A stretch of 40,000 nt of DNA from Halomonas salipaludis (lineage in GTDB: Bacteria > Pseudomonadota > Gammaproteobacteria > Pseudomonadales > Halomonadaceae). Positions 1-40,000 of the stretch are shown in pieces. The stretch spans positions 24,733 through 64,732 of the forward strand of contig NZ_NSKB01000001.1 of NCBI RefSeq assembly GCF_002286975.1, in the 5' to 3' direction. Numbering within the stretch: position 1 is the stretch's first letter; every line of letters begins with the position of its first letter. The position numbers and the translations under genes were made by a program. The notes under the pieces were generated by a model. That model had not been told where the DNA came from. It saw only the letters and a list, made by a program, of their open reading frames with translations, and did not search any database.

Positions 1-48
1 GACTTGATATGATCAAGATAATATTCAACGTGGGAGTGCGAGGTCGTC

Positions 49-711
49 ATGCCCTACTCGACGAACCACAAGGCCAAATCGCGGGAGCGCATCCTCAAGT
101 CGGCCATCGAGCTGTTCAGCCGCAAGGGGTTCGAGAAGGCCTCCATCGGCCAGATCATGAAGCTGGCCAAGATGACCCACGGCGCCTTCTACGCGCACTT
201 CTCCTCGAAGGAAGCGCTCTACCACGCCTCGGTACGTGAAACCCTGGAGAGCAGCCGCGCGGCTCGGCTGGTCAAGGGGCCGCTCTCGGTGAAGCACCTG
301 ACGGAACTGGTCGCCAACTGCTGGAACCTCCAGGAGCTCGAGCGCAAGTGCAAGCCGGGCCCCGAGACGGTACTGTTCAACGAGATCGGCAACGAGAATG
401 CCGAGGTGCGCACGCTGTTCGAAGCTTCTTATCTGCGCATGAAAAAGATGCTGGAAACCCGCCTCATCGCCCTGAGCCGCCTCAAGAAACTCCCCTTCGA
501 GCCCGACCGCGAGGTCGTTGCCGACAAGGCCCGCGTCATTCTTGCCTCCCTGGTGGGCGCCGTGGCCATCGCCAAGAGCCTGCCCGGCGAGCAGGAGCGT
601 CAGAACCTCCTCAACGCCGCCCAGCGCAATATCCTGCAGATGCTCGGCGTCGACGAGAGCGAGCTGGACAGCATGCTGGGCGCCGCAGGGCAAGAGCAGA
701 GCCCCGCGTAG
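49..711 (+). CDS. TetR/AcrR-family transcriptional regulator
   Basis: 220-aa ORF with N-terminal HTH 'SRERILKSAIELFSRKGFEKASIGQIMKLAKMTHGAFYAHFSSKEALY', typical of TetR. The antisense ORF 25..798 is a GC shadow. Confidence 0.85.
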   Translation: MPYSTNHKAKSRERILKSAIELFSRKGFEKASIGQIMKLAKMTHGAFYAHFSSKEALYHASVRETLESSRAARLVKGPLSVKHLTELVANCWNLQELERKCKPGPETVLFNEIGNENAEVRTLFEASYLRMKKMLETRLIALSRLKKLPFEPDREVVADKARVILASLVGAVAIAKSLPGEQERQNLLNAAQRNILQMLGVDESELDSMLGAAGQEQSPA

Positions 712-921
712 CATATCCCTCTCTTCCCCTAATGCTTTTGTGCAGTGTTGACTTTGTTGGCGTTGCTCAGCGCATAGCGTTTGTTTACGGTAAGGCAAAG
801 GCCACTGAAGATGGCCGTTTCACCAAGACGTACGCAAGGGCTGCCGCATCAGGGATGACACTGCCATCATCCATGTTGCCGGGTAGGGGCGGTAGCGTGC
901 CTGGACTCCGTCATCAACCAC

Positions 922-1823
922 TCAACCCAGCGGGCTGCGAACACCGGCGAACTCCTTACCCAGCACATGTGTATAGATCTGGGTAGTTTCCACGCTCTTG
1001 TGCCCCAGCAACTCCTGAACGGTGCGGATGTCCGTTCCTTGGCTAAGTAACTGCGTCGCGAAGCTGTGCCGCAAAGTATGGCAGGAGCCGGGGCGTGGTA
1101 ACGATGCTGCTCGCATCGCATTCTTGACGGCCTTCTGCACCGCTGAAGGATGGATATGGTGAAGAACGACCTTGCCGGCATCATCGAAGCAGGGGCGGCT
1201 AGCTGGAAATAGCCATTGCCAGGCCAGGGATGTCCCAGCATTGGGATACTTACGGTCCAGCGCGTGGGGAAGCGTCACAGGAACGCTATCATGGCTCAGG
1301 CGATGTTCAAGTTGCTGTCCTTGTCGCCCTTTCCGGCTCTTATCGTCAGTACCTGACGGTCGAAGTCGACATCGCGTACACGTAGGCGGCAGGTTTCGAG
1401 TACCCGTAATCCCGAGCCATACATCAAGGAGGCCATCAAGTGCACGGGGCCCGAGAGTTGATTCAGCACGCGAACGACCTCTTCGTGAGACAGCACCACC
1501 GGCAGTCGGCGCGGTCGCTTGGCGTGCGCGAAATCACCAATATCGCCGAGAGGCTGATCGAGCACATGGCGATAGAGGAACACGATGGCGTTCAGGGCTT
1601 GGTTCTGTGTGGCCGCTGCCACATGGCGCTGCACCGCAAGGTGCTCCAAGAAAGCCCTGACCTCGGGGCCACCCATGCTAGCGGGATGACGCACGCCATT
1701 GAAACGAATGAAGTAGCGTATCCAGTAGCAGTAGGTTTTTACGGTGCGAGGGCTGTAGCGTCTCACCTTCATGGTGGCCTTCACGCGATCCATGAGCTTT
1801 GGAGGTCGGCTGTGCGCGTCCAT
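922..1823 (-). pseudogene. intI: Integron integrase IntI (tyrosine recombinase), disrupted by frameshift and internal deletion
   Basis: The N-terminal ORF 1296..1823 ('VRRYSPRTVKTYCYWIRYFIRFNGVRHP...[16 protein letters not shown]...[10 protein letters not shown]') ends prematurely. The C-terminal ORF 922..1278 in another frame carries '[19 protein letters not shown]...[12 protein letters not shown]...[38 protein letters not shown]' (RHRY catalytic boxes plus the IntI-specific ALxRKYP segment). Only about 15 codons separate GKGDKD from LPxAL, versus about 35 in IntI proteins as I recall them. Confidence 0.85.
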
Positions 1824-1848
1824 AAGCTGCTCCTTGCATTTCCTATTG

Positions 1849-1864
1849 CTGGATTTATGTACAG
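1849..1864 (-). promoter_or_regulatory. Candidate LexA box (CTG-N10-CAG) upstream of intI
   Basis: The minus strand reads ATACTGTACATAAATCCAGC, about 25 nt upstream of the intI ATG (1821-1823). It fits CTG-N10-CAG and the left half TACTGT of the E. coli-type consensus. Confidence 0.45.
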
Positions 1865-1981
1865 TATTATTGGTTCCGACAAAACGCGCAAGCGCGCGAA
1901 TTCTGCATAGATCGCCTAATTATTCTTAGCCTCATGAGATATCAATGGGTTAGGGGAAACGCGGTAGGCTAGATAAGATTG

Positions 1982-2003
1982 TTGAACGCGCCGGCGCGTT
2001 CAA
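1982..2003. repeat. Perfect 22-bp palindrome TTGAACGCGCCGGCGCGTTCAA inside the attI region
   Basis: Read directly: arms ttgaacgcgcc / ggcgcgttcaa. Confidence 0.9.
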
Positions 2004-2057
2004 GTGAATAAATGAGAAGGCAGTCTAATACCTGTTAACCCGTTTAAGAGGTCCAGT

Positions 2058-2564
2058 TTGAATATTGAAGTAAGTAGTGAAAAATCCGGTGATGAGGCGA
2101 GAATACATCATGTTACAGAACAGGCGTTTTTAAGCGCGCCTCACACTGATCATACCGAGCAGTTCATTGTAGATGCTCTTCGCCGCGCGGGAGCGCTGAC
2201 GATCTCTCAAGTGGCTAAAGCTGATGGAGAAATTATTGGTCATGTTGCGATTTCGCCGGTCACTCTTTCAGATGGTGCAACCGGCTGGTTTGGGCTTGGG
2301 CCAATATCTGTTCTTCCTGAATTTCAAGGGCTTGGTATTGGATCTAAGCTAATGCAGAGTTCTCTTGACGCGCTTGAGGAAGTGGGTGCATCTGGCTGCG
2401 TGGTGCTCGGCGACCCTGCTTATTATGGGCGCTTCGGGTTCGAGGTTGTAGATGGGCTGGTCTTCCCCGGTGTGCCAGCTGAGTATTTTCAGGCGCTATC
2501 GTTTTCCGGCGAGTTCCCACAAGGGGAAGTTTCGTACCATGAGGCATTCTCAGCCCAGGGTTAA
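2058..2564 (+). CDS. GNAT family N-acetyltransferase (cassette 1)
   Basis: TTG start 6 nt after the AAGAGG RBS. Acetyl-CoA motif 'VLPEFQGLGIGSKLMQ'. The stop lies in attC R''. Confidence 0.8.
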   Translation: MNIEVSSEKSGDEARIHHVTEQAFLSAPHTDHTEQFIVDALRRAGALTISQVAKADGEIIGHVAISPVTLSDGATGWFGLGPISVLPEFQGLGIGSKLMQSSLDALEEVGASGCVVLGDPAYYGRFGFEVVDGLVFPGVPAEYFQALSFSGEFPQGEVSYHEAFSAQG

Positions 2565-2642
2565 CAAGGCCAAGCACAGCGACAGCTTTTCCGTTGCGGC
2601 TTCGCCTCCACTACAAAGCTGCGCGTGTTGGCGGCGTTAGCC
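2559..2642 (+). other. attC site 1
   Basis: R''-like GGTTAAC ... R' GTTAGCC. About 85% identical by eye to attC 20 (19699-19782). Confidence 0.7.
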
Positions 2643-2660
2643 TCACAAGGAGATCAGGGC

Positions 2661-3116
2661 GTGGTTTACTCGAATGCGTCTATTTATAGGGAAATTTCAG
2701 AAGAGGCATATTCAAAAATGTGCTCTCTTTTGGATGAGGGAAGAACGCCGAAAAATGATGGATCCGGTGGCTACATTATTAAGTATGATCCAGCCCGTAA
2801 TTCATTCAAACAGTCGATGATTGTGGTGGTATTTACGGGTATGTGGCTAGAGGCAATTCTCCATCAGATAATAGTTGCCAGGCACGGCGGCGATGAATTC
2901 AAAAAGTATGATTTTAAGTCATATCGAGAAAAGTTAATTTTATTGGGTGTTTCATCTACCGAAGTACTGGATAAAGTAGATTCATTCAAAGCTACACGAA
3001 AAGAGTTAGTGCATGAAAAAGTCTTTTTCGATAACAGCGAAATTAAGGTGGCCCAACAAGAGGCAGAGTTGGCTCATCAAGTGATGTCGAGCGTGTCTCA
3101 TGCGCTGGACATCTAA
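2661..3116 (+). CDS. Hypothetical protein with Rx4H (HEPN-like) motif (cassette 2)
   Basis: GTG 2661 lies 8 nt after AAGGAG. The ORF-track start at 2625 lies inside attC 1. Motif 'KATRKELVHEKVF' near the C-terminus. Confidence 0.55.
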   Translation: MVYSNASIYREISEEAYSKMCSLLDEGRTPKNDGSGGYIIKYDPARNSFKQSMIVVVFTGMWLEAILHQIIVARHGGDEFKKYDFKSYREKLILLGVSSTEVLDKVDSFKATRKELVHEKVFFDNSEIKVAQQEAELAHQVMSSVSHALDI

Positions 3117-3191
3117 GGCTAACAAGTCAATTAACTTCGCGCCTACGGCGCCGGACGCAGCAAAGCTGCGCCGGTTATTGAGGCGTTAGGG
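3117..3191 (+). other. attC site 2
   Basis: R'' GGCTAAC (3117-3123) ... R' GTTAGGG (3185-3191). Confidence 0.75.
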
Positions 3192-3199
3192 GGGGGGGG
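3189..3199 (+). repeat. G11 homopolymer tract between the attC 2 core and the cassette-3 start codon
   Basis: Counted directly: 11 consecutive G, ending 2 nt before ATG 3202. Confidence 0.95.
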
Positions 3200-3201
3200 C
3201 A

Positions 3202-3609
3202 ATGAAGGCGCCGACTGATCTAGAGTTGCTCGATCACATATATGAAAGTTATTACTCAACGTTTTCGTCATACACCAAAGAAGACGCAGATAGGGATAGC
3301 AAAATATACGTCCCTATCGACTGTGCCGAGATCGCTAGGCACTTCGGTGTAGACAGGGATATTGTTTTCGGTCGCCTCTATTACCACTTGGAAAAGAAGT
3401 ATGGGTACAAGCAAAGTGATGGAGTGAATGTGCATTTTTTTGCTCTGAGGGTAGGCGACGATATTAAATGCATAAACTTCCCACTTTTAGCCTCTGTTGT
3501 TGCGGGCCTAAGGCAAGAGTACAGGAAGTTTTGGCTAGCTACTGGCATTTCGATTGGGGCATTGGTCATCTCATCAATTTCACTTGGAGTAAGTCTGTTA
3601 GGCCCCTAA
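3202..3609 (+). CDS. Hypothetical small protein with a C-terminal transmembrane helix (cassette 3)
   Basis: 135-aa ORF with a hydrophobic tail 'FWLATGISIGALVISSISLGVSLLGP'. The TAA stop is inside attC R''. Confidence 0.6.
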   Translation: MKAPTDLELLDHIYESYYSTFSSYTKEDADRDSKIYVPIDCAEIARHFGVDRDIVFGRLYYHLEKKYGYKQSDGVNVHFFALRVGDDIKCINFPLLASVVAGLRQEYRKFWLATGISIGALVISSISLGVSLLGP

Positions 3610-3692
3610 CCAGTCGGTCAACCGGACGCCAAAAGCATCCCGCTTTTGGTCCCCACCGTTGCGCGCTGGCGCCGGTTACCTAAGCGTTATGT
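3604..3692 (+). other. attC site 3
   Basis: R'' CCCTAAC ... R' GTTATGT (3686-3692). Its ends resemble attC 8. Confidence 0.7.
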
Positions 3693-3720
3693 CCTTGAGG
3701 TCGCGGAGCAATAGTCAGTC

Positions 3721-4656
3721 ATGGAATATCAATTAGATATTAAAGAAAATGCGCTCGATAGTTTTAATGAGGCGCTGGCTAAGTTTGAGCAAGGTGAAAA
3801 TGGTGAATTACGCCATTATAAATTTGCCATTTTGCATCTCTCTCATTTTTTAGAGTTGGTTCTGAAGCTTTATGTAGCGTCGGTTGATAAAAATCTTGTT
3901 TTCAGCAAGTGCTACAAGCATGTCGAGAAACGAGCCAAAAAGGAATCTATAAATCTACATCAGGCATATCAGTTACTTTGCAAAGAAGGCTTTGATTTCG
4001 GATCATTGCTAGCGAGCATCCCCCACCCACATACGATCACGCTCGACCAAGCGCTAGAGTTTTCTAAATGTGAAAAATGTGGCGTTACTGGTGTAGATTT
4101 TGTCGACGTAGATTTTTGTAACGACATCGAGTGGCTAAAAGGACTTAGAAACAATATAGAACATTATCAGTTTAGGCTTCCACCGAAGGAAGTGCGCCTT
4201 TGTATTGGTCGTTTGGTTCGAGGGGTAGCAGAATTTGTTGATATTTTCAGTCTGTTTGATCTTGAAAGTGAAGTTGGTAAAGAGAGTTATCATGTTTTTG
4301 AAGTTTTGGCAGACGAATACGCTCACCTTCTAAAAGAGGCTGAAAGAGAGGTTGTAGAAAAAAAGGAAGAAACGTACAGGGGAGTAAGGCCAAAGCACTA
4401 CGTGTTTATCGAATGGAACGTTTATCAGTGCCCTGAATGCTCGAACAATACAATGATACCATCAGACGATTCCAGCACCGGGTACAAATGCACCTTTTGC
4501 TCAAATGAGGAAAGCGACGAAATAGAAATTCCTTGTGATTGCTGCGGAGCGATGGCAACAGTAGAAGAAATGGCTACCTGGAAAATGGATGATGGTACCA
4601 TCGAGAATCGGTGTTATTTTTGTTCTGGACAATACTATGCTGATAAAGATGACTGA
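3721..4656 (+). CDS. HEPN-like (RNNIEH) protein with a C-terminal 4x CxxC zinc-ribbon region (cassette 4)
   Basis: 311-aa ORF. It carries 'LKGLRNNIEHYQF' (RNxxxH, the classic HEPN RNase motif). The C-terminus has CPEC...CTFC...CDCC...CYFC. Confidence 0.6.
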   Translation: MEYQLDIKENALDSFNEALAKFEQGENGELRHYKFAILHLSHFLELVLKLYVASVDKNLVFSKCYKHVEKRAKKESINLHQAYQLLCKEGFDFGSLLASIPHPHTITLDQALEFSKCEKCGVTGVDFVDVDFCNDIEWLKGLRNNIEHYQFRLPPKEVRLCIGRLVRGVAEFVDIFSLFDLESEVGKESYHVFEVLADEYAHLLKEAEREVVEKKEETYRGVRPKHYVFIEWNVYQCPECSNNTMIPSDDSSTGYKCTFCSNEESDEIEIPCDCCGAMATVEEMATWKMDDGTIENRCYFCSGQYYADKDD

Positions 4657-4728
4657 CATAACAATCGCGTCAATAGGGACTGGTTTTCCGCTGGCGCTCC
4701 AAACCAGCCCATTACGCGGGCGTTAGGG
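4656..4728 (+). other. attC site 4
   Basis: R'' ACATAAC ... R' GTTAGGG (4722-4728). Confidence 0.7.
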
Positions 4729-4758
4729 TCACGAACTAGTAGGAAGTATTTGGGAACT

Positions 4759-5721
4759 ATGGAAAAGAAATTTCGGGGAAACGTCGCTGCGGCAAAAAGG
4801 CTGCTACTCACTAGGGCAGGAAATAGATGTTCCAACCCGAACTGTGGTGTTCGCTTGATTACTGATGACGGAATTCCCATCGCGGAGATCTGCCACATAG
4901 AGGCAATTTCGGAAGGTGGTCCCAGATACAACCCAGAAAAAATAATTAACAAAGAAGACGCTCGGAAAAGAATTGCTGATCTAGATAATTTAATCATTCT
5001 CTGTCCAAGCTGCCACAGGCTAGTGGATAGTGATCCTATCTATTACGATGCAGATTGGCTTAGGACCGCTAGAGAGGAACACGAGCGAAAAGTCTTAAAT
5101 CAACTCGAATCAAAAAGCGCTCCTACTTCTAATAAGGAACTAAATCGCACGGTCACAAGCTTTCACCAAAGCCTGGATATCTGGCGAGAGAATATTGAAA
5201 ATGGAGATGAAGAGTTCTGGCAATCCTTGTTTAAAACCAATCCAAAGCTAATAGCCCAAGCTATTCCGAACCATATTATTCAGATTGGCGATAAATGTTA
5301 CCTTGGTGGGAAGGGTGCTGAGAATAAAGGCGGGAAGGTCGTTGATTTTCTATATGCAACCAATTTTAGCAAGAATTTTGTTGTTGTCGAGATTAAAACT
5401 CCAAAAACAAGGTTAATCGGAAAGGAGTATAGGACTTGTGTTTTCTCTCCAGCTGAGGACTTGACTGGCTCTATTGTGCAAGTCCTGTCATACAAAACTA
5501 CTTTGTTGAAGGATTTCCACTCTGTCCAAAGAGACAACTCCTTTCAAGCTTTCGAACCTACCTGCCTTGTTATTGCCGGCAACTTAGAAATGGAAGCTGA
5601 CGATGCGGGTAAGCGTGCTTCGTTTGATCTGTATCGCTCAAACTCGAACGTGCTAATAATCACCTACGATGAGCTTTTTTACAAAATAGAAAGTCTTTTG
5701 GAGCTGCTCGATGAAGGCTGA
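4759..5721 (+). CDS. HNH endonuclease domain fused to a DUF4263 / Shedu (SduA-like) nuclease domain (cassette 5)
   Basis: N-terminus: 'CSNPNCGV...CHIEAISEGGPRYN...NLIILCPSCHRLVD' (HNH). C-terminus: 'EEFWQSLFKTNPKLI...VVDFLYATNFSKNFVVVEIKTPKT...GSIVQVLSYK', matching the DUF4263 PD-(D/E)xK core as I recall it. ATG 4759 is preferred; TTG 4750 is possible. Confidence 0.75.
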   Translation: MEKKFRGNVAAAKRLLLTRAGNRCSNPNCGVRLITDDGIPIAEICHIEAISEGGPRYNPEKIINKEDARKRIADLDNLIILCPSCHRLVDSDPIYYDADWLRTAREEHERKVLNQLESKSAPTSNKELNRTVTSFHQSLDIWRENIENGDEEFWQSLFKTNPKLIAQAIPNHIIQIGDKCYLGGKGAENKGGKVVDFLYATNFSKNFVVVEIKTPKTRLIGKEYRTCVFSPAEDLTGSIVQVLSYKTTLLKDFHSVQRDNSFQAFEPTCLVIAGNLEMEADDAGKRASFDLYRSNSNVLIITYDELFYKIESLLELLDEG

Positions 5722-5723
5722 GA

Positions 5724-5795
5724 CCCTAACAATCGCGTCAATCAGGACGCTCGCTAGCTCGCGCCTATTACGCGGGCGTAAGGCGTAAGGTAAGG
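5724..5795 (+). other. attC site 5 with degenerate or duplicated R' (GTAAGG x3 instead of GTTAGG)
   Basis: R'' CCCTAAC (5724-5730). The 3' end reads gcGTAAGGcGTAAGGTAAGG. Its flanks resemble attC 4. Confidence 0.6.
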
Positions 5796-5803
5796 ACTCA
5801 ATT

Positions 5804-6268
5804 ATGAGAATTGATTATCTTGAGGATGCACCGGATTTTATCCCGTTACTTGCTCGTGAAATGGCGGAGCACTGGAGCAGCATTATCCCTGGAGAATGCT
5901 ATGAGCGACGGTATGCGAAGCTAATTTCCCACCAGAATCGCGATCAGCTACCACTCGCATGGGTAGCGCATGAAAATGGTGTTCTGTTGGGCACAAGTGC
6001 TTTGAGAGTTTGTGACTTGGAAGGGAGAGAAGACTTAACCCCTTGGCTTGCAGGTATCTTTGTCATGCCGGATTACAGAGGCCGTGGAATCGCAGCTAAA
6101 CTTTGCGAAGTTGCAGAAAGGAAGGCGTGGGAATGGGGAGTTGCAAGATTATATCTGCACACTCCTGATCAGCAAGGGCTCTATCGAAAACTAGGGTGGA
6201 GTAGTTTAGAACTAGAGGATTGGAATGGGGTTCAGACAGAAATTATGGTCAAAGATCGCGAAGCCTAA
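5804..6268 (+). CDS. GNAT family N-acetyltransferase (cassette 6)
   Basis: 154 aa with 'VMPDYRGRGIAAKLCE' (acetyl-CoA binding motif). Confidence 0.8.
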   Translation: MRIDYLEDAPDFIPLLAREMAEHWSSIIPGECYERRYAKLISHQNRDQLPLAWVAHENGVLLGTSALRVCDLEGREDLTPWLAGIFVMPDYRGRGIAAKLCEVAERKAWEWGVARLYLHTPDQQGLYRKLGWSSLELEDWNGVQTEIMVKDREA

Positions 6269-6340
6269 CCAGGCGCATCAGTTCGCAGCCTTCGGCCGCC
6301 GGACGCTCGTAAACTCGCGCCGCTGTGCTTGGCGTTAGGC
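6263..6340 (+). other. attC site 6
   Basis: R'' GCCTAAC ... R' GTTAGGC, perfect consensus cores. Confidence 0.85.
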
Positions 6341-6359
6341 GATTACTCAACTCGGAGGC

Positions 6360-6950
6360 ATGATGACAGTTAAGGAACCAGTCAAAAGCGTCGTAAATCA
6401 AAACACTCTACCTGTGGGTTTTCCTACACATGCTCATGGGACAGAATTTTGGGAGTGTTTGGGTAGAACAGTTGCCACATTTGGGTTCCTCGAAGAAGTG
6501 TTGGTAAAAGCTATTTTCGCTTTTACCGCTACTACGGAGTACAGCGAAGCTGAAATCGAAGAAGCATACTCAAAGTGGGTTCCTAAGCTAGAGAGATCCC
6601 TGTCTGATCAGCTTGGCGCGTTAATAGACACCTACGGAAAATCTGTACGCGATAATTCAGACGCGACAATAGAGAATCTTGATGACTTAATAAATGACCT
6701 TCGAGCCGCATCGAAAATACGTAATGTTTTGTGTCATGGCTCATGGCGTATGCCAGATAGTAACGGGGCGTCAATTCCGTTCTTTGTAAATCGCCAGAAA
6801 GAGGTTTTTGAAACATCAATTGATGTTGCTTTTCTGAACCAGGTTCAAAAGCATGCAGTAGAGTTAAGCTGTGCCGTAATAAATACTGTAACTCATATGG
6901 GGTGGCAGTTTCCAAGTAGTAATGGGCCGGGCGAAGTAGTATGGCGCTAA
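6360..6950 (+). CDS. Hypothetical protein with Rx4H (HEPN-like) motif (cassette 7)
   Basis: 196-aa ORF with tandem ATGs at 6360/6363 after GGAGG. Motif 'AASKIRNVLCHGSW'. Confidence 0.55.
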   Translation: MMTVKEPVKSVVNQNTLPVGFPTHAHGTEFWECLGRTVATFGFLEEVLVKAIFAFTATTEYSEAEIEEAYSKWVPKLERSLSDQLGALIDTYGKSVRDNSDATIENLDDLINDLRAASKIRNVLCHGSWRMPDSNGASIPFFVNRQKEVFETSIDVAFLNQVQKHAVELSCAVINTVTHMGWQFPSSNGPGEVVWR

Positions 6951-6965
6951 ATATCCAGCATCGTC

Positions 6966-7042
6966 GCCTAACAAATAAAGGCACCGGACATCAAAACCGC
7001 CGCTTCGCTCTGGTTTTGCTGCCGGTGCTTTAGGCGTTAAGG
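6966..7042 (+). other. attC site 7
   Basis: R'' GCCTAAC ... R' GTTAAGG (7036-7042). Confidence 0.8.
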
Positions 7043-7054
7043 GAAGCCAAAATT

Positions 7055-7152
7055 AAAGGGGGTAGATCGATTTTATTTTGATCAATGTAAATGGAGAAGG
7101 TTGATTTGTTTTTAACCAGGCTGACCGATTTAAAATCTATCTGACCCCCTTT
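7055..7152. repeat. 98-bp element bounded by imperfect terminal inverted repeats (MITE / Tn3-derived-like)
   Basis: Left AAAGGGGGT-AGATCGATTTTA versus reverse complement of the right end AAAGGGGGTCAGATAGATTTTA. GGGG-initiated IRs are reminiscent of Tn3-family ends. Confidence 0.4.
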
Positions 7153-7182
7153 GGTTCATTGCCCCCGTTCCCCGCCTAGCCC

Positions 7183-7917
7183 CTAAACCTGCGCGTATCC
7201 CCCGTCAACGAACACCTCGCTCCCTGTCATAAAGCTGCTATCGTCGGACGCCAGGAACGCCACCGCACCTGCGGTTTCCTTGGGATCGCCCAGACGCTCA
7301 AGCGGTACGGTCCGTTTCATTTCGCTCAGGGCTTCGGATGGGAGCAATTCCATCAGCTTGTCTGTTCTGGTCGGGCCAGGAGACATGACGTTCACGCGAA
7401 TGCCGGTGCCCCTGAGATCATGGGCCCAACTACGCACCAGGTTTCTGACGGCCGCCTTGGAGGCGCTGTAGATGCTCATCGCGGGGGTGCCCATGCTGCC
7501 GACCGTGGAACCGGTGAGAATGATGGAGCCGCCGTTCGTCATCAGGGGAAGGGCCTTCTGGACGGTGAAGAGGGTGCCTTTGACGTTGATGTCGAAGATG
7601 TAGTCGTAGTGCTCCTCGGTGATCTGTCCCAGGCTCGCGAATTCGCCGACCCCCGCGTTGGCCACCAGTACGTCCAGTTGCCCTTTCTCTTTCTGGACTG
7701 TCTCGAATACGCGGTCGAGATCCTCCGGCTTCGTCACATCTGCCTGGAGACCCCTGGCGTTGGATCCCAGTACCTCAGCCGCGTTGTCGAGGACGTCCTG
7801 GCGCCGTCCGACAATGAAGACGAAGGCGCCTTCGTCGATGAGGCGTTGGGCCGAGGCCAGGCCGATGCCGCTGGCTCCGCCTGTGATTAGTGCGATTTTA
7901 CCGTTTAGTCGACTCAT
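7183..7917 (-). CDS. Short-chain dehydrogenase/reductase (SDR) family oxidoreductase
   Basis: 'IALITGGASGIGLA' (TGxxxGxG) and 'YSASKAAV' (YxxxK). Start MSRLNGK at 7917 is preceded by AAGGAG. Confidence 0.85.
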   Translation of the reverse strand: MSRLNGKIALITGGASGIGLASAQRLIDEGAFVFIVGRRQDVLDNAAEVLGSNARGLQADVTKPEDLDRVFETVQKEKGQLDVLVANAGVGEFASLGQITEEHYDYIFDINVKGTLFTVQKALPLMTNGGSIILTGSTVGSMGTPAMSIYSASKAAVRNLVRSWAHDLRGTGIRVNVMSPGPTRTDKLMELLPSEALSEMKRTVPLERLGDPKETAGAVAFLASDDSSFMTGSEVFVDGGYAQV

Positions 7918-8010
7918 GGTTGGGTCTCCTTGTGTGTTGACTCGATTCGCTTTCACGATATATAAGTCACTTACAAATGTTCAAGTATGCACCTTTTGGT
8001 AAGTATCGTT

Positions 8011-8376
8011 ATGGCGAAAGGAAACTCAGAAAACCCGCGTTTCATTTGTGGCCTGCATGCGACGCTGCACGTGATCTCCGGGAAGTGGAAGCCGTTGATT
8101 CTGTTCTTTTTAAACAAGGGCCCGACGCGTTACGGCGAGCTCAAGCGAAGCGTCCGGGGCGTGAGCGACAAAATGTTGATCCAACAGTTGAAGGAGCTCG
8201 AGTCCGACGGCATCGTCCAGCGAACCGACTATGGAGAGATCCCGCTGCGCGTCGACTACTCGCTGACGCCTTTCGGGGCAAGTCTGGTGCGGGCCATGGA
8301 GCCGCTTTGCGGCTGGGGCGAAGCACACGAAGAGGACATTGCCGCGGCGATGGACCGCCGGAAAACCAGCCGGTAG
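8011..8376 (+). CDS. HxlR-family winged-helix transcriptional regulator
   Basis: 'LHVISGKWKPLILFFLNKGPTRYGELKRSVRGVSDKMLIQQLKELESDGIVQR'. It is divergent from the SDR gene. Confidence 0.8.
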   Translation: MAKGNSENPRFICGLHATLHVISGKWKPLILFFLNKGPTRYGELKRSVRGVSDKMLIQQLKELESDGIVQRTDYGEIPLRVDYSLTPFGASLVRAMEPLCGWGEAHEEDIAAAMDRRKTSR

Positions 8377-8550
8377 GAAGCGAAACCGGGTGGCGGTTGG
8401 TGGATAGGCACCCAATCATGCCGTCCGGCGAGTCCTCCGGGTAAACCCGCACATTCAGTGTTCTGGTTCATAGCGCCATGGGTCCTGTTGGTGCAAAGTA
8501 TCAGGGAGGCGGTATTCGGTATCGGATGCCAAAACAACGGGTGAACGGGC

Positions 8551-8641
8551 CCATAACCAAGCGGTCAACCGGACACCATACCCCTTGCGGGCTATGGTTC
8601 CCTACGCTCCGCTTCGGTGCCGGTTACCGCTAGCGTTAAGT
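8551..8641 (+). other. attC site 8
   Basis: R''-like CCATAAC ... R' GTTAAGT (8635-8641). It closes a two-gene, higher-GC cassette. Confidence 0.65.
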
Positions 8642-8651
8642 GGAGAATTCG

Positions 8652-9260
8652 ATGCTCCAAGGCAGTTGGGATAAGGTCGCCAGTGACGTCGATTTCAATC
8701 TAGAAATTGATCTAGCGCGATTTCTTGACTTGATCAGCCGAAAAGCTAAGGTGCTAGACTTTGGGTGTGGGTATGGGCGGATTTCCAACGAACTTACTGA
8801 GTCCGGGTACACTGATGTAATGGGCGTTGATCCTTCCTGCGCAATGATCGAACGTGGAAGGAAGGCGTTTCCAGGGTTGCCTCTCCTGCATTTGGATGGG
8901 ATGGATCTTCCGTTCAGCGAGAATGCATTCGATGCCGTCGTCATTTGCGCGGTACTTACGTGCATTCCTTCACTTGATGAGCGGGGTAGAGTGGCTGCGG
9001 AAATAACCCGTGTGTTGAAGCCAGGCGGGGTTGTTCATATATCGGAGTTCTGTTCGGAAGAAAGTAAGAGCTTTATTTCCGGCCTCGGTTTACCGATGCG
9101 GTACAGTAGCCCGAAAGAGCTCCGCGACCTATTCGCTAGTTTTTCCTGCTTTCACGATGAGGTTGTGAGTGCAACTACTATGAGTGGTGATTCCACGTCC
9201 AGCTACCGCGCGTTCATCCGAAAGGCACTTAACAAAGCAATGCACGCGACAAGTGCGTGA
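8652..9260 (+). CDS. Class I SAM-dependent methyltransferase (cassette 9)
   Basis: 'VLDFGCGYGRIS' motif I. ATG 8652 follows GGAGA. Confidence 0.8.
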   Translation: MLQGSWDKVASDVDFNLEIDLARFLDLISRKAKVLDFGCGYGRISNELTESGYTDVMGVDPSCAMIERGRKAFPGLPLLHLDGMDLPFSENAFDAVVICAVLTCIPSLDERGRVAAEITRVLKPGGVVHISEFCSEESKSFISGLGLPMRYSSPKELRDLFASFSCFHDEVVSATTMSGDSTSSYRAFIRKALNKAMHATSA

Positions 9261-9275
9261 TTGCCGGCGTTGGGC
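9227..9275 (+). other. attC site 9 (short type, overlaps the CDS 3' end)
   Basis: ACTTAAC-aaa-GCAATGCACGC-gacaagt-GCGTGATTGC-cggc-GTTGGGC, with an extrahelical G in the stem. Confidence 0.7.
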
Positions 9276-9300
9276 CTAGAAGAAAAGAGGAGAAACAGCT

Positions 9301-9762
9301 TTGAGCGAATTCAATTTCCGCCAAGCGCGATCAGGTGATCTTGTGGCGCTTGTTGAGATGCTTGCTGACGATGATCTCGGTCGAACTCGCGAGTCACCGG
9401 GTACGCCGCTTGATAACGGCTACGCGTCAGCGTTTGAAGCTATAGAAAAAGATCCGAACAACGAGATCATCATCTGCGAATCAGAAGGCGAGTTGCTTGG
9501 CATGCTTCAAATAACCTTCATACCCTACTTGACTTATATTGGAAGCTGGAGAGCCTTGATTGAAGGCGTCCGCGTCTCTTCGTCTCAAAGGTGGGCAGGA
9601 ATCGGCGGTCAGCTCTTCGAATGGGCCATCGAAAGAGCTAAAGAAAAAGGTTGCGTAATCGTCCAACTCACAAGCGATAAAAAACGTCCAAACGCCATCC
9701 GCTTTTACGAAAATCTCGGCTTCAAAGCGTCACATGAAGGAATGAAGCTATGGCTCAACTAA
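9301..9762 (+). CDS. GNAT family N-acetyltransferase (cassette 10)
   Basis: TTG start after AGGAG. Acetyl-CoA-like motif 'RWAGIGGQLFEWAIERAKEKG'. C-terminus 'RFYENLGF'. Confidence 0.75.
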   Translation: MSEFNFRQARSGDLVALVEMLADDDLGRTRESPGTPLDNGYASAFEAIEKDPNNEIIICESEGELLGMLQITFIPYLTYIGSWRALIEGVRVSSSQRWAGIGGQLFEWAIERAKEKGCVIVQLTSDKKRPNAIRFYENLGFKASHEGMKLWLN

Positions 9763-9765
9763 GGA

Positions 9766-9833
9766 GCCCAACAGGTCGCTGCAGTTGATGTCCGCTAGCG
9801 CGGCCACAACTGAGCTTTGGCGTGTGTACCAGG
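9766..9833 (+). other. attC site 10, 5' portion (R' core split by the group II intron and completed at 11673-11677)
   Basis: R'' GCCCAAC. Stem GCTGCAGTTG / CAACTGAGC with an extrahelical base. ...ggcGT|[intron]|TAGCC restores GTTAGCC. Confidence 0.65.
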
Positions 9834-11672
9834 CATGGCACAGAACTAGAGAGGTGAAAGTCCTCTTGCTAGGTGTTCGCAGAGCCGAAGGCTAGGAGAA
9901 GGGCAAGGGCGTCATCGCGAGGTGGGGTCTGGAGGAAGCGCAATCCAAAGCTGCGGGGCGACGAACAGCAACCCGATATGAGGTGTGGTACATCCGGGGC
10001 GAGCGGGCACGTGACCGCGAAGCCCTCCATCTGCGGCGGGGGTGTGCTTTATAAATCGGGCGTTTACGCAGCGACAGTTCTGTGTCTTACCCTGGGAGGC
10101 CTGTCAGTGGTTCAGGGAAAGAGCTGAACCCCGGGCAACCGGTGTTGACCGACAGGCAGGAGTCAGCAGAGGGCATAGTAGGTTCAGCCGTGGAACCGAA
10201 GGCCCGAACAGAGACAGGAGTTGAGTGTCCGTGCAGAGGAGCAGGATGGTATCAGCAAAGCAGCTCACGCTGCCCCTGACATTACCAGGGGATGAACCTG
10301 CGCCTGGAGAGCGGGCCCGTCCCGACTCCGCTTAACCCTCACCGTGGATGGCGCGCGTACTGAGCAAGGACAACCTCAGTCGTGCCCTGAAACAAGTTCG
10401 ACGTAACAAAGGTGCGCCGGGCATCGACGGCATGACGGTCGACGAGTTGCCGGACTATCTGCGCCAACACTGGCCAGCTATTCGCCAGCAGCTGATCCGG
10501 CAGACCTACCGACCGCAACCGGTGCGGCGAACCATGATCCCCAAGCCGCAAGGCGGTCTCAGGCCACTGGGTATTCCCACGGTCCTGGACCGTTTCATCC
10601 AGCAAGCGATTGCCCAGGTAGTCCAGCAAGATTGGGAACCTTGCTTCCATCCCCGCAGCTACGGCTTTCGCCCCGGACGCTCTGCGCATCAAGCGGTCCG
10701 ATACGGACAGCATTGCGCTCGGGAAGGCCGCAACTGGGTGGTGGATCTGGACCTGGAAGCCTTCTTTGACCGGGTGAACCATGATCGGCTGATGGCACGC
10801 CTGAAACGGCACACGCCGGACAGGCCGTTACTCAGGTTGATCAACCGATACCTGAAGGCAGGGGGCCAGATCGACAACTGCAAAGCCCCGACACCCGAAG
10901 GCGTGCCGCAAGGCGGGCCACTGTCTCCGGTGTTGGCGAATGTGGTACTGGATGAACTGGATTGGGAACTGCACCGGCGCGGTCTACGTTTTGCGCGCTA
11001 TGCGGATGACTGCCAGATATTGGTAGGCAGCCGTCGTGCGGGCGAACGCGTCATGGTGAGTCTAACGCGCTTTATCGAAGACTCACTGCGGCTCACAGTG
11101 AATACACGAAAGAGCGCGGTGGATCGGCCCTGGAAGCGCAGATTCCTGGGCTTCACCCTCAGCCGGAAAGGGCAGCGCTTGAAGGTGGCTAGCGAAGCCA
11201 TCTCCAAGCTGAAAGCCCGGATCCGGATACTGAGCCGCCGAACACGGGGCCACTCACTGGTCCAGGTGATCGCAGACCTGAAAGAGACCCTGCTTGGTTG
11301 GAAAGCGTACTTCGACGAAGCCGAAGTGCTGAGCTCGCTGCGGGATCTGGACAAGTGGATACGGCGGAGACTGCGAAGTTACGTGTGGAAGCAATGGGGT
11401 CGAAGGGGATATCGTGAACTGAGAAAGCGGGGCGTCTCGGTCAGGTTGGCCTGGAACACTGCGAAATCAGCTCATGGGCCGTGGCGCCTGAGCCGTTCGC
11501 CGGCACTGGCGCAGGCGCAGGCACTTCCCGCCCACTACTTCCGGTGCCGTGGACTGCCGGAATTGGCAGTACGGTAACGGGTTGAATCAAGTCACTGAAT
11601 CGCCGTGGTACGTGATCCGTATGCCCGGTGATGTGGGAGGAGGGGCATCGTGAGGTGCCTCCCTATCCCGAT
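9834..11672 (+). mobile_element. Group II intron, class C (attC-targeting type), about 1.84 kb
   Basis: 5' GTGTA.. (the GT repeat makes the 5' end ambiguous, 9832-9834). Internal RT/maturase ORF. DV-like 34-nt hairpin at 11599-11632 with a CGC triad. DVI hairpin at 11635-11669 with bulged A 11665, 7 nt from the 3' end ...GAT. Confidence 0.75.
10348..11577 (+). CDS. Group II intron reverse transcriptase/maturase (no endonuclease domain)
   Basis: 'NKGAPGIDGMTVDEL', 'GIPTVLDRFIQQA', 'PQGGPLSPVLANVVLDELD', 'RYADDCQILV' (YADD). 409 aa. Confidence 0.9.
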   Translation: MARVLSKDNLSRALKQVRRNKGAPGIDGMTVDELPDYLRQHWPAIRQQLIRQTYRPQPVRRTMIPKPQGGLRPLGIPTVLDRFIQQAIAQVVQQDWEPCFHPRSYGFRPGRSAHQAVRYGQHCAREGRNWVVDLDLEAFFDRVNHDRLMARLKRHTPDRPLLRLINRYLKAGGQIDNCKAPTPEGVPQGGPLSPVLANVVLDELDWELHRRGLRFARYADDCQILVGSRRAGERVMVSLTRFIEDSLRLTVNTRKSAVDRPWKRRFLGFTLSRKGQRLKVASEAISKLKARIRILSRRTRGHSLVQVIADLKETLLGWKAYFDEAEVLSSLRDLDKWIRRRLRSYVWKQWGRRGYRELRKRGVSVRLAWNTAKSAHGPWRLSRSPALAQAQALPAHYFRCRGLPELAVR

Positions 11673-11737
11673 TAGCCACTGCGAGTGACTCATAGCCAAG
11701 CGACTATCTAGGGCCGTCCAAGTCGGAGTAGATTTAC

Positions 11738-12298
11738 ATGGGACTTTTGACCTTCAGCCTCAACATCACTCTGGACGGTTGTGTCGACCACCAGGAGGGA
11801 ATTGCCGACGACGAGACGCATGCCTTCTTCACCGGTCTAATGGACGAGTGCGGGGCGATGCTGTGGGGCCGTGTCACCTATGAGATGATGGAGAGCTACT
11901 GGCCAGCAGTTGCCCGCGGGGATGTGGAGGCACCGCCGGCAGTGCACGAGTGGGCGGTAAAGCTGGAGGTCAAGCCGAAGTATGTCGCTTCGAGGACGCG
12001 AACGGACTTTCGGTGGACCAACAGCCACCACATCGCTGGCGATCTGCGTTCGGGCGTGCAAAAGCTCAAGGACGCAACTCCGGCTGGTGTGCTCGTCGGT
12101 AGCGGCAAGCTTGCAACTGAGCTGGATCGGCTGGACCTGATTGATGAGTACAAGTTTCTTATTCACCCAAGGATAGCTGGCCACGGTCCGACCCTGTACC
12201 AGAGCGGGCTGCCTAACACACGGCAGCTTGAGTTGGTTTCGGCGAAGCCGCTTAGTAACGGCGCAGTCTCCATGCACTACCGGCGCGTGCGCGGCTAA
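11738..12298 (+). CDS. Dihydrofolate reductase-family protein (RibD C-terminal domain-like) (cassette 11)
   Basis: 'SLNITLDGCV...MLWGRVTYEMM...LIDEYKFLIHPRIAGHGPTLY'. Confidence 0.7.
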   Translation: MGLLTFSLNITLDGCVDHQEGIADDETHAFFTGLMDECGAMLWGRVTYEMMESYWPAVARGDVEAPPAVHEWAVKLEVKPKYVASRTRTDFRWTNSHHIAGDLRSGVQKLKDATPAGVLVGSGKLATELDRLDLIDEYKFLIHPRIAGHGPTLYQSGLPNTRQLELVSAKPLSNGAVSMHYRRVRG

Positions 12299-12364
12299 CA
12301 ATTTGCTGCACGCGGAAAAATTACTCGCTGCGCTCGCAATTTTCCGGTGAGCAAGGCGTTATGC
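12293..12364 (+). other. attC site 11
   Basis: R'' GGCTAAC ... R' GTTATGC. Confidence 0.8.
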
Positions 12365-12382
12365 GTAGAAATGGAGGATTGA

Positions 12383-12970
12383 ATGCCCAAAGAGTTGTTT
12401 TTCCCAGTTATTGAAACCGAACGATTAACATTGAAGCCTTTAGCAATTGATGACTCGGATAGCCTACTGGAAATTTTTTCAGATCCTGAGGTTATGCGGT
12501 ATTGGAATACTGCGCCTTGGACAACAATTCAGGACGCTATTGACTTCATTAATGAAAGTAACGATTCGATGCGGCGTCAAGAGTCGCTCATACTTGGCGT
12601 GTATCTGAAGTCTACAGGCGAATTGGCTGGAAAATGTATGTTGTTTAGCTACGACCAAGAATCCAAGCGTGCCGAGATCGGTTTTGGTTTGGGGTACTCT
12701 TGTTGGGGAAAAGGTTATATTAACGAGGCAGGAGAAGCCTTGATTAAGTACGGATTCGATTCATTGGGACTGCGGAGAATTGAAGCAGAGATTGACCCAG
12801 ACAACCAGTCTTCAGCGAAAGCTCTAGTGAAACTCGGGTTTTCCCAAGAGGGTCTGCTAAGGCAGCGTTGGGAGGTCAATGGAATCGTCTCTGATTCGGC
12901 AATGTATGGACGATTGGTAAGTGACTGTCCAGTACAGCATAACCAGGCAATGCAGGCGACAAGCGCCTGA
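12383..12970 (+). CDS. GNAT family N-acetyltransferase, RimJ/RimL-like (cassette 12)
   Basis: 'ETERLTLKPL...DPEVMRYW...WGKGYINEAGEALIKYGFDSLGLRRIEAEIDPDNQSSAKALVKLGF'. Confidence 0.8.
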   Translation: MPKELFFPVIETERLTLKPLAIDDSDSLLEIFSDPEVMRYWNTAPWTTIQDAIDFINESNDSMRRQESLILGVYLKSTGELAGKCMLFSYDQESKRAEIGFGLGYSCWGKGYINEAGEALIKYGFDSLGLRRIEAEIDPDNQSSAKALVKLGFSQEGLLRQRWEVNGIVSDSAMYGRLVSDCPVQHNQAMQATSA

Positions 12971-12984
12971 TTGCGGCGTTAGCA
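12937..12984 (+). other. attC site 12 (short type, overlaps the CDS 3' end)
   Basis: GCATAAC-cag-GCAATGCAGGC-gacaagc-GCCTGATTGC-ggc-GTTAGCA. Same architecture as attC 9. Confidence 0.7.
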
Positions 12985-13008
12985 ATCCATCGGATTCCCG
13001 AGGTGATA

Positions 13009-13497
13009 ATGGACTTTTTTGATAAGTCAGACATTCAAGGGTCTCTTCGACGAATTGAAGAGCTTTTAGACTGTGGAATATTCGAACCGAAAAACTCATC
13101 GCATGTACTGATGAGAGCGGCATTCATCGAACTGCTGATTTCACTTAGGGACTTGATGTATAAGACCGAGAAATACTCTTCCCGAATAGCTTTTAAAGAT
13201 GATGTTCCCGTAGGAGGGCGGATAAATGATGTTAGTGATCTGATCAAGTACGTCAGAGACGCACTTTGTCACCCGGATTCGGATAATCACTACATCGAAA
13301 AAGGTAATATGAAAGCCACGTTCAATGTGGCGTTTGGTAGAGCAAAATTATTGAAAATAGGTGACTTCGAACAAGAATCGCTATATGACGACGACATTTG
13401 CTTTTTCTTTGGGTCGAAAGGAATTTACCTCAGAAGGCATATAATCCGGGCGTTCGAAGAAGCGAAGGGTAAACTTGAGCCGATAGTAAATTGCTAG
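13009..13497 (+). CDS. Hypothetical protein with Rx4H (HEPN-like) motif (cassette 13)
   Basis: ATG 13009 follows GAGGTG. Motif 'KYVRDALCHPDSDNH'. Confidence 0.5.
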   Translation: MDFFDKSDIQGSLRRIEELLDCGIFEPKNSSHVLMRAAFIELLISLRDLMYKTEKYSSRIAFKDDVPVGGRINDVSDLIKYVRDALCHPDSDNHYIEKGNMKATFNVAFGRAKLLKIGDFEQESLYDDDICFFFGSKGIYLRRHIIRAFEEAKGKLEPIVNC

Positions 13498-13535
13498 CAA
13501 GCGCATGCAGCCGACAAGCGGCTGATGCGAGCGTT
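13493..13535 (+). other. attC site 13, 5' portion (R' core completed at 15435-15441 after the IS)
   Basis: GCTAGC-aa-GCGCATGCAGCCG-acaag-CGGCTGATGCG-agc-GTT|[IS]|GTTGGGC. Confidence 0.6.
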
Positions 13536-13606
13536 GAGGCTGTAGAAAAAGCCCACAGCCTCCGTCGTTTTGGTAGGATCGGGAAAACAGCCTAGGAGTG
13601 GTCAGC

Positions 13607-15250
13607 ATGCCCCGCTTCAAGCCCTACAACCATGATCAGAACGCCATGGTGGTGATCAACTACCAGGACCAGCTTCAGCCCGGTACGTTCGAGCACGCCG
13701 TCCACTACCTGATCGAACACAAGCTGGACCTGTCGGTTTTCCATCCCCAGTACCGCAACCACGATACGGGCCGGCTGGCCTATGACCCTGCCATACTGCT
13801 GAAGATCATCCTGTTCGCCTATTCCAAGGGCATCACCTCCAGCCGCGAGATGCAGTGGTGCTGTGAAACCAACATCATCTTCAAGGCGTTGTCCTGCGAT
13901 ACCGTCCCTCATTTCACCACCTTGGCGAAGTTCGTCAGCAGCCATGCCGATGAGATTGAAGAGCTCTTTGAGCAGGTGCTGCTGGTGTGCCATGAGCAAG
14001 GCCTGCTAGGCAACGAGCTCTTTGCTATCGACGGCTGTAAGGTGTCCTCGGATGCCTCAAAGGAGTGGTCTGGCACCTTCAAGGAGTTGGGCGAGAAGCG
14101 GGAGAAGCTGCGACGTTTGATTCGTCATCACCTGCTGGGGCACTATGCGCGGGATGAAGCCGAGACGGAGGCCGACCTTGATCGGGATATCCGTCGAGCC
14201 AAGACGATCCTCTCGCTAGATGCTGCCATGAACAAAGTCGATCGCTTCCTAAAGACGCACAACCCAAGGATGGGCCAGGGGAGCCGGAGTAAGGAAGTGA
14301 AGAGCAACATTACGGATAACCAAAGCGCCAAGATGACCACCAGCAAGGGCACGATCCAGGGCTATAACGGCGTGGCCACGGTGGACAAGAAACACCAAGT
14401 CATCATCGATGCCCAGGCGTTTGGAGAAGGGCAGGAGCATCATACACTGCAACCGGTACTCGAGAGGGTGAAGGCCCGCTTCAAGAAGCTGGGGATTGCT
14501 GACAACATCTACCAACAAGGCACCGTCGTCACTGCTGATACGGGCTTCGCCAATGACAACGTTATCAGGAATAACTTTGAACAGCCGTAGGCTGGCCCGC
14601 AGGGCGAGTCTCATGGATGAGACGAGTAAGCCAATATGAAGTACCTGCACGAACGACAGATCAATGGCTATGTGCCAGATAATTAGTTCCGTAGCCGAGA
14701 CCCGAGGTTTGCCGAGCAGAAAGACAAGTACGGCAAGCGGCACCAGAACCTGCCAGACAAGGGATGGAAAGCCACTTTTCCGGCCAGCGAATTCCAGTTC
14801 GACCCGGTCACCCTTAGCTGCATCTGCCCCATTGGGGAACCCCTGACTTACCGGGGACAGCGGGAAGCTGAGAATGGTAAGGTTCGGGCGCACTTTGAAG
14901 GTCGACTGCTGCAATGCCGGCACTGCCCCAAGAAGCACCGGTGCATGCAGAACCCCGCCTCGACAAATCACCGCAACGGAGCTGGCCGACAAGTCTCCTT
15001 TACGATAAAACGCGACGGACAACCGAGCTACACAGACTGGATGAAGCACCGAGTGGATAGCCAGCAGGGTAAGGAAATATATAGCCATCGAATGTCAGTG
15101 GTGGAGCCGGTATTCGGCAACATCGGCACCACGAAACGCTTGAACCGATTCGGGCTCCGTAGCAAGAGAAGAGTACAGGGTCAGTGGCAGTTATACTGCT
15201 TGATACACAACATTGAGAAGCTTGCCAATTATGGTAGATTAGGCACGTGA
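13607..15250 (+). pseudogene. IS1182/IS5-like DDE transposase, interrupted
   Basis: N-terminus 'YDPAILLKIILFAYSKGITSSREM' (DUF772-type). A single frame is kept throughout, broken by an 81-bp stop-containing insertion (14555-14635) and a TAG at 14684-14686. The C-terminus reads '...VVEPVFGNIGTTKRLNRFGLRSKRRVQGQWQLYCLIHNIEKL'. Confidence 0.75.
14555..14635 (+). repeat. 81-bp insertion flanked by the 6-bp direct repeat GCCAAT inside the transposase gene
   Basis: GCCAAT at 14549-14554 and 14630-14635. It contains hairpins GTTATcaggaATAAC and GTCTCATggATGAGAC. Confidence 0.55.
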
Positions 15251-15472
15251 TACAGGGGCTACAAGGCCTAAATGTGGCCGCCAAATGCTGGTGATGAGTG
15301 TCTTTGACATCATCAAGGTACCGAAATGGTCAGCTAGGTACCTTGGCCAAAGAAAATGTCCATTTGGTGGGCGATACACAAAATCGGAAAATAGGCGGTG
15401 GGAAGGGCTAAGAATTAGGTTTTTCAACAGCCTCGTTGGGCTGAACGTACACAGTAGAAGGAGGTGAACGCT

Positions 15473-16285
15473 ATGAGTGACAAGCGTGATGCCGTCGATT
15501 TCGCTGCAATTACGGCCGCACAAAAGGAGACATGGGACAAGGGCGACTTTCACCAGATTGCTCGACAAAATGTTTGCATTGCCGAGGCTCTTTGTGAGGC
15601 AGTTGATCCGCACGCTGGGGATCGCGTCCTGGATATTGCGTGTGGCAGCGGAACTGCAGCCCTGGTCGCGGCGCGAAGATATTGCGAAGTGACTGGTATC
15701 GACTATGTCCCCGCGCTGATCGAACGTGCGAAGCAACGGGCGATTGCCGACGATCTGGATATCGAGTTCAAGATTGGGGACGCACAAAGCCTTCCGTTTC
15801 CCGATGGTTATTATAACGCCGTACTATCTGTGTATGGCGTCCAGTTCGCACCTAATCAAGAACAGGCGGCGCGCGAAATGCTCCGTGTCTGCCGCCCGGG
15901 CGCTAAGATCGGACTAGCAACACCGGTTCCGGAAGGTTGGAGCGGCGATTTTTTTGCGACAAATGCCAAGCACATGCCACCTCCCCCTGGAATCAATCCC
16001 CCACTGCGTTGGGGAACCGATTCGGGACTCGTCGATCTTCTCGGTGAAGGTACGCGCACTATCTACAGCGAGAAACGAACGGCATTGCAGTACTACCGGT
16101 CGGTTGATCATGCTGTAGAGCTATTCCTGTCGTTCTTTGGCCCAGCAATCCGAGCATCCGAAGCCGGTGACAAGGCAAGCCTACGAGATGATCTAAAAGC
16201 TGTATTCAATCGCTATAACCGTGCATCCGACGGCACAGCAGTGATTGAAAATACGTACCTACTAACGATTGCAGTCCGGGCATGA
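15473..16285 (+). CDS. Class I SAM-dependent methyltransferase (cassette 14)
   Basis: 'VLDIACGSGTAALVAA' motif I. ATG 15473 follows AAGGAGG. Confidence 0.8.
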   Translation: MSDKRDAVDFAAITAAQKETWDKGDFHQIARQNVCIAEALCEAVDPHAGDRVLDIACGSGTAALVAARRYCEVTGIDYVPALIERAKQRAIADDLDIEFKIGDAQSLPFPDGYYNAVLSVYGVQFAPNQEQAAREMLRVCRPGAKIGLATPVPEGWSGDFFATNAKHMPPPPGINPPLRWGTDSGLVDLLGEGTRTIYSEKRTALQYYRSVDHAVELFLSFFGPAIRASEAGDKASLRDDLKAVFNRYNRASDGTAVIENTYLLTIAVRA

Positions 16286-16388
16286 TCACACCTGGAACTG
16301 CCAATGACTGGCCCAAAAAGGCCATGCACCGGATGCCAAAAACCCTGCTTCGCGCCGTTTCTGCCACCGGTGATGGCAGACGTTAGGA
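16284..16388 (+). other. attC site 14 (long; R'' poorly defined)
   Basis: R' GTTAGGA (16382-16388). The 5' boundary is uncertain. Confidence 0.5.
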
Positions 16389-16400
16389 GCCTCAATTACC

Positions 16401-16982
16401 ATGACCATTGATCCATGGCTAAGCCGTTGGCTACCCCTTGTTCTTGAACGTGTAAACGATGGCCGCGTTCTTGAGATTGGTTGCGGACCTGGAGATGACA
16501 CAGCGACGCTTTCAGCGGCCGGAATGAAAGTGCATGCTTTCGACATTTCAAGCTCGGCAGTAAGAAAGACTAAAATCCGCGTTCCCTCTGCAACGGTTGA
16601 GTGCAGAGATCTACGGGAACCGTTACCCGAGCAAGCAACTGGTTTTGGCGTCATCGTCGCGAGCCTTTCGTTGCACTACTTTGCTTGGAGCGATACTCAA
16701 GTTATAGTTCGACGCATTCGTTCGGCCCTCCGTCCTGGTGGAATTCTCCTCTGCCGCCTAAACTCCACCGAGGATCACAACTTCGGAGCAAGTGGAAATC
16801 CGGAAGCTGAACCTAACTTCTTCCTGGTCAATGGGGAGCCCAAGCGCTTCTTCGATAAGTGTTCCGTCGAGTCGCTGTTCGCAGAAGGCTGGAACACTCT
16901 CTCACTGGAGCATTTCACGACGAGGAAGTACGTCAAGGCGAAAGCACTGTGGGAGGTTATCCTTGAGCGCAGCGACGCCTAA
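16401..16982 (+). CDS. Class I SAM-dependent methyltransferase (cassette 15)
   Basis: 'VLEIGCGPGDDTATL' motif I and 'LRPGGILL'. Confidence 0.8.
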   Translation: MTIDPWLSRWLPLVLERVNDGRVLEIGCGPGDDTATLSAAGMKVHAFDISSSAVRKTKIRVPSATVECRDLREPLPEQATGFGVIVASLSLHYFAWSDTQVIVRRIRSALRPGGILLCRLNSTEDHNFGASGNPEAEPNFFLVNGEPKRFFDKCSVESLFAEGWNTLSLEHFTTRKYVKAKALWEVILERSDA

Positions 16983-17053
16983 CCATTCGCTCGAGCAGAC
17001 GTGCAACGACCAAGGCGCCTGTCGCTGCGCGCTGTCCAGCTCTAACGTTAGAC
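16977..17053 (+). other. attC site 15
   Basis: R'' GCCTAAC ... R' GTTAGAC. Confidence 0.8.
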
Positions 17054-17076
17054 GCCACGCACATAGGGAGCTTGCA

Positions 17077-17556
17077 ATGCAACCAACTGTTGAAGAACGT
17101 CTTCGCTCGCTAGGTCTAGAATTACCCTCAGTTGCCAAGCCAAGGGGTAACTTCCGCCCCTGCGTCATCTCGGCGAGCATGCTCTATCTGTCCGGCAAGG
17201 GGACCCCTCTGCGCGAAGAGGGAGGCACCGTTCCAAAAGTAAGGGCGGAAGTTTCTGTCGAGCAGGGCCGGGTCTATGCTCAAGAGGTTGGCCTGTACCT
17301 TCTGGCGCTCATCAAAGAGGCGCTTGGAAGCTTCGAACGGGTGCAGCGTGTCGTCAAGGTTTTTGGCATGGTGAATGCCGACCCAAACTTCACTTCTCAC
17401 ACGGAAGTCATCAACGGCTGTTCTGACCTGCTTGTCGCAGTTCTTGGCGAGCGCGGTGAGCATGCCCGTTCCGCCATTGGTGTTGGCTCATTGCCCAAGG
17501 GGTTTGCTGTGGAAATTGAGGCCATCGTTGAGTTCTCGGAGCACAGTGACGCCTAA
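17077..17556 (+). CDS. RidA/YjgF/L-PSP family protein (cassette 16)
   Basis: ATG 17077 follows AGGGAG. The ORF-track start 16792 reads through attC 15. Sequence 'MLYLSGKG...VVKVFGMVNADPNF...ARSAIGVGSLPKGFAVEIEAIVEF'. Confidence 0.75.
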   Translation: MQPTVEERLRSLGLELPSVAKPRGNFRPCVISASMLYLSGKGTPLREEGGTVPKVRAEVSVEQGRVYAQEVGLYLLALIKEALGSFERVQRVVKVFGMVNADPNFTSHTEVINGCSDLLVAVLGERGEHARSAIGVGSLPKGFAVEIEAIVEFSEHSDA

Positions 17557-17628
17557 CCTTTCCATGGAGCGGACGCCTTCCAGCCGGCTGCGCCCGCTTC
17601 CGGTCGCCACTCATGTAAAACGTTACGC
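17551..17628 (+). other. attC site 16
   Basis: R'' GCCTAAC ... R' GTTACGC. Confidence 0.8.
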
Positions 17629-17631
17629 GGA

Positions 17632-18021
17632 ATGAAAGGGTATCGGGCCGTGGATGAATTGGAACGATTGGAACGAGAGCTGCACAGTGCTGGTACTCGG
17701 CAATCTGAGAGTCGGTTGAAGGAGCTTCTCCATCCGAACTTCCGAGAAATCGGCCGGTCTGGTCGTGAGTATTCACGGGCAACCATCCTGGAACGACTGG
17801 CAGATGGTGAGCCGCCTAAAGTTCATGCTGATCAGTTCAGAAGAATCGATCTAGAGCCGCAGGTGGCTCTGATTACTTACAAATCCGCCCATATTGCGGA
17901 AGGCGGTGGGCTCTACAGGCATAGTTTGCGGTCTTCGATTTGGATTCGGGGAGAGGAGGGGTGGCAAATGGTGTTTCATCAAGGTACTCCGGCGCAGGTG
18001 GCTTGCGATGAATCCGCGTAA
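17632..18021 (+). CDS. NTF2-like / DUF4440 family protein (cassette 17)
   Basis: 129 aa with 'LLHPNFREIGRSGREYSR...RSSIWIRGEEGWQMVFHQGT'. Confidence 0.65.
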   Translation: MKGYRAVDELERLERELHSAGTRQSESRLKELLHPNFREIGRSGREYSRATILERLADGEPPKVHADQFRRIDLEPQVALITYKSAHIAEGGGLYRHSLRSSIWIRGEEGWQMVFHQGTPAQVACDESA

Positions 18022-18119
18022 CCAGTCGCTCGAGTTCGCTCCGGCCCTGTTCGGGCCTGCGCCGGACGGGCTTTCCGCTCCGCTCCGCTCCAAGCTCGCC
18101 GCTCAGCTCGGCGTTATAC
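18016..18119 (+). other. attC site 17 (long)
   Basis: R'' GCGTAAC ... R' GTTATAC (18113-18119). Confidence 0.75.
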
Positions 18120-18135
18120 ATGAGACGGAACGCTT

Positions 18136-18678
18136 ATGAGCCTGAAAAATCACTTTGAATTGCTAGCCACTTACAACCAGTGGATGAACTCGAAGGTTTA
18201 TGCGGCTGCGGGGCAACTCTCTGCGACAGATTTGGTGAAAGACCGTGGGGCCTTTTTTGGCTCCATCCTGGGAACTCTGAACCACATCCTCGTTGGCGAT
18301 ACCATTTGGCTCAAACGTTTTGCTACTCATCCATCCTGCCTGAACTCATTGCGGGAGGTCGCTGACATTAAAAGTCCTGAGAGCCTAGATCAGATGCTCT
18401 TTGAAGACCTTGGTATCTTATCTGAGCAGCGAATCTGGCTGGATCGCCAGATTATCAACTGGACAGCCGAGTTATCCGAAGGTGATCTGGATTTCGTCCT
18501 CAGCTACCGAAACACCAAAGGGGTTGCTGCCAATAAACGATATTCGAGCCTGGTACTTCATTTCTTTAACCATCAGACTCATCACCGAGGGCAAGTCTCT
18601 ACTTTGCTGTCACAGGCAGGCATGGATATCGGGGTTACTGACCTATTGGCCCAGATCCCGGAGGAGACTCATGTATAA
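18136..18678 (+). CDS. DinB-family (DinB/YfiT-like) metal-dependent protein (cassette 18)
   Basis: 'LGTLNHILVGDTIWLKRF' and 'HFFNHQTHHRGQVSTLL'. Confidence 0.8.
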   Translation: MSLKNHFELLATYNQWMNSKVYAAAGQLSATDLVKDRGAFFGSILGTLNHILVGDTIWLKRFATHPSCLNSLREVADIKSPESLDQMLFEDLGILSEQRIWLDRQIINWTAELSEGDLDFVLSYRNTKGVAANKRYSSLVLHFFNHQTHHRGQVSTLLSQAGMDIGVTDLLAQIPEETHV

Positions 18679-18750
18679 CCAGCCGCTGTTTCCAGACAAT
18701 TTTTCCACCGCTTCGCGGCTCCAAAATTGCCGCAAAGTTTCGCGTTAGGC
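18673..18750 (+). other. attC site 18
   Basis: R'' GTATAAC ... R' GTTAGGC. Confidence 0.8.
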
Positions 18751-18771
18751 GGATAAACCTCGGAGGAATGA

Positions 18772-19182
18772 ATGGAAATCAAATGTATTGCCGGGTTCGC
18801 TTCGATAACCAAATATCCAGAGGCAAGTGCCTCTTTGTATCAATATGCGTTAGGGCTGCCGCTGGAGAAGATGGACGATTATCGCTTCATGGATAAATTC
18901 CCTGGGGCGCACCATTTTGGTGTATGGCCTCTTTCAATGGCAGCCCAGTCTTGTTTTGGGCAGGACACATGGCCCGAGAGTGTTCCTGAGCCCACGGCCA
19001 CGATTGAGTTTGAGCTCGCGGATGCCGCTGCTGTCGAGGCGGCAGTGCGAGAAATGAAAGAAAATGGACAGGAGTTCATCCACGAAACTCGAACTGAGCC
19101 GTGGGGCCAGACAGTCGCGAGATTCATGAGTCCTGAGGGAGTATTGGTCGGTCTGAGCTATGCGCCGTGGCTTCATGAGTGA
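18772..19182 (+). CDS. VOC (glyoxalase/bleomycin-resistance fold) family protein (cassette 19)
   Basis: 136 aa with '...HHFGVWP...IEFELADAAAVEAAVREMKENG...TEPWGQTVARFMSPEGVLVGL'. Confidence 0.65.
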   Translation: MEIKCIAGFASITKYPEASASLYQYALGLPLEKMDDYRFMDKFPGAHHFGVWPLSMAAQSCFGQDTWPESVPEPTATIEFELADAAAVEAAVREMKENGQEFIHETRTEPWGQTVARFMSPEGVLVGLSYAPWLHE

Positions 19183-19184
19183 AC

Positions 19185-19260
19185 GCCTAACCATAGCGTC
19201 AACGCGGACCGGCTTTTCCGCTGACGCTCCAAAGCCGTCCGGCTACGCTGGGCGTTAGAT
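19185..19260 (+). other. attC site 19
   Basis: R'' GCCTAAC ... R' GTTAGAT. Confidence 0.8.
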
Positions 19261-19288
19261 TTCCGGAGTTCCGGCAAGGAGCTGAAAA

Positions 19289-19699
19289 TTGAAAAATATG
19301 TTAGAGAAAGGAAAAGAGGTTCTGTCGGAGCAGTCTTTCAGCTTGCTTTTGGGAGCAGAGTTGGAAGTTTTTGAGGCCGGAACTGCTGAGTTGAGTCTTG
19401 AAATTAGGGATGACCTCAAGCAAAACAATGGTTTTGCGCATGGTGGCGTCGTTAGCTATTTGGCTGACAACTGTATTACCTTTGCCGGAGCGTCGGTACT
19501 AGGAAACTGTGTCACTTCAGAGTACAAAGTAAACTATGTTAGGCCTGCGATCGGAGATAGATTGGTCGCTAGGGCAACAGTTTTATACTCAGGAAAACGT
19601 CAATCTACGTGTGAGTGTAAGGTATATGCCCAAACAGATTCCGAGGAAAAGTTGGTTGCGGCCTCTCTTGGAACAATAAACAAGATTGATGCATCGTAA
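19289..19699 (+). CDS. PaaI-family hotdog-fold thioesterase (cassette 20)
   Basis: 'NNGFAHGGVVSYLADNCITFAG'. TTG 19289 lies 7 nt after AAGGAG (alternative ATG 19298). Confidence 0.75.
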   Translation: MKNMLEKGKEVLSEQSFSLLLGAELEVFEAGTAELSLEIRDDLKQNNGFAHGGVVSYLADNCITFAGASVLGNCVTSEYKVNYVRPAIGDRLVARATVLYSGKRQSTCECKVYAQTDSEEKLVAASLGTINKIDAS

Positions 19700-19782
19700 T
19701 CTAACCAGGCCAGGCACAGCGACGGCTTTTCCGTTGCGGCTTCGCCTTCACTATAAAGCCGCACGTGCTGGCGGCGTTAGCT
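19699..19782 (+). other. attC site 20
   Basis: R'' ATCTAAC ... R' GTTAGCT. Near-copy of attC 1. Confidence 0.75.
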
Positions 19783-19796
19783 TTAGGAGAGGGGCC

Positions 19797-20414
19797 TTGA
19801 CTCTTCAGGATGAACTTTCCGCCTTCTACGAGCGGAATGGCTTTGGTCAGGTCCTCGGGACACGGCCGCGTACCGTGCCGGTGTTCACCGGCTGTCTGCT
19901 GGTGCCATTGCCCAATATCGAGCTGCGTAACCGTTACCTGAAGTACCACGACCTGCACCATCTAGTTACCGGCTACACCGTTGGGCGAATCGGGGAAGGT
20001 GAGGTCAGCGCTTGGGAGCTCGGCTCGGGCTCCATGTTCGTATCGCCGATGCTCGGCGTCATGAACCTGATCGCGCTATCTACGGGGCTTGTTCTTCAGC
20101 CGCGGCGGATGTGGCGGGCGTTCATGCGCGGGACGAGGAGCCGGAACCTGTATCGCGCGGCGGATCGCGCGAATGTGGACGCGGGCGGGTGGTCCAACCT
20201 CGACTCGCTGCGCGCGTACTGCCTCGACCATGTGCAGCCGCGCGGATTACTACGGCCTCGAGCGGTGGAGTTTGGCATCTACTGCGTTTTGGCCATGTGT
20301 ATCCATGCCGCAATCGCCGGCCCTGCTGTGGTTGCCCGTCTCATTACCGACATCACGCTAGGGTACAGCGTGTTTCAGGCGGTCAAGCCGAAGAAACGCG
20401 ATGATATATATTGA
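19797..20414 (+). CDS. Hypothetical membrane protein with HDLHH motif (Coq4-like?) (cassette 21)
   Basis: TTG 19797 follows AGGAGA. The ORF-track start 19686 reads through attC 20. Sequence 'YLKYHDLHHLVTGYTVGRIGEGEVSAWE' plus hydrophobic segments. Higher GC than its neighbours. Confidence 0.5.
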   Translation: MTLQDELSAFYERNGFGQVLGTRPRTVPVFTGCLLVPLPNIELRNRYLKYHDLHHLVTGYTVGRIGEGEVSAWELGSGSMFVSPMLGVMNLIALSTGLVLQPRRMWRAFMRGTRSRNLYRAADRANVDAGGWSNLDSLRAYCLDHVQPRGLLRPRAVEFGIYCVLAMCIHAAIAGPAVVARLITDITLGYSVFQAVKPKKRDDIY

Positions 20415-20419
20415 ACTAA

Positions 20420-20474
20420 AGCTAACTCCGCATGGAGCCGACGGCTTCGCCGCAGCTCATGCGGGGCGTTAAAT
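20420..20474 (+). other. attC site 21 (short)
   Basis: AGCTAAC-t-CCGCATGGAGC-cgacggcttcgccgca-GCTCATGCGG-ggc-GTTAAAT, with an extrahelical G. Confidence 0.8.
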
Positions 20475-20728
20475 CAGTAGTGGTACCGAAGCTGGGCGAT
20501 TAGCAGAGCGTCATCCGTGACTTTGTAGACCATGCGGTGCTCTTCGTTAATTCGGCGGGACCAGTAACCAGCGAGGCTATGCTTGAGCGGTTCCGGTTTA
20601 CCGACACCTTCGAACGGCTCGTGCTTGATTTCCTTGATCAACTTGTTGATTCGGTTAAGGATTTTTTTGTCAGTTTTTTGCCAGTACAGATAGTCTTCCC
20701 AGGCGGTCTCGGAGAAGATAAGTTTCAT
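20474..20728 (-). CDS. yoeB: YoeB-family type II toxin (mRNA interferase)
   Basis: 84 aa with 'MKLIFSETAWEDYLYWQKTDKK...GKPEPLKHSLAGYWSRRINEEHRMVY...YHY'. Confidence 0.9.
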   Translation of the reverse strand: MKLIFSETAWEDYLYWQKTDKKILNRINKLIKEIKHEPFEGVGKPEPLKHSLAGYWSRRINEEHRMVYKVTDDALLIAQLRYHY

Positions 20729-20976
20729 TCAAGAAGTTCCTTTTCCTGACCACCACCTTGCTCCAGCTCGGCAACGGATTCCAGCAAACGACGGGCGTTC
20801 TTTGGTGCGCGCAGGAGGTACGCGGTTTCTTGCAACGCCTCATAGTCCTCAAGAGAGATCATGACCACGGATTGCGACTTGCTTCGGGTGATGATCACAG
20901 GAGAATGGTCCTCACAGACCTGCTCCATGGTTTTTGCTAGATTGGTTCGAGCAGCTGTGTAGCTAATGGCATCCAT
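20725..20976 (-). CDS. yefM: YefM/Phd-family type II antitoxin
   Basis: 83 aa from 'MDAISYTAARTNLAKTMEQVCEDHSPVIITR...'. It overlaps yoeB by 4 nt. The longer 132-aa ORF version is rejected. Confidence 0.9.
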   Translation of the reverse strand: MDAISYTAARTNLAKTMEQVCEDHSPVIITRSKSQSVVMISLEDYEALQETAYLLRAPKNARRLLESVAELEQGGGQEKELLE

Positions 20977-20985
20977 AAGGTTGCT

Positions 20986-21051
20986 CCTGTACAGGATGTT
21001 GTCCTGTTCAAGATATCGTACATGAAAGAATTTGACAATCGGCTGTACAGC
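20986..21051 (-). promoter_or_regulatory. yefM-yoeB promoter with TGTACA-type operator palindromes
   Basis: Minus strand: TTGTCA (21033-21038) -17 nt- TATCTT (21010-21015). Palindromes cCTGTACAGg (20986-20995), cGTACAtg (about 21018) and gCTGTACAGc (21042-21051). Confidence 0.55.
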
Positions 21052-21359
21052 GACCGATTTTCCGCCGCTCAAGAATGACCTTGAGTTCGCCCCCGATGCT
21101 GTGGTGCTGGCGCTCGGGGTCAACGATGTGCTTCAGATGCGTAGTGCCAGCGCCTGGAGAGAGGACCTGCGCGAGCTGGTCTCGGCGGTGCGCGAGCGTT
21201 GCGGACCGGTGCCTGTCGTCTTCGCAGCCGTTCCACCCGAATCAGGAGGCCGAGCTCTTCTGTGCCGATCGGTTCCACCTGTCTCCCGCTGGCTACAGAC
21301 TATGGGGGCAGCACTTGGCTGTGGTTGTCGCTACTGCATGCGGGGGCTCTCAGGCCTAA
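21050..21359 (+). pseudogene. SGNH/GDSL hydrolase remnant (5'-truncated, frameshifted, internally deleted)
   Basis: Frame A 'PDAVVLALGVNDV...LVSAVRERCGPVPVVFAAVPP' (block III GxND). Frame B '...LFCADRFHLSPAGYRLWGQHLA' (block V DxxH). No block I GDS. High GC. Confidence 0.6.
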
Positions 21360-21391
21360 CGCGGGCTCGCTCCTTATGCTTTTCGTTAGGC
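21354..21391 (+). other. attC site 22 (abnormally short, 38 bp)
   Basis: GCCTAAC-24 nt-GTTAGGC. The cores are perfect but the stem is largely missing. Confidence 0.45.
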
Positions 21392-21413
21392 AATTATATA
21401 TAGGAGACCATGG

Positions 21414-22040
21414 ATGCTAGGAGTTCATGATGTTTGGCTTTTTTTGAGTGCGAGTATCCTGCTTTGGATTACTCCAGGACCCGACACCATGTACATTTTG
21501 GCGAGAACAGTATCCCAAGGTTGTCTGGTGGGGATGCTATCAGTATTCGGTGTAAGCACAGGAGTTCTAGCACACTCTGTATTTGCAGCAGTCGGGCTTT
21601 CCGCTATCTTGGCGAGCTCAGCACTAGGGTTTACGGTGGTGAAATTTATCGGTGCTGCATATCTGATCTACCTTGGCATTCAAGCCTTGCGCAGTGACCG
21701 AAAACTCTCATCATTCTCTGGCGTGGCGGCTCAAAGTCGTTCGAAAATATTTCGCCAGGGCTTCCTCACCAACCTACTAAATCCCAAAATCGCTATTTTC
21801 TTTCTCGCATTCCTGCCGCAATTTGTGGCACCCGATAGTAATAACGGCCCTGCTGTTCTCCTGCTTTTAGGCGGTATTTTTGTTCTGGGCGGCACACTTT
21901 GGTGTCTTTTACTGGTTGGGTTCGCCACCAGCTTCACAGAGGCTGTCAGGTCAAATGCCCGTTTATCAGGAGCTGTAGGTAAAGCCACAGGGGTTGTGTA
22001 TATAGGTCTTGGTTTGAACCTACTTCGGGCGAAAATGTAG
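21414..22040 (+). CDS. LysE/RhtB-family amino-acid exporter (cassette 23)
   Basis: 208 aa, multi-TM, with 'ITPGPDTMYILARTVSQG...FLTNLLNPKIAIFFLAFLPQF'. Confidence 0.85.
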   Translation: MLGVHDVWLFLSASILLWITPGPDTMYILARTVSQGCLVGMLSVFGVSTGVLAHSVFAAVGLSAILASSALGFTVVKFIGAAYLIYLGIQALRSDRKLSSFSGVAAQSRSKIFRQGFLTNLLNPKIAIFFLAFLPQFVAPDSNNGPAVLLLLGGIFVLGGTLWCLLLVGFATSFTEAVRSNARLSGAVGKATGVVYIGLGLNLLRAKM

Positions 22041-22058
22041 TGCTGGACTTTGGATTTT

Positions 22059-22142
22059 GCCTAACAAATCAATAGAGTTCGTTCCGGCCTGTGGACTCCC
22101 CGGACGCCTCTGTCGGGGCACCGCTCATTATCGGCGTTAGCT
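22059..22142 (+). other. attC site 23
   Basis: R'' GCCTAAC ... R' GTTAGCT (22136-22142). Confidence 0.8.
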
Positions 22143-22159
22143 GCGAGGATGTCAGTCCA

Positions 22160-22621
22160 ATGAAGATTCGGAAGTTTAAGCAAGGTGAAGAAAAAGAACT
22201 CTACGAGATCTTTTACAACACCATCAGAACGGTAAACATCCAAGACTATAGTGAAGATCAAGTGGCGGCATGGGCGCCCAGTTATATTGACATGGAGTTT
22301 GTTATGCAGAAGATCAGAGACATTGATCCATTCGTTGCGGTCGAAGATGGAAGGATCATTGGCTACGCTGATATCCAGCCTGACGGTTACATTGATCATT
22401 TTTATTGCCATCATCAGTTTCAGGGGCAGGGGGTCGGTAGGCGCTTATTTGTCGCTCTTGAGGAGGAGGCGGTAGAGAAAGGTATTCCCAGCATGTACTC
22501 GAATGTAAGTATTACCGCCAAGCCCTTTTTCAAGGCTATGGGATTCTCCGTTGAAAGAGAGCAGTTGGTAAAGGTTGGCGATCAGCAGCTTAAAAACTAC
22601 CGGATGGTTCGGAGATTATGA
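22160..22621 (+). CDS. GNAT family N-acetyltransferase (cassette 24)
   Basis: ATG 22160. The ORF-track start 22091 lies in attC 23. Motif 'HHQFQGQGVGRRLFVALEEEA'. Confidence 0.8.
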   Translation: MKIRKFKQGEEKELYEIFYNTIRTVNIQDYSEDQVAAWAPSYIDMEFVMQKIRDIDPFVAVEDGRIIGYADIQPDGYIDHFYCHHQFQGQGVGRRLFVALEEEAVEKGIPSMYSNVSITAKPFFKAMGFSVEREQLVKVGDQQLKNYRMVRRL

Positions 22622-22625
22622 TCAC

Positions 22626-22685
22626 AGCTAACATTCGCGTGAAAAGCGACGCCCGTACCTCGCTTGCTTTACGCGGGCATTATAC
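22626..22685 (+). other. attC site 24 with mutated R' (ATTATAC)
   Basis: R'' AGCTAAC ... gggcATTATAC. The G of GTT is replaced by A. Confidence 0.55.
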
Positions 22686-22709
22686 CGTACGACCTTAGGA
22701 GTTCCGACG

Positions 22710-23459
22710 ATGCCTAAAACCATCTTGATAACCGGTGCAAGAGGTCGAATCGGCTCAGCCCTCGTTTCCCATCTTGATACTCTTGACGAGCGATACGACC
22801 TCCGCTTGGCGGATCTTGATGCGGTGGATAAGCGAGAAATCGAGCTAGACATTACAAATCTCGCTGCATGCCGTGACGCATTTAAGGACGTCGATACCGT
22901 CATACACTTGGCCGGTGTACCTTCCCCGGAAGCACCGTTCGAGGCAATTCTCCCAGTCAACATAGGCGGGACATATAATGTTTTTCGCGCAGCTTCTGAT
23001 GCGGGAGTGTCTCGTGTTGTCTTCGCAAGTAGTGCTCAGGCGATTGAAGGGTACCCGCTTGACGTGCAGGTGCGCACAGATATGCCTGTGCGGCCCAAGA
23101 ATCTTTACGGTGTGAGCAAGGCATGTGGAGAAGCCTTTGCCGCATATTTTGCGTATCAGGAGGGGGTCGAAGCTGTAGCGGTTCGTATTGGCGCCTTCGA
23201 ACAAGCAAGCGACTGGCAACGGATGAGTGAGCGCGATCTCAGCGCTTGGGTAGACCCCCAAGATCTTTGCGAGCTCTTTGTCCGCTGTATCGAAGCAGAC
23301 TTGAGGGAAGAACCGTTCGCAATTGTTCACGGTATCTCGGACAACCGATTCAAAAGGTTAGACCTGTCTGATTCGCGAGCACGCCTAGGGTACGAACCAA
23401 AGGCCGACTCTTTCTCCGTTTGGCGAGTCGGTCTCTATAATGCGAGTGAGCCGGCATGA
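22710..23459 (+). CDS. NAD(P)-dependent epimerase/dehydratase-family (extended SDR) protein (cassette 25)
   Basis: 'ILITGARGRIGSAL' Rossmann motif and 'YGVSKACGE' (YxxxK). Confidence 0.8.
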   Translation: MPKTILITGARGRIGSALVSHLDTLDERYDLRLADLDAVDKREIELDITNLAACRDAFKDVDTVIHLAGVPSPEAPFEAILPVNIGGTYNVFRAASDAGVSRVVFASSAQAIEGYPLDVQVRTDMPVRPKNLYGVSKACGEAFAAYFAYQEGVEAVAVRIGAFEQASDWQRMSERDLSAWVDPQDLCELFVRCIEADLREEPFAIVHGISDNRFKRLDLSDSRARLGYEPKADSFSVWRVGLYNASEPA

Positions 23460-23510
23460 CTATTTGTTGCAAGGGGCGTCTTGATGTACCCTTGAACTGT
23501 GTCGTTACGT
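23460..23510 (+). other. Possible attC site 25 (weak)
   Basis: R' GTTACGT (23504-23510). Stem TTGCAAGGGG / CCCTTGAA. No clear R''. Confidence 0.3.
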
Positions 23511-23540
23511 TTCATCGTCGACAATGCATCGAGTATTTAA

Positions 23541-23879
23541 ATGAATGTAGAAATCATCGATGATCGAGAATTTATCACCTCTGTTCAGGAGCAAGGCGGT
23601 GTTTGGGTGCTAATGGCAGGCCAATCGCTTTATGCCCTACAAGCGGAGGGTGGCTGGGGTCTTCCTGTTTGGTCGTCAGCAGAAAAGGCAGAAGTGTTCG
23701 CCGAGAATCTTAACCAAACAGGGTTGTCCCCGGTATTCGTACCGATGAGCAATTTCCTGGGTGCTGCCTGGTTGGGTTCGTCGAGCCTACAAATTGCCGA
23801 TGTCTTAGCTTCGCCCTGCTACGGCCAAGAGTCTCTCATCTACACAGCTGAGGAACTCCGTGCCAGACTCAATACGTAA
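23541..23879 (+). CDS. DUF2750-like hypothetical protein (cassette 26)
   Basis: 112 aa with 'GGVWVLMAGQSLYALQAEGGWGLPVWSSAEKAEVFA'. The family is recalled from Vibrio cassettes. Confidence 0.5.
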   Translation: MNVEIIDDREFITSVQEQGGVWVLMAGQSLYALQAEGGWGLPVWSSAEKAEVFAENLNQTGLSPVFVPMSNFLGAAWLGSSSLQIADVLASPCYGQESLIYTAEELRARLNT

Positions 23880-23960
23880 CAATGCCATTAAATCTGTTCC
23901 GGGGCGATGGCCCTCCATCGGACGCCCCTGTCAGTTCATCGCTTATGGCTGGCGTTGGAT
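23874..23960 (+). other. attC site 26
   Basis: R'' ACGTAAC ... R' GTTGGAT. Confidence 0.75.
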
Positions 23961-23984
23961 GGCAGAAAACGAATAGAGGTGACC

Positions 23985-24165
23985 ATGTTCAGAGGCATTA
24001 ATGTTGTCTCCATATCAGTGTCCGACCTTGATGAGGCGCGAAATTAGATGTGATGACCCCGAGATATTTCCAGGGTATGTGACCTTCTGCAGCTTCTACG
24101 ATCCTTTTGGAAATCGACTGCAGATGTGTAGTCCGGCTCCAGATTCTCGGAACCAGAAGTTGTGA
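23985..24165 (+). pseudogene. VOC/glyoxalase gene remnant (internal deletion plus frame change) (cassette 27)
   Basis: 'MFRGINVVSISVSDLDEARN*' (VOC N-terminus), then in another frame '...FCSFYDPFGNRLQMC...*' (VOC C-terminus). About 180 nt in total. Confidence 0.6.
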
Positions 24166-24173
24166 TACCGATC

Positions 24174-24244
24174 GCTCAACGCAGTAAAATTCCCCACTCC
24201 CTGCGGTCGTCGGACGCTCGCTCCTTGCGCCGTTCATGTTGAGC
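24174..24244 (+). other. attC site 27
   Basis: R'' GCTCAAC ... R' GTTGAGC (perfectly complementary cores). Confidence 0.8.
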
Positions 24245-24294
24245 GTATCGAAGATGCGTTCAACGAAGGTGACAGGGCGTTTTTACGTGTACAA

Positions 24295-24366
24295 GCCCAA
24301 CAAGCACTAGCAGCAGATGTTACGTGCGATGCGCGCTCGAGCTACTGCTAAAGCTGGTCGTTGGGC
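24295..24366 (+). other. attC site 28 (closes an ORF-less ~120-bp cassette)
   Basis: R'' GCCCAAC. Stem GCACTAGCAGCAG / CTACTGCTAAAGC. R' GTTGGGC. Confidence 0.8.
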
Positions 24367-24390
24367 CGCACTACCTGCATCCTATTGGCC

Positions 24391-24837
24391 TCAGAGCCAG
24401 CGGCGCACCCTGGCCTTGTAGCTGAGGTAATTTTCACCGAATTTTCTAAGCATTGCCCGTTCCTCGATGGGAATGTACCAATAGTTTGTGAGGAGGCCGA
24501 ATCCTAATAATGCGAGTAACGGAGTTGCTGAACCTTGCACTATCCAGACTCCAGTAAGGGTGATGAGAAAGCCCAGGTACATGGGATTGCGGGAGAATCG
24601 GAAAAGGCCGTCGGTTGTGAGAATATCGGGGTCTTTGAAAGTGTTTATATTGGTTCCAAGCTTTTTGAAAAGATGTGCATGCCATTGAGAAATGAACAGC
24701 CCGAGAACAATCACCGGTATTCCGATCCAGCGGGCATGCGCCTCCCAGAACCGCACGAGTGGGATGTACTGATTTAGTATGATCATATGCATGATAGTGA
24801 ACAACATAACAGCGGGAGGTGGCAGAAATATGCGCAT
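24391..24837 (-). CDS. Isoprenylcysteine carboxyl methyltransferase (ICMT)/phospholipid methyltransferase-family membrane protein
   Basis: 148 aa from 'MRIFLPPP...', with 'GLFRFSRNPMYLGFLITLTG' and 'EERAMLRKFGENYLSYKARVRRW'. The upstream 122 codons of the ORF-track call are rejected. Confidence 0.75.
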   Translation of the reverse strand: MRIFLPPPAVMLFTIMHMIILNQYIPLVRFWEAHARWIGIPVIVLGLFISQWHAHLFKKLGTNINTFKDPDILTTDGLFRFSRNPMYLGFLITLTGVWIVQGSATPLLALLGFGLLTNYWYIPIEERAMLRKFGENYLSYKARVRRWL

Positions 24838-24951
24838 GAGTATCTCCGAATTAGTGTGTGATGTCGCGCAACTATGCCTCGTGTACAAGGCCATGTCATT
24901 AACCCGGGTTATCTTGCCGTGATAAACAATCCGACTCCATTGATCGCGAAG

Positions 24952-25506
24952 ATGGTGCTTGAGCAGTTGCCCTCTGAAATACTGCCGGACTGGCATAAAG
25001 TTGATGCAGCTGTCCGGGTTAAACATGTACGAGCTGGCGATTTCCTGTTCAGGGTGGAAGAGCAGCACCCTGTTGTTTACTTCGTGAAACATGGAATTAT
25101 TAAAATGGTTTATGAGACCATGGACGGGAAGGCTTGGATCAAGGCGTTTGCAGAAGAAGGCAGGTTTTTTGCAAGCCTGACGGCTCTGGAAACGAATGGA
25201 CATACCAGCTTCTCAGCGTATGCTGTGTGCAATGCCACTGTTGAACAATTGCCCTATAAGGTGCTTCTCGAATTAGCAGATACTCATCCAGCTTGGCAAA
25301 GAGCCCTCAGGCGCGCATTCGAGATCTACGGATTTCGAAAGGAAACACGTGAGAAAGAGTTGCTGACGCTTTCCCCGGAGGAGCGTTACGTGCATTTCAT
25401 TAAAGACCGGGAACGGCTAGCTGAGCGCCTAGCAGATAAGGACATAGCAGGTTATATCCGGGTCACACCTGTTGCCCTTAGTCGAATAAAAAGGCGAGTT
25501 CGGTAA
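24952..25506 (+). CDS. Crp/Fnr-family (cyclic-nucleotide-binding domain) transcriptional regulator
   Basis: 'RAGDFLFRVEEQHPVVYFVKHGIIKMVY...' cNMP-binding beta-roll plus C-terminal HTH 'DIAGYIRVTPVALSRIKRR'. The start is uncertain (24874-24952). Confidence 0.7.
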   Translation: MVLEQLPSEILPDWHKVDAAVRVKHVRAGDFLFRVEEQHPVVYFVKHGIIKMVYETMDGKAWIKAFAEEGRFFASLTALETNGHTSFSAYAVCNATVEQLPYKVLLELADTHPAWQRALRRAFEIYGFRKETREKELLTLSPEERYVHFIKDRERLAERLADKDIAGYIRVTPVALSRIKRRVR

Positions 25507-25635
25507 ATTCCCAGCAGAGTGCTTTACCCCGTTGGAAGAAATTTCCCCAGCATGCGAGCAAACCGGCATCATCATTCGTTGCAAGGATGCCCTGACGCGA
25601 CTGTGATTCTTGTCGTTATGAATAAGGAGTTATTT

Positions 25636-26256
25636 ATGAAGCTGGAGCTGCCGACACTGGTGTCACGAGATCCTGAATCATTGGTTGATTGCATTGCATA
25701 TCGCCGCAGTTATAGAGAGTTTAGTGAAGCCGCGTTGTCGATTAACGCTCTTTCCCTGTTACTTTGGTCTGCCCAAGGAATAACTGGACAGGATGGTAAA
25801 AGGGCGACGCCGTCAGCCGGTGGGTTATACCCACTGCACCTCCGAATCTTGGTGCAACGAGTTGAGAGTCTAGAGCCTGGTGTTTACGATTATACGCCTG
25901 ATGCTCATTCACTAGAACGAGTTGGTGGCCATGTTACGGAAGGAGTAGTCCGTGAACTTGGTATTGGCGATCAACCATGGCTGGAAGAAGCAGCGCTTGT
26001 CATTGGAGTCACAGTGGAACTCGAAGCTACCATTAAGCACTTTGAGTCTCAGCCACCCAATGGAGAGCGCGGTGTTCGATACGCGTATATGGAAGCTGGT
26101 GCTTTGACACAAAATGTTCATCTCCAGAGTACTGCTCTTGGAGTCGGTTGTGTTCTAGTAGCGGGATTCGATGATTCAAGGGCGAAGAAAGTATTGAGGC
26201 TGCCTTCAGGCTTGGAACCAGCAGCACTATTGTGTATCGGGATCAGGAAGAAATAA
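25636..26256 (+). CDS. SagB-type / nitroreductase-family dehydrogenase
   Basis: ATG 25636 lies 6 nt after AAGGAG. Sequence 'RRSYREFS...LSLLLWSAQGITG...ATPSAGGLYPL..' and 'AGALTQNVHLQSTALGVGCV'. Confidence 0.7.
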   Translation: MKLELPTLVSRDPESLVDCIAYRRSYREFSEAALSINALSLLLWSAQGITGQDGKRATPSAGGLYPLHLRILVQRVESLEPGVYDYTPDAHSLERVGGHVTEGVVRELGIGDQPWLEEAALVIGVTVELEATIKHFESQPPNGERGVRYAYMEAGALTQNVHLQSTALGVGCVLVAGFDDSRAKKVLRLPSGLEPAALLCIGIRKK

Positions 26257-26589
26257 GTGGTTGTGGTATTGCAGCAAGCGCTGCTCTAGCAGGTATAAGC
26301 TATGTAGAGGCCAAGCGTAGGGCAAACGCACTGGGCATTTATGCCGCAGATACGTCGCCCTAGTTGCTTGAACTTTATGCCAGATACCCCTCGGAGCGCG
26401 CTGATGGGGAGCTCCAGGTGTTAGGCGCTCTGGACACTGTGATAGACCGACTAGTATCATCGTTGTATGTACCGTCGCTTTATAACGCTCCGGTTACGGA
26501 ATTTATTGAAAAGCTGCGCTGAATGTTGGCGACGCTGTCGCTACTTCCATTATCCGTGACCTGGGCCGGGCTTGATGTAGATAGCCGTT

Positions 26590-26648
26590 GCCCAACAATG
26601 CCAGGCAACCGACGTTTGCACCACCCTCGGCTGGTGGCAGCGTAATGA
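26590..26648 (+). other. attC site 29 with degenerate R' (GTAATGA)
   Basis: R'' GCCCAAC. Stem TGCCAGG.. / CTGGTGGCA. ...agcGTAATGA. Confidence 0.55.
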
Positions 26649-26656
26649 GGATAAAC

Positions 26657-27085
26657 ATGATACGTGATTTCATTGCTTCGGATATGGATAGTGTTCTGAG
26701 TATCTGGCTAGAATCTTCGGCCAAGGCGCACGACTTTGTTGATCGCGCGTTCTGGGAATCCAAGCTGGATGATATGAGAAACATCTATATACCAGCCTCA
26801 GAGACTTATGTGTACGAATCGGGCAGTGAGGTGAAAGGTTTTTTTTCGCTCTATGAGGATACGCTGGCGGCCATTTTCGTGGCACCTGATTGCCAGGGAC
26901 AAGGAATTGGTCAGATTTTGATGGCAAAAGCCAAATCGCTGCGTGAGCGTATTACCTTAGACGTCTACAAGGAGAATCAGAAGACCGTAGACTTCTATGA
27001 GCGCTGCGGTTTCCGGGTAGTGTCCGAAAAAAAGGACCCACACACAGGGCATGCTGAGTTGGTGATGGAGTTTCACTCATGCTAG
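26657..27085 (+). CDS. GNAT family N-acetyltransferase (last cassette)
   Basis: ATG 26657 follows GAGGA. Motif 'VAPDCQGQGIGQILMAKA' and 'VDFYERCGF'. Confidence 0.8.
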   Translation: MIRDFIASDMDSVLSIWLESSAKAHDFVDRAFWESKLDDMRNIYIPASETYVYESGSEVKGFFSLYEDTLAAIFVAPDCQGQGIGQILMAKAKSLRERITLDVYKENQKTVDFYERCGFRVVSEKKDPHTGHAELVMEFHSC

Positions 27086-27184
27086 GGGGCAGGCTTTGTC
27101 TGAAAAGTCGGCGAACGAAGGACAGACAGGGCAAAAATCGATGTGAAGACGGACTGGGCTCGCACACGAGTTTACGCGGTGTAA

Positions 27185-28297
27185 ATGAGTATGCCGACTA
27201 AAATAACCCTTAACCACCTGCGCCGTTATGCCATTTCGCGCAGCCTGTTCAAGCCGCGAGCCTTGCAGCGCGCCATCACCAAACTGGGTTTCGTCCAGTT
27301 TGATCCGATACGTGCACCCGCACGGGCGCAAGACTTGACGCTGCGCCATCGTGTCACCGACTACCGAGCCGGTGACCTGGAAGCGCGTTACCCTCGTCTG
27401 GCTGTCGAGGAAGATTTCTTCGTTAACTACGGTATTCTGCCGCGGTTCACGCAATGCATGATGCACCCTCGAACGACGCGCACCGAGTGGCCGCCCTCAC
27501 GCTGGGCACAGGCGCGTGCCGTACTGGAGTTCGTGCAGAGCCGCGGTGTGGTTCACCCACGCGAAGTGGACGCCGCCTTTGAGCATGGCGTGACCAAGAA
27601 CTGGTTCGGCGGCAATAGCCGGGCCAGTACCCAACTGCTGGATGGCATGCACTATCGTGGTCTGCTGCGCGTGGCACGACGCGAAGGCGGCACGCGTCTT
27701 TACGCACCAGAGCTTGCCCATGAACGTGACCACCCGATGGACCCTGATGTTAGCCTGGACGCACTGATCGACGTGGCAGTGGCGAAGTACGCGCCGCTGC
27801 CGGCGGTCACGCTCAGCCGCCTCGTCACATGGGTGGCTTCTTCGGCGGTTCCGCAGTGGCGCGAGCGCCGCCGTGATGCACTGGCGCGTACCAAAGCACG
27901 GCTACCCCAGGCCACGGTGGGTGGGTGCCATTGGTACTGGCCGGTCGGCGAGAACCCCGGCAGTCGTCGCTTTGCCAACGACGACGTGTTGGACGAGCGT
28001 CTGCGCCTGCTGGCACCGTTCGACCCGGTGGTTTGGGACCGCGAACGCTTCGAACGCTTCTGGGGCTGGGCCTACCGCTTCGAGGCCTACACGCCGGCAC
28101 CACAGCGCGTGCGTGGCTACTATGCGTTACCCATGCTGTGGCGTGGCCAGGTCATCGGCTGGGCCAATGCTGCCGTGCGTGACGGGCATTTGCAGTTGCA
28201 GCCAGGCTATGTGAGCGGACGTGCCCCGCGCGATGCTGCGTTCGAGTCTGCATTGCAGGAGGAGCGGGTGCGTTTGGAGTGGTTTCTCGGGCTGTGA
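27185..28297 (+). CDS. YcaQ/AlkZ-like winged-helix DNA glycosylase-family protein
   Basis: 370 aa with 'LGFVQFDPIRAPARAQDLTLRHRVTDYRAGDLE' and 'YYALPMLWRGQVIGWAN'. High-GC core-genome composition. Confidence 0.65.
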   Translation: MSMPTKITLNHLRRYAISRSLFKPRALQRAITKLGFVQFDPIRAPARAQDLTLRHRVTDYRAGDLEARYPRLAVEEDFFVNYGILPRFTQCMMHPRTTRTEWPPSRWAQARAVLEFVQSRGVVHPREVDAAFEHGVTKNWFGGNSRASTQLLDGMHYRGLLRVARREGGTRLYAPELAHERDHPMDPDVSLDALIDVAVAKYAPLPAVTLSRLVTWVASSAVPQWRERRRDALARTKARLPQATVGGCHWYWPVGENPGSRRFANDDVLDERLRLLAPFDPVVWDRERFERFWGWAYRFEAYTPAPQRVRGYYALPMLWRGQVIGWANAAVRDGHLQLQPGYVSGRAPRDAAFESALQEERVRLEWFLGL

Positions 28298-28363
28298 GCG
28301 CTTTGGTTAAGGGCTGCACCTGATGGCCCGTTTCGATATCTCTTGGAATGAGGGTGGGGCCGA

Positions 28364-29263
28364 CTACTTCGCTGCCAACGCCACGCTCACTTTCGAGCGA
28401 TTCGGCCGGCCGATGGCCTGGGTGATCCAGGTGCCGGTGTCGGCAAGCTTGTTCAGGTCGATGCCGGTCTCGATGCCGAGGCCGTTGAGCAGATAGACGA
28501 CGTCTTCACTGGCGACGTTACCGGAGGCGCCCTTGGCGTAGGGGCAGCCGCCGAGGCCGGCGACGGAGCTGTCGATTACGCTGATGCCTTCTTCCAGCAC
28601 GGCGTAGAGGTTGGCCAGCGCTTGGCCATAGGTGTCGTGGAAGTGGGCGGCGAGCTTTCCCATGGGGATGTCGCGGCTCACGGTTTCGACCATGCGCTTG
28701 GCGGCGAGCGGGGTGCCAACGCCGATGGTGTCGCCGAGGGAGACTTCGTAGCAGCCCATCTCATAGAGCGCCTTGGAGACGTCGGCGACCTTGGCGGGGG
28801 CGATCTCGCCTTCATAGGGGCAGCCGAGCACGCAGGAGACGTAGCCGCGCACGCGCACCTTGGCTTGCTTGGCGCGTTCCAGCACGGGCTCGAAGCGCGC
28901 CAGGGATTCGGCGACCGAGCAGTTGATGTTCTTCTGCGAGAAAGCTTCGCTTGCTGCGCCGAATACTGCCACTTCCTCGACGCCGCACTCGAGTGCTGCT
29001 TCCAGCCCCTTGAGGTTGGGGGTGAGGGCGGTGTAGGTGACGCCTGGCCGACGCGTGAGGCCGGTCATCACTTCACGGTGGTCGGCCATCTGCGGCACCC
29101 ACTTGGGCGAGACGAAGCTGGCGGCTTCGATGTAGGTGATGCCGGCGGCGGCGAGGCGGTCGATCAGTTCGAGCTTGGTGGCCGTGGCGATCGGGCTGGG
29201 CTCGTTCTGCAGCCCGTCGCGGGGGCTGACCTCGACCAGGCGTACCTGTTTTGGGAAGGGCAT
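28364..29263 (-). CDS. liuE: Hydroxymethylglutaryl-CoA lyase
   Basis: '[15 protein letters not shown]', '[19 protein letters not shown]', '[12 protein letters not shown]'. It is the last gene of the liu cluster. Confidence 0.9.
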
Positions 29264-29293
29264 GGCGGCCTCCTGGTGACTGGTTTATGACGG

Positions 29294-29535
29294 GCAGCGC
29301 TGCGCGCTGCAATCGCGAATGAATTCGCTCCTAAAGGAAAATACCGCCAAACGCCGATGTAGGAGCGGCTTTAGCCGCGATAGGATTGGCTCGGCCAGCA
29401 GCGCTGCGCGCTGCAATCGCGACTGAAGTCGCTCCTACACTGGGTGGTGCTGTTCGCTGTAATCGCGACTGAAGTCGCTCCTACACTGGGTGGTGCTGTG
29501 CGCTGCAATCGCGACTGAAGTCGCTCCTACACTGG
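29294..29535. repeat. REP-type palindromic element cluster (about 5 copies, three in 46-bp tandem)
   Basis: Repeated 'gctgcaatcgcGACTgaAGTCgctcctacactgg' units at about 29397-29443, 29444-29489 and 29490-29535. One inverted copy 'gtaggagcggctttagccgcgat' at about 29359. Confidence 0.85.
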
Positions 29536-29549
29536 AGTGGCGCTGGTCG

Positions 29550-31607
29550 CTATTCGTCTGGTGTGAACTCGAGCAGCACATCCCCTTGGCCGACGGTATC
29601 GCCGGCGGCGAAGTGGAAGCTTTCCACCTGGCCGTCGGCGGGGGCGGTGAGGGTGTGTTCCATCTTCATGGCTTCCATGACCATCAGCGGCATGCCTTTC
29701 TCTACCTTCTGGCCGGCTTCGACGAGCAGCGCGACCACGGTGCCGTGCATGGGAGCGGTCAGGGTCGATTCTACTTCGTGGTGGCCGTGGTCGATGGCGT
29801 CGATGCGGCGCCACAGTCGGCGGCTTTCACCGCGAGGATCGACCATCACGATGCTGTTGTCACCCTCCAGCCGTGCCTGCAGGCGGCGGCGATGGCCGTC
29901 GAGGGTTATCGCCACGGCGTCGCCTTCCAGCGGCTGCAGGCTGGCGGTGAGGGTCTCGCTGCCGATGGTGAGGCACCACGGGGCGGCGTCGCTCTCGCGG
30001 GTGCCCTCTACCACTATGGTGCTGGTTTCATCCTGCCGGTCGCACAGGGCGATGCGGATGCCGTGCGGGGCGTTGAGGCGGAAGCCGTCGTGGCGGTCCC
30101 AGGGGGAGTCGCTCTCCCGCTCGTGGCCTAATTGGTCCAGGGCGATCAGCGCTGCGCTGGCGTATTCCTCTGTAGTGGGGTGCTCGGCGGCGAACAGGGT
30201 GGCGTGGTGGCGCTCGATAAAGCGGGTATCCAGCTCGGCGGCCTTGAACGCTGGGTGGGTGGCCAGACGCTGCAGGAAGGCGCGGTTGGTCACCACGCCC
30301 TGTACGTCCAGCGCGGCCAGCGCTCGGTTGAGAGTGGCGAGTGCCTGGTCGCGGTCGTCGCCGTGGGCGATCAGCTTGGCCAGCATCGGGTCGTAGTGCA
30401 TGGAAACGGCGTCGCCGCTCTCCACGCCGCTATCCAGGCGCACACGCGCGCGGCCCTTTTCATAAGAGCTAAGGCCGGCGCCTGCGAGGTCCATAGCGAA
30501 GCGCGTCAGGGTGCCGGTGGCGGGCAGGAAGTCCTGCAGCGGGTCTTCGGCGTAGAGCCGCGCCTCGAAACTGTGGCCGCTGATGGTCAGTTCGTCCTGC
30601 TTGAGCGGCAGGGTTTCGCCCATGGCCACCCGCAGCTGCCACTCGACCAGGTCCTGGCCGGTGATCATCTCGGTGACGGGGTGCTCCACCTGCAGGCGGG
30701 TGTTCATCTCCATAAAGTAGAAGGCGCCGTCCCGCTCTTGTGAAGAGCCTTGTGAAGAGTCCAGCAGGAACTCGACGGTGCCCGCGCCCACGTAGCCGAT
30801 CTCCTTGGCGGCGCGCACCGCAGCCTCGCCCATCTCGCGGCGCAGCTCGGCGGTCATGCCGGGGGCGGGGGCTTCCTCGAGCACCTTCTGGTGGCGGCGC
30901 TGTACCGAGCAGTCGCGCTCGAACAGGTAGACGCCGTTGCCGTGACTGTCGCAGAACACCTGGACCTCGACGTGGCGCGGCTGGGTCAGGTACTTCTCGA
31001 TCAGCATGCGGGCATCGTTGAAGGCGGCCTGGGACTCGCGGCGGCAGCCGTCCAGCGCGGCCTGGAAGTCGGCGCCGGACTCGACCACGCGCATGCCCTT
31101 GCCGCCGCCGCCGGCACTGGCCTTGAGTAGCACCGGGTAGCCGATCTTGTCGGCCTCGCTACGCAGCAGGGCGTCGTCCTGGTCGTGGCCGTGGTAGCCG
31201 GGCACCAGCGGCACCCCGGCGTTGGCCATGCGCGCCTTGGCGGCGGACTTGTCGCCCATGGCGGCAATCGCCGCGGCGGGCGGGCCGACGAAGACGATGC
31301 CGGCGGCGTCCAGCGCTTCGACGAAGGCGCCGTTCTCGGAGAGGAAACCGTAGCCGGGGTGAATGGCGCCGGCGCCGCTGCGCTGGGCGGCCTCCACCAC
31401 CGCCTCGACGTTGAGGTAGCTGTCGCGGGCGGCGGCGGGGCCGATGCGTATGGCCTCGTCGGCTTCGCGGACGTGGCGGGCGCTGGCATCGGCATCCGAG
31501 TAGACGGCCACGGTGCGCAGGCCCATGCGGCGTGCGGTGCGCATCACGCGGCAGGCGATCTCGCCACGGTTGGCAACCAGCAGGGTATCGAAGCGGGCGG
31601 TGGTCAT
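29550..31607 (-). CDS. liuD: 3-methylcrotonyl-CoA carboxylase alpha (biotin carboxylase + BCCP) subunit
   Basis: 685 aa with 'LLVANRGEIACRVMRTARRMG', an ATP-grasp, and the C-terminal biotinyl site 'VMEAMKMEH'. Confidence 0.9.
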   Translation of the reverse strand: MTTARFDTLLVANRGEIACRVMRTARRMGLRTVAVYSDADASARHVREADEAIRIGPAAARDSYLNVEAVVEAAQRSGAGAIHPGYGFLSENGAFVEALDAAGIVFVGPPAAAIAAMGDKSAAKARMANAGVPLVPGYHGHDQDDALLRSEADKIGYPVLLKASAGGGGKGMRVVESGADFQAALDGCRRESQAAFNDARMLIEKYLTQPRHVEVQVFCDSHGNGVYLFERDCSVQRRHQKVLEEAPAPGMTAELRREMGEAAVRAAKEIGYVGAGTVEFLLDSSQGSSQERDGAFYFMEMNTRLQVEHPVTEMITGQDLVEWQLRVAMGETLPLKQDELTISGHSFEARLYAEDPLQDFLPATGTLTRFAMDLAGAGLSSYEKGRARVRLDSGVESGDAVSMHYDPMLAKLIAHGDDRDQALATLNRALAALDVQGVVTNRAFLQRLATHPAFKAAELDTRFIERHHATLFAAEHPTTEEYASAALIALDQLGHERESDSPWDRHDGFRLNAPHGIRIALCDRQDETSTIVVEGTRESDAAPWCLTIGSETLTASLQPLEGDAVAITLDGHRRRLQARLEGDNSIVMVDPRGESRRLWRRIDAIDHGHHEVESTLTAPMHGTVVALLVEAGQKVEKGMPLMVMEAMKMEHTLTAPADGQVESFHFAAGDTVGQGDVLLEFTPDE

Positions 31608-32422
31608 GGGGTGTCGTCCTGTGGCGGGCGCCAGCGCGGGGCGCGCTTGTCGAAGAAGCTGGCCAGGCCCTCCTGGCCTTCGTGGCTTACGCGCAGTTCG
31701 CTGATCACGTGGCAGCTGTGCTCGCGGGTGGCATCGCTGTCGGGCTCACGGGCGACCTCGGCGAGCAGCGCCTTGGTGGCGCGCTGGGCCTGGGGCGAGC
31801 CGGCCAGCAGCGTCGCGAGCATGGTCTCGATTTCGTCATCCAGGTCATCGTGGCCCACCACCTGGTGAACCAGGCCGAGCCCAAGGCCGGTGGCGGCGTC
31901 GATCTCCTCGGCGGTCAGGGCGAAGCGGCGCGTCTGGCGCGGGCCGATGGCGCGCTGCACATAGGGGCTGATGACTGCCGGAGCAAGGCCGATCTTGACC
32001 TCTGAGAGGCAGAAGCGGGCCTTCTCTGAGGCGATGACGATATCGCAGCAGGCGGCGAGGCCCACGGCGCCGCCGAAGGCCGCGCCCTGCACCCGGCACA
32101 CGGTGGGGCAGGGCAGGGTGTCGAGGCGCTGCATCATTTCGGCGAGCCTGCGCGAGTCGGCGAGGTTGGCCTCGAGGTCATACTCGACCATGCGCTGCAT
32201 CCAGTTCAGGTCGGCGCCGGCGGAGAAGTGCTTGCCCTCGGAACCCAGCACCATCACCCGCACCTCGCCGCGGGTGGCGGCCTCATGCAGGTGTGCCAGG
32301 TGCGCGTTGAGCTCGGCGATCAGGCTATCGTCGAAGGCGTTGTGCACCTCGGGGCGGTTCAGCGTCAGCCGGGCGACGCCGCGTTCGTCGATGTGTTGCT
32401 GGCAGAGTGTGGTCGTTGCCAT
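31604..32422 (-). CDS. liuC: Methylglutaconyl-CoA hydratase (enoyl-CoA hydratase/crotonase family)
   Basis: Start 'MATTTLCQQHIDERGVARLTLNRPEVHNAF' at 32422, preceded by GGAGGG. The 24 upstream codons of the ORF-track call lie in a REP element. 4-nt overlap with liuD. Confidence 0.85.
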   Translation of the reverse strand: MATTTLCQQHIDERGVARLTLNRPEVHNAFDDSLIAELNAHLAHLHEAATRGEVRVMVLGSEGKHFSAGADLNWMQRMVEYDLEANLADSRRLAEMMQRLDTLPCPTVCRVQGAAFGGAVGLAACCDIVIASEKARFCLSEVKIGLAPAVISPYVQRAIGPRQTRRFALTAEEIDAATGLGLGLVHQVVGHDDLDDEIETMLATLLAGSPQAQRATKALLAEVAREPDSDATREHSCHVISELRVSHEGQEGLASFFDKRAPRWRPPQDDTP

Positions 32423-32440
32423 GGTGAAACCTCCCTCCAG

Positions 32441-32930
32441 TGGGAGCGAACTTATTCGCGATGGCTGTTTGCCCGGCAGGGCTGCGCCCTGCATCGCGGT
32501 TGAAACCGCTCCTACATTTGCCTCGGCGCCATTTCCCTGTGGGAGCGAATTTATTCGCGATGGGCTGTTTATCCGGCAGGGCTGAGCCCTGCATCGCGGT
32601 TGAAACCGCTCCTACATTTGCCTCGGCGCCATTTCCCTGTGGGAGCGAATTCATTCGCGATGGGCTGTTTGCCCGGCAGGGCTGCGCCCTGCATCGCGGT
32701 TGAAACCGCTCCTACATGTGCTTTGGCGCCATTCCCTAGTGGGAGCGAATTCATTCGCGATGGGCTGTTTGCCTGGCAGGGCTGCGCCCTGCATCGCGGT
32801 TGAAACCGCTCCTACATTTGCCTCGGCGCCATTTCCCTGTGGGAGCGAATTCATTCGCGATGGGCTGTTTATCCGGCAGGGCTGCGCCCTGCATCGCGGT
32901 TGAAACCGCTCCCACATTTGCCTCGGCGCT
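32441..32930. repeat. Tandem array of 5 x 100-bp composite REP units between liuB and liuC
   Basis: The unit 'gggagcGAATtcATTCgcgatgggctgtttgcccggCAGGGCtgcGCCCTGcatcGCGGTTgaAACCGCtcctacatttgcctcggcgccatttccctgt' recurs at 32442, 32541, 32641, 32741 and 32841. Confidence 0.95.
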
Positions 32931-34536
32931 ACATCCTGAACACACCAAAGGTGGTGTCTGCTATCTCGGCATTCATGGCGGCGGCGAGCGCGAGGCCCAG
33001 CACGTCGCGAGTCTGGGCTGGGTCGATCACGCCGTCGTCCCATAGCCGCGCACTGGCGTAGTAGGGGTGGCCCTGGTGCTCGTACTGCTCGCGGGTGGGG
33101 GCCTTGAAGGCTTCTTCGTCTTCGGCGCTCCACTCGCGGCCGTCGCGCTCGTGCTGCTCGCGCTTGACCTGGGCCAGTACGCCGGCAGCTTGTTCTCCAC
33201 CCATGACGGAAATCCGGGCATTCGGCCACATAAACAGCAGGTTGGGCTCGAAGGCACGGCCGCACATGCCGTAGTTGCCGGCGCCGAAGCTGCCGCCGAT
33301 CAGCACGGTGAACTTGGGCACCCGGGCGCAGGCCACCGCGGTGACCAGCTTGGCGCCATGCTTGGCGATGCCCTCGTGCTCGTACTTGGAGCCGACCATA
33401 AAGCCGGTGATGTTCTGCAAGAACAGCAGCGGGATCTTGCGCTGGGCACAGAGCTCGATAAAGTGCGCGCCTTTCACGGCACTCTCGGAAAACAGTACGC
33501 CGTTGTTGGCGACGATGCCCACCGGGTGGCCGTGGATATGCGCGAAGCCGGTGACCAGGGTGTCGCCGTAGTAGCGCTTGAACTCGTCGAAGTCGGAGTC
33601 GTCGACGATACGGCCGATCACCTCGCGCACGTCGAAGGGCTTCTTGAGGTCGGTGCCGACGATGCCGTAGAGCTCGGCGGGGTCGAGCCGCGGCGGCTTG
33701 GGAGGCTGCATGGCGAGCCGGCCGCGCTTCTGCCAGTTGAGCCGCGATACACAGGCGCGGGCCAGCTGCAGGGCGTGGGCGTCGTTCTCGGCGTAGTGGT
33801 CGGCCACGCCGCTGAGCTTGGCGTGGACGTCGGCGCCGCCCAGCGCCTCGGCGCTGATGCTCTCGCCGGTGGCGGCCTTCACCAGCGGCGGGCCGCCCAG
33901 GAAGATGGTGCCCTGCTCGCGGACGATGATCGACTCGTCGGCCATGGCCGGCACGTAGGCGCCGCCGGCGGTACAGGAGCCCATCACCACGGCGATCTGC
34001 GGGATGCCTTCGGCGGAGAGGGTGGCCTGGTTATAGAAGATGCGCCCGAAGTGGTCGCGGTCGGGGAATACCTCGTCCTGCAGGGGCAGGTAGGCGCCGC
34101 CGGAGTCGACGAGATAAATACACGGCAGGCGATGCTTGCGGGCGATCTCCTGGGCGCGGATGTGCTTCTTCACCGTGAGCGGGTAATAGGTCCCGCCCTT
34201 GACAGTGGCGTCATTGGCGACGATCACGCACTCCACGCCCGAGACGCGGCCGATGCCGGTGACGATGCTGGCAGCGGGCACTGCATCGGCGTAGACCTCA
34301 TGGGCGGCCAGCGCCGAGAACTCGAGGAACGGCGAACCTTCGTCGAGCAGATGGTCGATGCGGTCGCGCACGAACAGCTTGCCACGACCTTCGTGCCGGG
34401 CGCGGGCCTTGTCGCCGCCGCCCCGGCGGATCGCCGCGCTCAGCTCGCGTAGCGCCAGCACCTCCCGGCGCATGGCCGCCTCATTGGCCTGGAATAGCTC
34501 GCTGCGCGGGTTGACTTGTGTCGTTAAGATAGCCAT
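32929..34536 (-). CDS. liuB: 3-methylcrotonyl-CoA carboxylase beta (carboxyltransferase) subunit
   Basis: Start '[15 protein letters not shown]' at 34536, 535 aa. Sequence '[26 protein letters not shown]' and '[12 protein letters not shown]'. Confidence 0.9.
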
Positions 34537-34677
34537 AGGAGTCTTTTTTCTCTTCAGGCATGAAAATAAGCGAGCGATATTCAGACAAGGCAAAAATTGA
34601 CGAAAAAGCGGAGTTTACTGTTGTAAATGAGCATTTTGAGTCAATTTTTAACGCTGTATGAATGAGCGCAGCTATTT

Positions 34678-35847
34678 TCATTTGGATTCGTTGAAGATCT
34701 CGCGGCCAATCAACATGCGCCTTATCTCACTGGTCCCGGCGCCGATCTCGTAGAGCTTGGCGTCGCGCAGCAGGCGCCCGGTGGGGTAGTCGTTGATATA
34801 GCCGTTGCCACCCAGCAGCTGGATGGCGTCCAGCGCCAGCTGGGTGGCCTTCTCGGCGCAGTAGAGGATCACTCCGGCAGCGTCCTTGCGAGACACCTTG
34901 CCGCGGTCGCAGGCGCCGGCCACGGCGTAGAGGTAGGCGCGGCAGGCATTGAGGGTGGTGGCCATGTCGGCGACCTTGCCCTGCACCAGCTGGAACTCGC
35001 CGATCGCCTGGCCGAACTGCTTGCGCTCGTGGATGTAGGGCACCACCACGTCCATGGCGGCCTGCATGATGCCGATGGGCCCGGCGGCGAGCACGGTGCG
35101 TTCGTAGTCCAGCCCGCTCATCAGCACCCGCGCGCCCTTGTTCACTTCGCCCAGCACGTTCTCGGCCGGCACCTCACAGTCCTGGAACACCAGTTCGCAG
35201 GTGTTGGAGCCACGCATGCCGAGCTTGTCGAGCTTCTGGGCGGTAGAGAATCCCGGCATTCCCTTCTCGATCAGCAAGGCAGTGATGCCCTTGGCGCCGG
35301 CGGTTGGGTCGGTCTTGGCGTAGACCACCAGCACATCGGCGTCGGGGCCGTTGGTGATCCACATCTTGTTGCCGTTGAGCAGGTACTTGTCGCCGCGCTT
35401 GTCGGCGCGCAGCTGCATGGAGACCACGTCGGAGCCGGCGCCGGGCTCCGACATCGCCAAGGCGCCGACGTGCTCGCCGCTGATCAGTTTGGGCAGGTAC
35501 TGGGCCTTCTGCTCGGGGCTGCCGTTGAGGGCGATCTGGTTGACGCAGAGGTTGGAGTGGGCGCCAAACGAGAGTGCCACCGAGGCGCTGGCGCGGGAGA
35601 TCTCCTCCATGGCGATGCAGTGCGCCAGGTAGCCCATGCCGCTGCCGCCATCCTCGTCCGGCACGGTGATGCCGAGCAGGCCCATGTCACCGAACTTGCG
35701 CCACAGGTCGGACGGGAAGTCGTTGCTGGCGTCGATCTCGGCGGCGCGCGGGGCGATCTCGTCACGGGCGAAGGCGTTGACCTGGTCGCGCAGCATGTTG
35801 AGCTCGTCGGCGAGGCCGAAGTCGAGGGGCGTATAGGCGCTGTGCAT
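34678..35847 (-). CDS. liuA: Isovaleryl-CoA dehydrogenase
   Basis: Start '[12 protein letters not shown]' at 35847 (GGAG 6 nt upstream). Sequence '[13 protein letters not shown]', 'GNKMWITNG', '[12 protein letters not shown]'. Confidence 0.9.
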
Positions 35848-35893
35848 GGTGGGCTCCGGAAACATCGAATGCTGGTTGTCAGCCTAGAATTAG

Positions 35894-35909
35894 TTGACGT
35901 TAACGTAAA
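35894..35909. promoter_or_regulatory. 16-bp near-perfect palindrome TTGACGTTAACGTAAA upstream of liuA (candidate operator)
   Basis: Read directly. It lies about 45 nt upstream of the liuA ATG, within a plausible TTTACG-N17-TAGGCT promoter on the minus strand. Confidence 0.45.
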
Positions 35910-36106
35910 GTGCGCGCAGCAATGATTAGACGAAAGGCCCAGATCAATGTCAGTCGTGGGATCGAGGTGTCGATGGGCGTTGGCTGCTACTACTGATGAA
36001 GTGGGAGAACGTCACGATAACGATAGCGGCTGCCGTACCGGCAGCCCGCCCGTTGGCGCTGCCGCTCGGCGCTGACGCCTTGGTTCCGTCATGCGGAGAG
36101 ACCGTC

Positions 36107-36976
36107 ATGAACCAGACTGCACAACCCGCCAACGAATACGTCGAATTCTGGAACGACACCCTGGCCGAGAAGTTCACTCGCTACCAGGACATCCTGATGA
36201 ACGGCTTGAGCTATCACAGCCGTGTCCCCCTCGAACACCTGGAGGTGCCCGCTGGCGCAGGCATTCTCGATGTCGGCTGTGGCTGGGGCGACACCGCCAT
36301 TGCACTGGCGCACAAGGCCGGCCCCGAGGGGGAAGTGCTGGGGCTGGATTGCGTCGAGGCGTTTCTGGAGGATGCGCGACGACGGGCCGACGAGGCCGGC
36401 GTCAGCAATGTGCGCTTCGTGACCGCCGACGTCGAGCGCTACCCCTTCGAGCCGCTATACGACCTGTGCTTCTCGCGCTTTGGCATGATGTTCTTCGAGC
36501 ATCCGGTGGTGGCCATGCGCAACGTGCACAAGGCACTGCGCCCCGGCGGGGAGCTGATGTTCATCGTCTGGCGCGATATCCAGGACAACCCCTGGCTCGG
36601 CCTACCCAAGCAAGTGGTGCTGGACTTTCTGCCGCCGCCGGGGGAAGACGCCCGCACCTGTGGCCCAGGCCCCTTCTCGATGGCCAATCCCGAGGTGGTG
36701 ACCCAGCAGCTGGAGATCGCCGGCTTCGAGGAGGTGGCCTTCGAGCGTAATGATGGCCCGGTGGAGGTGGGCGACTCAGTAGAGAATGCCATGCGTTTCC
36801 AGCTCGCGCTGGGGCCGGCGGGGGAGGTATTTCGCGAAGCCGGCGATGAGGCGGAGCGGCAACGACCCCAGATCGAAGCGGCGCTGCGCGATGTCCTGGC
36901 GCCCTTCGAGCAGGATGGCAAAATCGTCATGGACTCCAGCTCCTGGACCATCACGGCGCGCAAGCCGGCGGCGTGA
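36107..36976 (+). CDS. Class I SAM-dependent methyltransferase
   Basis: ATG 36107 lies 6 nt after GGAGAG. Motif 'ILDVGCGWGDTAIALA' and 'LRPGGELMFIVW'. Confidence 0.8.
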   Translation: MNQTAQPANEYVEFWNDTLAEKFTRYQDILMNGLSYHSRVPLEHLEVPAGAGILDVGCGWGDTAIALAHKAGPEGEVLGLDCVEAFLEDARRRADEAGVSNVRFVTADVERYPFEPLYDLCFSRFGMMFFEHPVVAMRNVHKALRPGGELMFIVWRDIQDNPWLGLPKQVVLDFLPPPGEDARTCGPGPFSMANPEVVTQQLEIAGFEEVAFERNDGPVEVGDSVENAMRFQLALGPAGEVFREAGDEAERQRPQIEAALRDVLAPFEQDGKIVMDSSSWTITARKPAA

Positions 36977-36987
36977 GCGATGGCCGG

Positions 36988-37929
36988 CTAGCTCGACACC
37001 ATCTGGATGAGGCCATGGTAGAGGGGAATGCCCACGATCACGTTGAGGGGGAAGGTAAACCCCAGCGCAGCGAGCATCGCCAGGCCGATATTGGCCTCGG
37101 GGATGGCGCTGCGCATGGCCGCCGGTGCAGCGATATAGGAGGCACTGGCGGCAAGCGCGGTAAGGATCAGCAGTGAGCCGCTGGGCAGACCCAGCAGCAA
37201 GCCGACGCCCAGGCCGGTCATGGCCAGCAGCGGCGGGGCGACCAGCGCAAAGCTGAGCAGCCGCCAGTGGAACCAGGGGATGGGGCGCAGGGTCTCGGCG
37301 GCGGTCAGACCCATCTGCAGCAGGAACAGCGCCAGCACTGCATGGAAAGCGCCAGTGAACAGCTCGGTGACGTTGGCGCCCTGCATCGGGCCATACATCG
37401 CACCGATCACCGCGCCACCGGCCAGCAGAATCACCCCGCGGTTGGTCAGGGTCTCGTGCCAGATACCCTGCAGCGCCTCGGCGGAGTCGCTGCCCTTGTA
37501 GCGGCGATAGAGCGCGATGGCGACCATGATCGCCGGCAGCTCCATCATTACCAGGTAGAGGGTGACTTCGGCGCCGATCGGCAGGCCGCGGCCCTCGGCG
37601 AAGGCCAGTGCCACGGCGAAGGTGCCGGCGCTCACCGAGCCGTAGTGGGCGGCGATGCTGGCACTATCCGCCGGCGACAGCCGCACCAGGCGCCGCAGCA
37701 CCGGCATCAGCGCCAGTGGAATCAGCGCACCCAATGCAGCGACCGCCAGCAGCTCGGGCAGCAGTGACCAGCGCAGGTTGCCATACAGCGCCATGCCGCC
37801 CTTGAGGCCGATAGTCAGCATCAGCAGCAGGCTCAGGGTGTCATAGGCGGCCTTGGGGATGGTCAGGTCGGACTTCACCACGCCGGCCAGCAGGCCAAGC
37901 AGGAAGAACATCACCACGATATCGGGCAT
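36988..37929 (-). CDS. Sodium-dependent bicarbonate transport (Sbt-like) family permease
   Basis: Start 'MPDIVVMFFLLGLLAGVVKSDLTIPKAAYDTLSLLLMLTIGLKGG' at 37929. About 10 TM segments. Confidence 0.7.
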   Translation of the reverse strand: MPDIVVMFFLLGLLAGVVKSDLTIPKAAYDTLSLLLMLTIGLKGGMALYGNLRWSLLPELLAVAALGALIPLALMPVLRRLVRLSPADSASIAAHYGSVSAGTFAVALAFAEGRGLPIGAEVTLYLVMMELPAIMVAIALYRRYKGSDSAEALQGIWHETLTNRGVILLAGGAVIGAMYGPMQGANVTELFTGAFHAVLALFLLQMGLTAAETLRPIPWFHWRLLSFALVAPPLLAMTGLGVGLLLGLPSGSLLILTALAASASYIAAPAAMRSAIPEANIGLAMLAALGFTFPLNVIVGIPLYHGLIQMVSS

Positions 37930-38024
37930 CAGGGCATCTCGCGCTGGTGGAGAGGGTAGTAGAGAAGTGGTGCGCATTCTGCAAAGAGACGGTCATTGCT
38001 ACAAATCAAGAGTTGGGCGATGTT

Positions 38025-38044
38025 ATATAGATATTTATCTATAT
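38025..38044. promoter_or_regulatory. Perfect 20-bp palindrome ATATAGATATTTATCTATAT in the permease/LysR divergent intergenic (LTTR-box candidate)
   Basis: Arms atatagata / tatctatat. It contains a T-N11-A pattern and ends 10 nt before the LysR ATG. Confidence 0.5.
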
Positions 38045-38053
38045 GGGGGCCCG

Positions 38054-39043
38054 ATGAACATTCGCCATCTGACCTTTCGCCTGCTGCAGGTGTATGTCGC
38101 AGTGGTGGCCAGCGGCACGGTGAGCGAGGCAGCACGGCGCCTGCACCTGACCCAGCCGACGGTCTCGATGCAGCTCAAGCGGCTCGGCGAGGCGGTCGGC
38201 GAGCCGCTGCTGGAGAGCCGCCAGGGGCGCCTCTATCCCACCGAGGCGGGCAGCGAGCTGTATCGCGCCAGCCGTGAGGTGCTGGGGCGCTTCGACGACT
38301 TCGACGATTACCTCTCGGCGCTGCGCGGCGGCGAGCGCGGGCGCTTCTCGATTGCCCTGGTCAACACCGCGCAATACGTACTGCCACGGCTGCTGGGGCC
38401 ACACAGCCGCGCCTTTCCCGAGGTGGAGGTGACCGTGCATATCGGCAATCGCCGCCAGATGCTGACCCGCTTCGAGCGCCAGGAAGATGACCTCTACGTG
38501 TTCAGCCACCCGCCGTCGCTGGCCCATGCTCGGGCCGGACGCTTCCTGCGCAATCCGCTGGTGGCGGTGGCGCCGCGTGGCCATCCGCTGGCGACACGCG
38601 AGCAGGTCGACATGAGCGAGCTGCTGGGCGAGCGCATGCTGCTGCGCGAGCCGGGTTCGGCCACCCGTATGCTGTTCGAGAGCTGGCTGCAGGAGCAGGG
38701 GCTGACGCTGGGGCCGACGCTGCAGATGGCCAGTAACGAGGCGATTCGCATCGGGGTGGCGGCGGGCATGGGCCTGGCGGTGCTCTCCGAGCATGTGCTG
38801 CCACCGGAGCACCCCGATATCGTTATCCTGCCGGTGGCGGGCCTGCCCATCGAGAGCCACTGGCAGTTCATCGTGCGCAGTGACCGGCGACTCTCGCATG
38901 CGGCCCTGGGCTTTCTGCGCTTCGCCGCCGGCCATCTGGACGAATGCGTCGAGCCGCGTTTCTTGAGCAACGAGCTGCAGGGGCTGCTGGATCGATTGGA
39001 GGAGGCGCCCCGGAACTTGACGACTCGGCGAACTGAGCCATAG
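38054..39043 (+). CDS. LysR-family transcriptional regulator
   Basis: Start 'MNIRHLTFRLLQVYVAVVASGTVSEAARRLHLTQPTVSMQLKRLGE' (LTTR HTH). The ORF-track start 37853 is rejected. Confidence 0.85.
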   Translation: MNIRHLTFRLLQVYVAVVASGTVSEAARRLHLTQPTVSMQLKRLGEAVGEPLLESRQGRLYPTEAGSELYRASREVLGRFDDFDDYLSALRGGERGRFSIALVNTAQYVLPRLLGPHSRAFPEVEVTVHIGNRRQMLTRFERQEDDLYVFSHPPSLAHARAGRFLRNPLVAVAPRGHPLATREQVDMSELLGERMLLREPGSATRMLFESWLQEQGLTLGPTLQMASNEAIRIGVAAGMGLAVLSEHVLPPEHPDIVILPVAGLPIESHWQFIVRSDRRLSHAALGFLRFAAGHLDECVEPRFLSNELQGLLDRLEEAPRNLTTRRTEP

Positions 39044-39050
39044 TAAAGAG

Positions 39051-39066
39051 TAGACCGGTCGGTCTA
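39051..39066. promoter_or_regulatory. Palindrome TAGACCGGTCGGTCTA upstream of tetR (candidate TetR operator, copy 1)
   Basis: Arms tagaccg / cggtcta, 15 nt before ATG 39081. Confidence 0.55.
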
Positions 39067-39080
39067 TGTAAGGAGCGTGC

Positions 39081-39671
39081 ATGACGGTTGAAGCTAAGGA
39101 GATGTCCACTAAGGATCGCCTGCTCGAGGCGGGACTCGCCATGTTACTCAAGCAGGGCTACAACCACTTGGGTATCCAGGCCCTGCTGGCGGAAACGGGG
39201 ATCCCCAAGGGGTCCTTCTACCACTACTTCCGCAGCAAGGAGGATTTTGCCCTGCAGGTAGTGGACCGCTATATGCAAGAGGTTCACCAGGGGCTGGATA
39301 TGAGCCTGGGCAATCGTGCCCTGCCACCTCTGCAGCGGGTGCGTCTCTTCTTCGAATTATCGCGGGAGAAGTACCGCAGCGAGGGTTACCTCGGCTGCCT
39401 GTTGGGTGGGCTTGGCCAGGAACTGTCCGGGGTCAGCGACACCTTTCGGCACAAGATCGAGGGCTGTTTCAACCTGATCGCCGAGCGGATTACCGACTGT
39501 CTGGAGGAGGCGCGCCAGCGCGGCGAGCTGGCGGCGGAGCAGGACCCCCGCCAATTGGCGGACCGGCTGCTGGACTGCTGGGAGGGTGCTGCGCTGCGCA
39601 GTCGCCTACGTCGTGACCCTGGCCCGCTGGGGGCCATGCTCGACTTCTATTTCTCGGCCGCGACCCGCTAG
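39081..39671 (+). CDS. TetR/AcrR-family transcriptional regulator
   Basis: 'STKDRLLEAGLAMLLKQGYNHLGIQALLAETGIPKGSFYHYFRSKEDF'. Confidence 0.85.
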   Translation: MTVEAKEMSTKDRLLEAGLAMLLKQGYNHLGIQALLAETGIPKGSFYHYFRSKEDFALQVVDRYMQEVHQGLDMSLGNRALPPLQRVRLFFELSREKYRSEGYLGCLLGGLGQELSGVSDTFRHKIEGCFNLIAERITDCLEEARQRGELAAEQDPRQLADRLLDCWEGAALRSRLRRDPGPLGAMLDFYFSAATR

Positions 39672-39691
39672 GCGTTTTTTGCGCCGAGAAA

Positions 39692-39706
39692 TAGACCGAC
39701 CGGTCT
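39692..39706. promoter_or_regulatory. Palindrome TAGACCGACCGGTCT upstream of the globin gene (candidate TetR operator, copy 2)
   Basis: Same half-sites AGACCG / CGGTCT as copy 1. Confidence 0.5.
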
Positions 39707-39778
39707 GTTCCGGGTGGCTGCCAGCCACCCCTCACTAGTGGCAAGGGTCGGCTCCATGACCGACCCGGGAGGTATCAG

Positions 39779-40000
39779 ATGACAACCACAAGCCTCTACC
39801 AGCGTCTGGGCGGCGAGCAGGGCATTGCCTTGCTGGTCGACGATATCGTCGAGGCGCATATGCAGAACCCCACGGTCCAGGCGCGCTACCTGCCCGCTCT
39901 GGACGATCCGGTGCATCTCGATGAGTTGAAGGGGCACCTGCGCGATTTCCTCTCCGCCGGTACCGGCGGCCCCGCGGAGTACCGTGGCAAGAACATGCTC
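39779..40000 (+). CDS. Truncated hemoglobin (group I 2/2 globin), 3'-partial at the window edge
   Basis: ATG 39779 follows GGGAGG. Sequence 'MTTTSLYQRLGGEQGIALLVDDIVEAHMQNPTVQARY...'. The ORF runs off the window. Confidence 0.7.
   Translation, partial: MTTTSLYQRLGGEQGIALLVDDIVEAHMQNPTVQARYLPALDDPVHLDELKGHLRDFLSAGTGGPAEYRGKNML

What the first reader, a model, noticed from the sequence alone, without database searches (positions are those of the whole stretch)
3721..4656. Cassette 4: HEPN-like RNNIEH domain fused to a double zinc ribbon - candidate single-gene defence/toxin
'LKGLRNNIEHYQF' is a textbook RNxxxH HEPN signature in the middle of an alpha-helical N-terminal region. The C-terminal 80 aa carry four CxxC pairs (CPEC, CTFC, CDCC, CYFC), which suggests two zinc ribbons that could act as a nucleic-acid sensor. 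I do not recognise this HEPN + zinc-ribbon architecture as a named defence system. It sits in a mobile cassette directly upstream of a Shedu-like gene.
Basis: inference. Interest (0 to 1): 0.65.

Follow-up and report, generated by a model that had tools for sequence, protein, structure and literature searches.

The report
HEPN RNase with two zinc ribbons
This integron cassette carries one gene for a predicted RNA-cutting (HEPN) enzyme joined to two zinc-binding ribbons; it is an untested, divergent relative of a single-gene anti-phage protein already shown to work (HEC-08), so the reading is sound but the design is not new.

Summary
ORF 3721-4656 (+) encodes 311 aa carrying LKGLRNNIEHYQF and four CxxC pairs. 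It is the only gene of an attC-bounded integron cassette, directly upstream of an HNH-Shedu cassette.

R143/N144/H148 and seven cysteines are invariant in 43 homologues down to 30% identity. dN is 0.06 against saturated dS, which indicates strong purifying selection.

The N-terminal domain is a DUF3644-type HEPN domain:
- The family profile matches core PDC-S64 proteins (hhalign 99.1%, E 1.8e-18).
- Short-form members pass or approach Pfam DUF3644.
- The best Foldseek hits of the AF2 model (pLDDT 91) are HepT HEPN toxins, though not significantly.

The family has no conserved partner gene. It occurs in integron cassettes, alone in Aeromonas, on plasmids, and embedded HmaA-gene-HmaB-HmaC. The last is the setting in which HEC-08 (HEPN plus zinc ribbons; defence lost on mutating the motif His) was found.

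The window protein scores only 60.6 bits on PDC-S64 and does not hit the HEC-08 model, so it belongs to a sister branch.

Most likely it is a self-contained abortive-infection RNase whose zinc module senses the trigger. That mechanism is inferred.

Other windows of this scan have found this family repeatedly. Verdict: new member of a known kind, of modest interest.

The parts
3607..3689 (+). attC of the preceding cassette (left boundary of this cassette; recombination point in GCG|TTATG)
   Evidence: Repeat families D2/D6/D8 shared with other attC sites of the array. TAAC...GTTA inverted-repeat scan. Hairpin fold z = -2.5.
3690..4727 (+). Integron gene cassette of about 1.04 kb holding a single ORF. 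GC is about 40-44%, against about 65% for the host chromosome.
   Evidence: There is no room for a second gene. The minus-strand ORFs inside are 50-63 aa and have no support.
3721..4656 (+). Coding sequence of the 311-aa HEPN + two-zinc-ribbon protein
   Evidence: 146 homologues with E <= 1e-3. PHROG 20824 matched full length, E 3.6e-152. dN 0.064 with saturated dS against the Aeromonas copy.
3721..3885 (+). HEPN helices alpha1-alpha2 (residues 1-55) with invariant N10, D13, S14, E17, K34, F35, H42, E45, L46, K49
   Evidence: conservation. (helices 7-26 and 32-55). Aligned to PDC-S64 and HEC-08 helices.
3886..4107 (+). Helical insert of about 75 residues (56-129) between HEPN alpha2 and alpha3. 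It is present only in the 'long form' of the family and is among the most variable regions.
   Evidence: Alignments: short forms of 250-280 aa lack it. Mean pairwise identity 0.44 against 0.62 for the HEPN core.
4108..4245 (+). HEPN helices alpha3-alpha4 (residues 130-175)
   Evidence: AF2 helices 130-148 and 155-175. hhalign to PDC-S64 member P0266, prob 99.1%.
4147..4164 (+). Predicted catalytic motif R143-N-N-I-E-H148 (Rx4H)
   Evidence: RNxIEH is present in all 43 loci. R143, N144, I146 and H148 are invariant. The equivalent His of HEC-08 (H128) is required for defence (paper 10.1101/2024.01.29.577857).
4246..4419 (+). Long linker helix (residues about 187-219) plus a short helix joining the HEPN domain to the zinc module
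   Evidence: AF2 secondary structure. Variable: identity 0.34-0.49.
4420..4509 (+). Zinc ribbon 1 (C237/C240 + C257/C260)
   Evidence: All four Cys are invariant. Beta-hairpin in the model. Foldseek local matches to small zinc-binding ribosomal proteins, prob about 0.9 but E > 1.
4510..4629 (+). Zinc ribbon 2 (C272/C275 + C298/C301)
   Evidence: C272, C275 and C298 are invariant; whether the fourth Cys (C301) is conserved was not established, as it is not among the invariant or >=90% columns. Strands 269-297 in the model. With the tail it is the most variable module (identity 0.36-0.46).
4630..4653 (+). C-terminal tail ending in ...YYADKDD. An acidic ...DD end recurs in short-form relatives (...YVKDD) and in HEC-08 (...RYFDD).
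   Evidence: Function unknown.
4659..4727 (+). attC of this cassette (TAAC...GTTA; imperfect hairpin with bulged bases)
   Evidence: Repeat families D3/D11/D14. Scan score 13 against a null 99th percentile of 10. DNA fold -16.7 kcal/mol, z = -3.9.

Best explanation
The gene encodes a self-contained, single-protein anti-phage (abortive-infection type) ribonuclease of the DUF3644-like HEPN + zinc-ribbon superfamily. That superfamily also contains the validated defence protein HEC-08 and the PADLOC candidate PDC-S64.

Shown here:
- A confident helical N-terminal domain with an invariant Rx4H motif, homologous to the PDC-S64/DUF3644 HEPN domains.
- Two C4 zinc ribbons.
- No conserved partner gene.
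- Strong purifying selection.
- A patchy, horizontally spread distribution in mobile and defence contexts.

Inferred:
- The protein is held inactive in uninfected cells.
- A phage-derived cue is sensed through the variable C-terminal zinc module (and/or the variable insert).
- HEPN domains of two or more protomers then pair to form the composite R/H active site.
- RNA (mRNA, tRNA or rRNA) is cleaved, translation stops, and the infected cell fails to yield phage.
- By analogy with RAZR, the cue is at least as likely to be a phage protein assembly as a nucleic acid.
For: Sequence and conservation: RNxIEH and four CxxC pairs are conserved in 43 loci of 30-85% identity. dN is 0.064 with saturated dS against the Aeromonas copy.

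HEPN homology:
- PADLOC PDC-S64 E 2.9e-17 for the window protein.
- Short-form relatives hit PDC-S64 at up to 7e-28, DUF3644 at 5e-6, HEC-08 at 4e-4 and Csx1/CARF-HEPN at 4e-4.
- The family profile retrieves core PDC-S64 proteins at about 1e-26. These score 280-467 bits on PDC-S64 and hit DUF3644 at 2e-16 and HEC-08 at 4e-14.
- hhalign of family against P0266 gives prob 99.1%, E 1.8e-18, with the RNxIxH motifs aligned.
- Pfam DUF3644 is the top hit of short-form members; P0121 scores 31.4 bits, above the 27.6 cut-off.

Fold: the AF2 N-domain has pLDDT 91. The four best Foldseek PDB hits are HepT-type HEPN toxins.

Stand-alone status: there is no conserved neighbour across 43 loci. The cassette holds a single ORF. 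The gene is solitary between argH and an FMN-binding gene in Aeromonas.

Defence association:
- Embedded HmaA-gene-HmaB-HmaC in L035, and next to AbiLi/AbiLii in L034.
- Adjacent to a Shedu cassette here.
- attC-bounded in at least 6 other loci.
- Patchy: 6 of 201 genomes of the same family, 0 of 5 of the genus.

Precedent: HEC-08 defence depends on the motif His. RAZR's zinc-finger domain binds phage rings and activates HEPN ssRNA cleavage.
Against: - No member of this particular branch has been tested; function rests on homology and context.
- The window protein itself does not reach any HEPN model except PDC-S64: no Pfam hit at E <= 1, and only E 0.072 to DUF3644 after removing the insert.
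- hhalign to HEC-08 gives only 16% probability.
- Foldseek matches are not significant (best E 0.23, TM 0.38-0.49).
- No solved structure is detectable by sequence.
- Most of the 43 loci have no recognisable defence neighbours. Some copies sit among housekeeping genes.
- The intI of this integron is split, and no promoter-like site was found in or just upstream of the cassette, so expression of this copy is unknown.
Confidence: 0.7

Rival explanations
1. It is a selfish stabilising toxin or addiction gene of mobile elements. It would be an RNase whose role is to stabilise the cassette array, plasmid or island rather than to stop phages, with an antitoxin elsewhere or intramolecular.
For: - HEPN domains are common toxins of HEPN-MNT toxin-antitoxin pairs, and the best structural matches are HepT toxins.
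- Chromosomal integrons are rich in toxin-antitoxin cassettes (paper 10.1101/2024.07.02.601686).
- The gene rides on cassettes, plasmids and an ICE-like region.
Against: - There is no MNT or any other conserved partner in 43 loci, and no room for one in the cassette.
- Copies persist alone in chromosomal housekeeping contexts.
- Relatives are embedded in Hma defence operons.
- The nearest tested relative gives phage defence.
Confidence: 0.1
2. It serves (pro)phages or other mobile elements in conflicts between elements, for example superinfection exclusion or anti-plasmid/anti-satellite activity, rather than as host immunity in the strict sense.
For: - Full-length match to a PHROG family of (pro)phage proteins (phrog_20824, E 3.6e-152).
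- Unchecked notes of this scan place relatives in P2-like prophage cargo slots.
- Homologues occur on conjugative plasmids.
Against: - No match in 50,697 deposited phage genomes.
- Mechanistically this is the same activity as the best explanation. It differs only in who benefits, so it is more a variant than a true rival.
Confidence: 0.12
3. It is a non-defence RNA-processing or regulatory protein, or a catalytically silent RNA/DNA-binding protein, that happens to be mobile.
For: - Some HEPN proteins act in RNA maturation or only bind nucleotides.
- Many loci show no defence neighbours.
Against: - The catalytic R, N and H are invariant.
- The distribution is patchy (6 of 201 genomes) with foreign GC (40% against 65%), which argues against a core cellular role.
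- Relatives are Hma-embedded.
Confidence: 0.06

Closest known systems
HEC-08 (Hma-embedded candidate 08; E. coli ECOR52, WP_001313577.1, 366 aa; Payne et al., bioRxiv 10.1101/2024.01.29.577857)
   Same: - Single-gene system.
- N-terminal DUF3644-type HEPN domain with Rx4H, then a helical linker, then C-terminal CxxC zinc ribbons.
- An acidic ...DD C-terminus.
- Short-form relatives of the window protein are embedded in Hma operons, as HEC-08 is.
- The two are linked through PDC-S64 by significant profile matches.
- HEC-08 defence needs the motif His.
   Different: - The window protein does not hit the HEC-08 HMM at E <= 1.
- hhalign aligns only helices 1-2, at 16% probability.
- It has two ribbons instead of four or five.
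- It has a ~75-aa insert in the HEPN domain.
- It is untested.
PADLOC phage defence candidate PDC-S64 (models PDLC05059/PDLC05058; untested candidate from genes embedded in BREX/DISARM/type I RM)
   Same: - It is the best database hit (E 2.9e-17).
- The HEPN domain is homologous (hhalign 99.1%, E 1.8e-18).
- The order is the same: HEPN, linker helix, zinc ribbons.
- It is a single gene.
   Different: - Core members (337-340 aa) score 280-467 bits and carry three ribbons.
- The window protein scores 60.6 bits in three separate stretches and carries two ribbons plus an insert, so it is a sister branch.
- None of 401 sampled genomes of the phylum gave a strong PDC-S64 match; the best beyond G000 was 35.6 bits.
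RAZR / PD-T7-4 (Zhang et al., Nature 2026, PMC13017515; Vassallo et al. 2022)
   Same: - Single-protein abortive-infection defence made of a zinc-binding module plus a HEPN RNase.
- It gives a worked mechanism: the zinc module binds phage ring proteins, higher-order assembly follows, then non-specific ssRNA cleavage. This is a mechanistic template for 'works like'.
   Different: - Reversed domain order (N-terminal zinc finger, C-terminal DUF4145 HEPN).
- A different HEPN family.
- No PADLOC PD-T7-4 hit for the window protein.
- Not a member.
HepT/MntA (HEPN-MNT) toxin-antitoxin toxins, e.g. Shewanella SO_3166 (PDB 5YEP, 7BXO)
   Same: - Best Foldseek matches of the N-domain model.
- Rx4H RNase fold that works as a dimer.
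   Different: - No MNT antitoxin partner.
- Extra insert and zinc module.
- Matches are not statistically significant (E 0.23).

Membership tests
HEPN superfamily (Rx4-6H RNases) | Conserved R-x4-6-H motif | tested here: met
   R143-NNIE-H148. RNxIEH is present in all 43 loci. R, N and H are invariant.
HEPN superfamily (Rx4-6H RNases) | Four-helix up-and-down bundle fold resembling solved HEPN domains | tested here: inconclusive
   The AF2 N-domain (pLDDT 91) has four long core helices plus an insert. The top four Foldseek PDB hits are HepT HEPN toxins, but E is 0.23-0.94 and TM 0.30-0.49.
HEPN superfamily (Rx4-6H RNases) | Significant profile match to a recognised HEPN family (DUF3644, Pfam PF12358) | tested here: inconclusive
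   The window protein has no Pfam hit at E <= 1. With the insert removed, E is 0.072. Family members do match: P0121 scores 31.4 bits, above the 27.6 cut-off, and L017 gives 1.9e-5. PADLOC's DUF3644 model gives 5e-6 to 6e-5. Membership is therefore transitive, via relatives.
HEPN superfamily (Rx4-6H RNases) | RNase activity dependent on the R and H residues | not testable with these tools
   Needs biochemistry.
HEC-08 | Match to the HEC-08 model (PADLOC PDLC04162) | tested here: not met
   No hit at E <= 1 for the window protein. Relatives reach only 4e-4 to 5e-3. HEC-08 itself scores 575 bits.
HEC-08 | Architecture: N-terminal DUF3644-type HEPN plus C-terminal zinc ribbons, single gene | tested here: met
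   The number of ribbons differs: 2 here against 4-5 in HEC-08.
HEC-08 | Phage defence that is lost on mutating the motif His | not testable with these tools
   Shown only for HEC-08 (paper).
PDC-S64 (PADLOC candidate) | Full-length, high-scoring match to PDLC05059 | tested here: inconclusive
   The window protein scores 60.6 bits, E 2.9e-17, in three stretches. Core members score 280-467 bits over positions 2-335 of 339. PADLOC's own calling thresholds could not be checked.
RAZR / PD-T7-4 | N-terminal zinc-finger domain followed by a DUF4145 HEPN domain | tested here: not met
   The domain order is reversed. No PD-T7-4 or DUF4145 hit.
HEPN-MNT toxin-antitoxin | Adjacent MNT (nucleotidyltransferase) antitoxin gene | tested here: not met
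   Single-ORF cassette. No conserved neighbour in 43 loci.
Integron gene cassette | One promoterless ORF followed by an attC site with inverted core sites that folds as an imperfect hairpin, in an array next to intI | tested here: met
   attC repeat families. Hairpin z = -3.9. No promoter-like site in the cassette. intI-like ORFs at 922-1823 on the minus strand.

The most novel reading that the evidence does not exclude
This two-ribbon, insert-bearing branch may be more than a copy of HEC-08. It may have its own trigger logic: the variable second zinc ribbon and the HEPN insert would read a phage protein assembly, as RAZR does but with a reversed and independently evolved architecture. The conserved acidic ...DD C-terminus, shared with HEC-08, would act as an auto-inhibitory element.

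Separately, the same ORF occurs with attC (this window and Psychromonas) and without attC (Aeromonas), and similarity stops within about 10 nt of the start and stop codons. The family might therefore be a usable case for studying how integron cassettes are born from free-standing genes.
Probability: 0.15. Interest if true: 0.55.

Novelty: new member of a known kind. Interest (0 to 1): 0.3.

Why it matters
The finding adds a widespread, unannotated branch to the HEPN + zinc-ribbon single-gene defences. The profile finds 1,691 clusters at 50% identity with E <= 1e-3, and every named member seen is called 'hypothetical'.

It shows that this branch travels as an integron cassette, beside a Shedu cassette, in a chromosomal integron of a Halomonadaceae genome. 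This fits recent work describing sedentary integrons as stores of small defence genes.

In practice, current Pfam and NCBIfam models miss it, and PADLOC reaches it only weakly. A family model would improve defence annotation.

It does not open a new class of mechanism.

Tried and rejected
- **Family libraries.** Pfam and NCBIfam scans of the full protein gave nothing meaningful.
- **Solved structures by sequence.** Searches with the single protein and with the profile gave only chance hits, to ribosomal uS13 and ArsD.
- **Full-length Foldseek.** No hit at E <= 1e-3 against PDB or the viral library BFVD. I therefore re-modelled the N-domain alone, which ranked HEPN toxins first but still not significantly.
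- **Phage genomes.** tblastn against 50,697 records found no match despite the PHROG hit.
- **A conserved partner gene** (antitoxin or sensor). All-against-all clustering of neighbours in 43 loci found none. Only the Hma genes are shared, by one sub-clade.
- **attC scan.** A strict RYYYAAC/GTTRRRY scan missed even the window's own site. A relaxed TAAC/GTTA scan with a null distribution replaced it. It may still miss variant cores, so 7 of 43 is a lower bound.
- **'PDC-S64' in the literature.** Searches of papers and of the Payne et al. supplements found nothing; the tables are truncated.
- **DS-38.** This is the validated HEPN + zinc-finger system of the DefensePredictor preprint. I could not establish whether it equals HEC-08 or this family. 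No supplement is held, and the name is absent from the published version.
- **BRiC paper on mobile integrons.** It does not mention HEPN.
- **dN/dS.** A number could not be computed because dS is saturated.

Full report
**Observation**

The window holds an open reading frame at 3721-4656 on the + strand, ATG to TGA, 311 aa. Residues 139-151 read LKGLRNNIEHYQF. The R-x4-H codons lie at nt 4147-4164. The last 75 residues carry CPEC (237-240), CTFC (257-260), CDCC (272-275) and CYFC (298-301).

A bare Rx4H motif is not beyond chance in a protein of this size. The conservation is beyond chance. In 43 homologues taken from one-genome-per-species contigs (30-85% identity), RNxIEH occurs in every one and four CxxC pairs in nearly all. 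In the alignment, R143, N144, I146, H148 and seven cysteines are invariant, together with a set of residues in the first two helices: N10, D13, S14, E17, K34, F35, H42, E45, L46, K49.

Against the Aeromonas copy, dN is 0.064 while synonymous sites are saturated. Amino-acid identity is 88.7%, nucleotide identity 80% and third-position identity 54%. The protein is therefore under strong purifying selection.

**Setting in the window**

The region from about 900 to 27,000 is a chromosomal integron. The pieces are:
- intI-like ORFs on the minus strand at 922-1823, split into two frames;
- then an array of + strand cassettes of 43-52% GC, followed by host DNA of about 65% GC;
- attC sites that recur as repeat families beginning ...TAAC and ending GCGTTAG....

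The gene is the only ORF of a cassette of about 1.04 kb. The preceding attC ends at about 3689. The gene's own attC (4659-4727) starts 2 nt after the stop codon and folds as an imperfect hairpin with bulged bases (-16.7 kcal/mol, z = -3.9).

The next cassette (4750-5721) is an HNH + SduA_C Shedu gene (PADLOC SduA E 8e-92). No promoter-like site lies in or just before the cassette, so expression would depend on read-through from upstream.

A neighbouring housekeeping protein of the window clusters with a Franzmannia/Halomonas protein, so the host is a member of the Halomonadaceae.

**What the protein is**

Pfam and NCBIfam give nothing for the full protein. PADLOC gives one hit, the phage defence candidate PDC-S64 (PDLC05059, E 2.9e-17, 60.6 bits, three stretches). 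PHROGs gives a full-length match to phrog_20824, of unknown function (E 3.6e-152).

An AF2 model from 31 homologues is confident (pLDDT 88). From N- to C-terminus it shows:
- helices 7-26 and 32-55;
- a helical insert (56-129);
- helices 130-148, ending in the RNNIEH motif, and 155-175;
- a helix of about 33 residues (187-219);
- two beta-hairpin modules that carry the four CxxC knuckles.

Homology to HEPN was established through a chain of significant profile matches:
- Short-form relatives (250-280 aa, lacking the insert) hit PDC-S64 at up to 7e-28, PADLOC's DUF3644 model at 5e-6 to 6e-5, HEC-08 at 4e-4 to 5e-3, and the Csx1/CARF-HEPN models at about 4e-4 around the motif.
- A profile of the 43 sequences, searched against 1.84 billion representatives, finds 1,691 clusters at E <= 1e-3 (704 at 1e-10, 90 at 1e-30).
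- Among those clusters are proteins of 337-340 aa that are core PDC-S64 members. They score 280-467 bits, full length, and also hit DUF3644 at 2e-16 and HEC-08 at 4e-14.
- hhalign of the family against one such member gives 99.1% probability, E 1.8e-18, over helices 1-3 with the RNxIxH motifs in register.
- In Pfam, DUF3644 (PF12358) is the top hit of short-form members. P0121 scores 31.4 bits, above the 27.6 gathering cut-off. Weaker secondary hits go to the HEPN families pEK499_p136, HepT-like and HEPN.

DUF3644 was classed as a HEPN domain by Anantharaman et al. 2013, as cited by Payne et al.

The window protein itself reaches DUF3644 only at E 0.072 after its insert is removed. Its HEPN assignment is therefore transitive.

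A second AF2 model of residues 1-186 (pLDDT 91) gives HepT-type HEPN toxins as its four best PDB matches: 7bxo, 6m6u and 7ae6. Csm6' and another 'HEPN domain protein' rank lower. Scores are not significant (best E 0.23, prob 0.89, TM 0.38-0.49), so the fold evidence is supportive but not decisive.

The zinc ribbons rest on the invariant cysteine pairs and the modelled hairpins. Foldseek matches to small zinc-binding ribosomal proteins have prob about 0.9 but E > 1.

**Stand-alone or part of a system?**

All-against-all clustering of the ORFs flanking the 43 loci found no neighbour shared across the family. The gene appears in several settings:
- (a) As an attC-bounded cassette here and in at least six other loci: SUP05, Psychromonas, Halomonas halocynthiae, Pseudoalteromonas and two uncultured gammaproteobacteria. 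Their scan scores are 10-14 against a null 99th percentile of 10.
- (b) As a solitary gene between argH and an FMN-binding-protein gene in Aeromonas caviae. It has no attC there, and similarity to the window ends within about 10 nt of the start and stop codons.
- (c) On three plasmids, two of them from E. coli.
- (d) In an ICE-like region of Klebsiella, after a DtrJ-like gene.
- (e) Embedded in Hma defence operons in a Burkholderiales/Nitrosomonadales sub-clade. In L035 the order is HmaA (1,690 bits), the gene, HmaB (1,521 bits), HmaC (1,189 bits). In L034 an AbiLi/AbiLii pair is embedded alongside it.

The family is patchy. It was found in 6 of 201 sampled genomes of the host's taxonomic family and in none of 5 other species of its genus. 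The genome has one copy. The 90%-identity cluster spans Aeromonas species and Pseudidiomarina.

All of this fits a self-sufficient accessory gene with a defence-type life style.

**Comparison with what is known**

Payne et al. (bioRxiv 10.1101/2024.01.29.577857) tested genes embedded in Hma systems. [quoted passage not shown] It protects against phages, and it loses protection when the motif histidine (H128) is mutated. [quoted passage not shown]

I took the HEC-08 sequence from their Table S2. It hits the PDC-S64 model at 3.3e-8. It resembles the window protein in helices 1-2, in the last two ribbons and in the acidic ...DD C-terminus. Direct comparison is nevertheless weak: BLASTP E 0.04, and hhalign 16% probability.

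The window protein does not hit the HEC-08 model. It scores about one-fifth of what core PDC-S64 members score. It has two ribbons, where PDC-S64 has three and HEC-08 four or five. It also carries a 75-residue insert. It is best described as a sister branch within one superfamily.

Two further validated HEPN + zinc-finger single-gene defences exist:
- DS-38, in the DefensePredictor preprint. I could not establish its relationship to this family.
- PD-T7-4, now called RAZR (Nature 2026, PMC13017515). RAZR has the opposite domain order and a different HEPN family (DUF4145), so it is an analogue and not a relative. It gives the only worked mechanism. Its zinc-finger domain binds ring-shaped phage proteins (a portal and a putative recombinase). 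RAZR then assembles into a 24-mer, and the HEPN domains cleave single-stranded RNA non-specifically and shut down translation. The zinc finger is RAZR's most variable part and sets phage specificity.

**Likely mechanism**

Shown here: the domain composition, the conserved catalytic and zinc-binding residues, the absence of a partner gene, purifying selection, and mobile and defence contexts.

Inferred: the protein is an abortive-infection RNase kept inactive until infection. A variable part senses the trigger. HEPN domains then pair to build the composite R/H site, and RNA is cleaved.

In this family the HEPN core and ribbon 1 are the most conserved parts (mean pairwise identity 0.62-0.63 among 31 homologues). 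The insert, the linker helix and ribbon 2 with the tail are the most variable (0.44-0.49). That pattern is weakly consistent with a sensing role for those parts.

**Rivals**

I considered three alternatives:
- An addiction toxin. No partner gene exists, and copies persist alone among housekeeping genes.
- A weapon of mobile elements against each other. The biochemistry would be the same and only the beneficiary would differ.
- A non-defence RNA-processing or RNA-binding protein. This is unlikely given the invariant catalytic residues, the patchy distribution and the Hma embedding.

**Verdict**

Other windows of this scan have reached the same conclusion for look-alike genes, mostly in P2-like prophage cargo slots of E. 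coli. Those are unchecked notes, which I used as leads only. The integron-cassette setting is the distinctive point here.

This is a new member, a divergent branch, of a known kind. Interest is modest.

Noticed in passing
window 2625-3116, 6360-6950 (and 13003-13497): The cassettes at 2625-3116 and 6360-6950 encode small helical proteins with Rx4H motifs (RKELVH, RNVLCH). Neither has any hit in Pfam, NCBIfam, PADLOC or PHROGs at useful E-values. Whether any of them are HEPN domains was not tested further.
   Followed up: partly
window 922-1823 (minus strand): The integron integrase is split into two ORFs in different frames (1296-1823 and 922-1278). The array is therefore probably no longer shuffled by its own integrase.
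   Followed up: no
L053 6001-6936 (Aeromonas caviae), compared with window 3721-4656: The same ORF (88.7% aa, 80% nt identity) sits alone between argH and an FMN_bind_2 gene, with no attC. Similarity to the window stops within about 10 nt of the start and stop codons. Its GC is 37% against 62% in the flanks. An ORF-precise copy in a cassette and in a non-cassette setting may bear on how cassettes arise.
   Followed up: partly
L035 4419-15033; L034 6049-11704: Short-form relatives lie between HmaA and HmaB of complete Hma systems. In L034 and L032 an AbiLi/AbiLii pair is embedded at the same spot, so this junction acts as a slot for accessory defence genes.
   Followed up: yes
window 4630-4653; HEC-08 C-terminus; short-form relatives: The extreme C-terminus ends in an acidic ...(K/F)DD in the window protein, in many short-form relatives (...YVKDD) and in HEC-08 (...RYFDD), despite very low overall similarity. 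It could be a functional tail; its role is unknown.
   Followed up: no
L001 5303-7510 (Klebsiella pneumoniae): An 81%-identical copy starts 3 nt after a DtrJ-like (ICE membrane protein) gene and is followed by a PIN_12 gene, inside an IS-flanked region next to a type IIG-like methylase and an HNH gene. The adjacency is not conserved elsewhere.
   Followed up: partly
window 4750-5721: The HNH + SduA_C Shedu cassette directly downstream is confirmed by Pfam and PADLOC. An earlier follow-up in this scan already judged it ordinary.
   Followed up: partly

What the first reader, a model, noticed from the sequence alone, without database searches (positions are those of the whole stretch)
4759..5721. 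Cassette 5: HNH nuclease fused to a DUF4263 (Shedu SduA-type) domain carried as an integron cassette
The C-terminal half ('EEFWQSLFKTNPKLI...VVDFLY...FVVVEIKTPKT...IVQVLSYK') matches my recollection of the DUF4263 PD-(D/E)xK core of the Shedu anti-phage nuclease. The N-terminal 95 aa form an HNH motif (CxxxxC...HIE...N...CPSCH). Shedu proteins are known to carry variable N-terminal sensor domains. A second, HNH, nuclease module in that position would make this a dual-nuclease variant. The degenerate attC downstream may lock it to the next GNAT cassette.
Basis: partly seen in the sequence, partly recalled or inferred. Interest (0 to 1): 0.7.

Follow-up and report, generated by a model that had tools for sequence, protein, structure and literature searches.

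The report
Known HNH-Shedu defence gene, integron cassette
This gene encodes a Shedu anti-phage nuclease with an HNH domain at its front end, carried as a mobile integron cassette. The annotation is correct, but this domain combination, Shedu genes in integron cassettes and this exact protein are all already in public catalogues, so it is an ordinary find.

Summary
ORF 4759..5721 (+), 320 aa, has an N-terminal HNH domain and a C-terminal SduA_C/DUF4263 PD-(D/E)xK domain. All catalytic residues of both domains are intact. It is a genuine integron cassette. Copies 93-96% identical sit in at least two other arrays, and their homology starts exactly at G|TTAGGG and ends at the cassette's own attC.

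It is not novel:
- The exact protein is RefSeq WP_095618851.1 (Halomonas salipaludis), already named as a Shedu SduA protein.
- PADLOC has an end-to-end model for this architecture (E=1.6e-91).
- Gu et al. 2023 list HNH_2 among Type 1D Shedu N-terminal domains.
- Darracq et al. 2024 report Shedu as the second most frequent defence system in chromosomal integron cassettes.

The "dual nuclease" reading is weakened. Across 98 family members the PD-(D/E)xK residues are essentially invariant. The HNH general-base His is kept in only 44, with at least 16 independent changes. The HNH fold therefore looks like a conserved DNA-binding or regulatory module whose catalysis is optional.

The "locked to GNAT" idea is not supported. 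The attC hairpin is intact, a GTA core is tolerated experimentally, relatives have other downstream neighbours, and the resident intI is a pseudogene.

The parts
4656..4728 (+). attC of the preceding cassette (cassette 4). Its R' core GTTAGGG lies at 4722-4728. The crossover G|TT between 4722 and 4723 marks the 5' boundary of the Shedu cassette.
   Evidence: The bottom strand folds into the canonical attC hairpin, -16.3 kcal/mol, z=-3.5. Three different upstream contexts (window, L012, L006/L010) converge exactly at G|TTAGGGTCACGAAC.
4723..5778 (+). The Shedu gene cassette, 1056 bp from the TT of the upstream core to the G of its own attC core. It is cassette 5 counted from attI.
   Evidence: The same unit is found in at least two other arrays, at 93-96% protein identity, with different neighbours. 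The cassette count comes from the attC sites read.
4759..5721 (+). sduA gene for a 320-aa HNH-Shedu protein, identical to WP_095618851.1.
   Evidence: dN/dS against other cassette copies is 0.05-0.13.
4759..5043 (+). N-terminal HNH (beta-beta-alpha-metal) domain, aa 1-95. Zn ligands are C24, C29, C82 and C85. The general base is H46 (codon 4894-4896). N77 is the structural Asn. H86 and D90 are metal ligands.
   Evidence: Pfam HNH_2 and HNH. PADLOC Cap5-type effector models. PDB alignments put H46 on the 'AHI' His of Cap5 and the 'DHV' His of ScoMcrA. In the AF2 model, strands 43-46 and 78-81 and helix 83-91 form the fold.
5044..5205 (+). Helical linker, aa 96-149. It has a long helix at 98-118, a low-confidence loop at 124-130 and a helix at 129-144.
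   Evidence: It aligns to the sequence just N-terminal to the nuclease domain of B. cereus SduA: query 94-318 against 8ti8 149-381. Secondary structure and confidence come from the AF2 model.
5206..5676 (+). SduA_C / DUF4263 PD-(D/E)xK nuclease domain, aa 150-306. Catalytic residues are D196 (5344-5346), E211 (5389-5391), K213 (5395-5397) and Q241.
   Evidence: Pfam E=2.9e-24. Foldseek match to 8ti9 (B. cereus Shedu nuclease domain): TM 0.87, rmsd about 2 A, 38% identity. E211, K213 and Q241 are invariant and D196 is kept in 97 of 98 family members.
5724..5784 (+). The cassette's own attC. R'' is CCCTAAC at 5724-5730. R' is GTAAGGC at 5778-5784, so the core triplet is GTA instead of GTT.
   Evidence: Relatives carry the same attC with a canonical GTTATG core. 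The bottom-strand hairpin is -11.2 kcal/mol, against -11.0 in relatives.
867..1823 (-). Integron integrase gene intI, inactivated. It has a frameshift and lacks about 23 aa relative to VchIntIA.
   Evidence: Three-frame translation. The alignment to 2a3v is split into residues 8-176 and 200-317. Pfam finds Phage_int_SAM_4 and a partial Phage_integrase domain on the N-terminal ORF only.

Best explanation
This is a single-gene Shedu anti-phage nuclease of the catalogued subtype whose N-terminal domain is an HNH_2-type HNH fold (Type 1D in Gu et al. 2023). It is carried as a promoterless cassette in a chromosomal integron of Halomonas. By analogy with the solved B. cereus and E. coli SduA proteins, the C-terminal DUF4263 PD-(D/E)xK domains probably assemble into a tetramer and are the obligatory DNA-cutting effector. 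The N-terminal domain sits where other Shedu proteins carry their sensor or regulator. Here that position is filled by a zinc-stabilised HNH fold of the kind used as the effector in CBASS Cap5 and in the 9om4 HNH endonuclease chain. I infer that its conserved role in this family is to bind DNA, or a DNA-associated signal, and to gate the PD-(D/E)xK core. In this particular protein the complete H-N-H set is retained, so it may add a second cut, but the family does not need that activity. Shown: domain identity, intact residues, fold, cassette mobility, purifying selection and the pattern of His loss. Inferred: oligomeric state, the sensing role of the HNH domain and anti-phage activity.
For: Domain and family identity. 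The PADLOC SduA model PDLC00406 matches end to end at E=1.6e-91. B. cereus Shedu 8ti9 matches with TM 0.87. The subtype is catalogued: HNH_2 is under Type 1D in Table S3 of 10.1101/2023.08.10.552793. Catalytic asymmetry: in 98 family members, E211, K213 and Q241 are invariant and D196 is kept in 97. The HNH general base H46 is kept in 44, with at least 16 changes on a neighbour-joining tree. Replacements include F, M, A, L and V, which cannot act as a base. The Zn ligands, N77, H86 and D90 stay conserved. Both domains are under purifying selection among cassette copies: omega is 0.16-0.21 for HNH and 0.06-0.11 for the core, from small counts. Autonomy: the gene has different neighbours in integron arrays (L003, L004, L006-L017) and in other contexts (L001, L002). 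Mechanistic precedent: the N-terminal domain regulates B. cereus Shedu, and deleting it makes the protein toxic. The E. coli SduA N-terminal domain forms a clamp that senses DNA ends. Shedu is the second most frequent defence system in chromosomal integron cassettes.
Against: No experiment exists for any HNH-Shedu in the searched literature. This protein and its closest relatives (above 80% identity) all keep H46, so HNH catalysis could matter in this lineage. The residue equivalent to Y315 of the B. cereus octamer interface appears, by my residue count, to fall in a 7-residue gap of the query alignment. The B. cereus activation switch therefore cannot simply be transferred. No sigma-70-like promoter lies upstream of the gene, and it is the fifth cassette, so it may be poorly expressed here. 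The conservation of the Zn, N and H positions is partly imposed by my selection pattern. The unconditioned view is the alignment.
Confidence: 0.6

Rival explanations
1. It is a true dual nuclease. The HNH module is an oligomerisation-activated effector, as in Cap5 and SPARHA. The DUF4263 core supplies the scaffold and one cut, and HNH supplies the other, so both active sites are needed to make double-strand breaks in invading DNA.
For: All H-N-H and Zn residues are intact in this protein and in relatives above 80% identity. The closest HNH relatives are bona fide effector nucleases: Cap5 7rwm, 7rwk and 8fm1, and the HNH endonuclease chain 9om4 (PADLOC effector models). E. coli SduA on its own only nicks, so a second nuclease could complete a double-strand break. 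A dual-nuclease single-protein defence has a precedent in Upx (PMC13099982).
Against: The general-base His is lost in 54 of 98 family members, at least 16 times independently. These include relatives at 71-75% identity (P0004 and P0005, His to Ser) and whole Vibrio/Idiomarina clades with F or M. The family therefore works without HNH catalysis. The PD-(D/E)xK residues are never lost apart from one D-to-E change.
Confidence: 0.25
2. It is silent cargo. The gene is intact but effectively unexpressed in this host, stored in a frozen array with no current function.
For: It is the fifth cassette from attI. No promoter-like site lies upstream. intI is a pseudogene, so the cassette cannot be moved to the first position in cis. 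Darracq et al. describe chromosomal integrons as biobanks of cassettes that protect when moved to the first position.
Against: The ORF is uninterrupted with every catalytic residue intact. dN/dS is 0.05-0.13 against other copies. However, that selection could have acted before the cassette arrived here. This rival concerns expression state, not what the protein does.
Confidence: 0.1
3. It is a restriction-like or selfish nuclease rather than a Shedu-type sensor-gated defence. One option is a Type IV or modification-dependent enzyme with HNH as the reader-cutter. Another is an addiction module that stabilises the array.
For: HNH_2-family domains occur in McrA-type modification-dependent enzymes. 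There are weak hits to ScoMcrA 5zmm and EcoKMcrA 6ghc. Gu et al. propose that constitutively active Type 2 Shedu proteins act like restriction enzymes.
Against: No recognisable modification-reader domain is present. No cognate methylase or antitoxin is conserved next to the gene across contexts. The best full-length matches are all Shedu models.
Confidence: 0.05

Closest known systems
Type 1D Shedu with an HNH_2 N-terminal domain (Gu et al. 2023, bioRxiv 10.1101/2023.08.10.552793, Table S3); PADLOC SduA model PDLC00406
   Same: Same two-domain architecture, with an HNH_2-type N-terminal domain and a C-terminal DUF4263 domain. The PADLOC model aligns over residues 3-316 of 320 at E=1.6e-91.
   Different: Nothing architectural differs. 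No member of this subtype appears to have been tested experimentally in the literature I could search.
Bacillus cereus B4264 Shedu / SduA (PDB 8TI8, 8TI9; Type 1A)
   Same: The linker and nuclease domain are homologous: E=9e-45 over query 94-318, 38-40% identity, TM 0.87. The D, ExK and Q catalytic residues are the same.
   Different: Its N-terminal domain is an sPC4/Whirly fold, not HNH. The query appears to lack the loop carrying the octamer-interface Tyr (Y315 in B. cereus), because that stretch falls in a 7-residue gap by my residue count.
Escherichia coli SduA (PDB 8PS4, 8PS5; Loeff et al., DNA-end sensing)
   Same: DUF4263 core fold (Foldseek E=1.7e-9). It is a single-gene system with an N-terminal domain that acts as sensor.
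   Different: Identity is only 18-20%. Its N-terminal domain is a clamp that recognises free DNA ends, and is unrelated to HNH.
CBASS Cap5 (HNH-SAVED; PDB 7RWK, 7RWM, 8FM1) and the HNH endonuclease chain 9OM4 cited in the SPARHA Argonaute-HNH paper
   Same: The N-terminal HNH domain is of the same subfamily. It shares the CxxC...(A/C)HI...GGPR...DNLxxLC..HH..D pattern and the long following helix.
   Different: In those systems HNH is the only nuclease and the C-terminal domain is the sensor or oligomerisation module. Here the C-terminal partner is itself a nuclease, and the HNH general base is dispensable across the family.
Defence systems in sedentary chromosomal integron cassettes (Darracq et al. 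2024, bioRxiv 10.1101/2024.07.02.601686)
   Same: A single-gene, compact defence system carried in a chromosomal integron cassette. Shedu is reported as the second most frequent type.
   Different: That survey found 73% of cases in Vibrio. This one is in Halomonas, with an inactivated integrase.

Membership tests
Shedu (SduA) | DUF4263 / SduA_C domain above the curated threshold | tested here: met
   PF14082 scores 86.5 bits against a cut-off of 27, E=2.9e-24. Fifteen PADLOC SduA models hit, the best at E=1.6e-91.
Shedu (SduA) | Intact PD-(D/E)xK catalytic residues (motif II D, motif III ExK, and the conserved Q) | tested here: met
   D196, E211, K213 and Q241 are present. They align with the VDFLY and EIK motifs of B. 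cereus SduA. E211, K213 and Q241 are invariant and D196 is kept in 97 of 98 relatives.
Shedu (SduA) | Fold of the nuclease domain matches solved SduA | tested here: met
   AF2 model with pLDDT 85. Foldseek match to 8ti9: TM(target) 0.87, rmsd 1.9-2.2 A, E=5e-15.
Shedu (SduA) | Single-gene system with no conserved partner gene | tested here: met
   Neighbours differ in every context examined: L001, L002, L003, L004, L006-L011 and L012-L017.
Shedu (SduA) | Homotetramer assembly and anti-phage activity | not testable with these tools
   This needs SEC-MALS or cryo-EM and plaque assays.
Type 1D Shedu (enzymatic N-terminal domain, HNH_2) | N-terminal domain recognised as HNH_2 upstream of DUF4263 | tested here: met
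   PF13391 scores 23.3 bits against a cut-off of 21, aa 36-90. HNH_2 is listed in the Type 1D row of Table S3.
HNH (beta-beta-alpha-metal) nuclease | H-N-H catalytic triad plus Zn-binding Cys/His ligands | tested here: met
   H46, N77 and H86 are present, with C24, C29, C82 and C85. H46 aligns with the catalytic His of Cap5 and McrA.
HNH (beta-beta-alpha-metal) nuclease | General-base His conserved across orthologues, as expected if catalysis is the selected function | tested here: not met
   His is kept in 44 of 98 members. There are at least 16 changes by parsimony on a neighbour-joining tree. Replacements include F, M, A, L and V.
Integron gene cassette | 3' attC with R''-L''...L'-R' imperfect hairpin | tested here: met
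   Bases 5724-5784 fold into the attC-type hairpin at -11.2 kcal/mol, the same architecture as in relatives.
Integron gene cassette | Canonical GTT core triplet (R' = GTTRRRY) | tested here: not met
   The window reads GTAAGGC, while relatives read GTTATG. A single-site GTA is tolerated by IntI1, at wild-type level or at most 2-fold lower (PMC2811028).
Integron gene cassette | The same unit occurs in different arrays, with homology breaking at the G|TT crossover | tested here: met
   The window, L012 and L006/L010 share sequence from G|TTAGGGTCACG through to ...GCGGGCG| and diverge outside it. A Vibrio homologue shows the same pattern in L003 and L004.
Integron gene cassette | Adjacent functional integron integrase | tested here: not met
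   intI at 867-1823 (-) is frameshifted and lacks about 23 aa. Relative L012 has an intact 324-aa intI.

The most novel reading that the evidence does not exclude
In the His-retaining branch that includes this protein, the Cap5-type HNH module could be a working second nuclease. It would be switched on by oligomerisation of the DUF4263 core, so that one polypeptide makes a coordinated double-strand break. The many His-less relatives would then be successive stages in which an effector nuclease was turned into a pure sensor domain. That would give a natural series showing how defence effectors become sensors.
Probability: 0.25. Interest if true: 0.45.

Novelty: already known. Interest (0 to 1): 0.2.

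Why it matters
As an annotation it matters little. The protein, its architecture and its type of genomic carrier are all already catalogued. Two points have modest value. First, the cassette boundaries are unusually well documented here, because the same unit occurs in three arrays, so it is a clean example of a mobile Shedu cassette outside Vibrio. Second, the family-wide contrast is informative: the PD-(D/E)xK site is essentially invariant, while the HNH general base is repeatedly lost and the HNH metal and zinc ligands are kept. That gives a concrete, testable prediction for how this untested Shedu subtype works, with HNH as gate or DNA binder rather than obligatory cutter.

Tried and rejected
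- **attC scanners.** My first three regex and alignment scanners missed most sites, because the extrahelical bases shift the arms. I read the intergenic sequences directly instead.
- **Misleading first fold of the downstream attC.** The first fold used boundaries 5722-5786 and gave no canonical hairpin (z=-0.65). This briefly suggested a decayed site. Refolding with boundaries matched to the relatives showed the hairpin is as stable as in mobile copies, so I rejected the 'decayed stem' idea.
- **NCBIfam.** It has no specific model for this protein.
- **Phage and plasmid genomes.** tblastn against phage genomes found nothing. Among 72,556 plasmids, only one (Agrobacterium, 35% identity) carries the full-length architecture.
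- **Source contig.** An exact-sequence look-up of the contig failed. The Halomonas salipaludis origin therefore rests on the 100%-identical RefSeq protein and on the roughly 65% GC flank.
- **Coupling with the GNAT gene.** I considered a functional Shedu-GNAT pair and rejected it. GNAT is never the downstream neighbour elsewhere, and at least three of the cassettes scanned between 2058 and 9762 in this array are GNATs anyway.
- **The mad2 hit.** I considered the PADLOC mad2 hit on ORF 8640-9260 as a defence lead. Pfam shows only a generic class I methyltransferase domain.

Full report
**1. What is in the sequence**

A single ORF runs on the + strand from ATG 4759 to the stop at 5719-5721 and encodes 320 aa.

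Pfam places SduA_C (PF14082, formerly DUF4263) on residues 150-306, at E=2.9e-24 and 86.5 bits against a cut-off of 27. It places two HNH models on the N-terminus. HNH_2 (PF13391) scores 23.3 bits against 21 on residues 36-90. HNH (PF01844) scores 21.9 bits against 21.4.

The HNH scores only just pass, but other evidence corroborates them:
- PADLOC's CBASS HNH-effector models hit residues 9-123 at E down to 1e-18.
- PDB sequence searches align the N-terminus with Cap5 (7rwm, 7rwk, 8fm1), the HNH endonuclease chain 9om4 and ScoMcrA. 9om4 is cited in a paper on SPARHA Argonaute-HNH systems.
- In those alignments H46 lies on the catalytic 'AHI' or 'DHV' His.

- Zinc ligands C24, C29, C82 and C85.
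- H46, N77 and H86, plus D90.
- D196, E211-x-K213 and Q241 in the PD-(D/E)xK core.

An AlphaFold2 model built on 43 homologues has mean pLDDT 85. Its C-terminal half matches the B. cereus Shedu nuclease domain 8ti9 with TM 0.87, rmsd about 2 A and 38% identity. It also matches E. coli SduA 8ps4. The N-terminal part matches Cap5 and EcoKMcrA.

**2. It is a real integron cassette, and a mobile one**

The window opens with a TetR gene, followed by an integron integrase gene on the minus strand at 867-1823. After that comes an array of same-strand ORFs, each followed by an attC-like imperfect palindrome. The array has 44-56% GC, against about 65% in the flanking chromosome. Counting from attI, the Shedu gene is the fifth cassette.

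Copies at 93-96% protein identity (P0123, P0124) exist in metagenomic contigs, in two other arrays:
- In one array the gene is the second cassette, behind an intact 324-aa intI and a DUF4357 cassette, and is followed by a DUF6896 cassette (L012-L017).
- In the other it is followed by PhdYeFM/ParE toxin-antitoxin cassettes (L006-L011).

The three contexts are unrelated upstream. They become homologous exactly at G|TTAGGGTCACGAAC. They stay homologous through the gene and its attC (CCCTAACAATCGCGTCAAT...ATTACGCGGGCG|), and then diverge again. This is the textbook signature of a cassette.

A 41%-identical Vibrio homologue is likewise a cassette in two different arrays (L003 and L004). More distant relatives sit outside obvious arrays. 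One is next to a giant helicase gene and another is next to a resolvase gene (L001 and L002).

The coding sequence is under purifying selection. dN/dS is 0.05-0.13 overall. Among close copies it is 0.16-0.21 for the HNH part and 0.06-0.11 for the core, from small counts.

**3. The downstream attC and the 'lock' idea**

The window reads GCGGGCGTAAGG, where the two relatives read GCGGGCGTTATG. Four observations argue against a lock to the GNAT cassette:
- With matched boundaries, the bottom strand folds into the same attC hairpin as in the mobile relatives, at -11.2 against -11.0 kcal/mol. An earlier fold with the wrong boundaries was misleading.
- Frumerie et al. (PMC2811028) measured a GTA core in one partner site. 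It recombined at wild-type level, or at most 2-fold lower, with IntI1. One caveat is that they restored the complementary base, whereas here an A:A mismatch remains.
- The downstream neighbour elsewhere is never a GNAT. GNATs are simply common in this array, with at least three among the cassettes scanned between 2058 and 9762.
- The resident intI is itself dead. The reading frame shifts after GKGDKD, and about 23 residues are missing relative to VchIntIA (2a3v residues 177-199). No cassette can therefore move without an integrase supplied in trans.

**4. How it most likely works**

The solved Shedu proteins give the framework.
- In B. cereus SduA the DUF4263 domains form a tetramer that is autoinhibited. 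[quoted passage not shown]
- In E. coli SduA the N-terminal domains form a clamp that recognises free DNA ends. [quoted passage not shown]

The query shares the linker and nuclease domain with B. cereus SduA (residues 94-318, E=9e-45). It replaces the sPC4/Whirly sensor with an HNH fold.

The new piece of evidence here is comparative. I collected 98 proteins with this architecture.
- E211, K213 and Q241 are invariant, and D196 is kept in 97.
- The HNH general base H46 is kept in only 44.
- It is replaced by S, F, M, T, A, R, N, Y, Q, L, V or E.
- Parsimony on a neighbour-joining tree needs at least 16 changes, from a His-bearing root (unconditioned alignment).
- Relatives as close as 71-75% identity carry Ser (P0004, P0005).
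- The zinc ligands, N77, H86 and D90 do not vary. In one search this is partly imposed by my selection pattern.

A domain that keeps its fold and metal site but repeatedly loses its general base is being selected for something other than catalysis. Binding DNA, or gating the core, is the most likely role. I therefore rank 'PD-(D/E)xK effector gated by an HNH-fold N-terminal domain' first (0.6). I rank 'obligate dual nuclease' second (0.25). This particular protein keeps the full H-N-H set and could cut with both sites.

Two caveats apply. The B. cereus octamer-interface Tyr appears to fall in a 7-residue gap of the query (my residue count). No promoter-like site lies upstream, so expression at the fifth position may be low.

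**5. Comparison with what is known, and novelty**

- The exact sequence is RefSeq WP_095618851.1 / PAU78834.1 from Halomonas salipaludis. NCBI names it 'Shedu anti-phage system protein SduA domain-containing protein'. UniProt names it 'HNH nuclease domain-containing protein' (A0A2A2F297).
- PADLOC v2 has an SduA model (PDLC00406, 326 positions) that aligns over residues 3-316 at E=1.6e-91. The architecture therefore already has its own profile.
- Darracq et al. report Shedu as the second most frequent recognisable defence system in chromosomal integron cassettes.
- A profile search of 1.84 billion cluster representatives found 15,437 Shedu-like proteins at E<=0.001. Among the best 150, roughly 35 to 45 clusters at 50% identity align from within the HNH part of the profile onward.
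- One plasmid carries the full-length architecture (Agrobacterium, 35% identity). No phage genome does.
- I found no paper testing an HNH-Shedu experimentally.

The annotation stands and the novelty does not.

**6. Verdict**

The finding is real and the domains were called correctly. The architecture and its carrier are already known, and the exact protein is already annotated. Interest is 0.2. The residual interest lies in the asymmetry between the two active sites across the family. That asymmetry makes a clear prediction for an as yet untested Shedu subtype.

Noticed in passing
window 867-1823 (-): The integron integrase gene is a pseudogene. The reading frame shifts after the GKGDKD motif, and about 23 aa are missing relative to VchIntIA (PDB 2a3v residues 177-199). 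The catalytic C-terminal half (HxLRH...Y) is still readable in another frame. A related array (L012) has an intact 324-aa intI.
   Followed up: yes
window about 9760-11600 (+); Rfam hits at 9911-10085 and 10125-10204; ORF 10348-11577: A group II intron sits directly after an attC-like sequence downstream of the GNAT cassette at 9301-9762. Rfam finds group-II-D1D4-3 (126 bits) and D1D4-1 (57 bits). The ORF is a reverse transcriptase-maturase (RVT_1 plus GIIM). It looks like an attC-targeting group IIC intron.
   Followed up: partly
window 3721-4656 (+), with its attC at 4656-4728: The cassette just upstream encodes a 311-aa protein with no Pfam hit. It matches the PADLOC candidate defence family PDC-S64 (E=2.9e-17) and ends in CxxC-rich motifs. 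The arms of its attC (TAACAATCGCGTCAAT...ATTACGCGGGCGTTAGG) are almost identical to those of the Shedu cassette's attC, unlike the other attCs read in this array. This suggests that both cassettes come from the same source pool.
   Followed up: partly
L001 4960-5120: In the 81%-identical relative P0003, the Shedu attC keeps only its 5' half (CCTAACAATCGCGTCAA). It is followed directly by a different, complete attC. The upstream neighbour is a 1705-aa DEAD/UvrD helicase gene on the opposite strand. This looks like a decayed or recombined cassette remnant.
   Followed up: no
window 2058-2564, 5804-6268, 9301-9762 (+): At least three separate GNAT acetyltransferase cassettes lie among the cassettes scanned between 2058 and 9762. 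GNAT next to Shedu is therefore unremarkable.
   Followed up: yes
window 7043-7960: After the attC at 6966-7042 comes an AT-rich spacer. It is followed by a short-chain dehydrogenase gene (7183-7956) on the opposite strand to the rest of the array. I saw no obvious attC of its own, which is an irregularity in the cassette array.
   Followed up: no
window 2559-2642 and 19699-19782: Two 84-nt attC sites 17 kb apart are very similar to each other (same arms and central loop). This suggests related or duplicated cassettes within the array.
   Followed up: no
P0129, P0137, P0148: Some HNH-Shedu relatives are 394-445 aa long and carry an extra 90-135 residues upstream of the HNH domain. This would make a three-part architecture. 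I did not examine it.
   Followed up: no

Follow-up and report, generated by a model that had tools for sequence, protein, structure and literature searches.

Integron group II introns are usually shown as one lineage, inserted on the bottom strand of attC sites and antisense to the gene cassettes, with sense copies regarded as oddities. In a window of 40,000 nucleotides from Halomonas salipaludis (the whole stretch of DNA that was analysed), an intron interrupts an attC site, and the plus strand carries it together with the cassette ORFs and the attC's top strand. This locus raises the question of whether such an insertion is a stray member of the known lineage, a generic hairpin-targeting intron, a relic, or a representative of a second group of attC-targeting introns. 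The features that set the context, with a slash marking intron insertion points here and below, are as follows.

922-1823, minus strand: integron integrase gene intI, a pseudogene in two reading frames (TIGR02249), divergent from the cassette array
9301-9762, plus strand: upstream cassette ORF, GNAT acetyltransferase (Pfam Acetyltransf_1)
9766-9823, plus strand: top-strand segment of the split attC on its 5' side (sequence read; hairpin in the single-strand fold), comprising R'' GCCCAAC at 9766-9772, the stem-loop at 9778-9815, a spacer and IBS1 CGT at 9821-9823
9824-11672, plus strand: class C group II intron of 1849 nt (5' GTGTACC ... CCCGAT 3')
11673-11677, plus strand: TAGCC, which completes the R' core and opens the next cassette, with T11673 as IBS3
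11738-12298, plus strand: downstream cassette ORF, RibD_C family (Pfam RibD_C)

Positions 2-164 of TIGR02249 fall in ORF 1296-1823 and positions 196-312 in ORF 922-1278, in different frames. The host is a chromosomal integron, and by this profile match its intI is broken.

Extent and integrity of the intron

The initial annotation placed the intron at 9834-11672. In blastn comparisons, alignments to numerous relatives run from intron base 1 to base 1849, which retains the proposed end and moves the start 10 nt upstream, to 9824. The junction that had been given in letters (ggcGT/) is nevertheless the right one; it sits at 9823/9824 and not at 9834. Excising 9824-11672 produces ...TTTGGCGT+TAGCC..., in agreement with the R' ends found at the array's remaining attC sites (GGCGTTAGG/GGCGTTAGC), and so restores the R' core GTTAGCC as had been foreseen, whereas removal of 9834-11672 leaves 10 intron bases behind. 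End-to-end alignment of the relatives, pairing of the exon-binding sequence EBS1 with IBS1, and the uninterrupted downstream cassette boundary together make 9824-11672 firm as sequence-based boundaries. A start at 9826, suggested by analogy with the GTAC start of the bottom-strand lineage, was ruled out, since EBS1 ACG pairs with CGT and not with TGT. That position is also contradicted by close relatives (CGT/GTGTG) and by the attC ends of the array (GGCGTTAG). In pR148 and pPp47, presumably only GT/T is compatible with the aadA1-3'CS and aacA4 junctions.

Within these boundaries, the ribozyme and its intron-encoded protein are laid out as follows.

9911-10204, plus strand: ribozyme domain I-IV core (RF02001 at 9911-10085, RF01998 at 10125-10204)
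10007-10014, plus strand: EBS1 loop GCACGTGA, with EBS1 ACG at 10009-10011, the complement of IBS1 CGT at 9821-9823
10348-11577, plus strand: intron-encoded protein of 409 aa, reverse transcriptase (RT) plus maturase (X), with YADD (Pfam, NCBIfam)
11599-11632, plus strand: 34-nt domain V (DV), with CGC triad, G.U pair and 2-nt bulge (fold and RF00029 alignment)
11634-11670, plus strand: domain VI (DVI) (fold, z = -3.6)

Class C introns are characterised by a short DV with a CGC, not AGC, catalytic triad, and they insert 3' of a stem-loop using an IBS1 of 3-4 nt together with IBS3, without an IBS2. Covariance models detect domains I-IV of the window intron above their gathering thresholds (RF02001, 126.3 bits; RF01998, 56.6 bits), and a sub-threshold DV/DVI match of 24 bits in the RF00029 alignment ends exactly at 11672. 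DV reads AUCGCCG..., aligned to the consensus GAGCCG, and the fold returns the same 34-nt hairpin, triad, G.U pair and bulge that had been proposed by eye. The DVI hairpin also recurs, spanning 11634-11670, with a UA bulge containing A11665, a candidate branch point that lies 7 nt before the 3' splice site. The protein matches RVT_1 (7.5e-40) and GIIM (7e-15) in Pfam and group_II_RT_mat (TIGR04416, 388 bits) in NCBIfam. No endonuclease (En) domain was found in its 409 residues with these profiles, which bears out the earlier description of an En-minus RT. The intron therefore shows a DV and DVI with a bulged A, an En-minus RT plus X domain, a CGC triad and a stem-loop plus IBS1 target, all features of class C.

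Less certain is whether this copy is still active. The window copy starts GTGTA and every relative starts GTGTG; this A at intron position 5 departs from the conserved GUGYG and might impair splicing. The substitution is one of three observations that would fit a dead relic, in which a single insertion lost splicing and movement and was then kept by a frozen integron. The others are the splitting of intI into two frames and the presence of one intron copy in the whole genome, and the same array holds approximately 20-30 similar R' sites, yet only one is occupied. Such a history is a serious but improbable alternative, as the full-length RT ORF has YADD, and DV, DVI and the EBS1 loop are undamaged as well as conserved. 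In addition, a copy 91% identical to the window intron occupies a different site in a congeneric genome, which argues for fairly recent mobility in the group. Judged from its sequence, the window intron may be able to splice, express its RT and move.

The attC target and its clade

The interrupted attC has the same polarity as the rest of the array's attC sites (5' YTAAC..., 3' ...GGCGTTAG), and the G and first T of its R' core lie at 9822-9823. The insertion separates the two T's that the R' core contains (G T/T A G C C), 1 nt 3' of the integrase crossover point, and would have arisen by retrohoming into the attC top strand. The site would be read as in other IIC introns, through the top-strand attC hairpin, IBS1 CGU recognised by EBS1 ACG, and IBS3 U. 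The central proposal of the initial annotation, a class C intron in cassette-sense orientation at GT/T in the R' core that follows the attC stem-loop, is upheld. In 44 of 45 related introns, positions 3-5 of the EBS1 loop pair with the final 3 nt of the 5' exon, compared with a shuffle mean of 12.3 and no shuffle out of 2000 reaching 44. For this comparison the loops were located by alignment; a strict loop pattern missed most relatives. Among the family genomes, no exact empty site with both flanks (the GNAT-RibD_C pair) was found, and in G424 the same cassette (98% identical) lies behind a different attC, uninterrupted (...GAGGCGT TAGCCACTGCGAG).

The relatives that share this mode of insertion form a clade in the RT tree. 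Both junctions could be read at 21 of its sites, comprising that of the window, 15 from other genomes and two plasmids, two that were first predicted from tree position and later confirmed at CGT/T, and four of the further sites from the same family. All 21 lie behind a hairpin at CGT/T with the 3' end CCCGAT/T, the relatives reading ...CGT/GTGTGCC...CCCGAT/T; at eight additional loci only one junction is readable. The 5' exons begin YTAACaa and finish GCGT, as expected of the top strand, and each folds into a hairpin that ends a few nucleotides before the CGT. Most members with readable flanks lie in recognisable attC top strands, including the attC sites of aadA1 and aacA4. EBS1 ACG pairs with IBS1 CGT in every clade member with a readable exon (14/14), and L090 has GCG, a G.U variant. 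In pR148 and pPp47, ltrA, the cassettes and qacEdelta1 are annotated on one strand, indicating sense insertion; counts of ORF strand and R' motifs in 5-kb flanks are noisy in high-GC DNA and add weak support for orientation. Members are present in environmental chromosomal integrons as well as in clinical class 1 integrons, the latter on IncC plasmids and in an IMP-4 array. As read from these loci, it is widespread but little described, and sense insertion into the top strand is its consistent behaviour.

The hairpins in front of three members (L003, L019 and L112) are not obviously attC and have no clear R'' box.

Such members would be expected if these were generic terminator-type IIC introns lacking any integron specialisation, for which any hairpin followed by CGT/T suffices and attC R' sites merely happen to finish GCGTT. 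The nearest outgroups, which follow Rho-independent terminators and read other triplets with the same EBS1 loop, lend this explanation some plausibility. It is nonetheless unlikely, given the recognisable attC top strands behind most readable members and the fact that a hairpin followed by CGT is not a terminator feature. Moreover, the ACG of EBS1 is invariant in the clade, apart from the G.U variant, and varies freely in terminator-type relatives. In combination, the observations make it very probable that the window holds an intact-looking En-minus IIC intron, inserted in the top strand at an attC's R' core in cassette-sense orientation, and that it belongs to a distinct clade defined by EBS1 ACG and the CGT/T junction.

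Relationship to bottom-strand integron introns

IIC-attC introns have been described as bottom-strand insertions, antisense to the cassettes, as the initial annotation had stated (PMC3001079; PMC7923331), and their target consensus is TTGT/T at R'' (PMC7923331). Bottom-strand controls, consisting of Kl.pn.I3 (antisense to blaIMP-4) and genomic relatives, have 5' exons reading YCTAACGC...TTGT, EBS1 ACA(A) and the junction TTGT/GTACG. The window intron shares with this lineage the insertion into attC, but not the bottom strand, the TTGT/T target or RT monophyly. Its RT is 45% identical to that of Kl.pn.I3 and 53-58% identical to those of terminator-inserting IIC introns. In a maximum-likelihood RT tree, which includes Kl.pn.I3, leaves out S.ma.I2 and has a poorly resolved backbone and no non-class-C outgroup, the top-strand clade (80/99; inner node 99/96) and the bottom-strand clade (100/100) are not sisters. 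This placement groups the window RT with introns that are all of IIC target type, within a tree free of reference RTs from other classes, and at the same time puts it outside the Kl.pn.I3-type clade. Membership of the IIC-attC lineage, as first supposed, is therefore not sustained, and the two attC-targeting clades likely arose independently.

Both strands of an attC site read RYYYAAC...GTTRRRY, hence GT/T stands behind a hairpin on each, and an ordinary classical IIC-attC intron could have entered the wrong, top strand of this near-palindromic target. The literature, in which sense copies are treated as exceptions (PMC9229058; PMC7923331), is compatible with such an accident. This account is already contradicted, and highly improbable, because the RT belongs to another clade, EBS1 is ACG and not ACAA, the 5' end is GTGTR and not GTACG, and CGT/T recurs in every clade member checked. 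Sense orientation as such is not new, contrary to what had been suggested. According to the account given in PMC7923331, a class 1 integron of Enterobacter cloacae had already been reported to carry a top-strand, sense-oriented IIC intron (Rodriguez-Martinez 2012), and in 2022 the intron of S. algae KC-Na-R1 was noted as being in the 'same orientation', with a 'different invasion process' suggested (PMC9229058). The sense relatives in pR148 and pPp47 provide further precedents.

GC skew offers a context for the choice of strand. On the window contig, the intron-sense strand is the G-rich strand (leading-sequence, lagging-template), and an independent insertion in a complete congeneric genome has the same placement. 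The argument relies on chromosome-scale skew in these two genomes; local skew over 5 kb is confounded by the coding strand. The top strand of the array would then be the lagging-strand template, the strand expected to be invaded by an En-minus intron at replication forks. Taken together with the separate clade, this leads to a tentative proposal, possible but short of probable, that the clade is a second lineage of attC-specialist IIC introns. It would have evolved independently by retuning of EBS1 from T-runs to CGU, would use the top strand as the lagging template in sedentary chromosomal integrons, and would lock cassettes together by splitting R' in a manner removable by splicing.

An insert of 1.85 kb that splits the R box would keep the attC from folding and recombining, so that the GNAT and RibD_C cassettes would be locked together. 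Since the intron is in sense orientation, its RT could be expressed from read-through cassette transcripts, and splicing could turn these into a continuous mRNA, in which the ligated exon junction (9823/11673) would read ...TTTGGCGT-TAGCCACT..., that is, GGCGT-TAGCC. That the Leon-Roy model of cassette genesis requires this geometry, as had been asserted, does not follow. In the window the 5' exon holds the attC and would also hold the gene to be captured, and recombination between intron copies, as the model is presented in PMC7923331, would then not join the gene to a downstream attC. If the proposal of a second lineage is correct, the clade is the mirror of the bottom-strand lineage, which blocks Pc transcription and brings its own outward promoters (Pout) for downstream cassettes. 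An occupied attC would be disabled by either type of intron, but the lineages should differ in their effect on the array, as the sense type could be spliced from cassette transcripts and would depend on them, whereas the antisense type blocks them. The EBS1 rule (ACG for CGT/T, ACAA for TTGT/T) would provide both a test of IIC retargeting and a quick lineage marker for annotators.

Comparison with known systems

The bottom-strand IIC-attC introns (S.ma.I2, E.c.I7, Kl.pn.I1 and Kl.pn.I3), reportedly treated in Quiroga 2008 and in Leon & Roy 2009/2010, resemble the window intron in being class C, En-minus and about 1.9 kb long, with a CCCGAT end. Both types insert at GT/T in a GTTRRRY box that stands immediately 3' of the attC hairpin, and both have an IBS1 of 3-4 nt read by the same DI loop. 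They differ in that the known introns occupy R'' on the bottom strand, antisense, with IBS1 UUGU, EBS1 ACAA and a GUACG 5' end, whereas the window intron occupies R' on the top strand, sense, with IBS1 CGU, EBS1 ACG and a GUGUR 5' end.

Terminator-targeting IIC introns of the B.h.I1 type, whose targeting is said to be treated in Robart, Seo & Zimmerly 2007, belong to the same mechanism class, are likewise En-minus and use a stem-loop plus a short IBS1. Outside the clade, their RTs come closest to that of the window intron, at the 53-58% identity given above. Unlike the window intron, they follow a GC-rich hairpin and a T-run, have variable IBS1 and EBS1, and show no integron association.

Closest to the window intron are those of pR148 (Aeromonas hydrophila, IncC), the S. 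algae KC-Na-R1 plasmid CP033574 and Proteus penneri pPp47, which belong to the same clade with RTs 64-69% identical. They share the sense orientation, the EBS1 loop GCACGTGA and the arrangement ...GCGT/intron/TAGAT in an aadA1 or aacA4 attC, but reside in mobile class 1 integrons beside the 3'-CS, and their DNA is about 67% identical to that of the window copy. The E. cloacae intron, reportedly presented as an 'unusual' group IIC intron by Rodriguez-Martinez, Nordmann & Poirel (J Bacteriol 2012;194:150), is likened to the window copy by description only, and lies in a clinical class 1 integron, whereas the window copy lies in a chromosomal array.

Anatomy and boundaries of the intron

Rfam matches to DI-DIV, the DV/DVI fold and the encoded 409-aa reverse transcriptase (RT) identify a class C (IIC), endonuclease-minus group II intron at window positions 9824-11672, within the attC R' core GT|TAGCC. 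Its features are as follows.

Features of the intron (window coordinates)
9911-10085, +, DI-DIV segment RF02001 (126 bits, well over threshold)
10007-10014, +, DI loop GCACGTGA, whose ACG complements CGT, the 3' end of the 5' exon
10125-10204, +, DI-DIV segment RF01998 (56.6 bits, well over threshold)
10348-11577, +, intron ORF, 409 aa, with RVT_1 and GIIM domains and a YADD motif
11599-11632, +, DV, 34 nt (fold of 11596-11672)
11634-11670, +, DVI hairpin (same fold, z = -3.6)

At a relaxed Rfam threshold, the DV/DVI model matches 11598-11672 with 24 bits. In the fold, DV carries CGC where other classes have AGC, together with one G.U pair and a 2-nt bulge, and the bulge of DVI includes A11665, 7 nt before the intron end. 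These hairpins and the bulged A agree with the initial annotation, and a domain search of the 409-aa protein found no endonuclease domain.

The initial annotation placed the intron at 9834-11672. Its 3' end stands and its 5' end moves to 9824; the letters ggcGT| that it quoted lie at 9819-9823, and the 10-nt error looks like a counting slip. The boundaries 9824-11672 follow from the ends of blastn alignments, the joined flanks, an uninterrupted homologous boundary and exon pairing. Full-length relatives align exactly from base 1 through base 1849 (two Marinobacter genomes at 85% identity, one same-genus genome at 91%, others at 66-76%). With this corrected start, removal of the intron restores a canonical R', as had been claimed: the joined flanks read TTTGGCGT+TAGCC, the R' end of the array's other attC sites. 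In G424, a genome from another genus of the family, a 98% identical RibD_C cassette lies behind a different attC with the uninterrupted end ...GAGGCGTTAGCCACTGCGAG. Finally, the EBS1 triplet, at loop positions 3-5, pairs with the three terminal bases of the exon (IBS1) in 44 of 45 related introns; when exons were shuffled among introns, the mean was 12.3 and none of 2000 shuffles reached 44. Placing the start at 9826, to give the GTAC of bottom-strand introns, was rejected, as it would need an EBS1 of ACA. The window copy starts GTGTA and all relatives GTGTG.

Insertion strand and the top-strand clade

According to the literature, IIC-attC introns are inserted antisense to the cassettes, in the bottom strand at R'', where the consensus is TTGT/T (PMC3001079; PMC7923331). 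As bottom-strand controls, Kl.pn.I3 and six of its genomic relatives were used. All control 5' exons start YCTAACGC, the complement of the R' end, and end TTGT, and all the introns begin GTACGCC with the EBS1 loop GCACAAGA. In pIMP-KP1495, ltrA of Kl.pn.I3 is antisense to blaIMP-4, whose match stops 8 nt past the stop codon, at R''. Running from GCCCAACAGG to GGCGT, the 5' exon of the window intron reads as the top strand, and the intron shares its strand with every cassette ORF, divergent from intI, upholding the sense orientation initially proposed.

Several bottom-strand introns (L085-L092, L098) start GUACG, not the usual GUGYG; with a TTGT exon, the DNA across the junction reads GTGTACG. 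One of them, L086 (G230:C6), has a 28-nt insertion within its EBS1 loop, and an in-frame TGA interrupts its RT; it is probably a decayed copy. In L085 (pIMP-KP1495, locus coordinates ~6190-6290), the attC beyond Kl.pn.I3 is not blaIMP-4's own, which is intact in L083; Kl.pn.I3 therefore lies between half-sites from two different attCs, the pattern that recombination of intron copies would leave.

The window RT shares only 45% identity with that of Kl.pn.I3, and 53-58% with those of IIC introns at ordinary terminators, hairpins followed by a T-run. A maximum-likelihood tree of 88 RTs, built without a non-class-C outgroup and weakly resolved in its backbone, groups the top-strand introns in one clade (support 80/99 at the base, 99/96 for an inner 16). 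The bottom-strand introns fall into a separate clade (100/100) that branches within other IIC introns and is not the sister of the top-strand clade. Two introns unlabelled when placed in the top-strand clade, L090 and L095, bear out the prediction: both lie at ...CGT|T, each following a top-strand hairpin that resembles an attC. In 200 genomes of the family to which the window belongs, a search turned up eight further loci where one or both junctions could be read; the 5' side is GCGT|GTGTGYC in seven and the 3' side CCCGAT|TA in five, four having both. All sites, 21 read at both junctions and eight others at one only, are CGT|T, in gamma-, beta- and deltaproteobacteria, one Planctomycetota genome and two plasmids. 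Each of the 14 folded 5' exons has a hairpin ending a few bases before the insertion site. EBS1 is ACG in 14/14 aligned clade members whose exon could be read, with one G.U variant, GCG, in L090; that of terminator-type relatives varies, tracking the exon. Top-strand insertion is thus the behaviour of a lineage, not an accident.

Among terminator-type introns, L034 and L074 (3' exon) and L023 and L043 (5' exon) lie directly head-to-tail, the exon beside one copy being the end or start of another (...CCGAT|GTGTGCCGAGC).

The interrupted array and a proposed mechanism

Features of the chromosomal integron (window coordinates)
922-1823, -, integron-integrase gene (intI), TIGR02249 matches in two separate ORFs
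9301-9762, +, GNAT cassette, upstream neighbour of the intron
11738-12298, +, RibD_C cassette, downstream neighbour

The intI halves cover profile positions 2-164 and 196-312 in different reading frames, with some 30 positions absent between them; with intI split, the array is probably frozen. A long series of small + strand ORFs lies 3' of intI, separated by attC sites that run from YTAAC(A/C)A to GGCGTTAGG/C. Within it, the methyltransferase and GNAT ORFs are only ~40 nt apart, and this gap (9260-9300) ends GCCGGCGTTGGGCC, R'-like, without a recognisable full attC; they may form one fused cassette. Next to an attC end is an IS1182-family transposase ORF (13598-14590, +), truncated at 330 aa against a 488-position profile. 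Outside the integron are five tandem 100-bp repeat units (32363-32962) and a 46-nt REP-like palindromic unit present four times (29299-29540).

Judging from the intron's anatomy and from the known biology of IIC introns, its RNA-RT particle would recognise a single-stranded DNA hairpin and reverse-splice after a 3-nt IBS1 (CGU) plus IBS3 (U); without an endonuclease, it would depend on replication-fork primers. By GC skew, the contig's + strand is G-rich over the first ~450 kb, so that both the intron and the top strand of attC fall on the lagging-strand template. A complete same-genus genome has an independent, 91% identical insertion at 2.73 Mb on the minus strand, which is the G-rich one there, and so shares this arrangement, a comparison of two genomes and not a survey. 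En-minus introns favour the lagging-strand template, and sedentary chromosomal integrons tend to hold attC bottom strands on the leading-strand template; the placement fits both preferences.

The 1.85-kb insert parts the GNAT and RibD_C cassettes and splits GT from TAGCC, one base from the G|TT crossover. With its R' core so divided, the interrupted attC should be unable to fold or recombine, locking the two cassettes together. Read-through from the cassettes could express the sense intron, which could be spliced out of that transcript. Pc transcripts, the carrier first suggested, are an unlikely source, since ~8 kb with ten attC sites separates attI from the intron. The array has some 20-30 similar R' ends, yet the search for further genomic copies proposed initially found this intron alone.

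Precedents and cassette genesis

The orientation is not the novelty it had seemed. A top-strand, sense IIC intron in an Enterobacter cloacae integron is attributed to Rodriguez-Martinez et al. (2012) as cited in PMC7923331, and the intron of S. algae KC-Na-R1 was remarked to lie "in the same orientation" (PMC9229058). The S. algae plasmid CP033574 is among the matches of pR148 type; gene order in pR148 is intI1-qacL-blaOXA-10-aadA1-[intron, sense]-qacEdelta1, and its junction reads ...CTCAAGCGT|GTGTGTC...CCCGAT|TAGATGCAC. The intron of pPp47 lies behind the aacA4 attC, arranged as in pR148. Top-strand introns are a plasmid minority, since PLSDB holds only 9 records with RTs 60-80% identical to the window RT against ~155 whose RT matches the Kl.pn.I3 RT at 90% identity or more, and this rarity may explain their treatment as exceptions.

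The initial annotation also saw here the geometry required by the cassette-genesis model of Leon and Roy (2009), which, as summarised in PMC7923331, joins gene and attC when two intron copies recombine. With the intron in the top strand, attC lies in the 5' exon, where a gene with its terminator would be too; recombination between copies would therefore not put attC downstream of the gene, and against the model as summarised there the claim is unsupported.

The separate RT lineage, fixed EBS1 ACG, mirror-image site and lagging-strand template should be of some interest to specialists in group II introns and integrons. The window element belongs to a known, rarely described kind, the top-strand, sense IIC introns in attC, and is the mirror case of the bottom-strand IIC-attC introns, using R' on the top strand where those use R'' on the bottom strand.
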